A stretch of DNA of 63,278 bases, counting the filler, from Thermodesulfobacteriota bacterium (GTDB taxonomy: Bacteria; DASVDK01), in the NCBI GenBank assembly GCA_036381125.1. It is 5 parts of 5 records of this genome, joined end to end, with 100 filler letters (N's around TTAATTAATTAA, not from the genome) between each part and the next. Parts side by side here need not be neighbours in the genome. Positions count along the whole stretch, not along the records: positions 32,412 to 46,832 come from DASVDK010000220.1; 4 more parts are not named here. One strand, written 5' to 3'. The notes beneath the pieces are model-generated. The model made no database searches, was not told where the DNA came from, and was given only the letters and a program-made list of their open reading frames with translations. Position numbers and translations under genes: made by a program. The number at the start of each line of letters is the position of its first letter. The stretch's first letter is position 1. Positions 1 through 63,278 of this stretch are shown here, piece after piece.

Positions 1-425
1 GGGACGAAGAACGAGGCGAGCAGCACGATCGAGGCGAGCACGAGCACCCAGATCGAGGCCATGTTGAGCCGCGGGAAGGCCATGTCCCGGGCGCCGATCA
101 TGAGCGGGATCAGGAAGTTGCCGAACGCGCCGAGGAGGATCGGCATCGCGACGAAGAAGACCATGACGGTGCCGTGCATCGTCACGATCACGTTGTACCG
201 GTCCGGGGTGACCACCCCGAGGCCCGGCACCTCGGCGCCCGGCCAGGCGAGCTGCCAGCGCATGGCGGCGGCGAGCAGGCCGCCGACGACCGCCCAGAAG
301 GCGCCGACGGCGAAGTACTGCTTCGCGATGGTCTTGTGGTCGGTCGAGAAGACCCGGGTGCGCCAGAAGCCCGGCCGGTCGTGACCGTGCTCCGCGGGCT
401 CGGCGCTCGCGAGACGTTCGCTCAT
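1..425 (-). CDS. coxA: Cytochrome c oxidase subunit I, N-terminal part (runs off the window)
   Basis: Manual translation MSERLAS...STDHKTIAKQY...TMHGTVMVFF...GNFLIPLMIGARDMAFPRLN; ATG overlaps the coxB stop (ATGA). Confidence 0.93.
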   Translation of the reverse strand, partial: MSERLASAEPAEHGHDRPGFWRTRVFSTDHKTIAKQYFAVGAFWAVVGGLLAAAMRWQLAWPGAEVPGLGVVTPDRYNVIVTMHGTVMVFFVAMPILLGAFGNFLIPLMIGARDMAFPRLNMASIWVLVLASIVLLASFFV

Positions 426-1129
426 CGCAGGCTCTCCGATCGGGCCGTGGCGGCGGCCGGCCACTGCTGCCGCGCCCAGGCCTCGTAGTCGTCCGGCGTG
501 TGTACGTGGAGGCGTCCGTTCATGATCGAGTGGGCGACGCCGCAGAGCTCCGCGCAGGGGAGTTCGTACACCCCCGGCGTCGTCGCCTCGAACCAGCCGC
601 CGGTGAGCCGCCCGGGGACCGCGTCCTGCTTGAAGCGGAGGTTCGGGGCGAAGAAGCTGTGGATGACGTCCTCCGAGCGGAGCAGCAGGCGCACGATCCG
701 GCCCGTGGGGACGTGGATCTCGTTGCTGAAGCGGCGGTCGTCGGCGGTGCCGAACGCCCCGTCCGGGCCGGGGTACAGGACGTCCCAGTAGAACTGTCGC
801 CCCGTGACCTGGATCGTGAGGTCGGCCGGGGGCATCTGCCCCTTGACCTTCGCCCAGGCCGGCGCCCCCCGCCAGTCGACCCAGAGGTCGAGCGCGAGCA
901 CCACCACGCACGGGACCAGGATCCAGGCCATCTCCCGGAAGCGCTCGCCCCTGACGTAGGCGGCGCGCCGCCCGCGGCCGCGCCGGTAGAGGACGAGGAA
1001 CGCGCCGAACACCGCCAGGCTGGCGACGAGCCAGGCGAGCGTTCCCCAGTAGATGATGGCGAAGATCGAATCGACGTCGCCGCCGTAGGTCGACACGTTC
1101 TTCGGGAGCCACTCCATCCAGTTGAACAT
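422..1129 (-). CDS. coxB: Cytochrome c oxidase subunit II
   Basis: Two TM helices, DVIHSF, CuA motif CAELCGVAHSIM. Confidence 0.93.
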   Translation of the reverse strand: MFNWMEWLPKNVSTYGGDVDSIFAIIYWGTLAWLVASLAVFGAFLVLYRRGRGRRAAYVRGERFREMAWILVPCVVVLALDLWVDWRGAPAWAKVKGQMPPADLTIQVTGRQFYWDVLYPGPDGAFGTADDRRFSNEIHVPTGRIVRLLLRSEDVIHSFFAPNLRFKQDAVPGRLTGGWFEATTPGVYELPCAELCGVAHSIMNGRLHVHTPDDYEAWARQQWPAAATARSESLR

Positions 1130-1135
1130 GACGCC

Positions 1136-1567
1136 TCACCTCGCCGGGTCGGGCAACGGAGCCCGCTGGCGACCCGTCAGATCGGAGATGCGCACGCTGT
1201 CCAGCTCGCGCACGAGTACGGCCTGGACCCGGGCCCAGACCGGGTGAACCGGGCAGAAGCTGTCGCGGGGACAGAGCCCGCGGCGCACGAGACAGCGGTT
1301 GAGGTAGATGGGCCCTTCCACCGCCTCGATGACGCGGCGAAGGGTGAGCGCCTCCGGACGCTCGAGCAGCGAGATGCCGCCCCACATGCCCCGCCTGGTA
1401 CGCACCAGCCCCCGCTGCGCGAGCCCCTGGAGGATCTTGGCGAGATACGCGCGGGGCACGCCGGTGCGGCGGCTGAGGTCGGCGGTCCGCACGGCCGAGT
1501 CGGCCGGCTGGGCCGCGAGGTCCAGCACCACCCTGACGGCGTAGTCCCCTTTGAGCGTGAGCTGCAT
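1136..1567 (-). CDS. Rrf2 family transcriptional regulator (Cys-containing)
   Basis: DYAVRVVLDLA, YLAKILQGL, RG.WGG, C-terminal CLVRRGLCPRDSFC. Confidence 0.9.
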   Translation of the reverse strand: MQLTLKGDYAVRVVLDLAAQPADSAVRTADLSRRTGVPRAYLAKILQGLAQRGLVRTRRGMWGGISLLERPEALTLRRVIEAVEGPIYLNRCLVRRGLCPRDSFCPVHPVWARVQAVLVRELDSVRISDLTGRQRAPLPDPAR

Positions 1568-1616
1568 GAAAGCGGACGTCCCGGGCCCTTTTCACCCGGC
1601 AACGTAGCCGCTTGAA

Positions 1617-1630
1617 ATTGTGAGCACAAT
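1617..1630. promoter_or_regulatory. Palindrome ATTGTG-AG-CACAAT, putative operator between the divergent Rrf2-cox and PAS-LuxR genes
   Basis: Perfect 6-bp inverted repeat in an AT-rich intergenic patch. Confidence 0.4.
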
Positions 1631-1719
1631 GAGGCAAACGGCCTGGTTCCCTGGGCCAGTTGCGCCAGGGGCACGGTGATATACTTCGGTCGCCCGCTGG
1701 GCGTTCAGTGGAGGTGACG

Positions 1720-2385
1720 GTGAGCGACGAGCTGTCCGATCTGCTCTCGAACACGGCGGACGGGGCCCTGGCCGTGGACCGGGAGCAGCGAATCGTCTTC
1801 GCGAACGAGGCAGCCGAGAGGCTCCTCGGCCGCTCGGTCAGGGAGCTCGTGGGGCGACCCTGCTACGAGGTGATGTGCGGGCGCGACGACGCGGGTCGGC
1901 TCGTCTGTCAGCCGGACTGCCCGGACATGGCCGCGGCGCGCGGCGCCGGGCTCGCCCCGACGCACGAGATCGCGGTCCGCACGAAACGGGGGGACGAGAC
2001 CTGGCTGAGCGTCAGCAGCATCCTGGTCCCGCCGAGGCGCAGGGCGCGCTACGTGCTGGTGCACCTCTTCCGCGACGTCACCGCCCAGAAGGAAATCGAG
2101 CGAGGCGTCCGGCGCCTCCTCGCGAGCGTGGCCAGGCTGCCGTCCGCCCGGAATGCCCACGCGCCGGCGCGCCCCCCCGCACCGTCCGACGCCGGCGAGC
2201 TGACCCGCCGCGAGCGTCAGGTCCTGGCCCTCATGGCGGCCGGCACCACGACCAAGGAGATCGCGGCCGAACTCCGCATCAGCCAGGCCACGACGCGCAA
2301 CCACGTCCGGAGCATCCTCGCCAAGCTCGGCGTCCACCGGCAGGTCGAGGCGGTCGCCCTCGCGCTGAGGCACGGCCTGGTCTGA
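1720..2385 (+). CDS. PAS domain + LuxR-type HTH one-component regulator
   Basis: N-terminal PAS (NEAAERLLG), C-terminal LTRRERQVL...TTKEIAAEL...TTRNHVRSILAKLG; GTG start after GGAGG. Confidence 0.88.
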   Translation: MSDELSDLLSNTADGALAVDREQRIVFANEAAERLLGRSVRELVGRPCYEVMCGRDDAGRLVCQPDCPDMAAARGAGLAPTHEIAVRTKRGDETWLSVSSILVPPRRRARYVLVHLFRDVTAQKEIERGVRRLLASVARLPSARNAHAPARPPAPSDAGELTRRERQVLALMAAGTTTKEIAAELRISQATTRNHVRSILAKLGVHRQVEAVALALRHGLV

Positions 2386-2426
2386 AGGCGGCGCCGCGGC
2401 CGCGCGGCGCCACCCGGGCGGATCGG

Positions 2427-2633
2427 TCAGGGCCGGTCCTTGTCGCCTCCCTGCGCCGACGCGATCCAGAGCATGGGGCCGACGAAGAGCCCCTTGCCGA
2501 CGAAGTACACGCCGATCGCGGTGGTCAGCGCGTCGTTCCCCCGGCTGAAGCCGACCTTCGTGAGCAGCCAGATCCCCGCGAGGAGACAGGCCGCGGAGGC
2601 CAGAGCCCCGGCGATCCTTCCCAGCGTTCGCAT
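2427..2633 (-). CDS. Small two-TM membrane protein
   Basis: 68 aa hydrophobic ORF MRTLGRIAG..., GAGGAGG RBS. Confidence 0.55.
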   Translation of the reverse strand: MRTLGRIAGALASAACLLAGIWLLTKVGFSRGNDALTTAIGVYFVGKGLFVGPMLWIASAQGGDKDRP

Positions 2634-2791
2634 CCGCAACGCGCCCTCCTCGAGCCGTCCGCGCCGCCGCGGGCCACCCGCGCGGCGCTCCGCCAGGGCC
2701 CCTATCACACCGGCGCCGCAGGCGCAACCGGCTATCGGGCGGGACACGAGCCGGGGTTGCCGACCCGAGAGCGACGGGGCGCCGGACCCGG

Positions 2792-3286
2792 TCAGGCCCG
2801 ACGCTCGCTCGACAGGGAGAAGGCCTTCAGCGCGGCGAGCCACGCGACCAGGACGATGGCGTGGCGCAGGTGGTTCAGGTTGGCCCACTGCAACGCGAGC
2901 CGCACCGCTTCCGGCTGCGGCATGGTGTCGTCCCGCATCAGCGTGAGCATCGTCGGGATGAAGTACGAGAACGTGAAGGCCCTGTCGGCCAGCGCCGCCA
3001 GGGCCGCGCCGACCCACCACCGCCGCAGCGTCCCCCGGGCCCGCCAGCCTGCGACCAGGTTGGCCGCCGTCAGGAGCGTGAGCGGTCCGGTCGTGACGAA
3101 CGCCCAGAACCGGCGCCCTGTGTCGGCCTCGCGCGCCGCCGCGGCGTCCCAGCGGTATCCCGTCTCCGGCGACCCGGCCAGCCACTCCGGCACGACGATC
3201 CGGGCCTCGTAGAGCCCGGCGCCGAAGGTGATGCCGAGGTTGACGACGAACAGCCAGAGCAGGAGCCTGACGCCCCACCGCGTCAC
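2792..3286 (-). CDS. DUF1772/anthrone oxygenase-like membrane protein
   Basis: Four TM segments, GAGLYEARIVVP.W and W..LNHLR motifs; GTG start with RBS. Confidence 0.7.
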   Translation of the reverse strand: MTRWGVRLLLWLFVVNLGITFGAGLYEARIVVPEWLAGSPETGYRWDAAAAREADTGRRFWAFVTTGPLTLLTAANLVAGWRARGTLRRWWVGAALAALADRAFTFSYFIPTMLTLMRDDTMPQPEAVRLALQWANLNHLRHAIVLVAWLAALKAFSLSSERRA

Positions 3287-3354
3287 GTCGGATCCCTCCC
3301 CCTCTCTCCCGGCCGGCATCGGGCCCGCCGCCCGACAGGCCGAAGACGCGCCCC

Positions 3355-3711
3355 CTAACCGTCGCCCGGGAACCGCCGCTCGACCAGGCGCCGGAGCTTC
3401 TTCACCGAGAGCGCGTCCCGCCTCGCCGGGTTCTGCAGGAAGAACCAGAGCGCCTCGGCGACCTCGTTCGCGAACTGCTCCCGGCCGCCCGGGCGGCGGT
3501 ACTCGATGGCCCGGTAGAGGTCCGCTGCCACCAGCTCGACCTGGTACGGCGCGATGTCGACCCGGACGTCGCCCACCGTGAAGGTCACCTCGATCTGCTG
3601 CTCCCCCCAGGGCTCGGCGCGGCGGTCCGCGATGGCGAACCCCGTCCCCCGGACGCGGCGCCGGATCGCCTCCTCGACCGCCAGTTGCAGCGCGTTCGGC
3701 GCCTCGCTCAC
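3355..3711 (-). CDS. Hypothetical protein
   Basis: Protein-like 118 aa frame (VSEAPNALQ...), GTGA overlap with the upstream relic. Confidence 0.55.
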   Translation of the reverse strand: MSEAPNALQLAVEEAIRRRVRGTGFAIADRRAEPWGEQQIEVTFTVGDVRVDIAPYQVELVAADLYRAIEYRRPGGREQFANEVAEALWFFLQNPARRDALSVKKLRRLVERRFPGDG

Positions 3712-3917
3712 GAGCGCGCCTCGTCCGGTTCCGGCCGGCTCGCCTCCCGCGCCGGCCGCCGGAGCCCCCGGGGCCGTACCGCGTACTCGAGCGCCGCCCG
3801 CTCCGCCTCCCCGCAGGGCGGGCTCGTCGCGTAGTCGGGCTGGGCCAGGATCTTCCCCTCGGAGAGGCCGCGTGCGTTGCCGACGGCAGCGGGGTCCACC
3901 CCCTCGATCCATGCCAT
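3708..3917 (-). pseudogene. Internally deleted carboxymuconolactone decarboxylase/AhpD-like relic
   Basis: MAWIEGVDP joined directly to AVGNARGLSEGKILAQPDYATSP...EAERAALEYA; central redox motif and C-terminus missing; strong RBS retained. Confidence 0.55.
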
Positions 3918-4187
3918 GGCACGACCTCCTCGCCCTACGGCGCTCCGCGAGCACGACGAGGCCGGCGGCTCCCGCTCGCCGCCGGCGCGGATCGCGCGTA
4001 GCCCTATCGGCAGACCGATCGAGCCGGACACGCGCCGGGCCGTGAGCCCCGTCACCGTGACGCGGTCGGCGCCTCTCCGGGGCACGCCGCGACGCCTGGC
4101 TCGGCCCGCGGTCACCGTGCCCGGGTATACATCCAACGGGCGTGCCGGGCAAGCGCGGCACGGGGCGCCGACGGTGCGGCCAGGCGC

Positions 4188-5189
4188 CTAGCCGGCCACC
4201 GTCGCGGGGGGAGGCGGGGGCTGCTCGACGAACCGCCCCATCCGGCGGAACTTCTGGTAGCGGCGGTCGAGGAGCTGATCGACCGGGATGCCGTCGAGGT
4301 CGTCGAGCGCCTTGACGAGCGCCCGGCGGAGGCGGCCGGCGGTCTCCTGGAGGTTCCGGTGGGCGCCGCCGAGCGGCTCGGAGACGATGCCGTCGATCAC
4401 GCCGAACTCGAGGGCATCCTGCGCGGTGAGCTTGAGCGCCTCGGCCGCGACGTCGGCCTTGCCGCCGTCCTTCCAGAGGATCGCCGCGCAGCCCTCGGGC
4501 GAGATCACCGAGTAGACGGCGTTCTCGAGCATGAGGACCGTGTCGCCCACGCCGAGCGCGAGGGCCCCTCCACTGCCCCCCTCCCCGATCACGACGACCA
4601 CGATGGGCGTCTCGAGCGCGGCCATCTCGCGCAGGTTGCGCGCGATGGCCTCGGCCTGGCCGCGCGCCTCGGCGTCGACCCCGGGAAAGGCGCCCGGCGT
4701 GTCGATGAAGGTGACGACGGGGAGCCGGAACTTGCCGGCGAGATGGAAGAGGCGCAACGCCTTGCGGTACCCCTCGGGGTTCGGCATCCCGAAGTTGCGG
4801 TGCACCTTTTCCTTCGTGGTCCGCCCCTTCTGGTGGCCGACCACCATCACGCGCCGACCCTGGAGGAGCGCGAGCGCGCCGACGATCGCCGGGTCGTCAC
4901 GGAACGCCCGGTCGCCGTGCAGCTCGAGATAGCCTTCGAAGACGGTGGAGAGGTAGTCCAGCGTGTAGGGGCGGTTCGGATGGCGGGAGAGCTGGGTGCG
5001 CTGCCAGCGGCTCAGGTTGGCGAAGGTCTCTTCCCTGAGCCGCTGGACCTTCTGCTCGAGGCGCCGGATCTCGTCGGCGAAGCTGACGCGCTCGCTGCTC
5101 GAGAGCGCCTTCAGCTCCTCGATCTTGCGTTCCAGCTCCACGATGGGCCGCTCGAACTCGAGGAACTGCGTGGAGAGGTTCGCTGCCAT
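4188..5189 (-). CDS. accA: Acetyl-CoA carboxylase carboxyltransferase alpha subunit
   Basis: [44 protein letters not shown]; downstream of dnaE. Confidence 0.97.
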
Positions 5190-5201
5190 GGACGGCTCTC
5201 C

Positions 5202-8696
<3,495 letters not shown>

Positions 8697-8734
8697 GCGG
8701 TGACCGCGCCTCCTTGGGAAACGGAACCCGGGTG

Positions 8735-9157
8735 CTACAGCGTTCTGGTGAATGCGGACCGGCCGGGGGCGTCGGCCTCCGGCGTGCGATGGAAGCCCTG
8801 GTCGATCAGCGCCTGTGCCCGTACCGGATCACCGGCCGGCACGGCGGCGCGGAGGGCGCGGACGCCGCGCGCCGCGGCCTCGTCGGCCGCGCGCCGGAGG
8901 AGCGCCTTCTCGACCCCGAGGCCGAAGCCGGCGGCCCCGACGGCCGGCCCCACGAGCCCGGCGACGCCCCCCTCGTCCGGCTCGCCCACGGCAACGAAGC
9001 CGATCACGTCGCCGGCCGACACGGCGACCAGCAGGCGGCCGCCCGCCAGGTAGCCCTGCGCATCGGGGAGGGCCGCGCCGGTCTCGGCCGCCACCGCCGC
9101 GACGCCCGCCAGATCGGACGCGTCGGCCGGTCGGCCGACGAACCCGGGACCGCACAT
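8735..9157 (-). CDS. GNAT-family N-acetyltransferase-like protein
   Basis: RPADASDL start, GFGLGVEKALL motif A-like segment, terminal QGF; AGGAGG RBS. Confidence 0.6.
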   Translation of the reverse strand: MCGPGFVGRPADASDLAGVAAVAAETGAALPDAQGYLAGGRLLVAVSAGDVIGFVAVGEPDEGGVAGLVGPAVGAAGFGLGVEKALLRRAADEAAARGVRALRAAVPAGDPVRAQALIDQGFHRTPEADAPGRSAFTRTL

Positions 9158-9287
9158 CGCGCACGCCTCCTTTCCGTGGCAGCCGGCTCGTCGAGAAGGA
9201 TACCAGCGCCTCGTCGCCCGCACCAGCCGGGCCCCGAGCCGGGGCTGCGCCGCCCCGCCGGCGACCGTCCGCCTGCCCTCCCGCCGC

Positions 9288-11297
9288 TCAATCGACGGGC
9301 TTCGCCGCGGTGCGGAACGTGGCCGCGCCCGCCGCGTCGAGGTGCATCGCGGTGAGGAGGTCGTCGACCCGGTAGCCCGGCCGCGCCTTGCGGATCGCGG
9401 CCATGTAGCCGCGCGCCTCGTCGAGCCGGCCGGCGAGCGCCAGGCTGTACGCGGCGATCGCGAGGATGTGCGGGTGCGCGTTCGGGCGGGCGGCGGCCTT
9501 CACCCCCCACTCGGCCGCCTCGTCGAACCGGCCGAGGCGCACGAGGGCCATGGCGCGGGCGCCGAGCATCCCGAAGAGGAGCGGGTCGAAGGGGCTCAGG
9601 CTCCGCGAGTAGTCGGAGGCCTCGATGGCGACGCGCGGGTCGCCGGCCTGCGAGTGCACGAACGCCAGCGTGTAGTGACCGAGCGCGAAGTTGGGGCTGA
9701 GATCGATGGCCCGCTCCAGCTCGACGACGGCCTGGTCCCGGCGGCCGCGCAACCAGAGCGCCCGGCCCATGGCCCAGTGTGCGGCGGGGTCGCGGTCGTC
9801 GACCATGAGGCTCTGCCCCGCGGTCTCGAACGCCAGGTCGATCTCCGGCTCCCGCGCCGCCCACCCCTGGAAGGCGTTCTGGAAGTGCGTGAACGACAGG
9901 CCCGCATGGGCGCGCGCGAAGGTCGGGTCGAGGCGGACCGCGGTCTCGAAGAAACGGCGGGCCCGCTCGTTGTCGGCCCGGTTGAACCGGTACATGTGCC
10001 ACAGGCCGCGGTGATGGGCCTCCCAGGCGTCGAGCGAGTTCGGCGGCTTCAGGATGGCGCGGTTGCGCTCGATGGTCTCGATCTCGCTCGCGACCGACGC
10101 GACGATCCGGTCGCCGATCTCGTCGAGCACGACGAGCGCGTCGTCCGCCGCGCGATCGAAGACCTCCGTCCAGACGATCCGGGCGGTGCGGGTCTCGGCC
10201 AGCTCGACCGACACGGTGAGGCGCGCGTCCCGGCGGCGCAGCGAGCCGCTGACGACGTAGTCCACGCCGAGCACGCGGCCCGCCTCCTCCGGGGCGACGC
10301 GTCGTTCCCGCAGCGCGAAGACGGTCCCCTGGGCGATGACGAAGAGGCTCCGCAGCCTGGCGAGCCTCGTGATCACGTCGTGCGCGAGACCGTCGGCCGG
10401 ACCGCCGGGGACGCTCGGCACGCCGGACTCGTCGACGAACGGCATCACCGCGACCGACGCGCGGCGGGGCCCGACGACGCCGCCCTCCCCGCGCCCGGCG
10501 GCCGAGGCCGCCGCGACGGCCGCCGCGTCGACCCTGGGCGATCGGCCCGCCTCCGCCCTGGCCGCCCGCCACACCGCGCCGAGCGGCGACTGATCGAGCC
10601 CCTCGGCCTCGAACAGTCGGCTCGTCGCCGCCAGGTGCTCCTCGCCCTCCCGGATCCGGCCGCGCCGCGCGAGCAGGCCGAGAAGGCGCTCGTGCGCCTC
10701 CCGATCCAGCGGGGCGAGCTGCAGCCACTTCTCCAGGTGCTCGATCGCCTCCTCGTCGGGCATGCGCCGCGAGAGGTGATCGAGCAGCGCCGCGTGCGAG
10801 CCGCGGAACCGACGCCGCTGCGCCGTGAGCCAGCCGCTGAAGGCGAGGCCGGGGTCGACCTCGAGCCCCTCGAGCACGTCGCCGGCGAAGAGCCCCGCCA
10901 GCGCTCGCAGCCGCTCCGCGTCGAGCGTCTCGAGGCCCGCCTCGGTGGCCCGGGCGACCTCGAGCGCATCGACGACGCAGCCCGCGAGGTCGAGCCTCAC
11001 GGCGTCCCCCCGCGTCTCGACCCGCGGCCGGCCCGGCTCGTCCACGATCCCCCTGAGCTTGCTCAGGCACCAGCGCAGCTCGCCGCGCGGATCGTCGGGA
11101 ACGTCCCAGAGCAGCTCGCAGAGGCGGCCTCGCGTGGCGGCTTGCGGAGCGAGCGACAGGTAGGCGAGGAGCGCCCGGACCTTGCGCGACCTCGGCAGCG
11201 CCAGGGCGACGCCGCCGCGGCTGATCGCGAGCGGCCCGAGGAGGCGCAGGTGGAGCGCGGCGGCGCCGCCGGTCCGGCCCGCCTCGTCCGATTCCAC
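9288..11297 (-). CDS. SARP/BTAD transcriptional activator with TolB-like and TPR domains (start uncertain)
   Basis: LRLLGPL, LCELLW, BTAD region, ASVAVMPF, LFVIAQGTVF, DYVVSGS, TPR repeats. Confidence 0.88.
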   Translation of the reverse strand: MESDEAGRTGGAAALHLRLLGPLAISRGGVALALPRSRKVRALLAYLSLAPQAATRGRLCELLWDVPDDPRGELRWCLSKLRGIVDEPGRPRVETRGDAVRLDLAGCVVDALEVARATEAGLETLDAERLRALAGLFAGDVLEGLEVDPGLAFSGWLTAQRRRFRGSHAALLDHLSRRMPDEEAIEHLEKWLQLAPLDREAHERLLGLLARRGRIREGEEHLAATSRLFEAEGLDQSPLGAVWRAARAEAGRSPRVDAAAVAAASAAGRGEGGVVGPRRASVAVMPFVDESGVPSVPGGPADGLAHDVITRLARLRSLFVIAQGTVFALRERRVAPEEAGRVLGVDYVVSGSLRRRDARLTVSVELAETRTARIVWTEVFDRAADDALVVLDEIGDRIVASVASEIETIERNRAILKPPNSLDAWEAHHRGLWHMYRFNRADNERARRFFETAVRLDPTFARAHAGLSFTHFQNAFQGWAAREPEIDLAFETAGQSLMVDDRDPAAHWAMGRALWLRGRRDQAVVELERAIDLSPNFALGHYTLAFVHSQAGDPRVAIEASDYSRSLSPFDPLLFGMLGARAMALVRLGRFDEAAEWGVKAAARPNAHPHILAIAAYSLALAGRLDEARGYMAAIRKARPGYRVDDLLTAMHLDAAGAATFRTAAKPVD

Positions 11298-11334
11298 GGG
11301 CGTTCCCACGCGGCCTCCCACGCTCGCCTCCACG
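11294..11334 (+). repeat. Four CCACG direct repeats at exact 12-bp period
   Basis: CCACG at 11294, 11306, 11318 and 11330. Confidence 0.6.
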
Positions 11335-11452
11335 CGCGGCCGGTACGGTCGATCTCGAGGGCCCGGCGTCCGGTCGACGCCGGGCCCGGCCGTCGCCGCG
11401 CACGGGCAGGGCGACAGCATAGCAGGACCACCCGCCCGAATGGAGACCGATC

Positions 11453-12298
11453 ATGGTGACCGCCGCCACGCCGCCGCACGCCCGTCCGTCCGTTCAGCCC
11501 GACCTCGAGGCCCTCAAGGCCCGCCAGCGGGGAGCCTGGTCCTCCGGCGACTACGCCGTCGTCGGCACGACGCTGCAGATCGTCGGCGAGGAGCTCTGCG
11601 AGGCGCTCGACCTGCGCGCGGGGCAGCGGGTGCTCGACGTCGCCGCCGGCAACGGCAACGTCGCGCTGGCCGCCGCCCGCCGCTTCTGCGACGTGGTCGC
11701 GACCGACTACGTGCCCGCGCTGCTCGACCGCGCCCGGGAGCGCGCCGTTGCCGAACGGCTCGCCATCGAGTGCCGCGAGGCCGACGCCGAGGCGCTGCCG
11801 TTCCCGGACGGCGCCTTCGACGCCGTCGTCTCGACCTTCGGGGTCATGTTCACGCCGGCCCAGGACCGCGCCGCCGCCGAGCTGGTGCGCGTCTGCCGGC
11901 CCGGGGGGAAGATCGGCCTCGCCAACTGGACGCCGCAGGGCTTCGTCGGCCAGCTCTTCGCGACCATCGCCGCGCACGTGCCGCCGCCGGCCGGCGCGAG
12001 GTCGCCGGCGCTCTGGGGTACACGCGCGCGGATCGCCGAGCTGTTCGAGGCGCGCGCGGCGTCCATCGCGTCGGCGCATCGGACGTTCGTGTTCCGCTAT
12101 CGCTCGCCGGCGCACTGGCTCGCGGTCTTCAGGGCCTCCTACGGACCGCTGCTCAAGACGTTCGCGGCGCTCGATGCCGATGCGCAAACGGCGCTCGGGC
12201 GCGATCTCCTGGCGCTCGTCGCCAGGTTCGACCGCTCGGGGGACGGCTCCATGGTCGTGCCCGCCGAGTACCTCGAGGTCGTGGTCACCCGGAGCTGA
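11453..12298 (+). CDS. Class I SAM-dependent methyltransferase (UbiE-like)
   Basis: VLDVAAGNG, DAEALPFPDGAFDAV, RVCRPGG. Confidence 0.9.
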   Translation: MVTAATPPHARPSVQPDLEALKARQRGAWSSGDYAVVGTTLQIVGEELCEALDLRAGQRVLDVAAGNGNVALAAARRFCDVVATDYVPALLDRARERAVAERLAIECREADAEALPFPDGAFDAVVSTFGVMFTPAQDRAAAELVRVCRPGGKIGLANWTPQGFVGQLFATIAAHVPPPAGARSPALWGTRARIAELFEARAASIASAHRTFVFRYRSPAHWLAVFRASYGPLLKTFAALDADAQTALGRDLLALVARFDRSGDGSMVVPAEYLEVVVTRS

Positions 12299-12442
12299 GG
12301 CGGGCCGCCGACGTCACCCGAGGGAGCGCGTCGCCACCGGGCCGCACGGCGCGGCGCGCTCGCGTCGGCCGGGGGCCGGCGGCGCGTCCGGTCGGCCCTG
12401 CGCCCGCGCGCTCGGCTCCAGGGCGAGCCGGGGACGGGCCGG

Positions 12443-12690
12443 TCAGCGGTCGCTCGGCGCGAGCCTCGCGCCGAGCGCGCCGAACGCCCCGGCGAACACC
12501 CAGCGCATCCGGGCGAGCAGCCGCGGCCGCGCGATGACCTGGTACTCGACGGTCTGGAACGCGAGCGCGCTGGCGTGCAGGAGCGCCGCGAGCCCGAGGA
12601 TCGCCGCGGCCATGCGCGGCACGATGCCGAGCGTGCAGCCGAGCGCGGCGACGACGCTCGCTCGGAAGCCGCGCGAGAGGCCTGCCGATC
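12443..12690 (-). pseudogene. LysE/RhtB translocator relic with internal deletion
   Basis: GLSRGFRASVVAALGCTLGIVP..AAILGLAALLHASALAFQTV fused to C-terminal VIARPRLL..MRWVFAGAFGALGARLA; no start, middle helices missing. Confidence 0.6.
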
Positions 12691-12708
12691 GCCTCCCGAG
12701 GCTCGGCG

Positions 12709-15793
<3,085 letters not shown>

Positions 15794-15840
15794 CTACAGG
15801 TTGCGAATTGGCCGATGGTAGCCCCCAAGGTCTTGGGCTG

Positions 15841-16818
15841 TCAACGCCCGGGGCCGGCGTCGGCCGGCGGGTCGAAGCTCGTCAGGCAGATCCCCTCGAG
15901 GAGACCGCCGTCCACCACCGTAACGGCGTTTGCGCGGAGGCGGCCCATGACGGCGAGGAGGATCACGAGGCCGGGCACGATCAGGTCCTCGCGCCCCGGC
16001 TCGAGGCCCGGCAGCTCGAGGCGCCGCGCGGCCGGCATCGCCGCCACCTGGTCGAGGCGCGCTTCGAGCGAGGCGCGCGACATGCGGTGGCCGTCGATCC
16101 GCGCCCGGTCGTACGTGGCGAGCCCGAGATCCATCGCGGCAAACGTCGTGATGGCGCCGGCGGTCCCCACGAGCGGCCTCGAACGGCCGGCCTCGCCCGC
16201 CCTCGCGAGTACCGGGTCGAGCGACGCGGCAAGCGCCGCCTCCACGGCCGCCGCCATCGCGACCATCTCGTGCGTCGCCGGGGGATCGGCCGCGAGGAAG
16301 CGCTCGACCAGCCGGACCGTGCCGATCGGGATGGAGGGGCCCTCGGCGTGCCACGCGTCGCCGCGCCGCTCGGCGAGCAGCACCTCGGTGCTGCCGCCGC
16401 CGAGGTCGACGATCGCGAAGCGGTCCGGCACGCCGCCGGGCAACCGCTCGAGCGACCAGCGAATGCCGCGCAGCGCGAGCGCCGCCTCCTCCTCGCCCGG
16501 GATGATCTCGAGGTCGAGGCCGGCCGCCTCGCGCACGCGCGCGACGACGCGCCGGCCGTTGGGCGCCTCGCGGGCCGCCGAGGTGGCCACCGCCCGCAGG
16601 GCCACGGCCCCCGCCTCGCGCGCCTCCCGCGCGAAGTCGGCGACCGCGGCCACGGTGCGCTCGATGGCGTCCTCGGCCAGCCCGGCCGGCGTGGCGCCGC
16701 CTCCGAGCCGGGTGATGCGCAGGGCGTAGCGGAGCGGGTCGAGGCGGCCGCCCGGACCGAGGCGGGCCACCAGCAGGCGGACGGTGTTGGTGCCGACGTC
16801 CAGGGCGGCGACGATCAT
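15841..16818 (-). CDS. ppx: Ppx/GppA family phosphatase
   Basis: DVGTNTVRL, ATSAAREAPN, DLGGGSTE, GREDLI. Confidence 0.88.
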   Translation of the reverse strand: MIVAALDVGTNTVRLLVARLGPGGRLDPLRYALRITRLGGGATPAGLAEDAIERTVAAVADFAREAREAGAVALRAVATSAAREAPNGRRVVARVREAAGLDLEIIPGEEEAALALRGIRWSLERLPGGVPDRFAIVDLGGGSTEVLLAERRGDAWHAEGPSIPIGTVRLVERFLAADPPATHEMVAMAAAVEAALAASLDPVLARAGEAGRSRPLVGTAGAITTFAAMDLGLATYDRARIDGHRMSRASLEARLDQVAAMPAARRLELPGLEPGREDLIVPGLVILLAVMGRLRANAVTVVDGGLLEGICLTSFDPPADAGPGR

Positions 16819-16840
16819 CCGCGGCGGCCCGCGGCGGCCT

Positions 16841-17314
16841 TCACGACGCCTGCGGCGGGGGCGCGGCCCTCACGATCTCGCGGAAGGCGTCGTGCTGTTC
16901 GCGGAGGCGGCCGACGAACGCGCGGCCGATGGCGAGGACGAGCTTGAGGACGGCCCTCGGCTCCTTCTCGGCGAGCGCCATCACGTCGCTCCGCTTGATG
17001 ATCAGCACCTCCGACGGCTCGGCGATGCGCGCCGTGGTGCCGCGCGGGCCGCCGTCGAAGAGGGCCATCTCGCCGAAGATCTCGTTCGGGCCGAGCGTCA
17101 GGAGGAGCTTCTCGCCGCCCGAATCGAGCTTCTTGGAGATCTTGACCCGCCCCATCTTCACGATGAACATCGACTCGCCCGGCATGTTCTCGAGGAAGAC
17201 GGTCGTCCCCTCCGGGAGCCGCTTCTCGTCGGCCACGGCGGCGATGACCGCCAGCTCGGCGTCCGACAGGTCGGCGAAGAGGGGATGGTCGCGAAGGGTC
17301 TTGACGCGAGCCAT
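16841..17314 (-). CDS. Cyclic nucleotide-binding domain protein (no HTH)
   Basis: FGEMALFDGGPRGTTA cNMP signature. Confidence 0.85.
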   Translation of the reverse strand: MARVKTLRDHPLFADLSDAELAVIAAVADEKRLPEGTTVFLENMPGESMFIVKMGRVKISKKLDSGGEKLLLTLGPNEIFGEMALFDGGPRGTTARIAEPSEVLIIKRSDVMALAEKEPRAVLKLVLAIGRAFVGRLREQHDAFREIVRAAPPPQAS

Positions 17315-17847
17315 TATCGGGCCCCCAGCGCGGCGCGCGCCGCTCGATACTTGCGGGCCAGCTCGAGGTAGTTCCGGTTGCCCCTGACGACGCGCTGCCG
17401 CTCGGCCTCGCTGACCTCGCGCCGCACGCGGGCCGGCGTGCCCATGACGAGCATGCCCGGCGGGACCACCGCCCCCTCGGGCACGAGCGACCCGGCCGCC
17501 ACGATCGCCCCCTCGCCCACCGTGGCGCCCGTCAACACCATGGCGCCGATGCCGATCAGCGCCCCGTCCCCGACGGTGCAGGCGTGCAGGACGGCGCCGT
17601 GGCCGACGGTGACGTCGGCGCCGATGGTGAGGCTCCGGTCGGGCTCCACGTGCAGGATCGAGTTGTCCTGCACGTTCGTGCGGGGGCCGATCACGATGGC
17701 GCTCTCGCCGTAGTCGGCCCGGGCGGCCACGAAGAACCAGAGGCTCGCGTCCTCGCCGATGGTGACGTTGCCCGCGACTTCGGCCGTCGGATCGATGTAC
17801 GCGGACGCGGCCACCTTCGGAGCGCGGCCGTCCAGAGCGAGCAGCAT
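17314..17847 (-). CDS. Gamma carbonic anhydrase family (YrdA/PaaY-like)
   Basis: Hexapeptide repeats, TNVQDNSILH, VTVGHGAVLH. Confidence 0.9.
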   Translation of the reverse strand: MLLALDGRAPKVAASAYIDPTAEVAGNVTIGEDASLWFFVAARADYGESAIVIGPRTNVQDNSILHVEPDRSLTIGADVTVGHGAVLHACTVGDGALIGIGAMVLTGATVGEGAIVAAGSLVPEGAVVPPGMLVMGTPARVRREVSEAERQRVVRGNRNYLELARKYRAARAALGAR

Positions 17848-17930
17848 GAGGTCTCCCGGTCGTGAGCGACGGTGCCAGCTATATGATACTTATAGGCCGT
17901 ACGCCGCATTCGCGCAACGACGGAGGTCCC

Positions 17931-18584
17931 GTGCGTCCCCTCGCCGTGTGGCTCCTGGGTGGGCTCGCCTTCGTGGTCGTCGCCGGCGCCCCGCGCGACG
18001 CCGCGGCGACCTTCCCGGTCCTCCTGTCGGCCAGGTCCCTCTCGCCCGGCGCGACGGAGGGGTTCCTGGCCGGCGGGTACGGCAACACCGCGCCCGACTA
18101 CTGGACCGCGCTCGCCGGCGCCCGCCACGGGCTCCTGCGGCGCATCGAGGTCGGCGCCCGCGCCGGCGCCGCCTGGGTGGAGGCGCCGGACGACACCGAC
18201 CTCGCCCCCGTCGTGGGCGCCGACGTCAAGGTCGAGGTCCTCCGCGAGTCGATCGACATCCCGATCGACCTCGCGATCGACGCGAGCTGGACCGTGGCGC
18301 GGCCCGGCGGGGACACCTGGAGCGATCTCGCCTTCACGGCGCTGTTCGGCAAGCGGGTCCGGATCGAATGGCTCGACGACCTGATCGGCCCCGATCGCCT
18401 CGCGACCGTCGTCGGCGCCCAGCTCGTCTTCCTCGGCGGCACCGCGCGGCCGGGGCGCGAGGACAGCGCCGCCTACGGCCTGGTCGGCCTCGAGATCGCG
18501 CTGCCGGCGGGCCTCGCCGTCCTGCCCGAGGCCAAGGTCGGCACCGACGCCGTCTTCGGCCTGAGCCTCCGCTACCAGTTCTAG
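17931..18584 (+). CDS. Putative outer-membrane beta-barrel protein
   Basis: Signal peptide, amphipathic beta pattern, C-terminal LRYQF. Confidence 0.6.
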   Translation: MRPLAVWLLGGLAFVVVAGAPRDAAATFPVLLSARSLSPGATEGFLAGGYGNTAPDYWTALAGARHGLLRRIEVGARAGAAWVEAPDDTDLAPVVGADVKVEVLRESIDIPIDLAIDASWTVARPGGDTWSDLAFTALFGKRVRIEWLDDLIGPDRLATVVGAQLVFLGGTARPGREDSAAYGLVGLEIALPAGLAVLPEAKVGTDAVFGLSLRYQF

Positions 18585-18798
18585 AGCAGTCTGGGGTCAG
18601 GTCTTTCCGTTTTCCACGCCCCTCGGCCCGGTCCCGCGCCTCGCCGCGTCCGCCAGCCGGCCGCCCCGGCGGGTCCTCGTGAGCGGCCCCTGTCGCCGAC
18701 CCGGGCGGCCGTGACGATCCGGCGGCGCGGCTCGCGGCCCCTCGGCCCCCGAGCCCGACATCGCATCTGGAGCAGGTCGAGGCCCGACCCAGGGGGCG

Positions 18799-20007
18799 CT
18801 ACCCGAGCCTCCGCAGCGAGAAGCCGGCCTCGGCGATGCGGCGGACGATCTCGACCGCGTGCGCATCGCCGCGCGTCTCGACGTCCATCCGGATGCGGGT
18901 CCACGCGACCGGCAGGTCGAGCGACCCACGGTCGTGGAGGACGTGGAGGATGTTGCCGCCCGCCTCGCCGACCAGCGTCGAGATGCGCGCGAGTTGACCG
19001 GGACGGTCCGGGAGGTCGACGGTGAAGCGGATGAGGCGCCCGGCGCGGATGAGGCCCCGCTCGATGATCCGCGAGATCAGCGTCACGTCGATGTTGCCGC
19101 CCGACAGGACGAGCACCGTGGGCCCGTCGGCCGCCGGGACGCGGCCGGCGAGGAGCGCGGCGAGCGGCACCGCGCCGGCCCCCTCGGCGATGAGCTTCAC
19201 CTTCTCCATGAGGAGGAGGATCGCCTCGGCGATCTCCTCCTCCTCGACGGTGACGATGTCGTCGACGTAGCGCTCGAGGAGCGGGAAGGTCCGCTCCCCG
19301 ACGCACTTCAGCGCGATGCCGTCGGCGATGGTGCCGATCCGGTCGAGCCGAACCGGACGGCCCGAGCGCCGGGCGGCGAGGGCCGCGGCGGCGCCGGCCG
19401 CCTGCACGCCGATCACCTTCACGCCGGGCAGCCGTGACTTGAGCGCCAGCGCGCTCCCCGCGCAGAGGCCGCCGCCGCCGATGGGGATCACCACCACGGC
19501 CGCCTCGGGGCACTGCTCGGCCACCTCGAGGCCGACGGTCCCCTGGCCGGCAATCACGTCGTCGTCGTCGAACGCCGGCACGTAGGTCGCGCCGGTCTCG
19601 GCCGTGAGCGCGGCCGCCCGCGCGTGGGCGTCGTCGTACGTCGCCCCGGCGAGGACCACGCGCGCGCCGAGCGCCCGGGTGGCCTCCACCTTGGTGATGG
19701 AGGTCAGCTCCGGCATCACGATCGTGACGGGCACGCCGAGGCTCCTCGCGGCGAAGGCGAGCCCCTGCGCGTGATTGCCCGCCGAGGCCGCGACGACGCC
19801 TCGGGCGCGGACCTCGGGCGCCATGGTGGCGAGCCGGTTCACGGCCCCCCGGATCTTGAACGAGCCGGTCCGCTGGAGGTTCTCCGCCTTGAGCCGGACG
19901 TCCCGGCCCACGAGCGCCGACAGCGCCCGCGAGGCGAGGAGCTGCGTCACCTCGGCGGCGTCGGCGATCCGCAGGCGCGCCGCCTCGATCTCCGCGAGGC
20001 CGATCAT
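18799..20007 (-). CDS. ilvA: Threonine ammonia-lyase with C-terminal ACT domain
   Basis: ENLQRTGSFKIRGA, SAGNHAQG, IGGGGL, SGGNID, PDRPGQL. Confidence 0.93.
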   Translation of the reverse strand: MIGLAEIEAARLRIADAAEVTQLLASRALSALVGRDVRLKAENLQRTGSFKIRGAVNRLATMAPEVRARGVVAASAGNHAQGLAFAARSLGVPVTIVMPELTSITKVEATRALGARVVLAGATYDDAHARAAALTAETGATYVPAFDDDDVIAGQGTVGLEVAEQCPEAAVVVIPIGGGGLCAGSALALKSRLPGVKVIGVQAAGAAAALAARRSGRPVRLDRIGTIADGIALKCVGERTFPLLERYVDDIVTVEEEEIAEAILLLMEKVKLIAEGAGAVPLAALLAGRVPAADGPTVLVLSGGNIDVTLISRIIERGLIRAGRLIRFTVDLPDRPGQLARISTLVGEAGGNILHVLHDRGSLDLPVAWTRIRMDVETRGDAHAVEIVRRIAEAGFSLRRLG

Positions 20008-20105
20008 CGGCCCGCCTCCGACGGCTCGCGCGCCGCCCGGCTCGCGTCGCGGCTGCGCGCCCGGAAGACGACCCGCACCGGCGTCCCCGTAAGGTCGAAC
20101 GCCTC
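20004..20105 (-). CDS. der: C-terminal tail of ribosome biogenesis GTPase Der (truncated by contig end)
   Basis: EAFDLTGTPVRVVFR resembles the Der KH-like C-terminus; stop overlaps the ilvA ATG. Confidence 0.6.
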   Translation of the reverse strand, partial: EAFDLTGTPVRVVFRARSRDASRAAREPSEAGR

Positions 20106-20205
20106 NNNNNNNNNNNNNNNNNNNNNNNNNNNNNNNNNNNNNNNNNNNNTTAATTAATTAANNNNNNNNNNNNNNNNNNNNNNNNNNNNNNNNNNNNNNN
20201 NNNNN
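20106..20205. other. Artificial contig linker
   Basis: N-run with TTAATTAATTAA (stops in all six frames). Confidence 0.97.
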
Positions 20206-20376
20206 CGCGGCGTCGCCGAGGTCGACGACCGGCTCGCCCGGCTCGGCCGCGAGCCCGCCGTCGCCCGGCGCCCGGCGGCGCGGGCCGACCGCGGCGATCC
20301 GCTCGCCCTCGACCCTGACCGCGCCGGCCTCGATGGGGTCGCCCGAGACCGGCACGACCCACCGGGCGAGGATCAG
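20206..20376 (-). CDS. Amidohydrolase (MTA/SAH deaminase-like), N-terminal fragment
   Basis: LILARWVVPVSGDPIEAGAVRVEGERIAAVG...VVDLGDAA; truncated by linker. Confidence 0.7.
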
Positions 20377-21209
20377 CGTACGAGTTCTCCGTAGACCTCC
20401 CCCGCGCGGCGGTCGCGGAAGAAGGCCCACTGCTCCCGCGCGGCGTCGACGGCCCTGAGGTCGAGGTTCACGAGGACCACGCCGTCCTTGTCCCCGGCCG
20501 GTTCGGCCGCGAACTCGCCATGCGGGTTCACGCAGAACGTGCGGCCGTAGAACCGCATCGGGCCGTCGTCGCCCACGCGGTTGACGCGCAGGACGTAGTA
20601 GCCGTTCGCGATGGCGTTGGCCGCGATGGCGGTCTCCCACTTGTTGTGGGCCGCGAAGGTCGCTCCGGCCGTGGGGGCCACGACGATCTGCGCCCCCTTG
20701 AGGCCGAGGATCCGCGCCCCTTCGGGATAGAAGTTGTCCCAGCAGATCTGCACGCCGAGCTTGCCGACGGCCGTGTCGAACACCGGGAACCCCGCGTCCG
20801 ACGGGCGGAAGTAGTGGCGCTCCTCGTAGAGCGGCGGGATCTGCGGGATGTGGTTCTTGCGGTAGACGCCGACCAGGCGGCCGTCGGCGTCGATCACCGC
20901 GGCGGCGTTGTAGTAGCCGACCTCCTGTCCCTCGACGGCCGTCTCGAAGAACGGGAAGACGACCACCGCCTCGGCCCGCCGGGCCGCCTCCTGCATGGCC
21001 GTGACCGCCGGCCCGTGGACCGGCTCGGCCAGCAGAAAGGGCTCGGGCCCCACGGTGCGCGGGAACCACGGGTAGATCGACAGCTCGGGGAATGCGACCA
21101 GGCGCGCCCCCTTCTCCGCCGCCAGCGCGAGGAGGCGGACCGCCTTCTCGAGGTTCTGGCGCGGGTCGGGCCCGACGGCGAACTGGACGCCAGCGACGCG
21201 GATCTGCAC
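20373..21209 (-). CDS. Carbon-nitrogen hydrolase (nitrilase superfamily)
   Basis: E-K-C triad motifs FPEL, YRKNHIP, QICWD. Confidence 0.92.
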   Translation of the reverse strand: MQIRVAGVQFAVGPDPRQNLEKAVRLLALAAEKGARLVAFPELSIYPWFPRTVGPEPFLLAEPVHGPAVTAMQEAARRAEAVVVFPFFETAVEGQEVGYYNAAAVIDADGRLVGVYRKNHIPQIPPLYEERHYFRPSDAGFPVFDTAVGKLGVQICWDNFYPEGARILGLKGAQIVVAPTAGATFAAHNKWETAIAANAIANGYYVLRVNRVGDDGPMRFYGRTFCVNPHGEFAAEPAGDKDGVVLVNLDLRAVDAAREQWAFFRDRRAGEVYGELVR

Positions 21210-21219
21210 CGGCGTCGCG

Positions 21220-21522
21220 TCAGGCGGTGCGGCGCATGCGCCGCTTGAGGCGCTTCACCCTGCGGCGGAGGATGTCGACCCGCTTGCGGTCTCCCGACTG
21301 ACGGGCCTCCTCGCGCCTCGCCTTCAGCTCGCGCACCTTCGCCTTGAGCTCGCGGGTCGAGGCCGAGGGCTTCTTCCCCTCCTCCTTGATGCCGTAGTGC
21401 TGCTTGAGGACCTTGATCAGCTCTTCCTTGTTCATGCCGTGCACGCCGGTGAGGCCCTCGATCTTGAGCGCCTCCTCCTTGAGCTTCGGCGTGGGGAGCT
21501 TCTCGATCTCCTTGCCGGTCAC
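21220..21522 (-). CDS. Small basic protein with Rho N-terminal (HeH)-like domain
   Basis: KLKEEA...GVHGMNKEELI, Arg/Lys-rich coil; AAGGAGG RBS. Confidence 0.7.
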   Translation of the reverse strand: MTGKEIEKLPTPKLKEEALKIEGLTGVHGMNKEELIKVLKQHYGIKEEGKKPSASTRELKAKVRELKARREEARQSGDRKRVDILRRRVKRLKRRMRRTA

Positions 21523-21713
21523 TGGGCTCGTTCCTCCTTGACGCTCGCGCGACTCGTCCGCCGCGTGCGCGGCATCCTAGCGTGTCGCCGGAATCACTGT
21601 CAAAAGGCCCTTTCCGGCGCGGGCCGCCGGGCCCGAACCGCGTCGCCCGTCCCGGCGGCGTCGCCGGAGGCGCCGGCAGGCCGAGCCGGACGCGCAAGGG
21701 GGAGGCGAACCGG

Positions 21714-22217
21714 TCAACCATTCAGGTAGACGATCGCCGCTCGCGGCTCGGGCCCGGAGAGGTCGAGCGTCGCCACGGACCGGGGCAACGTGAAGCGCTT
21801 GCGGCCGCCGCCCCCCGGGTTCACGAAGAGGACGGCGCCGTCGCGGCGGACCAGCGCGCGGTGGCTGTGCCCGAAGACCACGACGTCGATCCGATCGGTC
21901 TCGAGGCGGGCACGGAAGTCGGGCGCGAGTCGCCCCGGGTCGGTCTCGCGGCCGCGGCGGCCGGGGAAGGCGTGGAGCAGGAGGATGCGCCGGCCCGCGA
22001 CCTCGACGACCCGCTCGTCCGGCAGGCTCCCGGGCGGGTCGACGTTGCCGCGGACCGCCTCGACGGGGGCCACCCGGCCGAGCTGGTCGAGCACCGTGCC
22101 GCCGCCGACGTCCCCGGCGTGGAGGATCCGGTCGACGCCGGCCAGGGCGGCCGCGGCGTCGGGGTGCAGGACGCCGTGCGTATCGGCGACGAGCCCGATG
22201 CGCACGGCGCCGGCCAC
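21714..22217 (-). CDS. Metallophosphoesterase (YfcE family)
   Basis: ADTH, HAGD, RGNVD, GHSH, NPG motifs. Confidence 0.9.
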   Translation of the reverse strand: MAGAVRIGLVADTHGVLHPDAAAALAGVDRILHAGDVGGGTVLDQLGRVAPVEAVRGNVDPPGSLPDERVVEVAGRRILLLHAFPGRRGRETDPGRLAPDFRARLETDRIDVVVFGHSHRALVRRDGAVLFVNPGGGGRKRFTLPRSVATLDLSGPEPRAAIVYLNG

Positions 22218-22221
22218 GCGT

Positions 22222-23709
22222 CTACTGACGCTCGATGGGGAGGTAGAAGGCGCCGTCGTCGCGCTTGACGAGGACGAGGACCGGCTGCGCCCCCTGCGCG
22301 GCCGAGAGCGCGGCCTCGACGTCCGCGACCGTGGCCACCCGGCGCCGGTTCACCTCCTGGATGACGTCGCCTTCCTGGATGCCGGCCCGGGCCGCCGGGC
22401 TGTCCTGGTCGACGTCGGTGACGACGACGCCCGACTCCTCGTCGATCTCGAGCTGGCGCGCCAGCTCGGGGGTGAGTTCCTGGAGCGCCATGCCGAGCGG
22501 CCGCGACGAGGGCTCCTCCTCGACGCTGGCCTGCTGGGTCTCGTTCGGCATCTCGCCGAGCGTGATCGGCAGCTCGACGCGCTGCCCGTCGCGGATCACG
22601 GTGACCTTCGCCTCGGAGCCGATCGGCGCGGCGGCGACGCGGCGGGTGAGGTCGGTGACCTCCTTGATCTCGTCGCCGTTGAACGACACGACCACGTCAC
22701 CCCGCTTGAGGCCGCCCTTCTCGGCGGGGCTCCCCTTCATGACGTCGGCGACCAGGGCCCCCCGGTCCTCGGGGACGTTGAAGCCCCGGGCGAGCTCCGG
22801 CGTGAGGCGCTGGATCACGATGCCGAGCCAGCCGCGCGACACCGAGCCCTTGTCCCTGAGCTGCGGCAGGAGGCTCTTGGCGATGTTGATGGGGATGGCG
22901 AAGCCGACCCCCTGGCCCTGCGCCACGATCGCCGTGCTGATCCCGACGACCTCGCCGCGCATGTTGACGAGCGGCCCGCCCGAGTTGCCCGGGTTGATGG
23001 ACGCGTCGGTCTGGAGGAACTCGTCGTACGGCCCGGCGCCGATCACGCGGCCCTTGGCGCTGATGATGCCCGCCGTCACCGAGTGGTCGAGCCCGAACGG
23101 GTTGCCGACGGCGAGCACCCACTCGCCCACCTCGAGCCGGTCCGAGTCGCCGAAGGTGACCGCCGGCAGCTTCGTGTCCGGCACGTCGATCTTGATGAGC
23201 GCCAGGTCGGTCTTCGGGTCGCGCCCGATGATCCTGGCCGTGAACTCGCGCTCGTCGCGGAGGCGGACCTTCACCTCCTCGGCATCCTCGACGACGTGGT
23301 TGTTCGTGAGGATGTAACCGTCCTCACTCACGATGAAGCCGGAGCCGAGCCCCTGGCGGGGGATCGGCGACCGCGGCGTCCTCGGGACGCCGAACGGGTT
23401 CGGGCCCGGGCCGAACGGGAAGGGCGGCGTCTGCCGGCCGGGACGCGTCTCGGGCGTCTTGCTCCGCACCTGCACGTTCACGACCGAGTTCTCGATGGCC
23501 CTGGCGAGCGAGACGAACGACGGCACGGTCTGCACGGCGCCGCCCTGCGGGACCGAGCCGCGGCCGGCAGGCTGCGCGGGCGTCTTCGCGCCCGACTGCT
23601 CCGCAGGGGGCTGCGCCCCCTCGGCGGCCCACGCGTCGAGCGGGGCCGAAAGCGTCGCGGCGAGGATGGCCGCCGCGATGCGGATCCGGGCGCGAGGAGC
23701 GGGTGACAT
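22222..23709 (-). CDS. degQ: HtrA/DegQ serine protease with two PDZ domains
   Basis: GSGFIV, TNNHVV, DPKTDLALIK, INPGNSGG. Confidence 0.92.
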   Translation of the reverse strand: MSPAPRARIRIAAAILAATLSAPLDAWAAEGAQPPAEQSGAKTPAQPAGRGSVPQGGAVQTVPSFVSLARAIENSVVNVQVRSKTPETRPGRQTPPFPFGPGPNPFGVPRTPRSPIPRQGLGSGFIVSEDGYILTNNHVVEDAEEVKVRLRDEREFTARIIGRDPKTDLALIKIDVPDTKLPAVTFGDSDRLEVGEWVLAVGNPFGLDHSVTAGIISAKGRVIGAGPYDEFLQTDASINPGNSGGPLVNMRGEVVGISTAIVAQGQGVGFAIPINIAKSLLPQLRDKGSVSRGWLGIVIQRLTPELARGFNVPEDRGALVADVMKGSPAEKGGLKRGDVVVSFNGDEIKEVTDLTRRVAAAPIGSEAKVTVIRDGQRVELPITLGEMPNETQQASVEEEPSSRPLGMALQELTPELARQLEIDEESGVVVTDVDQDSPAARAGIQEGDVIQEVNRRRVATVADVEAALSAAQGAQPVLVLVKRDDGAFYLPIERQ

Positions 23710-23741
23710 GGAACTTCCTCCGGACGAGAAGCGATCCCGGA

Positions 23742-24731
23742 TTATACCGCCCCCTTCTCGAGCCAATGGACGGGCCGGCCCTCCCGCCAGGCGAGGACGT
23801 TCTCCGCCGCGCCTGCGAAGAAGCGCTCGTACGTCTCGTAGGTCGGCCACCCGATGTGCGGCGTGAGCACCACGTTCTCGAGGGTGGCAAGCGGGCTGCC
23901 GGCGGGCAGCGGCTCGGTCGAGAAGACGTCCAGTCCAGCCCCGCCGAGCCTCCCCTCGCGCAGCGCGGCGACGAGCGCCGCCTCGTCGACGATGGGCCCC
24001 CTTGCCGTGTTGATGAGGATGGCGGTCGGCTTCATGAGCCCGATCTCCCGCGCGCCCACCATGCCGCGCGACAGGTTCGACAGCCGCAGGTGGATCGAGA
24101 GGATGTCGCTGCGGCGGAAGAGGTCGTCCTTCTCCACGTACTCGACCCCGGCGGCCGCGGCACGCTGCGGCGTGAGCGTGGGGCCCCAGGCGATCGGCTC
24201 GAGGCCGAACGCCCGGCCGACGCGGGCGACCGCCTGGCCGATGGCGCCGAGGCCGAGGATGCCGAGCGTCGAGCCGGCCATCTCCCGCCCGATGAACCGG
24301 GGCCACCGGCCCGCCCGCAGCTCGGCGTCGAGGCGGGGGATGCGGCGGGCCACGGCGAAGAGCAGCCCGAAGACCAGCTCGAGCACCGACTGGAGCGAGC
24401 CCTGCTCGTGCGTCGTGGTCGCCACTCGAACCCCGCGGCGGCGGCAGGCGTCGAGGTCGATGTGGTTCACGCCGGTGCCGGTCTGCGAGATCATCCGCAG
24501 ATCCGGCAGGCGGGCGAGCAGCGCGTCGTCGAACCGCGTCCGCTCGCGGATGGGGATCACCACCGGCACGCCCGCGAGCCGGGCCGCGAGCTCGGGCGGT
24601 TCGAGGTGCTCCTCGATCACGTCCACCTCGACGCCCGGCGCCTGCCGAAGGCGCGCGATCGCCGGCGACCGCGCCGCCAGCCTGTCGAGATCGTCGAGGA
24701 TCGCCACTCTCAGAGGTTGCGTCGGCGGCAT
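23742..24731 (-). CDS. D-2-hydroxyacid dehydrogenase family protein
   Basis: GLGAIG, INTARG, LDVF..EP, TPHIG. Confidence 0.9.
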   Translation of the reverse strand: MPPTQPLRVAILDDLDRLAARSPAIARLRQAPGVEVDVIEEHLEPPELAARLAGVPVVIPIRERTRFDDALLARLPDLRMISQTGTGVNHIDLDACRRRGVRVATTTHEQGSLQSVLELVFGLLFAVARRIPRLDAELRAGRWPRFIGREMAGSTLGILGLGAIGQAVARVGRAFGLEPIAWGPTLTPQRAAAAGVEYVEKDDLFRRSDILSIHLRLSNLSRGMVGAREIGLMKPTAILINTARGPIVDEAALVAALREGRLGGAGLDVFSTEPLPAGSPLATLENVVLTPHIGWPTYETYERFFAGAAENVLAWREGRPVHWLEKGAV

Positions 24732-24863
24732 AGTTCCTCCATCGGGACTATCCATCGGGACCAGGGGTGCACGGGAGCGTACCGCATCCCCCGTGCCGGG
24801 GTTACCGGCGTCGCGCTCGACGACCGTGCCGCGGCCGGGCGAGCGCTCGAGCCCGGGGATCCC

Positions 24864-24940
24864 GTCGGCATCGGCGCCCCCTCGCGCGGGACCTCGTCGA
24901 GCGGAGCTTGCCCGATCTCGAGGCCGCGGTCCAGTCGCTT
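24864..24940 (+). pseudogene. Possible relic of a HepT/DUF86 RNase C-terminus
   Basis: VGI.. then (shifted frame) RDLVERSLPDLEAAVQSL, like the HEPN terminal helix. Confidence 0.25.
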
Positions 24941-25045
24941 CCTCGCAGCCAGGCCGCACCGCCCGGCCTGTTCCGGTCCATGGGCGAGCCGACCCGAACG
25001 GCGGCTTTGCCCGCCGGACTCCGCGGCGCGAGATAGACTGCTCGT

Positions 25046-26053
25046 ATGTTCGTTTCGGGCACTCGCCGCCGCTTCCTCGCCGGCTCGTCGGCCGCCCTCG
25101 GGGCGCTGTTCGGCCTTCGCCTGCCCCCCGGGACCCCTCTCGTCTGGGCGGGCCCGCAGGGCCATCCGACGCCGGAGGTCACGCCGACCGACCGGCTCTA
25201 CGTCCAGTCGTGGAACCGCACGCCGAGCGTCGACGCGTCGCGCTGGACGCTCGACATCGCGGGCGAGGTGGCGCGCCCCCTCACGCTCACCGCGGCCGAC
25301 CTGGCGGCGCGCGCCCAGGTGCGCCAGTACGTCACGCTGATCTGCATCGGCAACACCGTGTCGGGCGAGCAGATCGGCAACGTCGAGTGGACCGGCGTCC
25401 GGCTCGCCGACCTGCTCGCCGAGGCGAGGCCGCGGCCATCGGCCCGCAAGCTCCTCGTGACCGCGGCCGACCGCTTCACGCAGACCCTCACGCTCGACCT
25501 GGCCGCCGACCCGGCCACGCTCGTCGCCGTCGGCATGAACGGAGGCCCCCTCACGGCCGACCACGGCCACCCCGCCCGCCTCGTCGTGCCGGGCCGCTAC
25601 GGCGTCAAGAGCGTCAAGTGGGTCACCCGCATCGAGGCGGTGCCGACCGACGCCGTCGTCGGCTACTGGGAGCAGCGTGGCTGGGACGACGCGGCGATCG
25701 TCCGCACGACCTCGCGCGTGGACACGCCCGGCTTCTTCCAGCGCCTGTCCCGCAGCCCGGTGCTCGTCGCCGGGGTCGCCTACGCCGGGCGCCGGGGGAT
25801 CGCCTCGGTCGAGGTGTCGACGGACGGCACGCAGACCTGGCAGCCGGCCTCGGTGCGCCCGGCGCTCGGCCCCTTCGCCTGGAGCCTCTGGGCCTACGTC
25901 TGGACGCCGACGACGGCGGGCGAGCACGTCCTCGCCGCGCGCGCCACCGACGGCGAGGGAGGCCGCCAGTCGACGACGCGCGAGCGGGCCTTTCCGAAGG
26001 GGGCGGGCGGCCTCCACGAGGTGATCGTGCACGTGCTGCCGTCGGCTATTTGA
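25046..26053 (+). CDS. Tat-exported sulfite-oxidase-family molybdopterin oxidoreductase
   Basis: RRRFL Tat motif, Mo-ligand LICIGN, DHGHPARL, YGVKSVKW, Ig-like dimer domain. Confidence 0.88.
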   Translation: MFVSGTRRRFLAGSSAALGALFGLRLPPGTPLVWAGPQGHPTPEVTPTDRLYVQSWNRTPSVDASRWTLDIAGEVARPLTLTAADLAARAQVRQYVTLICIGNTVSGEQIGNVEWTGVRLADLLAEARPRPSARKLLVTAADRFTQTLTLDLAADPATLVAVGMNGGPLTADHGHPARLVVPGRYGVKSVKWVTRIEAVPTDAVVGYWEQRGWDDAAIVRTTSRVDTPGFFQRLSRSPVLVAGVAYAGRRGIASVEVSTDGTQTWQPASVRPALGPFAWSLWAYVWTPTTAGEHVLAARATDGEGGRQSTTRERAFPKGAGGLHEVIVHVLPSAI

Positions 26054-26870
26054 AGAGACGCCTGACGCGCTGCGCCGCGGAGGGCGGCAGCAGGGCGGCC
26101 CGGGCCAGCGCGTCGAGCATCCGCCGCACGCGGGCGCGGACGCCCCGGCCGGCCGGGGCGGCGACCGGCACGCCGACCGGTGGCTCGGGGGTCGGCTCGA
26201 CCACCCACCCCTCTCGGGTGCGCAGGAAGACCTCGGGCAGCCTCGGCCCGTCGCCGGCCGACGGCAGGCGGGTGAGGCGCAACCCCTCCCGGGTCTCCTC
26301 GACGACGTACCGGCCGGCGTGGCGATCGAGGCCGATGGCGAGCGCCCGGACGTGGTCCTCGTCGAAGCCGGTGGCGAGGCGCAGGACGCCGTTCACGACG
26401 TGCGCGCAGAGGTCCGTGGACTCGGTGAAGAGGGTGACGCGGCGATCCCGGCACTCCACGTACAGGCCGTCGCCGAGGCGCCTCGGGGTCCAGCGCTCGG
26501 CCGACTCGAGGCCGAGGCTCGCCATGGCGGCCCCCGTGGGGCGCTGCGGCGCGAAGAGGAGCATGGCGTGATCGGCGTCCTGGACGGCCCGGGTGGCGAA
26601 GAGCCTGAGCGCCCCGCCCGGCTCGCACGCGTAGTAGGGCGTCCCGTCTATCGGTCCGCCCCCCACGCCCGTCACCCGGCAGAGGTCCGCGAGGCTGCGG
26701 TCGTAGAGGTCGGGTGACTCGAGGTAGGTGACGATGAGCCAGTCGCGCGCGAAGGGCGCGAGCCGGAGCGCCGGCAGGTCGGCGAGCGACAACCCCGAGG
26801 CGCTGACGGCGCGCACGGGGCCCGACCCGGCCGGCCGGATCTCGAGGTCGAACTCGACGGCGGCGTCCAC
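26046..26870 (-). CDS. Hypothetical protein
   Basis: 274 aa protein-like ORF filling the gap between two genes; no motif recognised. Confidence 0.6.
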   Translation of the reverse strand: MDAAVEFDLEIRPAGSGPVRAVSASGLSLADLPALRLAPFARDWLIVTYLESPDLYDRSLADLCRVTGVGGGPIDGTPYYACEPGGALRLFATRAVQDADHAMLLFAPQRPTGAAMASLGLESAERWTPRRLGDGLYVECRDRRVTLFTESTDLCAHVVNGVLRLATGFDEDHVRALAIGLDRHAGRYVVEETREGLRLTRLPSAGDGPRLPEVFLRTREGWVVEPTPEPPVGVPVAAPAGRGVRARVRRMLDALARAALLPPSAAQRVRRLFK

Positions 26871-26900
26871 GGCTACATCTTACTCGAAGGGGAGCCGGAC

Positions 26901-27698
26901 GTGAGCCGGCTCGCGCGCCTCGTCGATCGCCTGGGCGCCATGGCGTTCGCCGCGTCGCCCGCCCTCCAGCGTCACTGGGCCCGGCGGCGGGTGGTCCGGT
27001 CGACCGACGTGCCCTGGGCGCCTCCGCCCGTGGCGCTCTCCGCGGCGACGGTGGCGCTCGTGACGACCGCAGGCGTCCACCTCGACACCGACCCCCCCTT
27101 CGACCTCGACGCGCGCGACGGGGACCCGACCTTCCGACGGATCCCGCGCGGCGTCGACCGGCGGCGGCTCGTCGTGAGCCACGGCCACTACGACAGCCGC
27201 GACGTCCGGCGCGACGTGAACGTCGTGCTCCCGCTCGACCGGCTCGAGGAGCTGGCGGCGGCCGGGCGGATCGGCGGCGTGGCGCCGGTGCACTACGGCT
27301 TCGGCTGGATCCGGGACGTGGCGCCGCTCGTCGGTCGGACGGCGCCGGTCGTGGCGCGGGAGCTCGTCGCCGCCCGCGTCGGCGCGGTGGTCCTCACGCC
27401 GGCCTGACCCTCCTGCAATCAGTCCGTGGGACTGATCGCGAGGGTCATCGAGGCGGCCGGCATCCCCACCGTCTGCATCTCGCTCGTGCGGGAGGTGACC
27501 GAGCGGGTGAAGCCGCCGCGCGCGATCCATCTGCGGTGGCCGATGGGGCACCCGCTCGGCGAGCCGGGCCGCCCGGCCCAGCAGCGCCAGGTGCTCGAGG
27601 ACGCCCTCGACCTCCTGATGTCGGCGTCGACGCCCGGCGTGATCGTCGACCTGCCGTACCGGTGGCGCAGGGAGCGCTATCGGGGGGAGGAGCGGTAG
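26901..27698 (+). CDS. Selenoprotein of the glycine/betaine/D-proline reductase B (GrdB/PrdB-like) family; Sec at UGA 27405-27407
   Basis: ALVTTAGVH, GDPTFR, HYD...DVNVVLPLDRL, then in frame LTPA-U-PSCNQSVGLIARVIEAAGIPTV; joins two ORFs of the track. Confidence 0.88.
27405..27447 (+). promoter_or_regulatory. Bacterial SECIS-like hairpin
   Basis: TGACCCTC/GAGGGTCA lower stem, ATCAGTCC/GGACTGAT upper stem, GTG apical loop. Confidence 0.8.
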
Positions 27699-28234
27699 CG
27701 CGGCGGCTGGCAGGCCCCGGGGTCGTCCGACTCGGCGCCCACCCGGAGCGCCGCCTCGACGAGCGCCTCGAGGCCCTTCAGCACGCGCTCCCGATCGCGA
27801 GCGGTCATCCGGGCGAGCACCGACTCGAGGCGTCCGGCCCGCAGCCGTTCGAGCTCGGCGACCAGGCCTCGTCCCTCCGCCGTGAGCGTCAGCGTGCAGA
27901 CACGCCGGTCGGCCGGATCGCTGCCGCGGCTCACGAAGCCCTTGTGCTGCAGGCGATCGACGAGCTGCGTGACGTTCGGCAAGGTGACCCCGAAGTGCCT
28001 CGCAACGTCGCCCATCGCACAGCCCGGATGCCGGGCCACGTAGTTCAGCATCTGCGCCTGCGCGAAGGTGAGCTCGATCTCGGCCACCCTCGACGACCAG
28101 AACAGGTGGCGGAACGCGGCGCCGAGGAGCGTCCGCAAGAGCTCGAGTAGCCGGCCCGCGTCCGACCGGAGATCGCTCTCCCCTCTCCGCCCCGCCCCCG
28201 ACCGGGACGGCGGCCGCCCGCCGCGCGTGGTCAT
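27677..28234 (-). CDS. MarR family transcriptional regulator
   Basis: LTFAQ, VTQLVDRL..KGFV.R..DPADRR, LTAEG. Confidence 0.9.
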   Translation of the reverse strand: MTTRGGRPPSRSGAGRRGESDLRSDAGRLLELLRTLLGAAFRHLFWSSRVAEIELTFAQAQMLNYVARHPGCAMGDVARHFGVTLPNVTQLVDRLQHKGFVSRGSDPADRRVCTLTLTAEGRGLVAELERLRAGRLESVLARMTARDRERVLKGLEALVEAALRVGAESDDPGACQPPRYRSSPR

Positions 28235-28255
28235 TGCCCGATGCTACACTGCCTT

Positions 28256-28280
28256 GATATGTTAGTCAATTAAGCATATC
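28256..28280. promoter_or_regulatory. Putative MarR operator / AT-rich divergent promoter
   Basis: GATATGTTAG-TCAAT-TAAGCATATC imperfect palindrome between marR and emrA. Confidence 0.55.
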
Positions 28281-28294
28281 CGACGGAGGCGCCG

Positions 28295-29410
28295 ATGACC
28301 GACGAGTCAGCCCCCTCGCACCCCCGAACGCCGCCGGTCCGGCGGCGAACGCCCCGGCGTCCGTCCCTCAGGGCCGTCCTCCTCGCGCTCGGTCCGCTGG
28401 CGCTCGCGGTGGCGGCGGCCGTCGTGTACCTCACGAGCGGCCGGTACGTCTCGACGGACAACGCCTACGTCAAGGCCCCCTCCGTCGTCGTCAGCGCGGA
28501 GGTGAGCGGCCGCGTGGTCGAGGTCGCCGTCGCCGAGAACCAACCGGTCACGGCCGGCACCCTCCTCGTCCGGATCGACCCGGAGCCCTTCCGCATCGCG
28601 CTCGCCCAGGCCGAGGCGCACCTCGCGGGCGTCCGCAACGAGATCGCGGCGCTGCGGGCCAGCGCCCGCCAGAAGCGACACGAGCTCGAGCTGGCCGAGG
28701 CGAACCTCGCCTACTCCGAGCAGCAGCTCCTGCGCCAGGAGCGACTCGTGGCCGAGCGGATCGCGGCCCGCGACCGGCTCGACGAGGCCCGCCGCAACGC
28801 CGACGTGGCGCGGCGGCAGGTCGAGGCCCTGAGGGAGGAGATCGAGGGGATCCTGGCCACCCTCGGCGGCAACCCCGACATCGCCGCCGAGGCGCACCCG
28901 CGCTACCTCGAGGCCAGGGGCGCCCGCGACCAGGCGGCGCTCGCTCTCAGGCGCACCACGATCACGGCCCCGGGCAGCGGCGTCGCGAGCCAGGTCGCCC
29001 GGTTGCGACCGGGCGACTACGTGGAGGCGGGCGATCCTCTCCTCACGCTCGTGGACATCGACCACGTCTGGGTGGAGGCCAACTTCAAGGAGACCGACCT
29101 GGCCCGCATCCGTCCGGGGGCGCCGGCCACTGTGGAGGTGGACACCTACCCCGACCGCACGTTCGACGCGGAGGTCGAGAGCGTGAGCCCCGCAACCGGC
29201 GCCGAGTTCTCGGTGCTGCCGCCGCAGAACGCCACCGGCAACTGGGTGAAGGTGGTGCAGCGGATCCCGGTGCGGCTCGCCATCCACCCGCACGGCGGCG
29301 AGCCGCCCCTCCGGGCGGGCATGAGCGCGACGGTCACGGTCGACACCGGCCGTCACACCCCCATCGACCGGCTCGTGGCGGCGCTGCCGTGGGTCGGTGC
29401 GCCGAGGTGA
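28295..29410 (+). CDS. emrA: EmrA/HlyD membrane fusion protein
   Basis: STDNAYV, WVEANFKET, LPPQNATGNWVKVVQRIPV. Confidence 0.92.
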   Translation: MTDESAPSHPRTPPVRRRTPRRPSLRAVLLALGPLALAVAAAVVYLTSGRYVSTDNAYVKAPSVVVSAEVSGRVVEVAVAENQPVTAGTLLVRIDPEPFRIALAQAEAHLAGVRNEIAALRASARQKRHELELAEANLAYSEQQLLRQERLVAERIAARDRLDEARRNADVARRQVEALREEIEGILATLGGNPDIAAEAHPRYLEARGARDQAALALRRTTITAPGSGVASQVARLRPGDYVEAGDPLLTLVDIDHVWVEANFKETDLARIRPGAPATVEVDTYPDRTFDAEVESVSPATGAEFSVLPPQNATGNWVKVVQRIPVRLAIHPHGGEPPLRAGMSATVTVDTGRHTPIDRLVAALPWVGAPR

Positions 29411-30951
29411 GCGCGGCGCGGCCCGTGGAGGGCGGTGCGCCGCACGTCGGCGCGATCACCGTCTCGATCATGCTGCCGACCATCATGCAGGCGCTCGACA
29501 CCACGATCGCGAACGTCGCCCTGCCGCACATGCAGGGCGGCCTGTCGGCCACGCAGGACCAGACCGCCTGGGTGCTCACGTCCTACATCGTGGCCGCGGC
29601 GATCATGACCCCGCCCACCGGCTTCCTCGCCGCGCGCTTCGGGCGCAAGCGGCTCTTCCTCACCGCGGTCGCGGGCTTCACGGCGGCCTCGATGCTCTGC
29701 GGCCTCGCCGGGTCGCTCGGCCAGATGGTCGTCTTCCGGGTCCTGCAGGGCCTCTTCGGCGCGTCGCTCGTCCCGCTCTCGCAGGCGGTGCTGTTCGACA
29801 CCTATCCGCGGGAGCGGCACGCCTCGGCCATGGCGCTCTGGGGCATCGGGGTCATGGTCGGGCCGATCCTCGGCCCGGTGCTCGGCGGGTACCTGACGGA
29901 GTACTACAGCTGGCGCTGGATCTTCTACATCAACCTCCCCTTCGGGATCCTGGCCTTCCTCGGCATCCTCGCCTTCGTGCCGGAGACCCCGCCCGATGCC
30001 GAGCGTCCCTTCGACCTGTTCGGCTTCCTCGTGCTGAGCGCGGCCATCGGCGCCTTCCAGCTCATGCTGGATCGCGGAGAACAGGTCGACTGGTTCCAGT
30101 CGGCCGAGATCGTCACGTACGCCGCGCTCTCGGCGCTCGGCCTCTACCTCTTCGTCGTGCAGATGGCGACCGCGCCCAGGCCGTTCCTCGAGCCGGCGGT
30201 CTTCCGCGACAGGAACTTCCTGACCGGGCTCCTCTTCATCTTCCTCGTCGGCGTCATCCTGCTCGCGACCCTGGCCCTGCTGCCGCCGTTCCTCCAGAAC
30301 CTGATGGGCTACCCGGTCATCCTCGCCGGGATCGTCCTCGCGCCGCGCGGCCTCGGCACCATGGCCGCCATGACGGTCGTCGGCCGGCTGGTGGGCCGCG
30401 TCGACACGCGGCTCGTCATGCTCGCGGGGCTCCTGCTGACCGCGCTGTCGCTCTGGCAGATGACGGGGTTCACGACGGACGTCGGGCGGGGCGTGATCGT
30501 CTGGACCGGCCTGGTGCAGGGGCTCGGACTCGGTTTCATTTTCGTGCCGCTCAGCACGTTGACGTTCGCCACGCTGCCGCCGCGCCTCCGGACGGAGGCG
30601 GCCGGGGTCTACAGCCTCGTGCGCAACATCGGCAGCAGCGTCGGGATCTCGATCGTCGTGAGCCTGCTTGCGCGCAACACCCAGATCAACCACGCCGCGC
30701 TGGCCGAGCGGATCACCCCGTTCAACCCCCTCCTGCGCGAGCCGTCCCTCCCGGCCGCCTGGAGCCTCGACGCGCCGGCGGGCGTCGCCGCCCTGAACGC
30801 CGAGATCACCAGGCAGGCCCAGACGATCGCCTACCTGGACGACTTCCGGCTCATGCTGGTCGTGACGCTCCTCGTGATGCCGCTCCTCGCCCTGCTCCGC
30901 GCGCCCAGGGGCGGGCCGGCGCAGGCGCCGGCGGCGGCAATGGCCGAGTGA
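29407..30951 (+). CDS. emrB: DHA2 (EmrB/QacA) MFS efflux permease
   Basis: LDTTIANVALP, WVLTSY, WRWIFYINLP. Confidence 0.93.
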   Translation: MSAARPVEGGAPHVGAITVSIMLPTIMQALDTTIANVALPHMQGGLSATQDQTAWVLTSYIVAAAIMTPPTGFLAARFGRKRLFLTAVAGFTAASMLCGLAGSLGQMVVFRVLQGLFGASLVPLSQAVLFDTYPRERHASAMALWGIGVMVGPILGPVLGGYLTEYYSWRWIFYINLPFGILAFLGILAFVPETPPDAERPFDLFGFLVLSAAIGAFQLMLDRGEQVDWFQSAEIVTYAALSALGLYLFVVQMATAPRPFLEPAVFRDRNFLTGLLFIFLVGVILLATLALLPPFLQNLMGYPVILAGIVLAPRGLGTMAAMTVVGRLVGRVDTRLVMLAGLLLTALSLWQMTGFTTDVGRGVIVWTGLVQGLGLGFIFVPLSTLTFATLPPRLRTEAAGVYSLVRNIGSSVGISIVVSLLARNTQINHAALAERITPFNPLLREPSLPAAWSLDAPAGVAALNAEITRQAQTIAYLDDFRLMLVVTLLVMPLLALLRAPRGGPAQAPAAAMAE

Positions 30952-30957
30952 CGCGCC

Positions 30958-32311
30958 TTACGGGTTGCCCTGCAGGTGGACGGGGTCGGGCGAATGTGCG
31001 CCGGCGGCCGCCTTCCTGCGGCCGCGACGGATCCCGAGCCGGATGACGATCGTGCTGGCGGCGAGCCCGACGGCCGAGACGACCAGGGCGGCGACCCAGA
31101 GCGGCAGCACGCCTGCCAGCAGGACCACCGCGGCGGCGCAGAGGTAGAGGAGCCCCACGCAGGCGACCACGACGCCCCCGGCGGCCAGGCTGACGCCCCG
31201 GGCGAGGCGGCGGGACGCGGCTCGCAACTCCGCCGTGGCGAGCCGCGCCTGGAGCGCGACGAGCCGCTGGGTCTCGCGACCGGCCGCCTGGAAGGCCTCG
31301 ATCACCCCTCGCGCCTCGGCGGGGGGAGGTGCCTGCGGGGGACGCGACGCCGACGGATCGGCGGGCGCCGCGTCGGTCGGCTCGGGGCGGCGGACGAGAT
31401 GGAGGTGGCGCCGCTCGCCGCGACGGCGCTCCCTCTTGCGACGCTCCTCGCCGGGAGGCAGCGCGGGCGGCGGCCCCGGCTTCCGCCATTCGCTCGCCGG
31501 CTCCCTCGGCGCGGCCGCCTCGCGCGGCGCCGCGGCGCGGCCGGCCCCGGTGTCGGACTGCCGCTTCGCGCCCGGGCGCTTGCCCGCCGGCGCGAGGTGC
31601 TCGATGACCGCGTTGGTCTCGCCGCCGAGGAGCAGGAAGAACCCGGTCAGGTAGAGCCACGTGAGCAGGACGATCACGGCGCCGAGCGAGCCGTAGGTGG
31701 CGTCGTAGGACCCGAAGCGCCGGACGTAGAGCGAGAAGCCGATCGAGGCGAGCACCCAGCCGACGACGGCGAGGACGCTGCCGGGCGTGAGCCACCGGAA
31801 GTCCTGCTCGACGTTCGGCGCCACGTAGTAGACGCCGGCGAGGACGAGCGCGAGCAGGACCAGCGCCGTCGGCCAGCGGATCCAGACCCATGCCGCGTCG
31901 AACGCCTCGCCGAGGCCGGCGTAGGCGGCCAGCACATGGCCGATCTGCGGCCCGAAGATGAGGAGCGCGAAGGCGACGATCGCGAGCAGGGAGAAGCCGA
32001 ACGTCGCGAGCAGCGAGATGCCGTAGTACTTCCACCAGGGCCGCGACTCCTCGACGTCGTAGGCCCGGTTGAGCGACGACATGATCGCCCGGAAGCCGGC
32101 CGACGCGCCCCAGAGGGCGAGCAGGACGCCGAAGGAGAGGAGCCCGCCCCGCTGCCGGGTCGTGACGGTCTCGATGGTGTCGCGGACGAGCGACAGCGCC
32201 TGGGGCGGCAGGACGCGCGACGCCGCCTCCATCATGCGGTCGAAGAGGTCGGGGATCGGCAGGTAGCCGATCAGCGTCACCAGGAAGAGCATCAGGGGGA
32301 AGAGGCTGAAG
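30958..32311 (-). CDS. YihY/BrkB family membrane protein with C-terminal phage-holin-like (YqjE/DUF1469) domain; 5' truncated
   Basis: LNRAYDVEESRPWW, YDATYGSLGAVIVLLTWLY, then LQARLATAEL...LWVAALVV. Confidence 0.8.
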
Positions 32312-32411
32312 NNNNNNNNNNNNNNNNNNNNNNNNNNNNNNNNNNNNNNNNNNNNTTAATTAATTAANNNNNNNNNNNNNNNNNNNNNNNNNNNNNNNNN
32401 NNNNNNNNNNN
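32312..32411. other. Artificial contig linker
   Basis: N-run with TTAATTAATTAA. Confidence 0.97.
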
Positions 32412-32440
32412 GTTCCAGGATTAGGGAGCAGGGTGGATGT

Positions 32441-32472
32441 GGTCAGGAGGGGGCGTCGACCCCCTCCTGACC
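32441..32472. terminator. Strong hairpin downstream of the BON gene (terminator-like, no U tract)
   Basis: GGTCAGGAGGGGG-CGTCGA-CCCCCTCCTGACC, perfect 13-bp stem. Confidence 0.5.
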
Positions 32473-32536
32473 GCGGAGAAAGCGGCGCACCCGCCACCGC
32501 GGCGGATGCGCCCATCGGACAGCGTCCTGGGGAGGG

Positions 32537-33307
32537 TCAGGACGTCTGGCCCGACTCGATGTTCGTCTTCACCGCCCGGACGCCGTCGACGGCGCGTGCC
32601 GCCTCGGTGGCCGTGAGGATGTCCCGGACGTTCCCGACCGTGCCGTCGAGCGTCACCACGCCGTCGTCCACGCTCACCTCGATCGCGGTGCCCTGCGGAC
32701 CCTTCAGCGTGTTGCCGTCCGCCTGGAGCTGACCGGAGGTCCAGCGCTTCTGGATCTGCTGGCGTACCTCGCTGGCGATCTGCTCGTCGTCGCGCCTGGC
32801 GACGCCGGAGGCGCCCGGGGCGCTCGTCGTCGTGTCCTGTGCGGTGGTGCCGCCGGCCTGGCCCGACTGGCTCGGCCTGACCGTGAGCTGGTCCTGCACC
32901 TGCTGGACGCCTTCGATGCCGCGGGCGATCTGCACCGCCCTGGCCTTCTGGTCCTGGCTCTCGACCTCGCCCGTCAAGGTCACGACCGCGCCCGAGGTGT
33001 CGACGTTGATGTCCGTGCCGCTCACCGCCTCGTCGGCGTAGAGGGCGAGCTTCGCCTTGGCCGTGATCCACGCGTCCGAGAGCGGCTGCCCGGAGCCGGT
33101 CTGGCGCTCGACGGCCTCGCCGCCTTGCTGCGCGTCGCGGGCGCCTTCCTGCGCCGCCTGCCCGGTCTCGCGGGCGCCCTGCGAGACGTCCCGTCCCGCT
33201 TCGCGCGCCCCCTGCTGCACGTCCTGCGCCGCCGCCGGCCCCGCGAGGGCGAGCAGGGCGGCGCCGGCGAAGGCCAGCGTCTGTCGTGTCTCGATCCATC
33301 CGGTCAT
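32537..33307 (-). CDS. OsmY-like secreted double BON-domain protein
   Basis: Signal peptide, SDAWITAKAK, INVDT.GAVVTLTG, second BON domain. Confidence 0.88.
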   Translation of the reverse strand: MTGWIETRQTLAFAGAALLALAGPAAAQDVQQGAREAGRDVSQGARETGQAAQEGARDAQQGGEAVERQTGSGQPLSDAWITAKAKLALYADEAVSGTDINVDTSGAVVTLTGEVESQDQKARAVQIARGIEGVQQVQDQLTVRPSQSGQAGGTTAQDTTTSAPGASGVARRDDEQIASEVRQQIQKRWTSGQLQADGNTLKGPQGTAIEVSVDDGVVTLDGTVGNVRDILTATEAARAVDGVRAVKTNIESGQTS

Positions 33308-33336
33308 CGCCCGTCTCCGTTCTGCAAGGGGGGTGT

Positions 33337-33353
33337 CGCAGAGAGCGTGCCAA
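33337..33353 (-). promoter_or_regulatory. Sigma54 (-24/-12) promoter
   Basis: TTGGCACGCTCTCTGCG on the minus strand. Confidence 0.6.
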
Positions 33354-33391
33354 AAGGGAGGGGCGGTTCGGCGGCCGGCTTACGCCCTCGC

Positions 33392-33407
33392 CGGCACGGC
33401 TCGTGCG
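33392..33407 (+). promoter_or_regulatory. Sigma54 (-24/-12) promoter
   Basis: CGGCACGGCTCGTGCG (GG-N10-GC). Confidence 0.45.
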
Positions 33408-33459
33408 ACGTGGCGCACGGGCGGCCGGGAGGTCCCGGCCCTCTCGCAGGAGGCAAGCG

Positions 33460-34170
33460 ATGGTGCGAGGACCCGGGGGCAACCTTGGCGACGACGAGGA
33501 CTACACCCAGCTACCGGACGAGGACATCCAGCGCGCCGTGCTCGAGCACCTCCAGGCCGATCAGACCGTGGACGCGTCGGAGATCGACGCGGTCGTGGAG
33601 GACGGCTCGGTCCGGCTCGTCGGTACGGTCGGCAGCGAGGTGGAGCGTGAGGCGGCCGAGATCATCGTCACCGACACCCTCGGGCTCGATCTGGCGGCCA
33701 ACGAGCTGCGCGTGGAGCCGACGGCGCGCGAAGGCGCGCGGGCGGCCCACGAGCCCGACGCCGAGACCGCCATGGGGGAGCCTGGAGAGACCGGCCGCGA
33801 GGGGAGCGGCGAGCAGGTGACCGGGATGGCGGAGTACGAGTTCGAGGGGGAGACCGACCTGTCGGAGGCGATCGGCACGGAGGACCCCATGGAGGCCTCG
33901 GACGAGGGACGCTCGTTCACGCCCCCCGACGCGCCGAACATCGAGGCGCTTGCGGAGACCGATCCGCCGCACGGGTTCGCCGAGGACCAGCCGCGCCCCA
34001 CGAACAAGCCGGCCCGCCCGCCCGGCACCGAGGGAGCCGTCGGCCGGGCGATGGGGGAGGCATCCCCCTCCGGCCTGCGGCGCGTGGCGACCGAGAGCGC
34101 CGGGCAGTTCAAGGAGGCGATGCGCGAGCGCGAGAGGCGGGGACGAGACCGGAGACAGGGGCCGTCTTGA
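33460..34170 (+). CDS. Cytoplasmic BON-domain protein with acidic tail
   Basis: PDEDIQRAV...IDAVVEDGSVRLVGTV...NELRV; AGGAGG RBS. Confidence 0.75.
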   Translation: MVRGPGGNLGDDEDYTQLPDEDIQRAVLEHLQADQTVDASEIDAVVEDGSVRLVGTVGSEVEREAAEIIVTDTLGLDLAANELRVEPTAREGARAAHEPDAETAMGEPGETGREGSGEQVTGMAEYEFEGETDLSEAIGTEDPMEASDEGRSFTPPDAPNIEALAETDPPHGFAEDQPRPTNKPARPPGTEGAVGRAMGEASPSGLRRVATESAGQFKEAMRERERRGRDRRQGPS

Positions 34171-34232
34171 CGGGTGGGCCGCCAGACCGCTAGACTTACG
34201 AGCCTTTTCGGTCCGGCTCCCTATCCCGTCGA

Positions 34233-34306
34233 GGCGCGGTAGCCAAGCGGTAAGGCAGAGGACTGCAAATCCTTGACCGCCGGTTCGATTCCGGCCCGCG
34301 CCTCCA
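34233..34306 (+). tRNA. tRNA-Cys(GCA)
   Basis: GGCGCGG acceptor, GAGGA-CTGCAAA-TCCTT anticodon arm, GGTTCGATTCC, encoded CCA. Confidence 0.96.
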
Positions 34307-34368
34307 TCCCCTCCGTTCCCCATCGATGCCCGGTCGGGGCCGCGCTTCAGGTGAGCGGCCCGGCGGGC

Positions 34369-35526
34369 ATGCTCCTTGCTCGATTCCAAGGCATCGACCG
34401 CACGGGCAGTCGCGGGGAGCCTGCCCGGGGCAGACCGCGTGTCGAAGGCGAGTCCGCTCCCGGCCGCGAGCGGCGTGCGCCGGGAGTCGACGCGCCAGGA
34501 GCCGATATCCCGCTCGCCGATCCGTCATCTCGTGGCACGACGTGGACGGTCCTCATCTGCACGCGGGATCGGGCTCGCCTGCTGGCCCGGGCGCTGCGCG
34601 CCATGCGGACGCTGCAGGACCCGGGGGCGCCGTACGAGATCGTCGTCGTCGACAACGGCTCGCGCGACCGGACGGCGCGCGTCGTGCGGGCCGCGGCGGC
34701 GAGGAGCGCGGTTCCCGTCCGATACCTGTACGAGCCGCGCGGCGGTCTGTCGGTCGCGCGCAACGTCGGCATCGCCAACGCGCGCGGCGAGTGGGTCGCG
34801 TTCACCGACGACGACATCATCGTCGACCCGGGGTGGCTCGCGGCGCTCGGGCGCGGGGCCTCCGCGCGAGCCGCCGACTTCCTCGGCGGCCGCGTGCTGC
34901 CCCGGTGGGGCGCCCCACCGCCGTCGTGGCTGCCGCGCGGCCGGGCACGCGGCGAGATCTGGGGAGCGCTTGCGCTGCTCGACTACGGCGACCGGGACGT
35001 GCCGCTCGCCGTCCCGCTCGGCGCGAACATGGCGGTCCGCCGGGAGGCCCTCCTCGCCGTCGGACCGTTTCGCGAGGACCTCGGCCGCGACGCCGGCTCG
35101 CTCAAGAGCCAGGCGGTTCCGGAGCTGATGCTCCGCCTGAGGGCGGCCGGCGCACAGGGTTGGTACGTCGCCGACGCGCGCGTCTACCACTGGATTCCGC
35201 CCGACCGCCTCACGAAGCGCTATTTCCAGCGCTGGTTCTTCTGGAAGGGCGTCTCGCGTGCCGTGATGGAGCGGCACGCTCCGGTCGACGAGGGCGGGAT
35301 CGACTTCCGCACGGTGCCGCGCATCGGGCGGATCCCCCGCTACATGTTCCGCCAGGTCGCCGAGTCCGGGCTCGCGTGCGTCGCGAACGCGATCCGGGGC
35401 GATCCGTCCGGGGTCCTGATCGCCGAGACGCGGCTCTGTTACCTCGCCGGTTACGCCCGCGCGGTCTGGTTCGGCGATCCATCGCCGACCGGCAAGGGCC
35501 TGGGACCGGGGGGGCGCGGGGGCTGA
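34369..35526 (+). CDS. Glycosyltransferase family 2 (start uncertain)
   Basis: VLICTRDR, VVDNGSRD, ARNVG, FTDDD, GANMAVRR. Confidence 0.88.
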   Translation: MLLARFQGIDRTGSRGEPARGRPRVEGESAPGRERRAPGVDAPGADIPLADPSSRGTTWTVLICTRDRARLLARALRAMRTLQDPGAPYEIVVVDNGSRDRTARVVRAAAARSAVPVRYLYEPRGGLSVARNVGIANARGEWVAFTDDDIIVDPGWLAALGRGASARAADFLGGRVLPRWGAPPPSWLPRGRARGEIWGALALLDYGDRDVPLAVPLGANMAVRREALLAVGPFREDLGRDAGSLKSQAVPELMLRLRAAGAQGWYVADARVYHWIPPDRLTKRYFQRWFFWKGVSRAVMERHAPVDEGGIDFRTVPRIGRIPRYMFRQVAESGLACVANAIRGDPSGVLIAETRLCYLAGYARAVWFGDPSPTGKGLGPGGRGG

Positions 35527-35669
35527 CGGGAGGGGGGCAGCTCCCCCGGGGAGAGCCGAGCCGGCCGAGGGTCACGGGTTTCTGGAACCCTTCCCGCAGA
35601 CCATCGGCTCCACGTCATGCGACAACCGGGTCACGATTTCGCTCCGACGCCTCGAGGCGAGAGGCGACC

Positions 35670-36320
35670 GTGGCCGCCGCCTGGCCACGACGCGGGCACG
35701 ATCGCTCGGTCGGGGAGCAGCCGTTGGCGCTCGATGAGCCGCGCACGAACGCGACGAGCGGCGAGCCGCGAACCGAGGCCGGCACGCCCCGCCAGCCCGT
35801 CCGCGGTCCCGGGGGACTGCGTCTGCTCAAGGGGTTGGAGCTTGCCCAGGACTTCGTCGTCGTCGTCGCGATCGTCGCCCTCTACGTCCTCATGGCGCGG
35901 CAGCTCGTCGGGATGTGGCGCCACGTCCAGGCCGGGCTCGACGTGCGCGCGATCCTCACGGATGTCCTGTTCCTGCTGATCCTCGTCGAGATATTCCGGC
36001 TGTTCATCTACTACCTGCGCGAGCGCCACGTCGCCGTCGGCACCATGGTCGAGATCGGGATCATCAGCGTCCTGCGGGAGGTCATCCTGATCGGGCCCCT
36101 GGAGGTGGCGTGGCCACAACTGCTGGCGATCACCGCCTTTCTCGTTGCCCTCGGCGGCTTGCTGCGGTTCGCCAGGTTCGATCGTGGAGGGGCCGTTCGG
36201 CCCGCGAGGCGAGGTCGCGGCACGGCGGGCCGGCGCCCGCGCGAGCGCCCGCGCCGCGAAGCGGACCTCGCGTGGACCGACGAGGCTCGCCGCGACGCGG
36301 ACCGAACCGGTGCGCGCTAG
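35670..36320 (+). CDS. PsiE family membrane protein (start uncertain)
   Basis: DVLFLLILVEIFR, VEIGIISVLREVI. Confidence 0.75.
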   Translation: MAAAWPRRGHDRSVGEQPLALDEPRTNATSGEPRTEAGTPRQPVRGPGGLRLLKGLELAQDFVVVVAIVALYVLMARQLVGMWRHVQAGLDVRAILTDVLFLLILVEIFRLFIYYLRERHVAVGTMVEIGIISVLREVILIGPLEVAWPQLLAITAFLVALGGLLRFARFDRGGAVRPARRGRGTAGRRPRERPRREADLAWTDEARRDADRTGAR

Positions 36321-36373
36321 GGCCCGTCGAGCCGGCGGCCGCGCCTGGCGGCGTCGGACCCGGAGGTCGTGAA

Positions 36374-37075
36374 ATGGAGCATTCGGTCTTCGTCGATCGG
36401 ACCGTCGACCTGCTGCAGCCGCTCCTCGGCTACGCCCGTGTCCGGCTCCGGGCGCACGAGGCGCTCGGCGACCTCCCGCCGGACCGCGTCCCTCCGGAGG
36501 AGGTCGTCGGCGCCGCGCTCGTCGAGGCGCTCCGCCGCGTCGACGACGCGCCGGCCGGCCGGCTCTACCCGTGGCTACGCGGCTTCGTGCGGCAGGCCGT
36601 CGCGCACGAGGTGACCGACGCACGCCGGCGGCGGCGCGAGCGTTCGCTCGAGGAGCCCGTCGGAGCCGACAGGTCCGAGGCGGAGGCCATCGGCGTCCCG
36701 CTGCGCCTGATCGACGTCCTGCCGGACCCGAAGTCGCCGACCCCCGAGGAGCTGGCCACGGCCGCGGAGGTCCAGCGGGCGATCGCGGCGCTCCTCGACC
36801 AGGCCCCGGACATCTGGCGCGAGCCGCTGCGGCTCCACGCCATCGACGGCCTCCCGATCGCGGCCGTGGCCCGGATGGAAGGGGTGACGGTCGCCGAGAC
36901 CCGCCGCCGCATCGAGCGGGCGCGCGAGTTCCTGAGGGCACGCCTGGCCGAGGAGTACGAGGAGGGGGCCGCCCCGCCGGCCGAGACGTTGCTCGCCGCG
37001 ATGCCGCGCGCCGAGGCGGCGCCGGAAGAGGTCGCTCGCCTGCGCGGACGCCTCGAAGCGGGCCGTGCGGGCTGA
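36374..37075 (+). CDS. ECF/sigma-70-like factor (degenerate region 2, clear region 4)
   Basis: LYPWL, PTPEE, W REPLRLHAIDGLPIAAVARMEG.TVAETRRRIERAREFLR. Confidence 0.7.
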   Translation: MEHSVFVDRTVDLLQPLLGYARVRLRAHEALGDLPPDRVPPEEVVGAALVEALRRVDDAPAGRLYPWLRGFVRQAVAHEVTDARRRRRERSLEEPVGADRSEAEAIGVPLRLIDVLPDPKSPTPEELATAAEVQRAIAALLDQAPDIWREPLRLHAIDGLPIAAVARMEGVTVAETRRRIERAREFLRARLAEEYEEGAAPPAETLLAAMPRAEAAPEEVARLRGRLEAGRAG

Positions 37076-37114
37076 CCCGGGGGGTGGCAGAGGGCGGGGC
37101 CGCAGGGGGGACCG

Positions 37115-37300
37115 GGCAAGGTGACGGTCTTCGTTTCGCGCTCCGCAATGTCGGGCGGCACCCTGATCGCCCTGGCGGCCGACGAGGGGTCATGGAGCGG
37201 AGGCGCTGGCGGAGAAGCTCACCAGCGGCGCCCTGACGCACGACTACCCGATCACCGCCCAGGAGGCCCGGAAGCTCGGCTTGCACGTGACGACCGAGAC
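37115..37300 (+). pseudogene. SDH/ClpP-class serine protease relic with internal deletion and frameshift
   Basis: GKVTVFVSRSAMSGGTLIALAADE then, in another frame, EALAEKLTSGALTHDYPITAQEARKLGLHVTTE. Confidence 0.65.
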
Positions 37301-37461
37301 GGCACGCCGGTGCCGCACCCCGCACGGGCGTCACGCTCGACGCGCGGCGCGCTCGACGCGCGCCGCACGGCGCCGCCCGACGCGACGGCTGCCGCGCCGG
37401 CCCGCCAGGGCGACCGCCGTCTCGCCGGCGCGCTCCGGCGCCTCGAACGGGGCGGTGCGGG

Positions 37462-37785
37462 TCAACTCGGCCGCCGCCCGAGCGTCTCGTCGACGTACCG
37501 GTCGATGGCGCGCTTGTCGGCCGGGTGGAGCTTCGTGAACCGCAGCCCCATCCCCACGTGAGGCTGCGTCCAGGCCACCTGCGCCTCGATCGTCATCGGC
37601 GCCGACTGGCCCGGGAGCATGAAGCGCAGGCGGACCGCCGACCCCTCGGGCAGCGGCGTCGGCGAGTCGACGAAGAGCCCGCCGTGTGAGAGGTCGGTGA
37701 TCTGTCGCAGGATCGGGGGTGAGTCCGCGGCGAGGGTGATCTCGACCACGAGCGCGGCTCGCGGCCATCGGCGGCGGTCATCCAA
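37462..37785 (-). CDS. Single-domain PilZ protein
   Basis: RRRWPR and DLSHGG motifs, GMGLRF. Confidence 0.85.
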   Translation of the reverse strand: MDDRRRWPRAALVVEITLAADSPPILRQITDLSHGGLFVDSPTPLPEGSAVRLRFMLPGQSAPMTIEAQVAWTQPHVGMGLRFTKLHPADKRAIDRYVDETLGRRPS

Positions 37786-39103
37786 CGTGGGTGTCCTTTC
37801 GGGAAGGCGGCAACGGGGCGATGACCCCCGGCCGCACCTGGTTGCGGCCGCCGTGCTTCGCACGGTAGAGGGCACGGTCGGCCGAGGCGAGCATCGTGGC
37901 GAACGGCACGTCCTCGCCGGCGTCGACCGAGACGACGCCGATGCTTGCCGTGAGGCGGATGATCCCCTGCGTGTCGAAGGGCGTGCCCGCGATCGTGGTG
38001 CGCAACCGTTCGGCCGCGGTCAGGGCGCCGCGATGGCTCGCCCCCGACAGCAGGATCACGAACTCCTCGCCGCCGTACCGGCCGACGAGGTCGAAGGGCC
38101 TGAGGTGCCGGCGCAGGAGCCGGCCGAAGGCGCGCAGCGCCGCGTCGCCGACCGCGTGCCCGTAGAGGTCGTTCACCTGCTTGAAGTGGTCGACGTCGAG
38201 CAGCATGAGCGCGATCGGCTCCCCGGCGCGCTGCGCCCGGCGCCGCTCCTCGGCCGCCAGCGCCAGGAACTGGCGGCGGTTGGCGAGCCCCGTGAGCGGG
38301 TCGCGGCCGCAGGCGTCGAGGAGCCGCTCCGTGGCGAGCCGCTCGCGGCGCCGGGCCTCCGAGAGGCGCAGCGCCACGACGAGCCTGAGGTCGAGTGCGG
38401 TCCAGGGCTCGTGGTCGGTGAGGCAGTCCATGGCGCCCGCCTCGAGCAACGCGCGGCTGTCGGCCGCCGAGGCGCCCGGCACGAGCAGGAGGATCGGCGC
38501 GCCCTCGAGCTCGCGCCGTGTGAGGAGCTGCTCGAGGTCCGCGTACGCCGACCGCGCGTCCGGGTAAGGTCCGGCCACGACGACCTGCGCCCCGGGGACG
38601 AGCCCGGCCGGCGCCGGATCGGCGAGGCGACGCGAGGGGAGTCCCTGCGCTGCGAGGCGCGCGACCAGGCCGGCCATGGCCGCCTCGTCCGGCCCGGCCA
38701 GCACCAGGCGAGGCCCCGCATCGGGTTGCGGCGCCGGGAGAATCGCCTCCGGCGTGGCGACACCCGGGGCGACGCGGGCCTCGAGGATCTCCTGCCAGGC
38801 GCTCAGGCTCTCGGGCACGATCCGCAGGCCGCCCTCGCCTCGACCGCCCGGCTGGCGCCACCAGCAGACCACCGCATCGACCACGGTCGACTCTCCCTCG
38901 CGGCCGGACACGACGAGGGAGAGCTGGTCGTTCGGGCGGGGATCGCCGCGGCCGACGAGCCGGAGCCCGTTGCGGCTCACGTCCACCAGTCGGCCGGTGC
39001 CGCCGACGAGCGCGGAGCACTCCACGCGGAGTTGTGCGGCAAGGTCATCGGGCAGGCGGACCCGCGGCTCGCGTAGGAACGGCCGGAAGGAGTCCCTGGG
39101 CAT
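37778..39103 (-). CDS. Diguanylate cyclase (PilZ + degenerate REC + GGDEF)
   Basis: REPR/DVSRNG PilZ, DPLTGLANRR, DVDHFKQVND.YGH.VGD, RPFD I-site, GGEEF. Confidence 0.9.
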   Translation of the reverse strand: MPRDSFRPFLREPRVRLPDDLAAQLRVECSALVGGTGRLVDVSRNGLRLVGRGDPRPNDQLSLVVSGREGESTVVDAVVCWWRQPGGRGEGGLRIVPESLSAWQEILEARVAPGVATPEAILPAPQPDAGPRLVLAGPDEAAMAGLVARLAAQGLPSRRLADPAPAGLVPGAQVVVAGPYPDARSAYADLEQLLTRRELEGAPILLLVPGASAADSRALLEAGAMDCLTDHEPWTALDLRLVVALRLSEARRRERLATERLLDACGRDPLTGLANRRQFLALAAEERRRAQRAGEPIALMLLDVDHFKQVNDLYGHAVGDAALRAFGRLLRRHLRPFDLVGRYGGEEFVILLSGASHRGALTAAERLRTTIAGTPFDTQGIIRLTASIGVVSVDAGEDVPFATMLASADRALYRAKHGGRNQVRPGVIAPLPPSRKDTHVG

Positions 39104-39238
39104 CGACGCCTCCGTCGAGGCCCGGGAGACGCGGGGCGCCTCGCGGGCACTGAGTGGTAACGGGGCGTCCGAGGCGTGACGGAACCGGGCCCTCCGGCCG
39201 AGGCATGACGCCTCCTGCCGGGGACCGCGGGCGGCCTT

Positions 39239-39328
39239 CCTCACTTCGGCAGCCCCGCTGCCCGGATCTGGCCCGGGCCGGTAGCTTTGCGACCCCGCCT
39301 CGCGACGGGTGTGCTCTTCTCGGTGAAG
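39239..39328 (-). ncRNA. GEMM-I (c-di-GMP-I class) riboswitch, A20 variant (c-AMP-GMP/3',3'-cGAMP-type)
   Basis: CUUCAC CGAGAAG A GC ACA CCCGUC GCGA GGCGGG GUC GC AAAG CUACCGG...GGCAGCGGGGCUGCCGAA GUGAGG, forming P1/P2/P3. Confidence 0.85.
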
Positions 39329-39351
39329 CGCCTTTCTGCGGTCGCCGGCCG

Positions 39352-39367
39352 AGCAAGCCCCGTGCCG
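39352..39367 (-). promoter_or_regulatory. Sigma54 promoter for the riboswitch-DGC-PilZ transcript
   Basis: CGGCACG-GGGC-TTGCT, near consensus; predicted start just upstream of P1. Confidence 0.7.
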
Positions 39368-39493
39368 TGGTTCCGCTGGCCGATGAACCGGGCACTTGCG
39401 GCCGGTCTCGGCGGCCGAGGCGTCGCGGAGCGTCACCCGAGGGTGACGCGCCGTGCACCGGATGTTTCCGGGGCGGCCCGCGGGCCCGGTCGT

Positions 39494-39523
39494 TTGACAG
39501 GCCGCGCTCGGCGGTGGTACGAC
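39494..39523 (+). promoter_or_regulatory. Sigma70 promoter of tRNA-Leu
   Basis: TTGACA-18-TACGAC with TG extension. Confidence 0.55.
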
Positions 39524-39532
39524 CGCCTGCAA

Positions 39533-39618
39533 GCCGGGATGGTGGAACTGGTAGACACGGCGGACTTAAACTCCGCTGCCCCGGACGGGGCGTGGGGGTT
39601 CGAGGCCCTCTCCCGGCA
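39533..39618 (+). tRNA. tRNA-Leu(TAA), integration target
   Basis: GCCGGGA/TCCCGGC acceptor, GCGGA-CTTAAAC-TCCGC anticodon arm, long variable arm, GGTTCGAG; no encoded CCA. Confidence 0.92.
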
Positions 39619-39678
39619 CTGAGAATCCGCGCAGTTACGGCCTCGTAGCGGGCCGCCTCTCCCTCCGAGCCGCCCGAC

Positions 39679-39699
39679 TTCTAGCCAAAGTTCTAGCCA
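39679..39699 (+). repeat. TTCTAGCCA direct repeat x2, putative integrase arm-type sites
   Basis: Copies at 39679 and 39691, between the tRNA and the int stop. Confidence 0.55.
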
Positions 39700-40829
39700 T
39701 TGCCCGAGGCGCCCTTCGTCGCGCCCTTGAGGGCCGCGTCGAGCTTGTCGGCGGCCTCCCGGTCCATCCCCTCGAGCACGTGCGTGTAGAGGTCGGCCGT
39801 GATCCCGATGGTCGAGTGGCCGAGCCGCTCGCTGACGACCTTGAGGGGCACCCCCTGGCGGAGGAGGTGGCTGGCGTGGCCGTGCCGGGCATCGTGAAAG
39901 CGCATCCGGGGCAGCTTCGCCCGGATGAGGAAGTCGCGGAAGGCCCGGGTGAGGCGATCGGGCGGCCAGGGGGTGCCGTCCACCTGGGCGAGCACGAGGT
40001 CGTCGTCGCCGAGGCGCTTGCCGAGCTGCAGGAGGGTCTCGGCCTGCTTCGCCCGGTGCTTCTTGAGGGCCGCGACCGCGGCGGCCGGAAGCGCGACCGC
40101 CCGGGGCTTGCCTGACTTCGGCGGCTTGAACCGGAGGCCCGCCTTCGTCTGCTCGAGCGACTGGCGAACGGTGAGGCGCCCGGCGTCGAGGTCGACGTCG
40201 CGCCAGCGGAGCGCGAGCAGCTCGCCCCGCCGGCAGCCGGTCATGACCGCGAGGAGCACCGGCATGCCGAGCGGCGTCCCGGCCGTCGCCTCCACGAGCG
40301 CGATCGTCTTCGCCTCGTCGAGCGGCTGCACGGTATGGCGGGCCGGCTTCGGTGTCTCGACCGCATCGGCGACGTTCCGGCCGAGGAGGCCCTTCTTGAC
40401 CGCCACGCGGAGCGCCCGGTGGAGCACCGCGTGCACCTGGCGGATCGTGGTCTCGGAGAGCTTCTTCTCCCGGAGGGCCGCGTAGGCCGCGTCGACCTGG
40501 AGAGGCGTGAGCTTCCCGAGCTTCACGTCGCCGAGGCGCGGCCGGAGGTGGAGGTCGACGATCTGCCGATAACGCTCGAGGGTCTTCGGCGTGACGGCCG
40601 GCGTCGCGTACTGCTCGAGCCACGTGGTCAGCCACTCGCCGACCGTGCGTCGGGCGGGCTCGACGTAGGCGCCCTGGTCGAGCGCGCCGAGGAGCTTCCG
40701 CAGCTCCGTCTTCGCCGCCTCCTTCGTCGCGTGGCCCTCATGCCACTTGAGCCGTCGCTTCCCGCCCTCCCGGCCGAGATCCACGACCGGGTAGTAGCGG
40801 CCGTTCTTCTTCGCGATGAACCCGGGCAT
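39693..40829 (-). CDS. int: Tyrosine recombinase/integrase
   Basis: RRGELLALRW, HDARH, LGHS...LYTH. Confidence 0.95.
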   Translation of the reverse strand: MPGFIAKKNGRYYPVVDLGREGGKRRLKWHEGHATKEAAKTELRKLLGALDQGAYVEPARRTVGEWLTTWLEQYATPAVTPKTLERYRQIVDLHLRPRLGDVKLGKLTPLQVDAAYAALREKKLSETTIRQVHAVLHRALRVAVKKGLLGRNVADAVETPKPARHTVQPLDEAKTIALVEATAGTPLGMPVLLAVMTGCRRGELLALRWRDVDLDAGRLTVRQSLEQTKAGLRFKPPKSGKPRAVALPAAAVAALKKHRAKQAETLLQLGKRLGDDDLVLAQVDGTPWPPDRLTRAFRDFLIRAKLPRMRFHDARHGHASHLLRQGVPLKVVSERLGHSTIGITADLYTHVLEGMDREAADKLDAALKGATKGASGNG

Positions 40830-40847
40830 CGCTACTGCCCTCCGTCT

Positions 40848-41678
40848 CTACTTGCCGCGTCCATGGCGCCGCGCCTTCGTCGGCGTCGGGGCGGCCGGCG
40901 GCTGCCCGCTCGTGTCGAGCCCGAGGAGCGCGCGCGCCTTGTCCGTGAGCCGGCCGCCCGAGGCCCCCTGCTTATGCGGGTACGTGAGGAGTCCTCGCTC
41001 TCGCGCCCGATGCGCGAGGTCCGCCACCTGGCGCGCCGTGAGCGGCCGCGCCGCGCCCGGGAGCGTGATCGTCCGCGCGACCTCGGCCGCTGGCCGGCGG
41101 CTGCCGGCGGCTACGGCCTGTTCGTAGGCCGCCGCGATCCGCGCGTAGTCGGTATCCGACCAGCGCCGCCGCCGGCCGCCGGGCCGCGGGCGGGCCGCGA
41201 GGGCCTGCCGCTCGAGGCCGGGGCGACCCAGGGCCTGCCGGAGGGCCGCCTCGCCGCGCTCAGCCTCGAGATAGGCCAGGATCTCCCGGAGCTGCTCCCG
41301 GTGCCGCCAGAGCGACACCCGCCGGAGAATGGTGCCCGTGAGCCCACCGGGCGGGACTAGGTCGGCGACCTCCGCCCGGAGGCCCTCGCCGGCCCACTGC
41401 CCGGGCTTGTCTCTGCGGGGCGCGCCCTCGGCGTGCGGGAACACGCGGAGCTCCGCGACCACCGGCATGCCGTCCTGCACGACGAGGCGGTAGGCAGCGA
41501 GCCACCCGTCAGGCAGCGGGACCTCCAGCCAAGCGGATCGCACCTCCCCGCGCTGAAGGCCGTAGGTCCGCGTGCCCGTGCGTGGGTCGGTGCGAAGGAG
41601 GACCGGCGTCACCCCGGCGTCGGTGCGGAGCCTGGCCTCGAGCCGAGAGCCGCCGGGCGGGGGCTGTCGTCGCGTCAT
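40848..41678 (-). CDS. Hypothetical protein with probable C-terminal HTH, in the repressor position of the element
   Basis: ...AAAYEQAVAAGSRRPAAEVA...TARQVADLAHRARERGLL; divergent from the Cro-like gene. Confidence 0.65.
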   Translation of the reverse strand: MTRRQPPPGGSRLEARLRTDAGVTPVLLRTDPRTGTRTYGLQRGEVRSAWLEVPLPDGWLAAYRLVVQDGMPVVAELRVFPHAEGAPRRDKPGQWAGEGLRAEVADLVPPGGLTGTILRRVSLWRHREQLREILAYLEAERGEAALRQALGRPGLERQALAARPRPGGRRRRWSDTDYARIAAAYEQAVAAGSRRPAAEVARTITLPGAARPLTARQVADLAHRARERGLLTYPHKQGASGGRLTDKARALLGLDTSGQPPAAPTPTKARRHGRGK

Positions 41679-41802
41679 GGCCCAGAAGGTACCGCGCACG
41701 TACCAGTATAGTCAATAGTCCGGCTGGCTCCTGCTTCTGGAAAACTGCCGCCAGAATCGCGAACGTTGACCGTAATCAGTAGCGTGACGTACTATCGCCG
41801 CC
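41679..41802. promoter_or_regulatory. Back-to-back sigma70 promoters, both predicted leaderless
   Basis: Minus: TTGACT-18-TACCTT-7-ATG(41678). Plus: TTGACC-18-TACTAT-7-ATG(41803). TTCTGG-N10-CCAGAA inverted repeat between them. Confidence 0.65.
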
Positions 41803-42048
41803 ATGTCGACACACGCGCTTGACGATGCTCTGGTTCGCGCCCGCCGGGCGCGTCGGCTGCCATCGCCGGCCGCTCGCCGCCAGCTCCGGGTGCAAGCGGG
41901 ACTGACGCAGCTCGACATCGCCCGAGCCCTTGGCGTGACGCGCGAATGCGTGGCTCGCTGGGAACTTGGGTGTCGGACCCCACGAGGGGTCTTGCTCGAT
42001 CGTTACATCGAGCTGCTCGACCGCCTCGCCGTCGAGGCCGTACGATGA
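41803..42048 (+). CDS. XRE/Cro-like HTH protein
   Basis: LRVQAGLTQLDIARALGVTRECVARWELG.RTP. Confidence 0.88.
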   Translation: MSTHALDDALVRARRARRLPSPAARRQLRVQAGLTQLDIARALGVTRECVARWELGCRTPRGVLLDRYIELLDRLAVEAVR

Positions 42049-42254
42049 CGCTCGAGGAGCTGGCCCGCGAACGGCGGGCGGTCCTGCCGGCTGAGGTCGT
42101 CTTTCGGCTGCTCGGTTGCGGCCGGACCGCCGGCTACGCGCACGTCCGCTGTGGTGACTTCCCACTCCGCGCGATCCGGGTCGGGCGGAAGGTGGTCTTC
42201 TCGACCGTCGAGGTGCGGCGCGCCCTCGGCCTCGAGCCGGAGCGGCCGGCGTGA
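42045..42254 (+). CDS. Excisionase/AlpA-like DNA-binding protein
   Basis: VVFRLLGCGRTAGY..VR.GDFP..IRVGRKVVF; ATGA coupling. Confidence 0.75.
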   Translation: MTLEELARERRAVLPAEVVFRLLGCGRTAGYAHVRCGDFPLRAIRVGRKVVFSTVEVRRALGLEPERPA

Positions 42255-42604
42255 CGCTCCTCGACCGGCTGCCCCCGCGCGTCCGCGCTCGGGCGCGCCG
42301 GCTCATCGAGGCGGTCATTCGGGAGGGGCGGGCCCAGACGCCCGCCGGCGTCGTCGAGGCCGTCGAGGCGCGCACCCGAGCCCGGCTCGACGCCGCGCCC
42401 TGGCGGCACGACTGGCCGCGCGTCGAAGGCGAGGCGCTCGTCTTTCACGGCGTGCGCGGTCACCGAGCGGAGGCCCTCGCGTTGGCCGAGGCGGCGCTCC
42501 GCGAGGCCGAGCGGGCGGTAGATGGCCCCTACAACCGACAGGCGAGCCTCGCGCTCGACCGCGCCCTCGCCGAGGTCGAGCGGCTGCGAGAAGGCGCCCC
42601 GTGA
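42251..42604 (+). CDS. Hypothetical protein of the element
   Basis: Coupled start and stop on both sides. Confidence 0.6.
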   Translation: MTLLDRLPPRVRARARRLIEAVIREGRAQTPAGVVEAVEARTRARLDAAPWRHDWPRVEGEALVFHGVRGHRAEALALAEAALREAERAVDGPYNRQASLALDRALAEVERLREGAP

Positions 42605-43230
42605 TGGCCGTCGCCACGCTGTTCGAGCCACACCGGGCCGACTGCCACGCGAGCGGGCTCAGTGATGAGACGATCGCGCGCGCGGACCTCTTCTCGGTCC
42701 CACCGGGCGACCTCAACCGCCTCTGCGGACGGGAGATCCCGGCCGGCCACTCCGGGCTCGGCTTCCCATACGAGCGCGGCGCTCGCCCCTTCACGCGCGT
42801 GAAGCTCTTCCCGGCCCTCCGGACCGGCGACGGCCGGCAGGTCAAGTACCTGCAGCCGGCGAACTCGCCCGTCCGGGCGTACCTCCGGGGGCTCGACCTC
42901 TGCGGCGACCGCGAGACGATCCTCGCGGACCCGAGCGTCTCTCTCCGGATCACCGAGGGCGAGAAGAAAGCGCTCGCGCTCTGCCAGGCGAAGCTCCCCA
43001 CGATCGGTCTCGGCGGGATCTGGAACTTCCGCGCGAAGACGCTGCCGCCCGACCAGTTGATCGCCGACCTCGAGGTGGTCGAGTGGGCGCGGCGCCTCGT
43101 CTACCTCGTCCCGGACAGCGACGCCTGGGCGAACGAACACGTCCTCGATGCGGTGTTCCGGTTGGCGCGCCTCCTCGAGGCCCGCCGGGCGACCGTCAGC
43201 GTCGTGCAGATCCCGGAGGGCGGGCGGTGA
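42604..43230 (+). CDS. DUF3854/TOPRIM primase domain (C-terminal motif lies in the next frame)
   Basis: KYLQP, ITEGEKKAL, GLGGIWNF, VPDSDA. Confidence 0.8.
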   Translation: MAVATLFEPHRADCHASGLSDETIARADLFSVPPGDLNRLCGREIPAGHSGLGFPYERGARPFTRVKLFPALRTGDGRQVKYLQPANSPVRAYLRGLDLCGDRETILADPSVSLRITEGEKKALALCQAKLPTIGLGGIWNFRAKTLPPDQLIADLEVVEWARRLVYLVPDSDAWANEHVLDAVFRLARLLEARRATVSVVQIPEGGR

Positions 43231-44726
43231 AGGTCGGCGCCGACGACTTCCTCGCCGCCCGCGGCGACCTCGGGCCGGCCGCCTGGCGGAAGCTCGAGCA
43301 GAAGGCCATCACGCTCGCGCACCCGGTCTTCGCCCGCTTCCGGCGGCGCGAGGCGAGCGAACGCGCGGCGATCCCGGAGCGCGATGGCCTCACGGACACC
43401 GGCAACGCCGAGCGCCTCGTCGCGGCCGATGGCGAGGATCTCCGGTACTGCGAGCAGGCCGGCCGCTGGTTCGTCTACGACCACGCAGCCGGCGTGTGGA
43501 TCCGGGACGAGGCCGGCGAGGTCATGCGCCGGGCGAAGATGATCCCGCGCGCCATGTACCAGGAGGCGGCCGGGCTCGCGGACGACAAGGCCCGCGCCGC
43601 GCTCGTCGCGCACGCCCGGAAGAGCGAGAGCGAGCCGGCGCTGCGTCGGATGGTCAAGCTCGCCGAGAGTGAGCCGGGGATCCCGATCCGCCTCGACGCC
43701 TTCGACGCCGATCCGTGGGTCTTCAACGTCGCGAACGGCACCCTCGATCTGCGTGAGGGCACCTTCGGCCCGCACCGGCGCGAGCGCCTCCTCACGAAGC
43801 GCGCGCCGGTCGCCTACGATCCTGACGCCGAGTGCCCGACCTTCCGCGCCTTCCTCGCGCGCATCTTCGCCGGCGACCAGGACGTGATCGGGTTCGTCCA
43901 GCGCGCGGTCGGCTACAGCCTGACCGGCGACACGAGCGAGCAGATCCTCCTCTTCCTCTGGGGGCTCGGGGCGAACGGCAAGACGACGCTGCTCGAGTTG
44001 CTGCGCGCCCTCCTCGGCGACTACGCCGAGGTGGCGGACTTCTCGACCTTCCTCGCGAGCGACCGGGACGGCCCGCGCAACGACCTCGCGAAGCTCCGGG
44101 CCGCGCGTCTCGTGACGGCCGTCGAGGTGGGCGAGGGGCGCCGCCTCGCTGAGGCGCTCGTCAAGCAGGTGACCGGCGGCGACATGCTGACCGCCCGGTT
44201 CCTCTTCCACGAATTCTTCACCTTCCGGCCGGCCTTCAAGCTCTGGCTGGCCGCGAACCACAAGCCCGCGATCAAGGGCACCGATCACGCGATCTGGCGG
44301 CGCATCCGGCTCATCCCCTTCACGGTCACGATCCCACCCGAGGAGCAGGACCGGGACCTCCCGGCGAAGCTCCGGGCCGAGCTGTCGGGCGTCCTGAATT
44401 GGGCGCTCGAGGGGTGCCGGGCCTGGCAGCGCGACGGGCTCGGCCAGGCCGAGGCGGTCCGCCAGGCGACGGCGGCGTACCAGGCCGAGCAGGACCCGGT
44501 CGGGCCCTTCCTCGACGAGGCGTGCGTCCTCGAGCCGTCCGCCTACGTCCCGTCGAACGCCCTCCGGAACGCCTACGAGCGCTGGTGTGAGGCGAACGGG
44601 GAGAAGCCGGTCTCGCCCCGGGCGTTCGCCGATCGCCTCAAGGAGCGGGGCCTCGTGGCCGACAAGGGCACGGGCGGGCGCCGGCAGTGGCTCGGGATCC
44701 GTCTCGTCGAGGGGAGCGAGCGGTGA
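43227..44726 (+). CDS. P4-family primase/SF3 helicase (D5_N + ATPase + winged helix)
   Basis: TDTGNAERL, FNVANGTLDL, GLGANGKTT Walker A, KQVTGGD, NHKP, AIWRRI. Confidence 0.92.
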   Translation: MKVGADDFLAARGDLGPAAWRKLEQKAITLAHPVFARFRRREASERAAIPERDGLTDTGNAERLVAADGEDLRYCEQAGRWFVYDHAAGVWIRDEAGEVMRRAKMIPRAMYQEAAGLADDKARAALVAHARKSESEPALRRMVKLAESEPGIPIRLDAFDADPWVFNVANGTLDLREGTFGPHRRERLLTKRAPVAYDPDAECPTFRAFLARIFAGDQDVIGFVQRAVGYSLTGDTSEQILLFLWGLGANGKTTLLELLRALLGDYAEVADFSTFLASDRDGPRNDLAKLRAARLVTAVEVGEGRRLAEALVKQVTGGDMLTARFLFHEFFTFRPAFKLWLAANHKPAIKGTDHAIWRRIRLIPFTVTIPPEEQDRDLPAKLRAELSGVLNWALEGCRAWQRDGLGQAEAVRQATAAYQAEQDPVGPFLDEACVLEPSAYVPSNALRNAYERWCEANGEKPVSPRAFADRLKERGLVADKGTGGRRQWLGIRLVEGSER

Positions 44727-44730
44727 GACA

Positions 44731-44866
44731 GTGGCGCCTGACCGAGGAGTGGCGCCTCAGGGCGCCTGATTCCCTTTTAAGCGCATTACGCGCGCGCACG
44801 AGAGACTTTCCGGAACAGGCGCCACAGGCGCCACTGGCGCCACTCAGGCGCCACTCGCCAGGCGCC
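44731..44866. repeat. Putative replication origin: two inversely oriented iteron arrays around an AT-richer spacer
   Basis: Three (GT)GGCGCCT(G/C)A copies, spacer with TTTTAA, then five (C/T)(A/T)GGCGCC(A/G)C copies. Confidence 0.7.
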
Positions 44867-45196
44867 GCGAGCGCCGCCCGCCTCGCCGTGCTCGACGCCG
44901 CCGAGGCCGCCAGGTGGCCGCGCCTCGCGCTCGGGCGCCTCGTGATCGGGCCGGGCGAGACTCGGTGGCGCCAGGGGGTCACCCTGGCCGAGCCGGAGGA
45001 GGTTCAGGCGATCGCCGCGGGGCTCGCGATCGTCACCGATGGGCGGGGCCTCGGGTCTGTCTCGCAGGGGGGCCCGAGGAGGGATGCCGGGGCGGTGTGC
45101 GCCGGACGCCGCCCCAGGCGGGGCCCGCAGAGACGATGACGAACCGGGCCGCCGGCCGGCCCTGACCGGGGCGTGAGCGCCCCGAAGGAGACGATC

Positions 45197-46003
45197 ATGC
45201 CCAAGACGAACCCCGAGGCCGCGCGCCTCACGGAGGCCGCCGAGGCGGCCGTCGCCAAACTCGAGGCGCTCGGCGAGAACGAGCCGTTCGCCGAACCGCT
45301 TGCGGCCGCCGAGCGGGCCGTCGCCGCGCTCGAGGTGCCGGCCCGTGCCAGCCTGTTCCCTGAGCAACTCGAGCCGGTCGACGCCGGCGTCCTCGCGGAC
45401 TGGCAGGACCTGCGCGGCGACCTGCACCGGCTCCGCATCGCCGAGAGCCTCGCCGAGCTGCACGGCCACGCCTTTCCCGAGCTGCAGCGCGTGATCCGCG
45501 GCCCGCGTGGTCAGGACCTCGTCCGCCGCGCCGCGTGGGCGGCCAGCGGCGCGCTCGGCCGCGAGCCCGAGGCCGTCGTCGCCGAGCAGCTCGCGACGTT
45601 CACGCGCCTCGTGGCCGGGCAGCTCGTCGGGCAGGCCGAGCACGAGCCGTGGGCCACGATCCTTGGGGCGACGGTCCCCGCTCTCCGGGCCCGGCTCCTG
45701 GCGGCCCGGACGGCCCTCGAGCAGCGCGCCGCCGCGGCGGCCGAGCGGCTCCGCCAGGAGGAGGCCGAGGCCGAGCGGGTCCTCGCCGAGGCGACGGTCG
45801 AACGGCGCCGGGCGCTGGCCGAGCGCCTCGAACGGATGCCGGCGTCGCGGCTGTTCACCGTCCCGGTCGGGATCGGCGAGGTCGACCAGGTGACGGCGGG
45901 GGCGCTCCGGCGTCGCATCCAGGCGGGGGTCTACGACGACAACGCCGCGTTCCTCGAGCGCCTCGAACGCGAGGTCGCGGCCCTTGAGGCGGTCGCCCGG
46001 TGA
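45197..46003 (+). CDS. Hypothetical helical/coiled-coil protein of the element
   Basis: AAGGAG RBS, Ala/Glu-rich heptads. Confidence 0.65.
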   Translation: MPKTNPEAARLTEAAEAAVAKLEALGENEPFAEPLAAAERAVAALEVPARASLFPEQLEPVDAGVLADWQDLRGDLHRLRIAESLAELHGHAFPELQRVIRGPRGQDLVRRAAWAASGALGREPEAVVAEQLATFTRLVAGQLVGQAEHEPWATILGATVPALRARLLAARTALEQRAAAAAERLRQEEAEAERVLAEATVERRRALAERLERMPASRLFTVPVGIGEVDQVTAGALRRRIQAGVYDDNAAFLERLEREVAALEAVAR

Positions 46004-46671
46004 GGGTCTCGAGCGTCGAGGTCGCGGCCCTCTTCGGCGACGCGCTCAGCTATCGCGAGACCATGGCGGGCGGGCCGCCATGGCTGTGCTGGCCGCTCGT
46101 CGCGACCCCGGCGGCCCGGTCGAAGCTGACGGACTGGGCGCGGCGCGCGCCGCGGCCCTGGGCGACGCCGGACGCGGCCACGCTCCTCACCCGGCTCGCC
46201 GTCACCGGCGACGAGGAGATCGCCTACGGCGTGGCCGAGGTGCTCAGCGAGCTGCCGCCGCCCGTGATCGACTACGCGCGGACGCGGGTGAGCTTCCTCG
46301 CCGTGGGGCTTCGGATCTCGGGCTGGTGCGGCGCGCGCCCGGACCTCGCCGATCGGCCGTTCGTGATCGTGCTCGGCCCGGCCGACCGGACGCGCGACGG
46401 GATCCGCCGGGTGATCGCGCACGAAGTCGCGCATGCGTGGCTCTTGCCCGAGCCGCCCCCCAGCACGGTCGCGGCGGGCGCCCTCTGGATGGAGACCGTC
46501 CACGGGCTGCCGCTCGGCGAGGTCCCGGAGGCGGCGCGTGAGGCGGTGCTCGCCCGGCGGCAGGCGTCCGCCGTCCACGAGCGCCAGGCCGAGGCCCTCG
46601 TGGCCGCCTGGGGCTTCCCCGATCCCCCTCACCCGGCGCCGACCGCGCCGCGACGGAGACGACGACGATGA
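46000..46671 (+). CDS. Putative zinc metallopeptidase (HEXXH)
   Basis: RRVIAHEVAHAWL followed by HERQAEAL. Confidence 0.65.
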   Translation: MRVSSVEVAALFGDALSYRETMAGGPPWLCWPLVATPAARSKLTDWARRAPRPWATPDAATLLTRLAVTGDEEIAYGVAEVLSELPPPVIDYARTRVSFLAVGLRISGWCGARPDLADRPFVIVLGPADRTRDGIRRVIAHEVAHAWLLPEPPPSTVAAGALWMETVHGLPLGEVPEAAREAVLARRQASAVHERQAEALVAAWGFPDPPHPAPTAPRRRRRR

Positions 46672-46832
46672 AGACGAAGACGATCACGCTCAAGCTCGAG
46701 GTGCCGGCCAGCGAGGCGGCCCTGCTCGAGGGCCTCGACGACCTGCGCGCCGTGCACCCGGCGCTCCGTGAGGCCGAGTCGCGCGCTGCCGACCTCGAGC
46801 GCCGCCTCGCCGAGGCGAAGGCCGCGGTGCTC
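46668..46832 (+). CDS. Hypothetical protein, truncated by contig end
   Basis: ATGA-coupled start MKTKTITLKLE. Confidence 0.55.
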
Positions 46833-46932
46833 NNNNNNNNNNNNNNNNNNNNNNNNNNNNNNNNNNNNNNNNNNNNTTAATTAATTAANNNNNNNNNNNN
46901 NNNNNNNNNNNNNNNNNNNNNNNNNNNNNNNN
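46833..46932. other. Artificial contig linker
   Basis: N-run with TTAATTAATTAA. Confidence 0.97.
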
Positions 46933-46950
46933 CAGCCGGCCGGAACGACC

Positions 46951-47346
46951 GTGGTGGCCCGGCAGGCGGCGCCCGCCGCCGCGCTCGCGGCGGCGCTGGC
47001 GGCGGTGGCGGCTCGCGGCCGTCGCGGCCGGCGCCTCCTCGTGGCGGCGGTTGCCGGGCTCGCCCTGTCGTGCGGCGGCGGGGACGGCGGCGGCCCGGCC
47101 GGCGGAGGCGGCGGAGGGGTTGCCGAGGCCTGCCCGCCAGCCGAAGGGGCCGACGCGCTGTCCGCGTCGGAGCGCCTCGCGGGGGCGACCGCGACCTTCG
47201 CCGTCCGCCCCCTCGAACGGGGCGACGTCATCGCCGTCGACGCGGCCGGGCGCCCGACCGTCCCCACCCTCTCCGGCACGGTGACCGGCCGGCGCGTCAC
47301 GGTTGCCCGACCCCGAGCGGCCGTGCAGTCGCGATCCCTGCGGTAG
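46951..47346 (+). CDS. Possible lipoprotein or fragment
   Basis: RRLLVAAVAGLALSC lipobox-like, Gly-rich linker. Confidence 0.35.
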   Translation: MVARQAAPAAALAAALAAVAARGRRGRRLLVAAVAGLALSCGGGDGGGPAGGGGGGVAEACPPAEGADALSASERLAGATATFAVRPLERGDVIAVDAAGRPTVPTLSGTVTGRRVTVARPRAAVQSRSLR

Positions 47347-47384
47347 ACTCTGCGGACCCGGCAGGACGTTGGGAGGTGTATCCG

Positions 47385-47675
47385 ATGGCGACACGGCTGA
47401 CGGGCGAGGCGGCGGCACGCGCGGTGGCGGCGCTGCCCGGCTGGAGCCTGGACGGCGAGACGATCCGCAAGACGTTCACGTTCGCCGACTTCCAGGCGGC
47501 GATCGCGTTCGTGGTGGCGGTGGCGTTCAAGGCCGAGGCGGCCGGCCATCACCCGGACATCGACATCCGCTGGAACCGCGTCACGCTGGCCCTCACCACG
47601 CACGACGCCGGCGGGCTGACGGACAGGGACGTGGGGCTCGCGAGCACCGTCGAGTCCCTGGGCCGGCGGCCGTGA
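47385..47675 (+). CDS. phhB: Pterin-4-alpha-carbinolamine dehydratase
   Basis: AEAAGHHPDI, LTTHDAGGLTDRD. Confidence 0.92.
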   Translation: MATRLTGEAAARAVAALPGWSLDGETIRKTFTFADFQAAIAFVVAVAFKAEAAGHHPDIDIRWNRVTLALTTHDAGGLTDRDVGLASTVESLGRRP

Positions 47676-48379
47676 GGGCGGCTCGCCGCCGCCTCGCGCT
47701 CGCCGCCACGCTGGGGCTGGCCATCGTCGCGTCGGCAGGCCCCGCGCAGGCCGGCGCGATCGTCGACCCGTCCGACACGCTCGGCGCGACTCGGGTCCGG
47801 CTCGACGGCACCGGCGTGGGCGTCTTCTCGCGCGAGATCCGCCTCGAGGGGCCGGACCGCATCGCCGACACGTCGGAGCGGACGTTCGGCATCGGCGGCG
47901 CCTTCGGCCTCCTCGACGGCCTCGACGGCTTCCTCACCGTCGGCGCGACCCGCCTCACGCTCGACGAGGACGACGCCCTGCCGAGCGGCGACTTCGACGG
48001 CGACGTCGGCTTCGCGTTCGGCGGCGGCCTGCGCTACCGGTTCGTCGACGAGCGGTACTTCAAGGTGGGCTCGAGCGTGTCGATCGGCCGCCACGAGTCG
48101 GCCAAGGGCGACGTGGAGGCCACCTGGATCGACGGCGAGTTCCTCCTGGGCGCCAGCCTGCACGCGTTCCGCGACGTCGTCCCGTTCGCCGGCCTGTCGA
48201 TCGGCATCATCCGCGGCCAGTTCGACGGCCCCTTCGGCCGCATCGACTTCCGGCAGGAGAACGTCGTGGGCGCCATGGCCGGCCTCCGCTACGCCGCCAC
48301 CTCGCAGGTGGAGGCGACGCTCGCCGGCCGGCTCTTCGATCGCGAGGAAGTGTCCTTCGCCCTCTCGTTCGGCTTCTGA
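47672..48379 (+). CDS. Outer-membrane beta-barrel protein
   Basis: Signal peptide, GGGLRYRF, terminal LSFGF. Confidence 0.7.
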   Translation: MRAARRRLALAATLGLAIVASAGPAQAGAIVDPSDTLGATRVRLDGTGVGVFSREIRLEGPDRIADTSERTFGIGGAFGLLDGLDGFLTVGATRLTLDEDDALPSGDFDGDVGFAFGGGLRYRFVDERYFKVGSSVSIGRHESAKGDVEATWIDGEFLLGASLHAFRDVVPFAGLSIGIIRGQFDGPFGRIDFRQENVVGAMAGLRYAATSQVEATLAGRLFDREEVSFALSFGF

Positions 48380-48382
48380 GCC

Positions 48383-48643
48383 CTAGTCCGGGCGCGACGC
48401 CCCCTCGGTGGCCAGGTCGGCGGGCGGAGCCGAGGCGCGGGCCCGCCGGGCCTCGCGGATGGCGGCCGCACGCTCGACGTGGCGGCCGTTCCACGCGATC
48501 TGCTCGTCGATCACCGCCCGGGCCGCGAGCAGCAGCTCCGTCGACGCGCGGCCGAGATGCGACACGGTGTCGGGCGGCAGGAACGAGAGACCGGTGTCCA
48601 CGGCCTCGTTGACGACCCGCCGCACCGCCGAGATCCACGACAT
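48383..48643 (-). CDS. Small hypothetical protein
   Basis: 86 aa, AAGGAGG RBS. Confidence 0.6.
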   Translation of the reverse strand: MSWISAVRRVVNEAVDTGLSFLPPDTVSHLGRASTELLLAARAVIDEQIAWNGRHVERAAAIREARRARASAPPADLATEGASRPD

Positions 48644-48653
48644 AGCGCCTCCT

Positions 48654-49886
48654 TCACCGGCCCGTTGCGACGGGCCTCCACGTCGCGACCTTGCCGCCCG
48701 GCGGGACGACGGCCTCGACGATCACCAGCGCCCGCTCGTCGAGCCCGCCGTGGTCGTCGGGCCGGTAGCGGTAGACGCCGGTCACGCCCCGGTAGTCGGG
48801 CATCGCCTCGAGCGCGTCGCGCACGTCGAGGCGGCGCCGCGCCGCCGGCTCGTCGCCGCCCCAGCCCGACGAGGCCTGCTCGATGGCCGCCGCCGCGAGA
48901 CCGAGCGCATCGTACCCGTACCCTGGAAAGGGGCTCGACCCGGGGCCACCCGCGGCGCGCACCTCCCGGACGAACGCGACGAGTCTCGAGCGATCGGGGT
49001 CGGCCTCGGGGAGCGCCTCGGCCACCATCACGCGCGGCACCGCGGTCCGCACCCCCGCGGCCGCTGCGCCGGCGAGCGGGAGGAACGCGGAGGCGAGCGC
49101 GGCGTGACTCTGGTAGTGCGGCAGACCCGGCGCGAGGTCGAGGAGCGGCTGCGCGATGGCGCCGGCGAGCGGCGGGATCGCCCAGACCACGACGGCCTGG
49201 GGCTTCGCGTCGAGCACCGCGGCCACGATCGCCGCGAGGTCGCCCGTCTCGTCGGCGACGACCTCGCGATGCGCGAGCGCGAGCCCGCGACGCCGCGCGG
49301 CGGCCTCGAAGGCGGCCCGGCCGGCGGCGCCGATCGGGCTCGCGGCTTCGAGGAACCCGACGCGCAGGAGCCCTCGCCGGGCGAGGTCGCCCGCCAGCAC
49401 GTCGGCGAGGCGGGCCGTCCCGGGAGGGGCCTGGAACACCCACCGGGGCGCCGCGCCCCCCTCCCCGCCCCGGCCCTCGGCCAGCGCGATCAGCGGCACC
49501 TCGGCCCGCTGCGCCGCAGCGGCCAGGGCGGAGGCGGGCCCACGCGTGCTGCCGCCGACGAGCACGAGCGCGCGCTCGTCCTCGATGGCGATGCGCGCGG
49601 CGCGCTCGGCGGCCCGGGTGCTGGTGGCGCTGTCGAAGACGACGAGTCTCAGCGGCCGGCCGCCGAGGCCGCCCCGCGCGGCGACCTCGCGCTCGGCCAG
49701 CGCGAGCCCGATCCGCTCGGCCGCGCCGAGCGCGGCGCCGGGGCCGGTGAGATCGAGGATCGCGGCGACCGTGACGGGCGCGGGCGTCTCGCCGGCGGCC
49801 GATCCCAGGCCTGCGAGCGCGAGCGCCGGCACGGCGAGCAGGCAGGCGCCGAGCGTCCGGAGCGCGAGGCGGCGCGGGCCACGCAC
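48654..49886 (-). CDS. ABC transporter substrate-binding protein (LivK-like)
   Basis: LDLTGPGAALG, GGLGGRPL.L...D, GYDAL, GVTG. Confidence 0.85.
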   Translation of the reverse strand: MRGPRRLALRTLGACLLAVPALALAGLGSAAGETPAPVTVAAILDLTGPGAALGAAERIGLALAEREVAARGGLGGRPLRLVVFDSATSTRAAERAARIAIEDERALVLVGGSTRGPASALAAAAQRAEVPLIALAEGRGGEGGAAPRWVFQAPPGTARLADVLAGDLARRGLLRVGFLEAASPIGAAGRAAFEAAARRRGLALAHREVVADETGDLAAIVAAVLDAKPQAVVVWAIPPLAGAIAQPLLDLAPGLPHYQSHAALASAFLPLAGAAAAGVRTAVPRVMVAEALPEADPDRSRLVAFVREVRAAGGPGSSPFPGYGYDALGLAAAAIEQASSGWGGDEPAARRRLDVRDALEAMPDYRGVTGVYRYRPDDHGGLDERALVIVEAVVPPGGKVATWRPVATGR

Positions 49887-49892
49887 GGGCGG

Positions 49893-50189
49893 CTACAGCG
49901 GCCAGGCGCTCATGCCGCCGCGGACGTTGGCCACGCGTGCGAAGCCCGCCCGGGCCACGAGGAACTGACAGGCCACGAGCGAGCGCATGCCGTGCTCGCA
50001 GACGACGAGCGTCGGCCGCGCGGCATCGAGTTCGCCGACACGGGCGGCAAGCTGGTCGAGGGGGATGAGGTACGCGCCGGGAGCGTGGCGGGCGCGGAAC
50101 TCCTCGTCGGTCCGCACGTCGAGCAGGAACGGCGGCTCGGGCCCGGCGAGCCGCCGGCAGGCTTCCGCGACGCTCACCTCCTCGAACAC
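49893..50189 (-). CDS. Rhodanese-like protein
   Basis: LLDVRT..EF, active-site CEHGMRS, GGMSAW. Confidence 0.85.
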   Translation of the reverse strand: MFEEVSVAEACRRLAGPEPPFLLDVRTDEEFRARHAPGAYLIPLDQLAARVGELDAARPTLVVCEHGMRSLVACQFLVARAGFARVANVRGGMSAWPL

Positions 50190-50644
50190 TACCCGAGCCC
50201 TCCGCGCACCGTGAGGCTCACGCCGAGGAAGAGGACGATCGCGCCGAGCAGGAGGTTCACGCGTGCGAGCGCGAGGTAGCCGTCGAAGGCCTTGGTCTCG
50301 CCCGCCCCGAGGGCGCGGACGTGGAGCCACTGCTGCGCCGCCGTGACCGCCACGACGGCGCCGAAGAGCGCGACCTTCGCCGTGAGAGTCCACATGAAGC
50401 GCTGCATGCCGCCCCCGCTCTGGAGCATCGGCACCCAGGGCACCACGTTGTAGATGCCGGTCGCGAGCAGCACCACGAGGGCGATCCAGGCGACGCGCTG
50501 GTAGCGGCGGACCACCGCCACGCCCGAGGCGGGGGACCCCGCGCCGCGGGCGGCCCGGATCGCGACCATCGCGACCATGAGGCCGCCGTACCACACGGCG
50601 GCGGTCAGGACGTGGACGAATACGAGGACGAGGCGGGTATCCAC
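50189..50644 (-). CDS. CopD/DUF4149-like membrane protein
   Basis: HVLTAAVWYGG, LLATGIYN, four TM helices. Confidence 0.7.
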   Translation of the reverse strand: MDTRLVLVFVHVLTAAVWYGGLMVAMVAIRAARGAGSPASGVAVVRRYQRVAWIALVVLLATGIYNVVPWVPMLQSGGGMQRFMWTLTAKVALFGAVVAVTAAQQWLHVRALGAGETKAFDGYLALARVNLLLGAIVLFLGVSLTVRGGLG

Positions 50645-50734
50645 GGCGGTCGATGGTATCAGCCGCGCCAGCCGGCGACAAGGCGCCGGCCGGCCCGCGA
50701 GGCGTCGGGTGCGGGCCGGCCGGACGGCGTGGCG

Positions 50735-51388
50735 CTACTTCGCGGCGGGGCTCGCGCTGCCCGAGGGCTGCATCGACTGCGAGCCGGACGGGGCGCCGCC
50801 GGTGCTCGGGGGCATCCGGCCACTCGGGGCCTTGCCGGCCCCCGACTGGCTGGCGGGACCCTGCTGGCCGCCCTGTGCCTTGACCTGCTGCTCCATGTGT
50901 TGCAGCTGGGACTGCATCTTCGGGCTTGCCATGATCCGGTGGTGCTCCCCGGCGTACTGGGCGAGCGTGTAGCCGCTACCCTGCAGCGCCTGGGACAGCT
51001 TCTGGCGCTCCTCCTGGGACAGCTCCGTGTTGAGGTCCTTCGCGTGCTCGACCTTCGCGTACACGTCCGGCGCCTTCTGCTCGACGACCATGTCGGCCCT
51101 GGCGTGCCGGCGAAGCTGCGCGTGCGACAGCCCGGCGCCTTGCGAGGACTTGCCGGTCTGGTGCTTCTTCTGCTGCTGGGAGGATTGGCCCGCCGCGGAC
51201 GAGCCGCCCGTGGTCCCGGTGCTCGATCCGCCGCCGGGCGTCGTGGCGCTCTGCCCGGACTGCCCGGCGCCGCCCGAGGGCGGCTGGCTCGCCGTCTGGG
51301 CCGCGGCCGGGAGCGCGCCAGTCAGGAGCAGGGTCCCCGCCGCCACGATGGCGGTCCCCGTGCGACGCCTGCGCGAAACGGTGCTCAT
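50735..51388 (-). CDS. Secreted Gln/Gly/Ser-rich protein, DUF4168-like core
   Basis: Signal peptide, low-complexity ends, LSQALQGSGYTLAQY...ASPKMQSQL. Confidence 0.55.
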   Translation of the reverse strand: MSTVSRRRRTGTAIVAAGTLLLTGALPAAAQTASQPPSGGAGQSGQSATTPGGGSSTGTTGGSSAAGQSSQQQKKHQTGKSSQGAGLSHAQLRRHARADMVVEQKAPDVYAKVEHAKDLNTELSQEERQKLSQALQGSGYTLAQYAGEHHRIMASPKMQSQLQHMEQQVKAQGGQQGPASQSGAGKAPSGRMPPSTGGAPSGSQSMQPSGSASPAAK

Positions 51389-51521
51389 CTCTTCCGCCTC
51401 CTGAATGATCGGTACCGCGACGACACGTCGGGGTCGCGACATGCGGCCGCTCGGCGTGACTCCGCGGGGGGACCGGTACAGGAAGCGTGCCTGGCGGATG
51501 CCAGGGGGGGCTGGCGGCCGG

Positions 51522-52592
51522 TCAGGCGCCGCCGGCGCCGTCGTCGCCTTGCCTCAGCCTGGCCAGCGATTCGGCGACCCGAGCGGCCAGCGCCTCGAAG
51601 GGCGACGCCAGCTCCGGGTCGAGCGCCGCCGGGCGACCCTCGTCGCTCCCGGCCCGGATCGCCTCGACGAGCGGCAGCTCGGCGAGGAGCGGGAGGCCGT
51701 GCGCCTCGGCGGCGCGACGCGCGCCGCCCCGACCGAAGAGGTCGGCCTCGCGCCCGCAGCCGGCGCAGGTGTGATAGGCCATGTTCTCGACGAGCCCGAG
51801 GACCGGCACGCCGGCGTCCCGGAGCATCGTGTGGGCCCGGAGCGCGTCCTCGAGCGCGACGCGCTGGGGCGTCGCCACCAGGACGGCGCCGGAGAGCGGC
51901 GCCGCCTGTACCAGCGTGAGCGCGACGTCCCCGGTGCCGGGCGGCAGGTCGACCACGAGGACGTCGAGCGGCGCCCAGTCGGCCTGGAAGAGGAGCTGGT
52001 GGACGAGCTTCGTCAGGAGTGGCCCCCGCCAGACGAGGGCCGCGTCGGACGCGACGCCGAGGAGCCCCACCGAGAGCGTCTTGACGCCGTGCGCCACGAG
52101 CGGCGCGAGGCGGCCGCGCGCCATCTCGGCCTTCGCCCCCGCGGGGAGCCCGAGCATGGTGGGCACGTTGGGACCGTAGATGTCGGCGTCGAGGAGGCCG
52201 ACCGGCGCGCCCCGTCGCGCGAGCGCCACGGCCAGGTTGACCGCCACGGTCGACTTGCCGACCCCACCCTTGCCGCTCGCCACGGCGACGACGTGCCGGA
52301 CGCCGGGGATGGAGACCGGCGCGCGCCGCATCGGCCGCGCGGCCGGCTTGCCGTTGACGACGACCTCGACCTCGTCGACCCCCTCGAGGTGCTCGAGCGC
52401 CTTGTAGATCACCATGAGGAGCCTGGCCTCCTGCGCCTTGACGACCCCCTCGAAGAAGAGGTCCACGCGCAGGACCCGCCGGCCGTTCGCCTCGACCACC
52501 TCGGCGTCGCGCAGGGCGCCGAGCGCCACGAGGCTCTTGCCGAGGGGGGGTACGACCACGCGCTCGAGGCGCGTCCTGACCGCGTCGAGCAT
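51522..52592 (-). CDS. mrp: Mrp/ApbC/NBP35 Fe-S carrier ATPase
   Basis: SGKGGVGKST, DADIYGP, DLPPGTGD, ENM...CAGC. Confidence 0.93.
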   Translation of the reverse strand: MLDAVRTRLERVVVPPLGKSLVALGALRDAEVVEANGRRVLRVDLFFEGVVKAQEARLLMVIYKALEHLEGVDEVEVVVNGKPAARPMRRAPVSIPGVRHVVAVASGKGGVGKSTVAVNLAVALARRGAPVGLLDADIYGPNVPTMLGLPAGAKAEMARGRLAPLVAHGVKTLSVGLLGVASDAALVWRGPLLTKLVHQLLFQADWAPLDVLVVDLPPGTGDVALTLVQAAPLSGAVLVATPQRVALEDALRAHTMLRDAGVPVLGLVENMAYHTCAGCGREADLFGRGGARRAAEAHGLPLLAELPLVEAIRAGSDEGRPAALDPELASPFEALAARVAESLARLRQGDDGAGGA

Positions 52593-52601
52593 CGGGCGCC
52601 C

Positions 52602-53600
<999 letters not shown>

Positions 53601-53601
53601 G

Positions 53602-53982
53602 CTAGACGTCGAACGACTCGGCCGGCGCCTTCTTCTTCACCGTGAACGACTCCCCGCACCCGCAGGCGCCCGCGGCGTTCGGGTTGTCGAACTTGAACCC
53701 GCCGCTGCCGAGCATGCTCCCCTGCCAGTCGATCCGCGAGCCCTCGACGTACGGCCGGCTCTCGCGGTCGAGGAGCACCTTGACGCCGTTCGACTCGAAG
53801 AGGTCGTCGCCCGGCTGCGGCACCGGCGGCTCGAGACCCATCTGGTAGGAGAGCCCCGAGCAGCCGCCGCCGGCCACGCGCACCCGCACGGCCAGGTCGG
53901 GGTTGCCCTGCTTCGCCAGGATCTCGCGGAGCTTCGCGACCGCCCCCTCGGTGACGGTGATGGCAGGCTGTGTGTCGATCAT
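53602..53982 (-). CDS. iscA: A-type Fe-S carrier (IscA/HesB)
   Basis: GGGCSGLSY, NPNA...CGCGESF. Confidence 0.92.
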   Translation of the reverse strand: MIDTQPAITVTEGAVAKLREILAKQGNPDLAVRVRVAGGGCSGLSYQMGLEPPVPQPGDDLFESNGVKVLLDRESRPYVEGSRIDWQGSMLGSGGFKFDNPNAAGACGCGESFTVKKKAPAESFDV

Positions 53983-54005
53983 GCGCCGCCTCCTTGAGGT
54001 CTCGC

Positions 54006-54587
54006 CTAGTAGTCGATCCCGACCTGGGCCAGGATCCCCTGCTGATAGGGGTGCTTCACCTCGCGCATCTCCGTGACCAGGTCGGCCCGCTCGACGACCG
54101 CGGGGTGCGCGGCCCGTCCGGTGAGGAGCAGGTGCACCTGGGGCGGCCGCGCGTCGAGGAGGTCGAGGACCCCCTCGACCGGGATGAGGTCGCCCTTCAC
54201 GGCGTTGTTGATCTCGTCGAGGATCACGAGGTCGTACTCGCCGCCGGCGACCTTCTCCTTCGCGAAGGCGAGCGTCTCGGCCGCCGCCTTCCGGTGCTCC
54301 TCGAGCGGGAGCTTGTCGTCGACGATGCCGACGAAGCCCTTGCCGCCCGCCGTGATCTCGAAGGCCGGGGCGAGCGCCTTCACGCCGTCGAGTTCCCCGT
54401 AGTGCCACGAACCCTTGATGAACTGGATCATCAGCACCCGGAAGCCTCGCCCCACGGCGCGCACCGCCATGCCGAGCGCCGCCGTCGTCTTCCCCTTGCC
54501 GTCGCCCGTGTAGACCATGACGAGGCCACGGCGGCCCTTCTTCTTGTTGAGCCCCGGCCTGGCCCCCTTGTCGGTCTCGACGCTCAT
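54006..54587 (-). CDS. cobO: Cob(I)yrinic acid a,c-diamide adenosyltransferase
   Basis: YTGDGKGKTTAALG, QFIKG, ILDE, LTGR, ADLVTEM..VKHP. Confidence 0.94.
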   Translation of the reverse strand: MSVETDKGARPGLNKKKGRRGLVMVYTGDGKGKTTAALGMAVRAVGRGFRVLMIQFIKGSWHYGELDGVKALAPAFEITAGGKGFVGIVDDKLPLEEHRKAAAETLAFAKEKVAGGEYDLVILDEINNAVKGDLIPVEGVLDLLDARPPQVHLLLTGRAAHPAVVERADLVTEMREVKHPYQQGILAQVGIDY

Positions 54588-54841
54588 CGTCCCCTCGCGT
54601 CCCGTCGCTTCTCGATGGTGAGGATCACCTCGCCGGGCGCCTCGCCCGGCGCCTCCGCACCCCGGGGGTGCCCCAGCCGGTCGGCCCAGGCGCGCAGATC
54701 GCCTCGCACGCTGTCGGAGGCCGTCAGGACCTCGAGCCTCCCGCCCGGCGGGAGCGACCGGATCGCGCGCGCCGCGGCCATCACCGCCTGGTCGCAGAGC
54801 ATGCGGCGGGCGTCGACGCGCGCCGCCTCGGCGACGGTCAT
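54584..54841 (-). CDS. TusA-like sulfur carrier (atypical motif)
   Basis: VDARRMLCDQAV, L.PGGRLEVL, DLRAW; coupled on both sides. Confidence 0.7.
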   Translation of the reverse strand: MTVAEAARVDARRMLCDQAVMAAARAIRSLPPGGRLEVLTASDSVRGDLRAWADRLGHPRGAEAPGEAPGEVILTIEKRRDARGR

Positions 54842-55323
54842 GCCCCGGCCGGACGCGGGGCCCCGCCCGGGACCGGCCGGCCGGCGACGACCGGCAGCGG
54901 GATGCCGGCCGACGGCGGCCCCGCGACCTCCCCGACCGACACCGCGCCGAGCGCCTCGAGGAGCTGCTCCTGGATGCGCTGCCAGACGCCCCGCATGCGG
55001 CAGCGGTCGATGATCCCGCAGCAGTCGGCGGCCTCCGCCTCCCCCACGCAGCGCTGCAGGACGATCGGCCCGTCGAGCGCCTCGAGCACGTCCCGGAAGG
55101 TGATGCTCGACGCCGCCCGGCCGAGCGCGACGCCTCCCTCGGCTCCCCGCCGCGACACCAGGAGCCCCGCCCGCTGGAGCGGCTTCACGAGCTTCCTCAG
55201 GAACGGCACCGGGATGTCCTGCTCCCGCGCGATCGCCTCGATGGCGCAGAAGCGCCCCACCGGCTGGCTCGCCAGGTAGAGCATCGTCCGCAGCGCGTAG
55301 TCCTCGGCGTTCGTGATCCGCAT
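54838..55323 (-). CDS. Rrf2 family regulator (IscR-like, Cys-rich)
   Basis: EDYALR, FLRKL, RRGAEGG, C...CC...C. Confidence 0.88.
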   Translation of the reverse strand: MRITNAEDYALRTMLYLASQPVGRFCAIEAIAREQDIPVPFLRKLVKPLQRAGLLVSRRGAEGGVALGRAASSITFRDVLEALDGPIVLQRCVGEAEAADCCGIIDRCRMRGVWQRIQEQLLEALGAVSVGEVAGPPSAGIPLPVVAGRPVPGGAPRPAGA

Positions 55324-55349
55324 CGGGCCTCGACAAAGGGGCAAATGTG

Positions 55350-55373
55350 ACCCCGACAGTCTCCATTCAGGGT
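55350..55373. promoter_or_regulatory. Imperfect inverted repeat, putative Rrf2 operator
   Basis: ACCCCGA-N10-TCAGGGT upstream of the Rrf2 start. Confidence 0.35.
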
Positions 55374-55407
55374 ACAGCGCGCCCGCCGCCACGTCAATCG
55401 GACCGGC

Positions 55408-56748
55408 TCAGGCGGCGATCCCGTCGGGCGCCAGGACGTCCATGAACGCGCTCACCGAGAACACGGCTCGTCCCACGCCGGCCGGGCCGTAGCCGGGCGG
55501 CGGCTGGAGGCCGTGCTTGTCGATGGTCGCCCGGTAGGCCTCGAGGAGCCGGACGTGGTACTCCAGCGGCGCGCCGCCGGGGTTCTCCTGGCCGAGCGGC
55601 GTCGTCGGCTCCGGGCACCACGTGGTGAAGCGGGGGGTGATCCCCTTCGACATGAAGAAGTCGAGCCCCTCGGTCGTCGAGGCGATCGCCTCGTCCACCG
55701 TCGAGAACCCGTACGGTCTCGCCAGCTCGACGCCGGCGACGAAGTTGGGGATGACGTGGCGGGGGCCGAACAGCTCGGCCGCGTCGAGGATGCGGCGGAT
55801 CCACTCGTCGCGACCGACGTGCCGGTCCTTGCCGGGGCAGAGCTGCTCGAAGAGCCGCCGGTCCCAGACCTCGTAGTTCGGGTGGTAGATCTGCGCGCCG
55901 GCGTCCTTGAAGCGCCGCGCCTCGTTCACCGGCAGCGCCTGCGCCACCACCTTGCCGATCCACCGGCCGGGGAACCGCGCCTCGATGGCCTCGACGTAGC
56001 GCGCGTAGAACGGCGCCTCGGCAAGGCCGTCGACCTGCGTGAGGACGCTCCCCCCCGTCACGGTGTAGGCGCGGCTCCGGTCGGGCGCGTCGAGCGGTTC
56101 GGTCTCGGCGATGATCGAGAGCGCCTCGAGAACCTCCTCGACCGACTTGACGCCGGTGTACGGCCGGCCGACCGCGAGTTGCTGCCGGTAGTTGTGGTTG
56201 ATGTCGCAGAAGCGGCACTCGCTGTCGCGCCCGAAGTACTGGCAGAGGCGGAAGACGGTCAGGTAGACGAGGTAACCCCACTCGATGGTCGGCGCGATCT
56301 CGACGACCGACTTGCCGTTCGAGAGGTTGCGCCGGTAGTAGGCCGGCATCTCGTGGTAGTGGACGCCGGCGAGCGGCGTCCCCTCGAGCGTCAGCACCCG
56401 CCCGCCGTCGCCGTCCGTCGTCACCACGTAGGGCGAACGCGGGTTCAGCCGGACCGAGACGACGGTGCGGCGGAAGCCCCAGGGGCCCCCTTCGAGCGCG
56501 ATCTCCTCGGGCGGCCGGTGCGCCGTCTCCTCGGGCATCTCCTGGAGCGTCGAGAGGTCGAAGGAGAAGATGAAGTAGGACTTCGGCTTCTGCGTCGCCT
56601 CGTCGCGGTAGGCGCTGCGATCGAAGCGGACGCCGGTCCTGAGGAGGTCGTCCTTGACGATCGCCTCCTTCGGCAGATGCGGGAACCGGGCGACGAGGGA
56701 CTCGACGAGGGGGAGCCGGGGGCCGGTCTCCACGAGCGCGGTCGTCAC
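55408..56748 (-). CDS. Radical SAM protein with CX8CX2C motif
   Basis: CQYFGRDSECRFC, VTGG, NYEVWD, CPGK, NFVAGVE; GTG start overlaps the upstream stop. Confidence 0.85.
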   Translation of the reverse strand: MTTALVETGPRLPLVESLVARFPHLPKEAIVKDDLLRTGVRFDRSAYRDEATQKPKSYFIFSFDLSTLQEMPEETAHRPPEEIALEGGPWGFRRTVVSVRLNPRSPYVVTTDGDGGRVLTLEGTPLAGVHYHEMPAYYRRNLSNGKSVVEIAPTIEWGYLVYLTVFRLCQYFGRDSECRFCDINHNYRQQLAVGRPYTGVKSVEEVLEALSIIAETEPLDAPDRSRAYTVTGGSVLTQVDGLAEAPFYARYVEAIEARFPGRWIGKVVAQALPVNEARRFKDAGAQIYHPNYEVWDRRLFEQLCPGKDRHVGRDEWIRRILDAAELFGPRHVIPNFVAGVELARPYGFSTVDEAIASTTEGLDFFMSKGITPRFTTWCPEPTTPLGQENPGGAPLEYHVRLLEAYRATIDKHGLQPPPGYGPAGVGRAVFSVSAFMDVLAPDGIAA

Positions 56749-58841
56749 GCGGGCTCGACCTCCACGCGAACGTCGTAGAAGATGGGGCCGCCCCCCATGT
56801 CGGCCGTCCGGTCGGCCGTGACCCAGTTGGCGTTGCGTCCGCCCGGGACGAGCTTGTTCCAGTGGATGGAGGGCGCCACGACCAGCCCGGGCCGGACGCG
56901 GTCGGTCACGACGGCCCGGGCGAGGAACCAGCCGCGCTCGTTGCGCACGCGCGCCATCGCGCCGTCGGCGAGGCCGCGGGCAGCCGCGTCGTCGGGGTGG
57001 ATCTCGACCGTCGGGTCCCCGACCGCCCTGCGCAGCGACGGGATGGCCGAGAAGGAGGAGTTGAGGAAGTGGTGCGCCGGCGGCGTGAGGAGCGCGAGCG
57101 GCAGCTCCGGCGTCGGCGACGCCGCCTCGACCGGCGGGATGTAGGTCGGCACCGGGTCGAGGCCCTGCTTCGCGAGATCCGGGTTCACGAGTTGCGCCTT
57201 GCCCGACCGCGTCGGGAAGCCCCCCTCGCGGAAGGGGGCGTCGAGCCCGGGGCGCGCGAGCCGCTGCCAGCCCCGCTCCGCGAGCGTCTCGAGCGTGATC
57301 CCCTCGAAGGCCGGGTCGCCGCCCGCGAGGATGCCGGCCGCGATCGACCGGTCGTCGCAGAGGAGGTCGGGGTCGTCGAAGCCCATGGCGCGCGAGAGGC
57401 GGCGGAAGAGCTCCGTGTTCGAGACCGCCTCGCCCCGCGGCGGGATGGCCGGCTCGTTGAGGACCAGGTAGTAGTGCCCGTAGGCCCGGTGGATGTCGAA
57501 CTGCTCGAGCTGCGTCGTGGCCGGCAGCAGGTAGTCGGCGTAGTCCGCCGTGTCCGTCCGGAACTGCTCGTGGACGACGGTGAAGAGGTCCTCCCGGGCG
57601 AGCCCCTCGTGGACGAGCGCGGCGTTGGGCGCCACGGCCGCGGGGTTCGAGCCATAGACGACCAGCGCCTTGATCGGCGGGTCGAAGCGACCGTCGCGGT
57701 TCGTCAGCGCCCGGCCGATCTCGATCATGTTGATCGTGCGGGTGCCGGGCCGGACCCAGTCGGTGCGGGCGAGCCTCGCGCGGTCGATGGGGAACGCGCC
57801 TGACGTGGAGAGGAGGAGCCCCCCACCCGAGTCGCGCCAGGAGCCGGAGACCGCCGGCAGGCACGAGATGGTGCGCACCGCCATGCCGCCGCCGGCGTGA
57901 CGCTGGAGGCCGTAGTTGATGCGGATGAAGGCCGGCCGGGTGGCGGCGTAGGCGCGGGCGAGGGCGACGACCCGCTCGGCCGGGACGCCGCAGATGTCCG
58001 CCACGCGGGCCGGGTCGTACTCGCGCGCGCGCGCCTCGAGGTCGGCCGCGCCTTCCGTGTAGGCCGCCAGGTACTCGCGATCGGCCAGCCCCTCGGCGAA
58101 GAGCACGTGCATGAGGCCCAGGGCGAGCGCCGCGTCGGTGCCGGGCCTGATGGCGAGGTGCTCGTCGCAGTGCGCCGCCGTGCGGCTGCGCCAGGGGTCG
58201 ATGGCCACCAGCCGCGCCCCCTTCTCGCGGGCGTCGAGGACGACCCGCCAGAGGTGGACGTTGGACGTGATGGTGTTGGTGCCCCAGAGGATGATCAGCT
58301 TCGCCCGGACGACCGCCTCCGGGTCGGTCCCCACGCTGGCGCCGATCGTGGCGCGGATCCCCTCCCCGCCCGCCGCCGAGCAGATGGTGCGGCCGAGGAG
58401 CGAGGCGCCGAGGCGGTGGAAGAAGCGCCGCGGCAGGCTCTCCTCCTGCACCAGGCCGAGCGTTCCCGAGTAGGAGTACGGGAGGATGGCCTGCGGGCCG
58501 TACGGCCCCTCGGCGATCGCGCGGAGCCTGGCCGCGATGTCGCGCAGCGCGTCGTCCCAGGAGACCCGCTCGAAGCGCCCCTCCCCCTTCTTGCCGACCC
58601 GGCGCATCGGGTGGAGCACCCGGTCGGGGCTGTAGACGCGCTCGAGGTAGCGCGAGACCTTCGTGCAGAGGAAGCCGCGGGTGAAGGGGTGCGTCGGGTC
58701 GCCCGCGATGGCGACGGCCCGGTCGCCCTCCACGGTGACGTGCATGGCGCACGTGTCCGGGCAGTCGTGCGGGCAGGCGGCGTGCACCAGACGGCGGCTG
58801 GTCGCCACGGCCAGGTCGACGGGCGGATCCGGGGCCGGCAT
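56745..58841 (-). CDS. Molybdopterin (bis-MGD) oxidoreductase family protein
   Basis: CPHDCPDTC...LC Fe-S motif, RTICS, PGTDAALALG, ADYLLPATT, IHPDDAAARG. Confidence 0.92.
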   Translation of the reverse strand: MPAPDPPVDLAVATSRRLVHAACPHDCPDTCAMHVTVEGDRAVAIAGDPTHPFTRGFLCTKVSRYLERVYSPDRVLHPMRRVGKKGEGRFERVSWDDALRDIAARLRAIAEGPYGPQAILPYSYSGTLGLVQEESLPRRFFHRLGASLLGRTICSAAGGEGIRATIGASVGTDPEAVVRAKLIILWGTNTITSNVHLWRVVLDAREKGARLVAIDPWRSRTAAHCDEHLAIRPGTDAALALGLMHVLFAEGLADREYLAAYTEGAADLEARAREYDPARVADICGVPAERVVALARAYAATRPAFIRINYGLQRHAGGGMAVRTISCLPAVSGSWRDSGGGLLLSTSGAFPIDRARLARTDWVRPGTRTINMIEIGRALTNRDGRFDPPIKALVVYGSNPAAVAPNAALVHEGLAREDLFTVVHEQFRTDTADYADYLLPATTQLEQFDIHRAYGHYYLVLNEPAIPPRGEAVSNTELFRRLSRAMGFDDPDLLCDDRSIAAGILAGGDPAFEGITLETLAERGWQRLARPGLDAPFREGGFPTRSGKAQLVNPDLAKQGLDPVPTYIPPVEAASPTPELPLALLTPPAHHFLNSSFSAIPSLRRAVGDPTVEIHPDDAAARGLADGAMARVRNERGWFLARAVVTDRVRPGLVVAPSIHWNKLVPGGRNANWVTADRTADMGGGPIFYDVRVEVEPA

Positions 58842-59019
58842 GCGCCGCAGTGTACCGCAGGGCGCTCTCGTCGGCTCGGCCCCAAGCGGGCGGACGCCTT
58901 CGCCCGCTCCGACTCGACGCTGTCGAGCGCCCCGGCCCGTCGCAGCCGAGCTCGGGGAGTCACTTGACGGCGCTCCGGGAGCGCGTTACCAATCGCATAC
59001 GGACTGTTTTAAAGCATCA

Positions 59020-59034
59020 TTTTACGATGTGAAA
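59020..59034. promoter_or_regulatory. Putative IclR-type operator
   Basis: TTTTAC-GAT-GTGAAA imperfect palindrome in an AT-rich leader. Confidence 0.45.
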
Positions 59035-59054
59035 CGGGCCGCCTGGAGGGCGTT

Positions 59055-59966
59055 GTGAGTCGACCCCGTGACATACGCGGGATGATTCCCATCATCCCGA
59101 CCCCCTTCCTCGAAGACGGGTCCATCGACCGTGATGGGCTCGCGGCGCTCTGCGAGTTCGCCGTCGCCAAACAGGTAGCGGCGCTGTGCTTGCCGGCCTT
59201 CGCCAGCGAGTTCTACAAGCTGTCCGAGCGCGAGCGACTCGAGGTCGTCCGGCTGGCGGTGAAGGCCGTCGACGGCCGCATCCCCGTCATCGGGCAGTCG
59301 AACCACGGCTCGGCCCGGGTCGCCGCGGAGCTCGCCAGAGCCAACCAGGACGCCGGCGCGTCGGTCATCTCGGTGGCGCTCCCCCGCGCGTTCGCCTACA
59401 CGCCGGAGGACCACCTCGAGTTCGCCCGCACCGTGGGCCGGGCCGTCGAGGTGCCGCTGCTGGTGCAGGACTGGAACCCGGCCGGCCCGACGATCGATGC
59501 GGCGTTCTGCGCCCGTCTTCGCGAGGCGTGCCCCAACTTCCGGTACGTCAAGCTCGAAGAGCCGCAGATGGGCGCGAAGGTTCGAGCGATCCGGGCCGCG
59601 TGCGGCGACGAGGTCCGCGTGCTCGAGGGGTGGGGCGGCCTCTACGTGCTCGAGCTGATCCCCGCGGGGATCGGCGGGGTCATGCCGGGGCTCGCCGTGA
59701 TCGATGTCCTGCAGCGGGTGTGGGACCTCGCGACCGCCGGGCGAGCCACCGAGGCCTACGAGGTCTTCGCCGGGGTCCACCCCTGGCTCGCGTTCACGCT
59801 TCGGAGCCTCGAATCTCACAACTACCTCGAGAAGGACCTGCTCGTCCGGCGTGGCGTGCTCCGGGCCTCGTGTGTACGGCAGCCGACGATCACGGTCGAC
59901 GAGGAGAGCCGGGCGTATGCGAGCTTCCTGATGGACCGGGTGATGGAGCTGGTCGCGAAGCTGTAG
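59055..59966 (+). CDS. DapA/NanA-family aldolase/lyase (non-canonical)
   Basis: IPTPF..DG.ID, ASEFYKLS..ER, Schiff-base Lys in YVKLE. Confidence 0.85.
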   Translation: MSRPRDIRGMIPIIPTPFLEDGSIDRDGLAALCEFAVAKQVAALCLPAFASEFYKLSERERLEVVRLAVKAVDGRIPVIGQSNHGSARVAAELARANQDAGASVISVALPRAFAYTPEDHLEFARTVGRAVEVPLLVQDWNPAGPTIDAAFCARLREACPNFRYVKLEEPQMGAKVRAIRAACGDEVRVLEGWGGLYVLELIPAGIGGVMPGLAVIDVLQRVWDLATAGRATEAYEVFAGVHPWLAFTLRSLESHNYLEKDLLVRRGVLRASCVRQPTITVDEESRAYASFLMDRVMELVAKL

Positions 59967-59992
59967 GGAAGGGGCGAGGGGTAGCGTCTGAG

Positions 59993-60510
59993 ATGGGATC
60001 CGGCATCGAAACCCGCCTCGCCTCGCGCCGTCGGCGCACCGGCGAGGCGACACGAAGGACGGTCTCCAAAGCGGACGGAGGTGCGGCCTCCGGTCCGGCC
60101 CTCGCCGCGCGGTCCGCGCGATCGGGCAAAGAGGAGTCGCCACGTCGGCCTCAAGTCAAGGCACTCGACAAGGCGCTCAGGATCCTCTCGTATCTGGGCT
60201 CCGTCGGTCGCGACTCCGGCGTCCATGAGGTCGCCCGCGGGGTGGGCCTGCATCCCAGCACCGCCTATCGGCTCCTGACCGTGCTGGCTCGCCATCAGTT
60301 CGTGCAGCCGGCACCCGAGCCGGGCCGGTACGGGCTCGGCCTCCGGCTCCTCGAGCTCGGCAACAGGGTCCTCGACTCCCTCGAGGTCCGCGCCAAGGCG
60401 AGGCCCATTCTCGAAGAGTTGATGGCGAAGACGCGCGAGACCGTCTTCCTCATGATGCTCGACGGTAACGCCGGGATCTATGTGGAGCGGATCGAGAGTC
60501 CGCAGCGCAT
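59993..60510 (+). CDS. IclR family regulator, truncated
   Basis: ALDKALRIL, LHPSTAYRLL, YGLG.RLLELG, TRETV. Confidence 0.88.
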
Positions 60511-60610
60511 NNNNNNNNNNNNNNNNNNNNNNNNNNNNNNNNNNNNNNNNNNNNTTAATTAATTAANNNNNNNNNNNNNNNNNNNNNNNNNNNNNNNNNN
60601 NNNNNNNNNN
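60511..60610. other. Artificial contig linker
   Basis: N-run with TTAATTAATTAA. Confidence 0.97.
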
Positions 60611-61193
60611 GGCGCACGGCCACGCGACGGACCTCCGCCGACAGCTCGTCGATTCGCCGGGCGATGCCGAGGAGCCCCTCGCGCGGCGCCACGGCCGCGC
60701 CGGACGTCTCGGCGAGGACGAGCGGCCCGCGCCCTCCCCGCCCCGGCTCGCCCACCTCGCTCACCCGGGCGCGGAGGGCGCGCGCCTCCGCGGCGGCGGC
60801 ACGCCCGGCCGGTCCGCCGGCGTAGAAGAGGTCGAACTCGGCGCGGGGGGCGCGGGTGAGATCGGACTGCACGACGAGCCGGTCGCGGGCGCGCAGCCGG
60901 CGGCCGAGGCGCCCGGGCACCGGCAGCCGGGCGAGCCCGGCCGGATCGAGCCGCGCGGTCAGCGACAGCGTCCGGAACGGCGGCGCCGCCGCCTCGACCC
61001 GAGCCTGCAGCGTGCCCGCCGACACCCAGCGCGTCGAGGCCGCTCCGCCGAAGACCTCGACCCCGCCGGCCAGCCAGGCGCCGAGCATCCGGCGGCGCCG
61101 GGCGGTGCGCGCCCGATGCCAGAACCAGGCGACGAGGAACGCGAGGACGGCCAGGGCGGCCAGCACCGCGAGCGTACCCGACTGCCCCGTCAC
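60611..61193 (-). CDS. Hypothetical membrane-anchored protein, truncated
   Basis: N-terminal TM helix, GGAGGGAG RBS. Confidence 0.5.
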
Positions 61194-61211
61194 CCTCTCC
61201 CTCCGCGCGCG

Positions 61212-61241
61212 TTGACACTCTCGCCGCCGCGGCTCTACACT
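61212..61241 (+). promoter_or_regulatory. Sigma70 promoter for the dapA-like/pyk genes
   Basis: TTGACA-18-TACACT. Confidence 0.55.
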
Positions 61242-61309
61242 CCGCCACTTGAAGTTCCGCACGCGGGCCCTTCGCCACGGCCGCGCGAGACCGAGGCCCA
61301 GTATAGACA

Positions 61310-62209
61310 ATGGAGGAAGCCGTGCCCCTCACCGTCCGCGGCGTGATCCCCCCCGTCACGACCCCGTTCAAGGCCGACGGCAGCCTGGACTACGAGGCCC
61401 TCGGCCGGAACCTGACGAAGTGGCGCGCCACCGGCCTGGCCGGCTACCTCATCCTCGGCTCCACGGGCGAGTTCCTGACGCTCTCGGCCGACGAGCGGCG
61501 CACGATGCTCGAGGTCGCCCGGGCCCACATCCCGCGGGAGCAGCTCATGATCGCCGGCGCGGGCGCCGAGTCGACGCCGCAGGCCATCCAGTACGTCAAG
61601 GAGGCCGCGCGCGCCGGCGCCGACGCCGTCATGGTGGTGAACCCGAACTACTACAAGCCGCTCCTCACGGCCGAGGCGCTCTACCGCCACTACGTGGCGG
61701 TGGCGGAGGCGTCCGAGGTGCCGGTGTTCCTCTACAACGTCCCCCAGTTCACCGGGCACAACATGGACGCGGCGCTCGTCTCCCGCCTCGCCGCGCATCC
61801 GAACATCGTCGGCATCAAGGACTCGTCGGGCAACATCCCGCAACTGGCCGAGATCATCCGCAACGCCCCCGCCGACTTCCTGGTCTTCCCCGGGTCGGCC
61901 CAGGTGGTGCTCCCGGCGCTCGCGCTCGGCGCGGCCGGGGCCATCCTGCAGATCTCCTGCTTCGTGCCGGAGCTGTGCGTCCGGATCGTCAAGGAGTGGG
62001 ACGCGGGGGACCTCGCGGCGGCGCGCAAGACCAACAACCTCCTGCTCGCGATGCACGAGGCGATCGGCAAGTACGGCGTCCCGGCCTCGAAGGCGGCCAT
62101 GGACCTGCGGGGCTACTACGGCGGCCCCGCGCGGCCGCCGCTCCTCGCCCCCTCGCCGGAGCAGGTAGCCGGCTTCCGCGCCGCCCTCGAGGCGGCGGGA
62201 CAGCTCTGA
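61310..62209 (+). CDS. DapA-family aldolase (DHDPS/HOGA-like)
   Basis: GSTGE, LYNVP, GIKDSSG. Confidence 0.9.
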   Translation: MEEAVPLTVRGVIPPVTTPFKADGSLDYEALGRNLTKWRATGLAGYLILGSTGEFLTLSADERRTMLEVARAHIPREQLMIAGAGAESTPQAIQYVKEAARAGADAVMVVNPNYYKPLLTAEALYRHYVAVAEASEVPVFLYNVPQFTGHNMDAALVSRLAAHPNIVGIKDSSGNIPQLAEIIRNAPADFLVFPGSAQVVLPALALGAAGAILQISCFVPELCVRIVKEWDAGDLAAARKTNNLLLAMHEAIGKYGVPASKAAMDLRGYYGGPARPPLLAPSPEQVAGFRAALEAAGQL

Positions 62210-62227
62210 CGGAGGTCGTCGGCGCTC

Positions 62228-63278
62228 ATGACCTTCGCCACGCGACAACCGGGGTCGTATCGACGCACCAAGATCGTCGTCACGCTGGGGCCCGCGAGCC
62301 GCAAGCCCGACGTCCTTCGCAGCCTCATCGAGGCGGGGGTCGACGTCGTCCGGCTGAACTTCTCGCACGGCACCCAGGAGCAGCACGAGGAGTCGATCAA
62401 CCTCGTCCGCGACATGGCGGATGCGCTCGACCGCCCGGTGGCCCTTCTCGCCGACCTGGCCGGCCCGAAGATCCGCATCGGCGAGTTCGAGGGGGACGGG
62501 GTGACGCTGGCGGCCGGCGACCGCTTCGTCCTCACCACGCGCGACGTGAAGGGGACCCAGTCGGGCGTCTCGGTCAACTACGCCGGCCTCCCCGGGGACC
62601 TGAAGCCGGGCGAACCGGTCCTCCTGAACGACGGGCTCCTCGAGCTGAAGGTCGAGCGCATCGACGGCCCCGACGTCCAGACGACCGTCGTCGTCGGCGG
62701 CCGCCTCACGTCCCACAAGGGCGTCGCCCTGCCGATGACCAAGCTCTCGCTCCCCTGCCTCACCCGGAAGGACCGCGCCGACCTCAAGTTCGGGCTCGAG
62801 CAGGGGATCGATTTCGTCGGCCTGTCGTTCGTGCGCCGCGCCGAGGACATCGCCGACGCCCGGGCGGTCATCGCCGACATGGGCTACGACACGCCGATCT
62901 GCGCGAAGATCGAGCTGCACGAGGCGCTCGACCACCTCGAGGCGATCACCGAGGCGGTCGACGCCCTCATGGTGGCCCGCGGCGACCTCGCCGTCGACAC
63001 GTCGTTCGAGCGCGTGCCGATGATCCAGAAGCGGCTCATCCGGCTCGCCAACCAGGCGGGCAAGCCGGTCATCACCGCCACGCAGATGCTCCGCTCCATG
63101 GTCGACAACCCCCGCCCGACGCGGGCCGAGGTTACCGACGTCGCGAGCGCGGTCTTCGACGGGACCGACGCGGTCATGCTCTCCGAGGAGAGCGCGGTGG
63201 GCCTCTACCCGGTCGAGACGGTCCGGGTCATGGACCGCATCGTGCGGGCAGCCGAGGCGGAGATGGACCTCGGCGGCG
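62228..63278 (+). CDS. pyk: Pyruvate kinase (runs off the window)
   Basis: [48 protein letters not shown]. Confidence 0.96.

Follow-up and report, generated by a model that had tools for sequence, protein, structure and literature searches.

Which cyclic dinucleotide is read by a GEMM-I aptamer that carries adenine in place of the guanine of the canonical c-di-GMP pocket, and that stands directly in front of an enzyme expected to make c-di-GMP? The question is posed by a locus on the minus strand of the 63,278-nucleotide stretch of DNA analysed here (the window), which derives from a Thermodesulfobacteriota bacterium. GEMM-I aptamers in front of cyclase genes are already known, as are A20 variants that sense 3′,3′-cGAMP. 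A first-pass annotation of the locus had read it as a sigma54-driven, cGAMP-type riboswitch that controls a canonical diguanylate cyclase and a PilZ protein, and had proposed cross-talk between two second messengers.

The GEMM-I aptamer

The features of the RNA that matter for its identity are as follows.

39323–39328, minus strand: 5′ strand of the P1 helix, CUUCAC, forming six pairs (one of them G-U) with GUGAGG at 39239–39244
39245–39325, minus strand: GEMM-I (c-di-GMP-I family) aptamer
39315, minus strand: pocket base equivalent to Vc2 G20, here A
39239–39244, minus strand: 3′ strand of the P1 helix, GUGAGG, which is also part of an alternative helix

A covariance-model search with cmscan matched the aptamer to RF01051 (c-di-GMP-I) over the full model (positions 1–87) with a score of 62.1 bits, against a gathering score of 35, and an E value of 9.7e-10. 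Only three matches in the whole window reached the gathering level, the other two being tRNAs. All 22 model pairs are standard, three of them G-U. The RNA is a genuine GEMM-I riboswitch in a 5′ leader, as the first-pass annotation had proposed from its fold, and the motifs named there (P2 CCCGUC-GCGA-GGCGGG, GCAAAG, a short P3 and UGCCGA), together with every other sequence feature that it listed, are present where it had placed them.

Like Vc2 of Vibrio cholerae, a member of RF01051, the window RNA has P1, a P2 hairpin with a GNRA loop and P3, keeps A47, A48, C92 and the GCCGAA tail in the cmscan alignment, and lies in the 5′ leader of genes for making and sensing c-di-GMP. It differs from Vc2 in its short P3, where seven model positions have no counterpart in the alignment, in its host, an uncultured high-G+C soil lineage, and in the base at position 20. 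We take Vc2 G20 to correspond to model position 11, which immediately precedes, on the 5′ side, the G-C/C-G pair closing beside A47; here it is the adenine at 39315, in agreement with the earlier assignment, and the same column was also checked by cmscan in four comparison loci. Contigs from four DNA sequencing runs, compared at 80% similarity, yielded short pieces of low depth that gave nothing usable for this column. The RNA thus belongs to the RF01051 fold family by score, and its pocket is not of the canonical G20–A47–C92 type, position 20 being A. The 5′ joining strand, CACCGAGAAGAGC, differs only at position 20 from its counterpart in the G20 locus L164 (CACCGAGAAGGGC), and the pocket flanks match those of G20 relatives. 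As judged from these alignments, the predicted ligand pocket departs from the canonical c-di-GMP pocket by a single change, G20A.

The cyclase and PilZ operon

Two overlapping genes lie downstream of the aptamer.

39101–39113, minus strand: Shine-Dalgarno sequence GGAGG (39113–39109) and ATG start codon (39103–39101) of the cyclase
37778–39103, minus strand: diguanylate cyclase P0003, 441 residues, with PilZ, receiver-like and GGDEF regions identified by Pfam and profile matches
37462–37785, minus strand: stand-alone PilZ protein P0002, 107 residues, TTG start, identified by Pfam and translation

The ATG at 39103 has GGAGG 5 nt upstream, and the four closest orthologues (P0004–P0007) start at the same methionine as the cyclase; with this start, the leader spans roughly 140 nt from the aptamer to the start codon. 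An ATG at 39206, which follows AGGAGG, is out of frame and was rejected as the cyclase start. The upstream open reading frame that begins there was also rejected as a gene, its GC3 being 0.74 compared with 0.93 in the cyclase.

The GGDEF domain of P0003 (PF00990, E = 1.1e-43) carries the motifs GHAVGD, GGEEF and RPFD (an RxxD I-site), none of which varies among the 16 aligned sequences. A canonical diguanylate cyclase was taken to have GG(D/E)EF, the guanine-reading Asp and an RxxD five residues ahead of the motif, and by sequence P0003 has all three. A Hypr GGDEF was taken to replace the guanine-reading Asp by Ser or Thr (PleD D344/GacA S348) and to carry GGDE[F/Y], where P0003 and all of its aligned relatives read GHAVGD and GGEEF. 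The combination of Asp and GGEEF is described in the cited passages as acting solely as a diguanylate cyclase (PMC6456294), and the view of the enzyme as canonical and not Hypr is borne out.

The other regions of P0003 are more divergent. The N-terminal PilZ domain scores 25.6 bits against a Pfam cut-off of 22.5, with a match that begins only at profile position 23; it is matched in all 16 members (best E = 2.5e-07) with an invariant DVSRNG, and its arginines read REPRVR, a spacing that differs from RxxxR. A profile of the 16 sequences matches PleD (1w25; query residues 135–425) and WspR (3bre; 133–425), such that residues 133–425 of P0003 align with the receiver and GGDEF domains of these cyclases, with which it also shares RxxD and GG(D/E)EF. 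Unlike PleD and WspR, P0003 has an additional N-terminal PilZ domain, and no Pfam receiver match was obtained in any of the 16 members; VVVAGP at the usual phospho-acceptor region probably replaces the Asp.

PilZ receptors of c-di-GMP carry the motifs RxxxR and (D/N)xSxxG. P0002, whose start overlaps the stop codon of the cyclase by 8 nt, consists almost entirely of a PilZ domain (PF07238, E = 2.4e-18, residues 3–99) and has both motifs, as RRWPR and DLSHGG, so that by sequence it would qualify as a receptor domain and the expected stand-alone PilZ gene does follow the cyclase. The operon comprises two genes, since the next coding signal sits on the opposite strand, and it is predicted to encode a canonical, product-inhibitable cyclase and a single-domain PilZ receptor.

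Ligand of the A20 aptamer

We favour a sensor of c-di-GMP with relaxed specificity in a two-gene c-di-GMP operon, with feedback control as its most likely role, and give this reading about an even chance. Relaxed specificity is suggested because the pocket is canonical except for G20A: such an aptamer would bind c-di-GMP more weakly than a G20 aptamer does and would additionally bind 3′,3′-cGAMP, which would then be read as well if the organism makes it. Feedback by c-di-GMP is the minimal function because the one ligand whose synthesis can be inferred is c-di-GMP, which the cyclase of the operon is predicted to make.

Of the earlier label, 'A20 GEMM-I' stands; 'cGAMP-type' is not established, because A20 does not ensure selectivity, the flanks are G20-like and the gene context is one of c-di-GMP. 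The cited part of the literature treats A20 as a selectivity factor and not as a filter (PMC9262584). Vc2 G20A and the natural A20 RNA Cbe 1-2 of Clostridium beijerinckii, to which the window RNA is likened by its pocket base only (a canonical pocket with A20), bind both dinucleotides at nanomolar Kd according to the cited passages (53 nM for c-di-GMP versus 120 nM for cGAMP with Vc2 G20A; 30 nM versus 463 nM with Cbe 1-2), and the selectivity reported there for the Gs1761 construct is only about threefold (PMC6140456). We regard as the key point the caveat already attached to the first-pass annotation, namely that an A at position 20 cannot by itself assure selectivity.

The gene context bears on the same issue. 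Genes for c-di-GMP production and signalling are described as the classic association of GEMM-I (PMC7266159). The window RNA has the A of GEMM-Ib at the Vc2-G20 equivalent, as well as the scaffold of the GEMM-Ib RNAs of Geobacter (Gs1761, Gm0970, pilM), and a protein from the sequence cluster of P0003 bears the label of their broad bacterial group. Its gene context is not the published one for GEMM-Ib: a diguanylate cyclase and a PilZ protein lie downstream, and not the genes for cytochromes, pili and polysaccharide that published cGAMP riboswitches control in the cited passages (PMC6456294, PMC7266159). Most of the sampled A20 aptamers (25 of 32) combine G48 with the joining strand CUCAGAGC, and the window RNA has neither.

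Several observations weigh against c-di-GMP feedback. The nearest sampled aptamers include the A20 loci L257 (71% identity) and L227 (69%), from genomes with Ser-type GGDEFs, in a similarity ranking that is weak because G20 aptamers follow at 70% and 69%. A G20 aptamer would suit c-di-GMP feedback better, so the retention of A20 needs a reason, for which we offer affinity tuning as a suggestion. A second A20 aptamer stands in front of a canonical cyclase in a genome that has Hypr-like enzymes, which is more readily explained by cross-talk than by chance.

The cross-talk envisaged in the first-pass annotation, in which cGAMP from a Hypr GGDEF or a CD-NTase encoded elsewhere in the genome gates the canonical cyclase and the PilZ protein through a GEMM-Ib riboswitch, is possible, and we rate it clearly below an even chance. 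Besides the A at position 20 itself, it is favoured by the recurrence of A20 in 32 of 150 GEMM-I matches (151 sampled genomes) and by the source of the two A20 aptamers most similar to that of the window, which come from genomes with Ser or Thr for Asp in some of their GGDEFs (G001, three of 20 GGDEF matches; G146, one of nine). The phylum of Geobacter, in which cGAMP signalling is known according to the cited passages (PMC6456294, PMC8835794), is also that of a P0003 cluster member (90% identity) named Thermodesulfobacteriota bacterium. An independent parallel is provided by locus L311 of the Geobacteraceae genome G001, where an A20/A47/C92 aptamer directly precedes a canonical cyclase with the motifs GHAAGD, RADD and GGDEF in a genome that encodes Ser/Thr-type GGDEFs. 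The L311 cyclase differs from P0003 in being a membrane protein that lacks both PilZ and receiver-like domains; nor was a PilZ gene noted.

The lack of assured selectivity with A20, the prevailing G48 sequence type of the sampled A20 aptamers and the published gene contexts, all given above, count against cross-talk. A six-frame GGDEF profile search also found no Ser/Thr-type GGDEF in the 63-kb window, where the single GGDEF is the canonical cyclase, and Pfam detected no CD-NTase domain among the 41 window ORFs scanned. Moreover, the organism is distant from the genomes sampled: no orthologue of P0003 at E ≤ 1e-50 was found in any of 401 sampled genomes of the phylum of G001 (with the best four candidates per genome scored), GuaB identity is at most 76% in 374 of these 401, DnaE identity is 50–58% in ten genomes, and no close relative was found among the genomes searched. 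In scans of genome and metagenome contigs with P0003 or its alignment, the matches listed were all generic GGDEF-domain ones.

A probable sigma54-type promoter

Two elements lie upstream of the aptamer.

39352–39367, minus strand: sigma54-type −24/−12 element cGGCACGgggcTTGCT (GG-N10-GC), the sole match in the window at one mismatch or fewer
39426–39453, no strand assigned: inverted repeat from a repeat search, with 13-nt arms at 39426–39438 and 39441–39453 that are 2 nt apart

The sigma54 consensus is TGGCACG-N4-TTGCW. The element, located 42 nt before the aptamer match, deviates from it by one mismatch over the 12 specified bases, stands at the distance from the aptamer seen in the comparison loci and places the predicted transcription start near 39341. 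A like element is found 33–70 nt upstream of 11 of 30 GEMM-I loci in the sampled related genomes, compared with none of 30 on the opposite strand and seven of 1049 other 150-nt windows. The arms of the inverted repeat are 92% complementary, and its centre lies near −98 relative to the predicted start; it may serve as a binding site for a sigma54 activator. On the strength of the sole window site and the 11 comparison loci, the sigma54-type promoter proposed earlier is likely, and the two genes are probably transcribed from it as an operon. No copy of the tRNA-Leu 3′ end that would delimit an island to the right was seen in the 20 largest repeat families, out of at least 60.

Alternatively, the promoter would not be sigma54-dependent, GGCACG-N4-TTGC being a chance occurrence at 73% G+C and the true start an unrecognised sigma70- or ECF-type start elsewhere; we think this rather unlikely. 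Chance matches are not rare at the scale of the whole window, where GGCACG-N4-TTGC occurs once against a shuffle mean of 0.20 and TGGCACGNNNNTTGCW at one mismatch or fewer once against 0.22, a match being present in 19 and 21 of 100 shuffles, and where allowing two mismatches gives five matches with 4.78 expected. The parallel locus L311, unlike the window, also has a sigma70-like promoter. What speaks against chance is position: a match on the right strand within the stretch of about 205 nt that separates the aptamer from the tRNA gene is expected by simple arithmetic in about 4 of 10,000 cases, and the recurrence of the element at equal distance in the comparison loci, set against both controls, points the same way, as does the palindrome at about −98. 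No sigma70-like site was found in 38900–39700. Among the 22 sequencing runs listed, no RNA run containing the sequence was seen.

Leader folding and a model of the switch

One further segment is considered for the region between aptamer and start codon.

39158–39192, minus strand: candidate switching segment, from RNAduplex; model only

In RNAduplex calculations this segment pairs with 39231–39262, which covers the 3′ half of the aptamer and the 3′ strand of P1, at −39.1 kcal/mol and with 39098–39118, the ribosome-binding region, at −23.2 kcal/mol. In one calculation, the probability that the Shine-Dalgarno sequence is unpaired is 0.20 in the unconstrained fold and 0.21 when the aptamer is enforced, two values that are similar because the freed 5′ strand of P1 can also pair with the Shine-Dalgarno region; in another, it is 0.23 when the aptamer is enforced and 0.79 when the 5′ strand of P1 is blocked. 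Plain thermodynamic folding was rejected as proof of a switch, since it shows no clear one (0.20 versus 0.21, with a z-score of −1.4 for the minimum free energy of the leader), and the fold model of the leader is fragile.

In the proposed mechanism, ligand binding would lock P1 (39323–39328 with 39239–39244), which would free segment 39158–39192 to pair with the Shine-Dalgarno region, so that the ligand would lower translation and the riboswitch would act as an OFF switch. The direction is supported by the contrast between the unpaired probabilities of 0.23 and 0.79 and by L311, which has a clear terminator-type OFF design: its classic terminator with a U-run sets it apart from the window leader, at which no terminator with a U-run was found.

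The folding results also touch on the least probable alternative. That the aptamer reads a different ligand, such as a further cyclic or a linear dinucleotide of the kind proposed for the GGC and UAU variants, or is a decaying, non-regulatory element, is very improbable: apart from the lack of a clear switch in folding, it can draw on the existence in Rfam of variant families with the same fold (RF03167, GGC; RF03168, UAU) and on a UAU score of 61.3 bits, close to that of the parent model, but this score is below the cut-off of 65.9, all 22 pairs are preserved along with the A47/C92 pocket, and the aptamer is correctly placed and oriented before a gene of the matching pathway. Identity with c-di-GMP-I-UAU (RF03168) was rejected on that score and on the missing U20 and U92 (A20 and C92 here), and identity with the GGC variant (RF03167) was rejected by variant-model comparison. 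We know of no ligand established for either variant family.

Implications

An A20 aptamer combined with a canonical PilZ-containing cyclase and a PilZ partner was not met in the literature searched; the supplementary lists of the primary papers may include A20 aptamers in front of cyclases. A side result that may be useful beyond this locus is that sigma54-type promoters directly precede 11 of the 30 examined GEMM-I aptamers of the same bacterial group.

If the RNA binds c-di-GMP, as we favour, it would be a natural low-affinity feedback sensor, and A20 alone must then not be used to annotate cGAMP riboswitches. If it prefers cGAMP, it would link two cyclic-dinucleotide networks directly. With at least two unrelated loci in which an A20 aptamer precedes a canonical cyclase (the one in the window and L311), gating of c-di-GMP synthesis by 3′,3′-cGAMP at the RNA level may be a recurrent design, a proposal that we make tentatively and with some doubt. 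Were both loci OFF switches, cGAMP would shut down the production of c-di-GMP, and such a design, if true, would explain directly, at the molecular level, why the cGAMP and c-di-GMP lifestyles oppose each other as described for Geobacter.

Aptamer and operon

RF01051 (c-di-GMP-I) matches the minus strand at 39245-39325 over the full model (1-87) with a score of 62.1 bits (E = 9.7e-10; gathering score 35; cmscan, Rfam 15), and the only other matches at gathering level in the 63 kb window are two tRNAs. When the model structure is mapped onto the sequence, all 22 model pairs are standard, three of them being G-U, and an additional helix, P1, pairs CUUCAC (39328-39323) with GUGAGG (39244-39239). 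The base at 39315 (model position 11), which we take to be the equivalent of Vc2 G20, is an A and is the 5' neighbour of the two pairs that close beside the intercalating adenine. The consensus is kept in the GCAAAG junction (A47 and A48 in Vc2 numbering) and in the GCCGAA tail (C92). These features bear out the first-pass annotation's description of the RNA, which is a fresh member of a known fold family with an A20 pocket. The UAU variant model was rejected (61.3 bits against a cut-off of 65.9; the defining U20 and U92 are missing).

The start codon of the downstream cyclase (P0003, 441 residues) is ATG 39103, which GGAGG precedes by 5 nt; ATG 39206 is out of frame and was discarded as a start. 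Pfam places a GGDEF domain at residues 267-422 (1.1e-43) and a PilZ domain at the N-terminus (25.6 bits; cut-off 22.5). No Pfam model names the middle domain; in a profile search built on 16 aligned sequences it lines up, together with the GGDEF domain, with the receiver and GGDEF domains of PleD (1w25; query 135-425) and WspR (3bre; query 133-425). A search of 5.8 billion proteins returned 15 full-length relatives, 92-48% identical and exclusively of metagenome or MAG origin, and the 90%-identity cluster of P0003 has one member labelled Thermodesulfobacteriota bacterium. The PilZ domain is detected in all 16 family members, and the Asp (in GHAVGD), the RxxD residues (RPFD), GGEEF and the PilZ DxSxxG are invariant in the alignment. 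The conserved arginines of this PilZ domain read REPRVR rather than with the usual RxxxR spacing, so that its binding of a ligand is uncertain. According to PMC6456294, natural GGDEF domains with Ser or Thr at the guanine-reading position carry exclusively GGDE[F/Y], and the Asp/GGEEF combination confers solely diguanylate cyclase activity. P0003 is therefore predicted, in line with the first-pass annotation, to be canonical and not of the Hypr-like, cGAMP-making type.

The stand-alone PilZ gene noted after the cyclase is present: it runs from TTG 37785 to 37462 (-), has an 8 nt overlap with the cyclase stop codon and encodes a 107-residue protein (P0002; Pfam PilZ, 2.4e-18) with RRWPR and DLSHGG motifs. 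The operon is predicted to comprise these two genes, since the next one, judged by codon-position composition, lies on the opposite strand (its ORF ends at 37075). Both the cyclase and the PilZ receptor are ordinary proteins. The convergent ORF, 35915-37075 (+), matches sigma-70 region 4 (9.5e-06), narrowly missing the Pfam cut-off, and may encode an ECF-type sigma factor. Upstream of the aptamer the window contains:

39533-39619 (+), tRNA-Leu(TAA)
39693-40829 (-), tyrosine-recombinase (phage integrase) gene, directly after the tRNA gene on the other strand

A tRNA gene adjoining an integrase gene typically marks an integrated element, which would here lie to the right of tRNA-Leu, so placed that the riboswitch operon, on the other side of the tRNA gene, falls outside it. 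The largest repeat families include no second copy of the tRNA end. Elsewhere, a 114 nt direct repeat (46819-46932 and 60497-60610; 96% identical, 13.7 kb apart) has an internal 8 nt periodicity, each copy being about 70% self-like at that shift.

Promoter and leader

The element cGGCACGgggcTTGCT at 39367-39352 (-), 42 nt upstream of the aptamer, has GG and GC spaced by ten bases and differs from TGGCACG-N4-TTGCW at a single position. No other site in the window comes within one mismatch of this consensus (shuffle mean 0.22). About one fifth of whole-window shuffles contain such a match by chance; for the correct strand of the ~205 nt that separate the tRNA-Leu gene from the aptamer, our own arithmetic puts the expected frequency at about 4 in 10,000. 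With two mismatches allowed, the window has no excess of -24/-12 sites (five observed, 4.78 expected). Stronger support than these shuffle statistics comes from the 30 best GEMM-I loci (L161-L190) of sampled genomes from the phylum of G001, a MAG labelled Geobacteraceae: at up to two mismatches, 11 of the 30 have a -24/-12 element 33-70 nt upstream of the aptamer, compared with 0/30 on the opposite strand and 7/1049 other 150 nt windows. All 11 aptamers are G20, and seven precede fn3-domain surface proteins. No sigma70-like site was found near the window aptamer, and the predicted sigma54 promoter probably drives the riboswitch operon. Between the tRNA gene and the sigma54-like box lies an inverted repeat (39426-39453; two 13 nt arms, 92% complementary and separated by 2 nt). 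It is centred ~98 nt upstream of the predicted transcription start and by this position is a candidate activator site.

The 140 nt leader between the aptamer and the cyclase start contains GAGGCG three times (at 39214, at 39141 and, within the Shine-Dalgarno region, at 39112) and several (C)GCCUC copies, and no terminator with a U-run is present in it. The sequence GGAGGCGUC(G)AUGCC occurs twice within 39098-39216 (-), at 39215 and 39113; the upstream copy was rejected as a gene start as its 53-codon frame looks noncoding. Segment 39158-39192 is predicted to pair either with the 3' half of the aptamer and the 3' strand of P1 (-39.1 kcal/mol) or with the region of the Shine-Dalgarno sequence and start codon (-23.2 kcal/mol), and we propose that it switches between the two. 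The unpaired probability of the Shine-Dalgarno sequence is 0.23 with the aptamer and P1 enforced and 0.79 with the P1 5' strand blocked, which suggests that ligand binding would lower cyclase translation; an OFF direction is thus slightly favoured by the modelling. The model is fragile, since in the unconstrained ensemble the P1 5' strand, once freed, itself base-pairs with the Shine-Dalgarno region and the difference disappears (0.20, against 0.21 with the aptamer enforced).

Survey of GEMM-I aptamers

Across 151 sampled genomes of the same phylum, RF01051 has 221 matches, spread over 62 of the genomes. The best 150 (L161-L310) were surveyed; A20 may be under-counted, as the 71 lower-scoring matches fall outside this set. 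Pocket bases were called by fixed offsets from the hit ends, in agreement with cmscan alignment at all four loci checked. Among these best 150 of 221, 118 carry G and 32 carry A at position 20. G48 (GCAGAG) together with a CUCAGAGC joining strand accompanies A20 in 25 of the 32, G48 being found in only one of the 118 G20 aptamers, and this combination may serve as a further hallmark of the main class of A20 aptamers. The other seven have A47/A48/C92, as in the window, where the joining strand CACCGAGAAGAGC is that of the G20 locus L164 save for position 20. By identity, the nearest surveyed aptamers are L257 (A20, 71%), L194 (G20, 70%) and L227 (A20, 69%), a mixture from which the window aptamer appears to cluster clearly with neither type.

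The first downstream ORF was found for 146 of the 150 matches and scanned with Pfam. Only two encode a GGDEF domain, behind L221 (A20) and L306 (G20, U92), and two an HD-GYP-type domain (L193 and L228, both G20); the remainder are mostly fn3/adhesin-like proteins, pilins, TPR proteins and unknowns. Six of the 150 combine G20 with U at the C92 position (L312, L216, L240, L287, L304 and L307; tail xUCGAA or GUCAxx), among them

L312, 3096-3169 (-), genome G140, G20/U92 aptamer

cmscan confirms one of the six, which is followed by a receiver-GGDEF cyclase that has Asp and GGDEF. From simple base-pairing considerations, a G20/U92 pocket might accept cGAMP in reversed orientation.

Ligand

The first-pass annotation called the riboswitch cGAMP-type; the A20 base stands, the cGAMP assignment is not established. 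According to PMC6140456, the affinity of Vc2 G20A is 53 nM for c-di-GMP and 120 nM for cGAMP, that of the natural aptamer Cbe 1-2, also A20, is 30 and 463 nM, the cGAMP preference of a Gs1761 construct is only about threefold, and P1 stability and K+ seem to play a part. Position 20 is described as a selectivity factor and not a hard filter (PMC9262584); Gm0970, in contrast, is reported to be ~1600-fold selective (PMC8835794). This literature shows that A20 is insufficient to call a cGAMP riboswitch.

We give about even weight to c-di-GMP as the working ligand, in a feedback circuit, with cGAMP also read if present. This reading is ranked first because c-di-GMP is the sole ligand inferable for this cell, the pocket is the canonical one with one base changed, and some natural A20 aptamers prefer c-di-GMP. 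The gene context is also that of classic c-di-GMP-sensing GEMM-I RNAs, many of whose associated genes concern c-di-GMP production, degradation or signalling, whereas cGAMP variants regulate other gene types (PMC7266159). Furthermore, no second GGDEF was found within the 63 kb window, and the organism is only a distant relative of the sampled genomes.

That cGAMP instead gates c-di-GMP synthesis, the cross-talk originally envisaged, is rather unlikely on these grounds, yet the idea stays alive and recurs owing to an independent parallel locus in G001 (L221/L311; 3340-3620 (-)). By cmscan alignment it has an A20/A47/C92 aptamer, like the window; its best model is RF03167 (59.2 against 59), but it is without that family's G47. 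Its 391-residue membrane cyclase, with GHAAGD, RADD and GGDEF, is likewise predicted to be canonical. Of 20 GGDEF matches in G001, two have Ser and one Thr in place of the Asp, all three combined with GGDE[F/Y], so that this A20 aptamer precedes a canonical cyclase in a genome that probably makes cGAMP; in G146, the source of L227, Ser occurs in one of nine. In contrast to the sigma54-like box of the window and its lack of a U-run terminator, L221/L311 has a sigma70-like promoter (TTGACA-16-TATGCT) and a terminator of 12 pairs and a U-run. Aptamer, P1 and terminator coexist in the minimum-energy fold (z-score -3.69), which indicates a predicted OFF design. For the window aptamer, another ligand or a dead element is very improbable.

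Neither an A20 aptamer preceding a canonical cyclase nor sigma54 promoters ahead of GEMM-I aptamers turned up in the literature searched, outside which lie the primary papers and their supplements. Two loci are now at hand on which the ligand question in a c-di-GMP gene context can be tested, and this question, the enrichment of sigma54-type promoters upstream of GEMM-I aptamers and the natural G20/U92 variants are each worth specialist attention.
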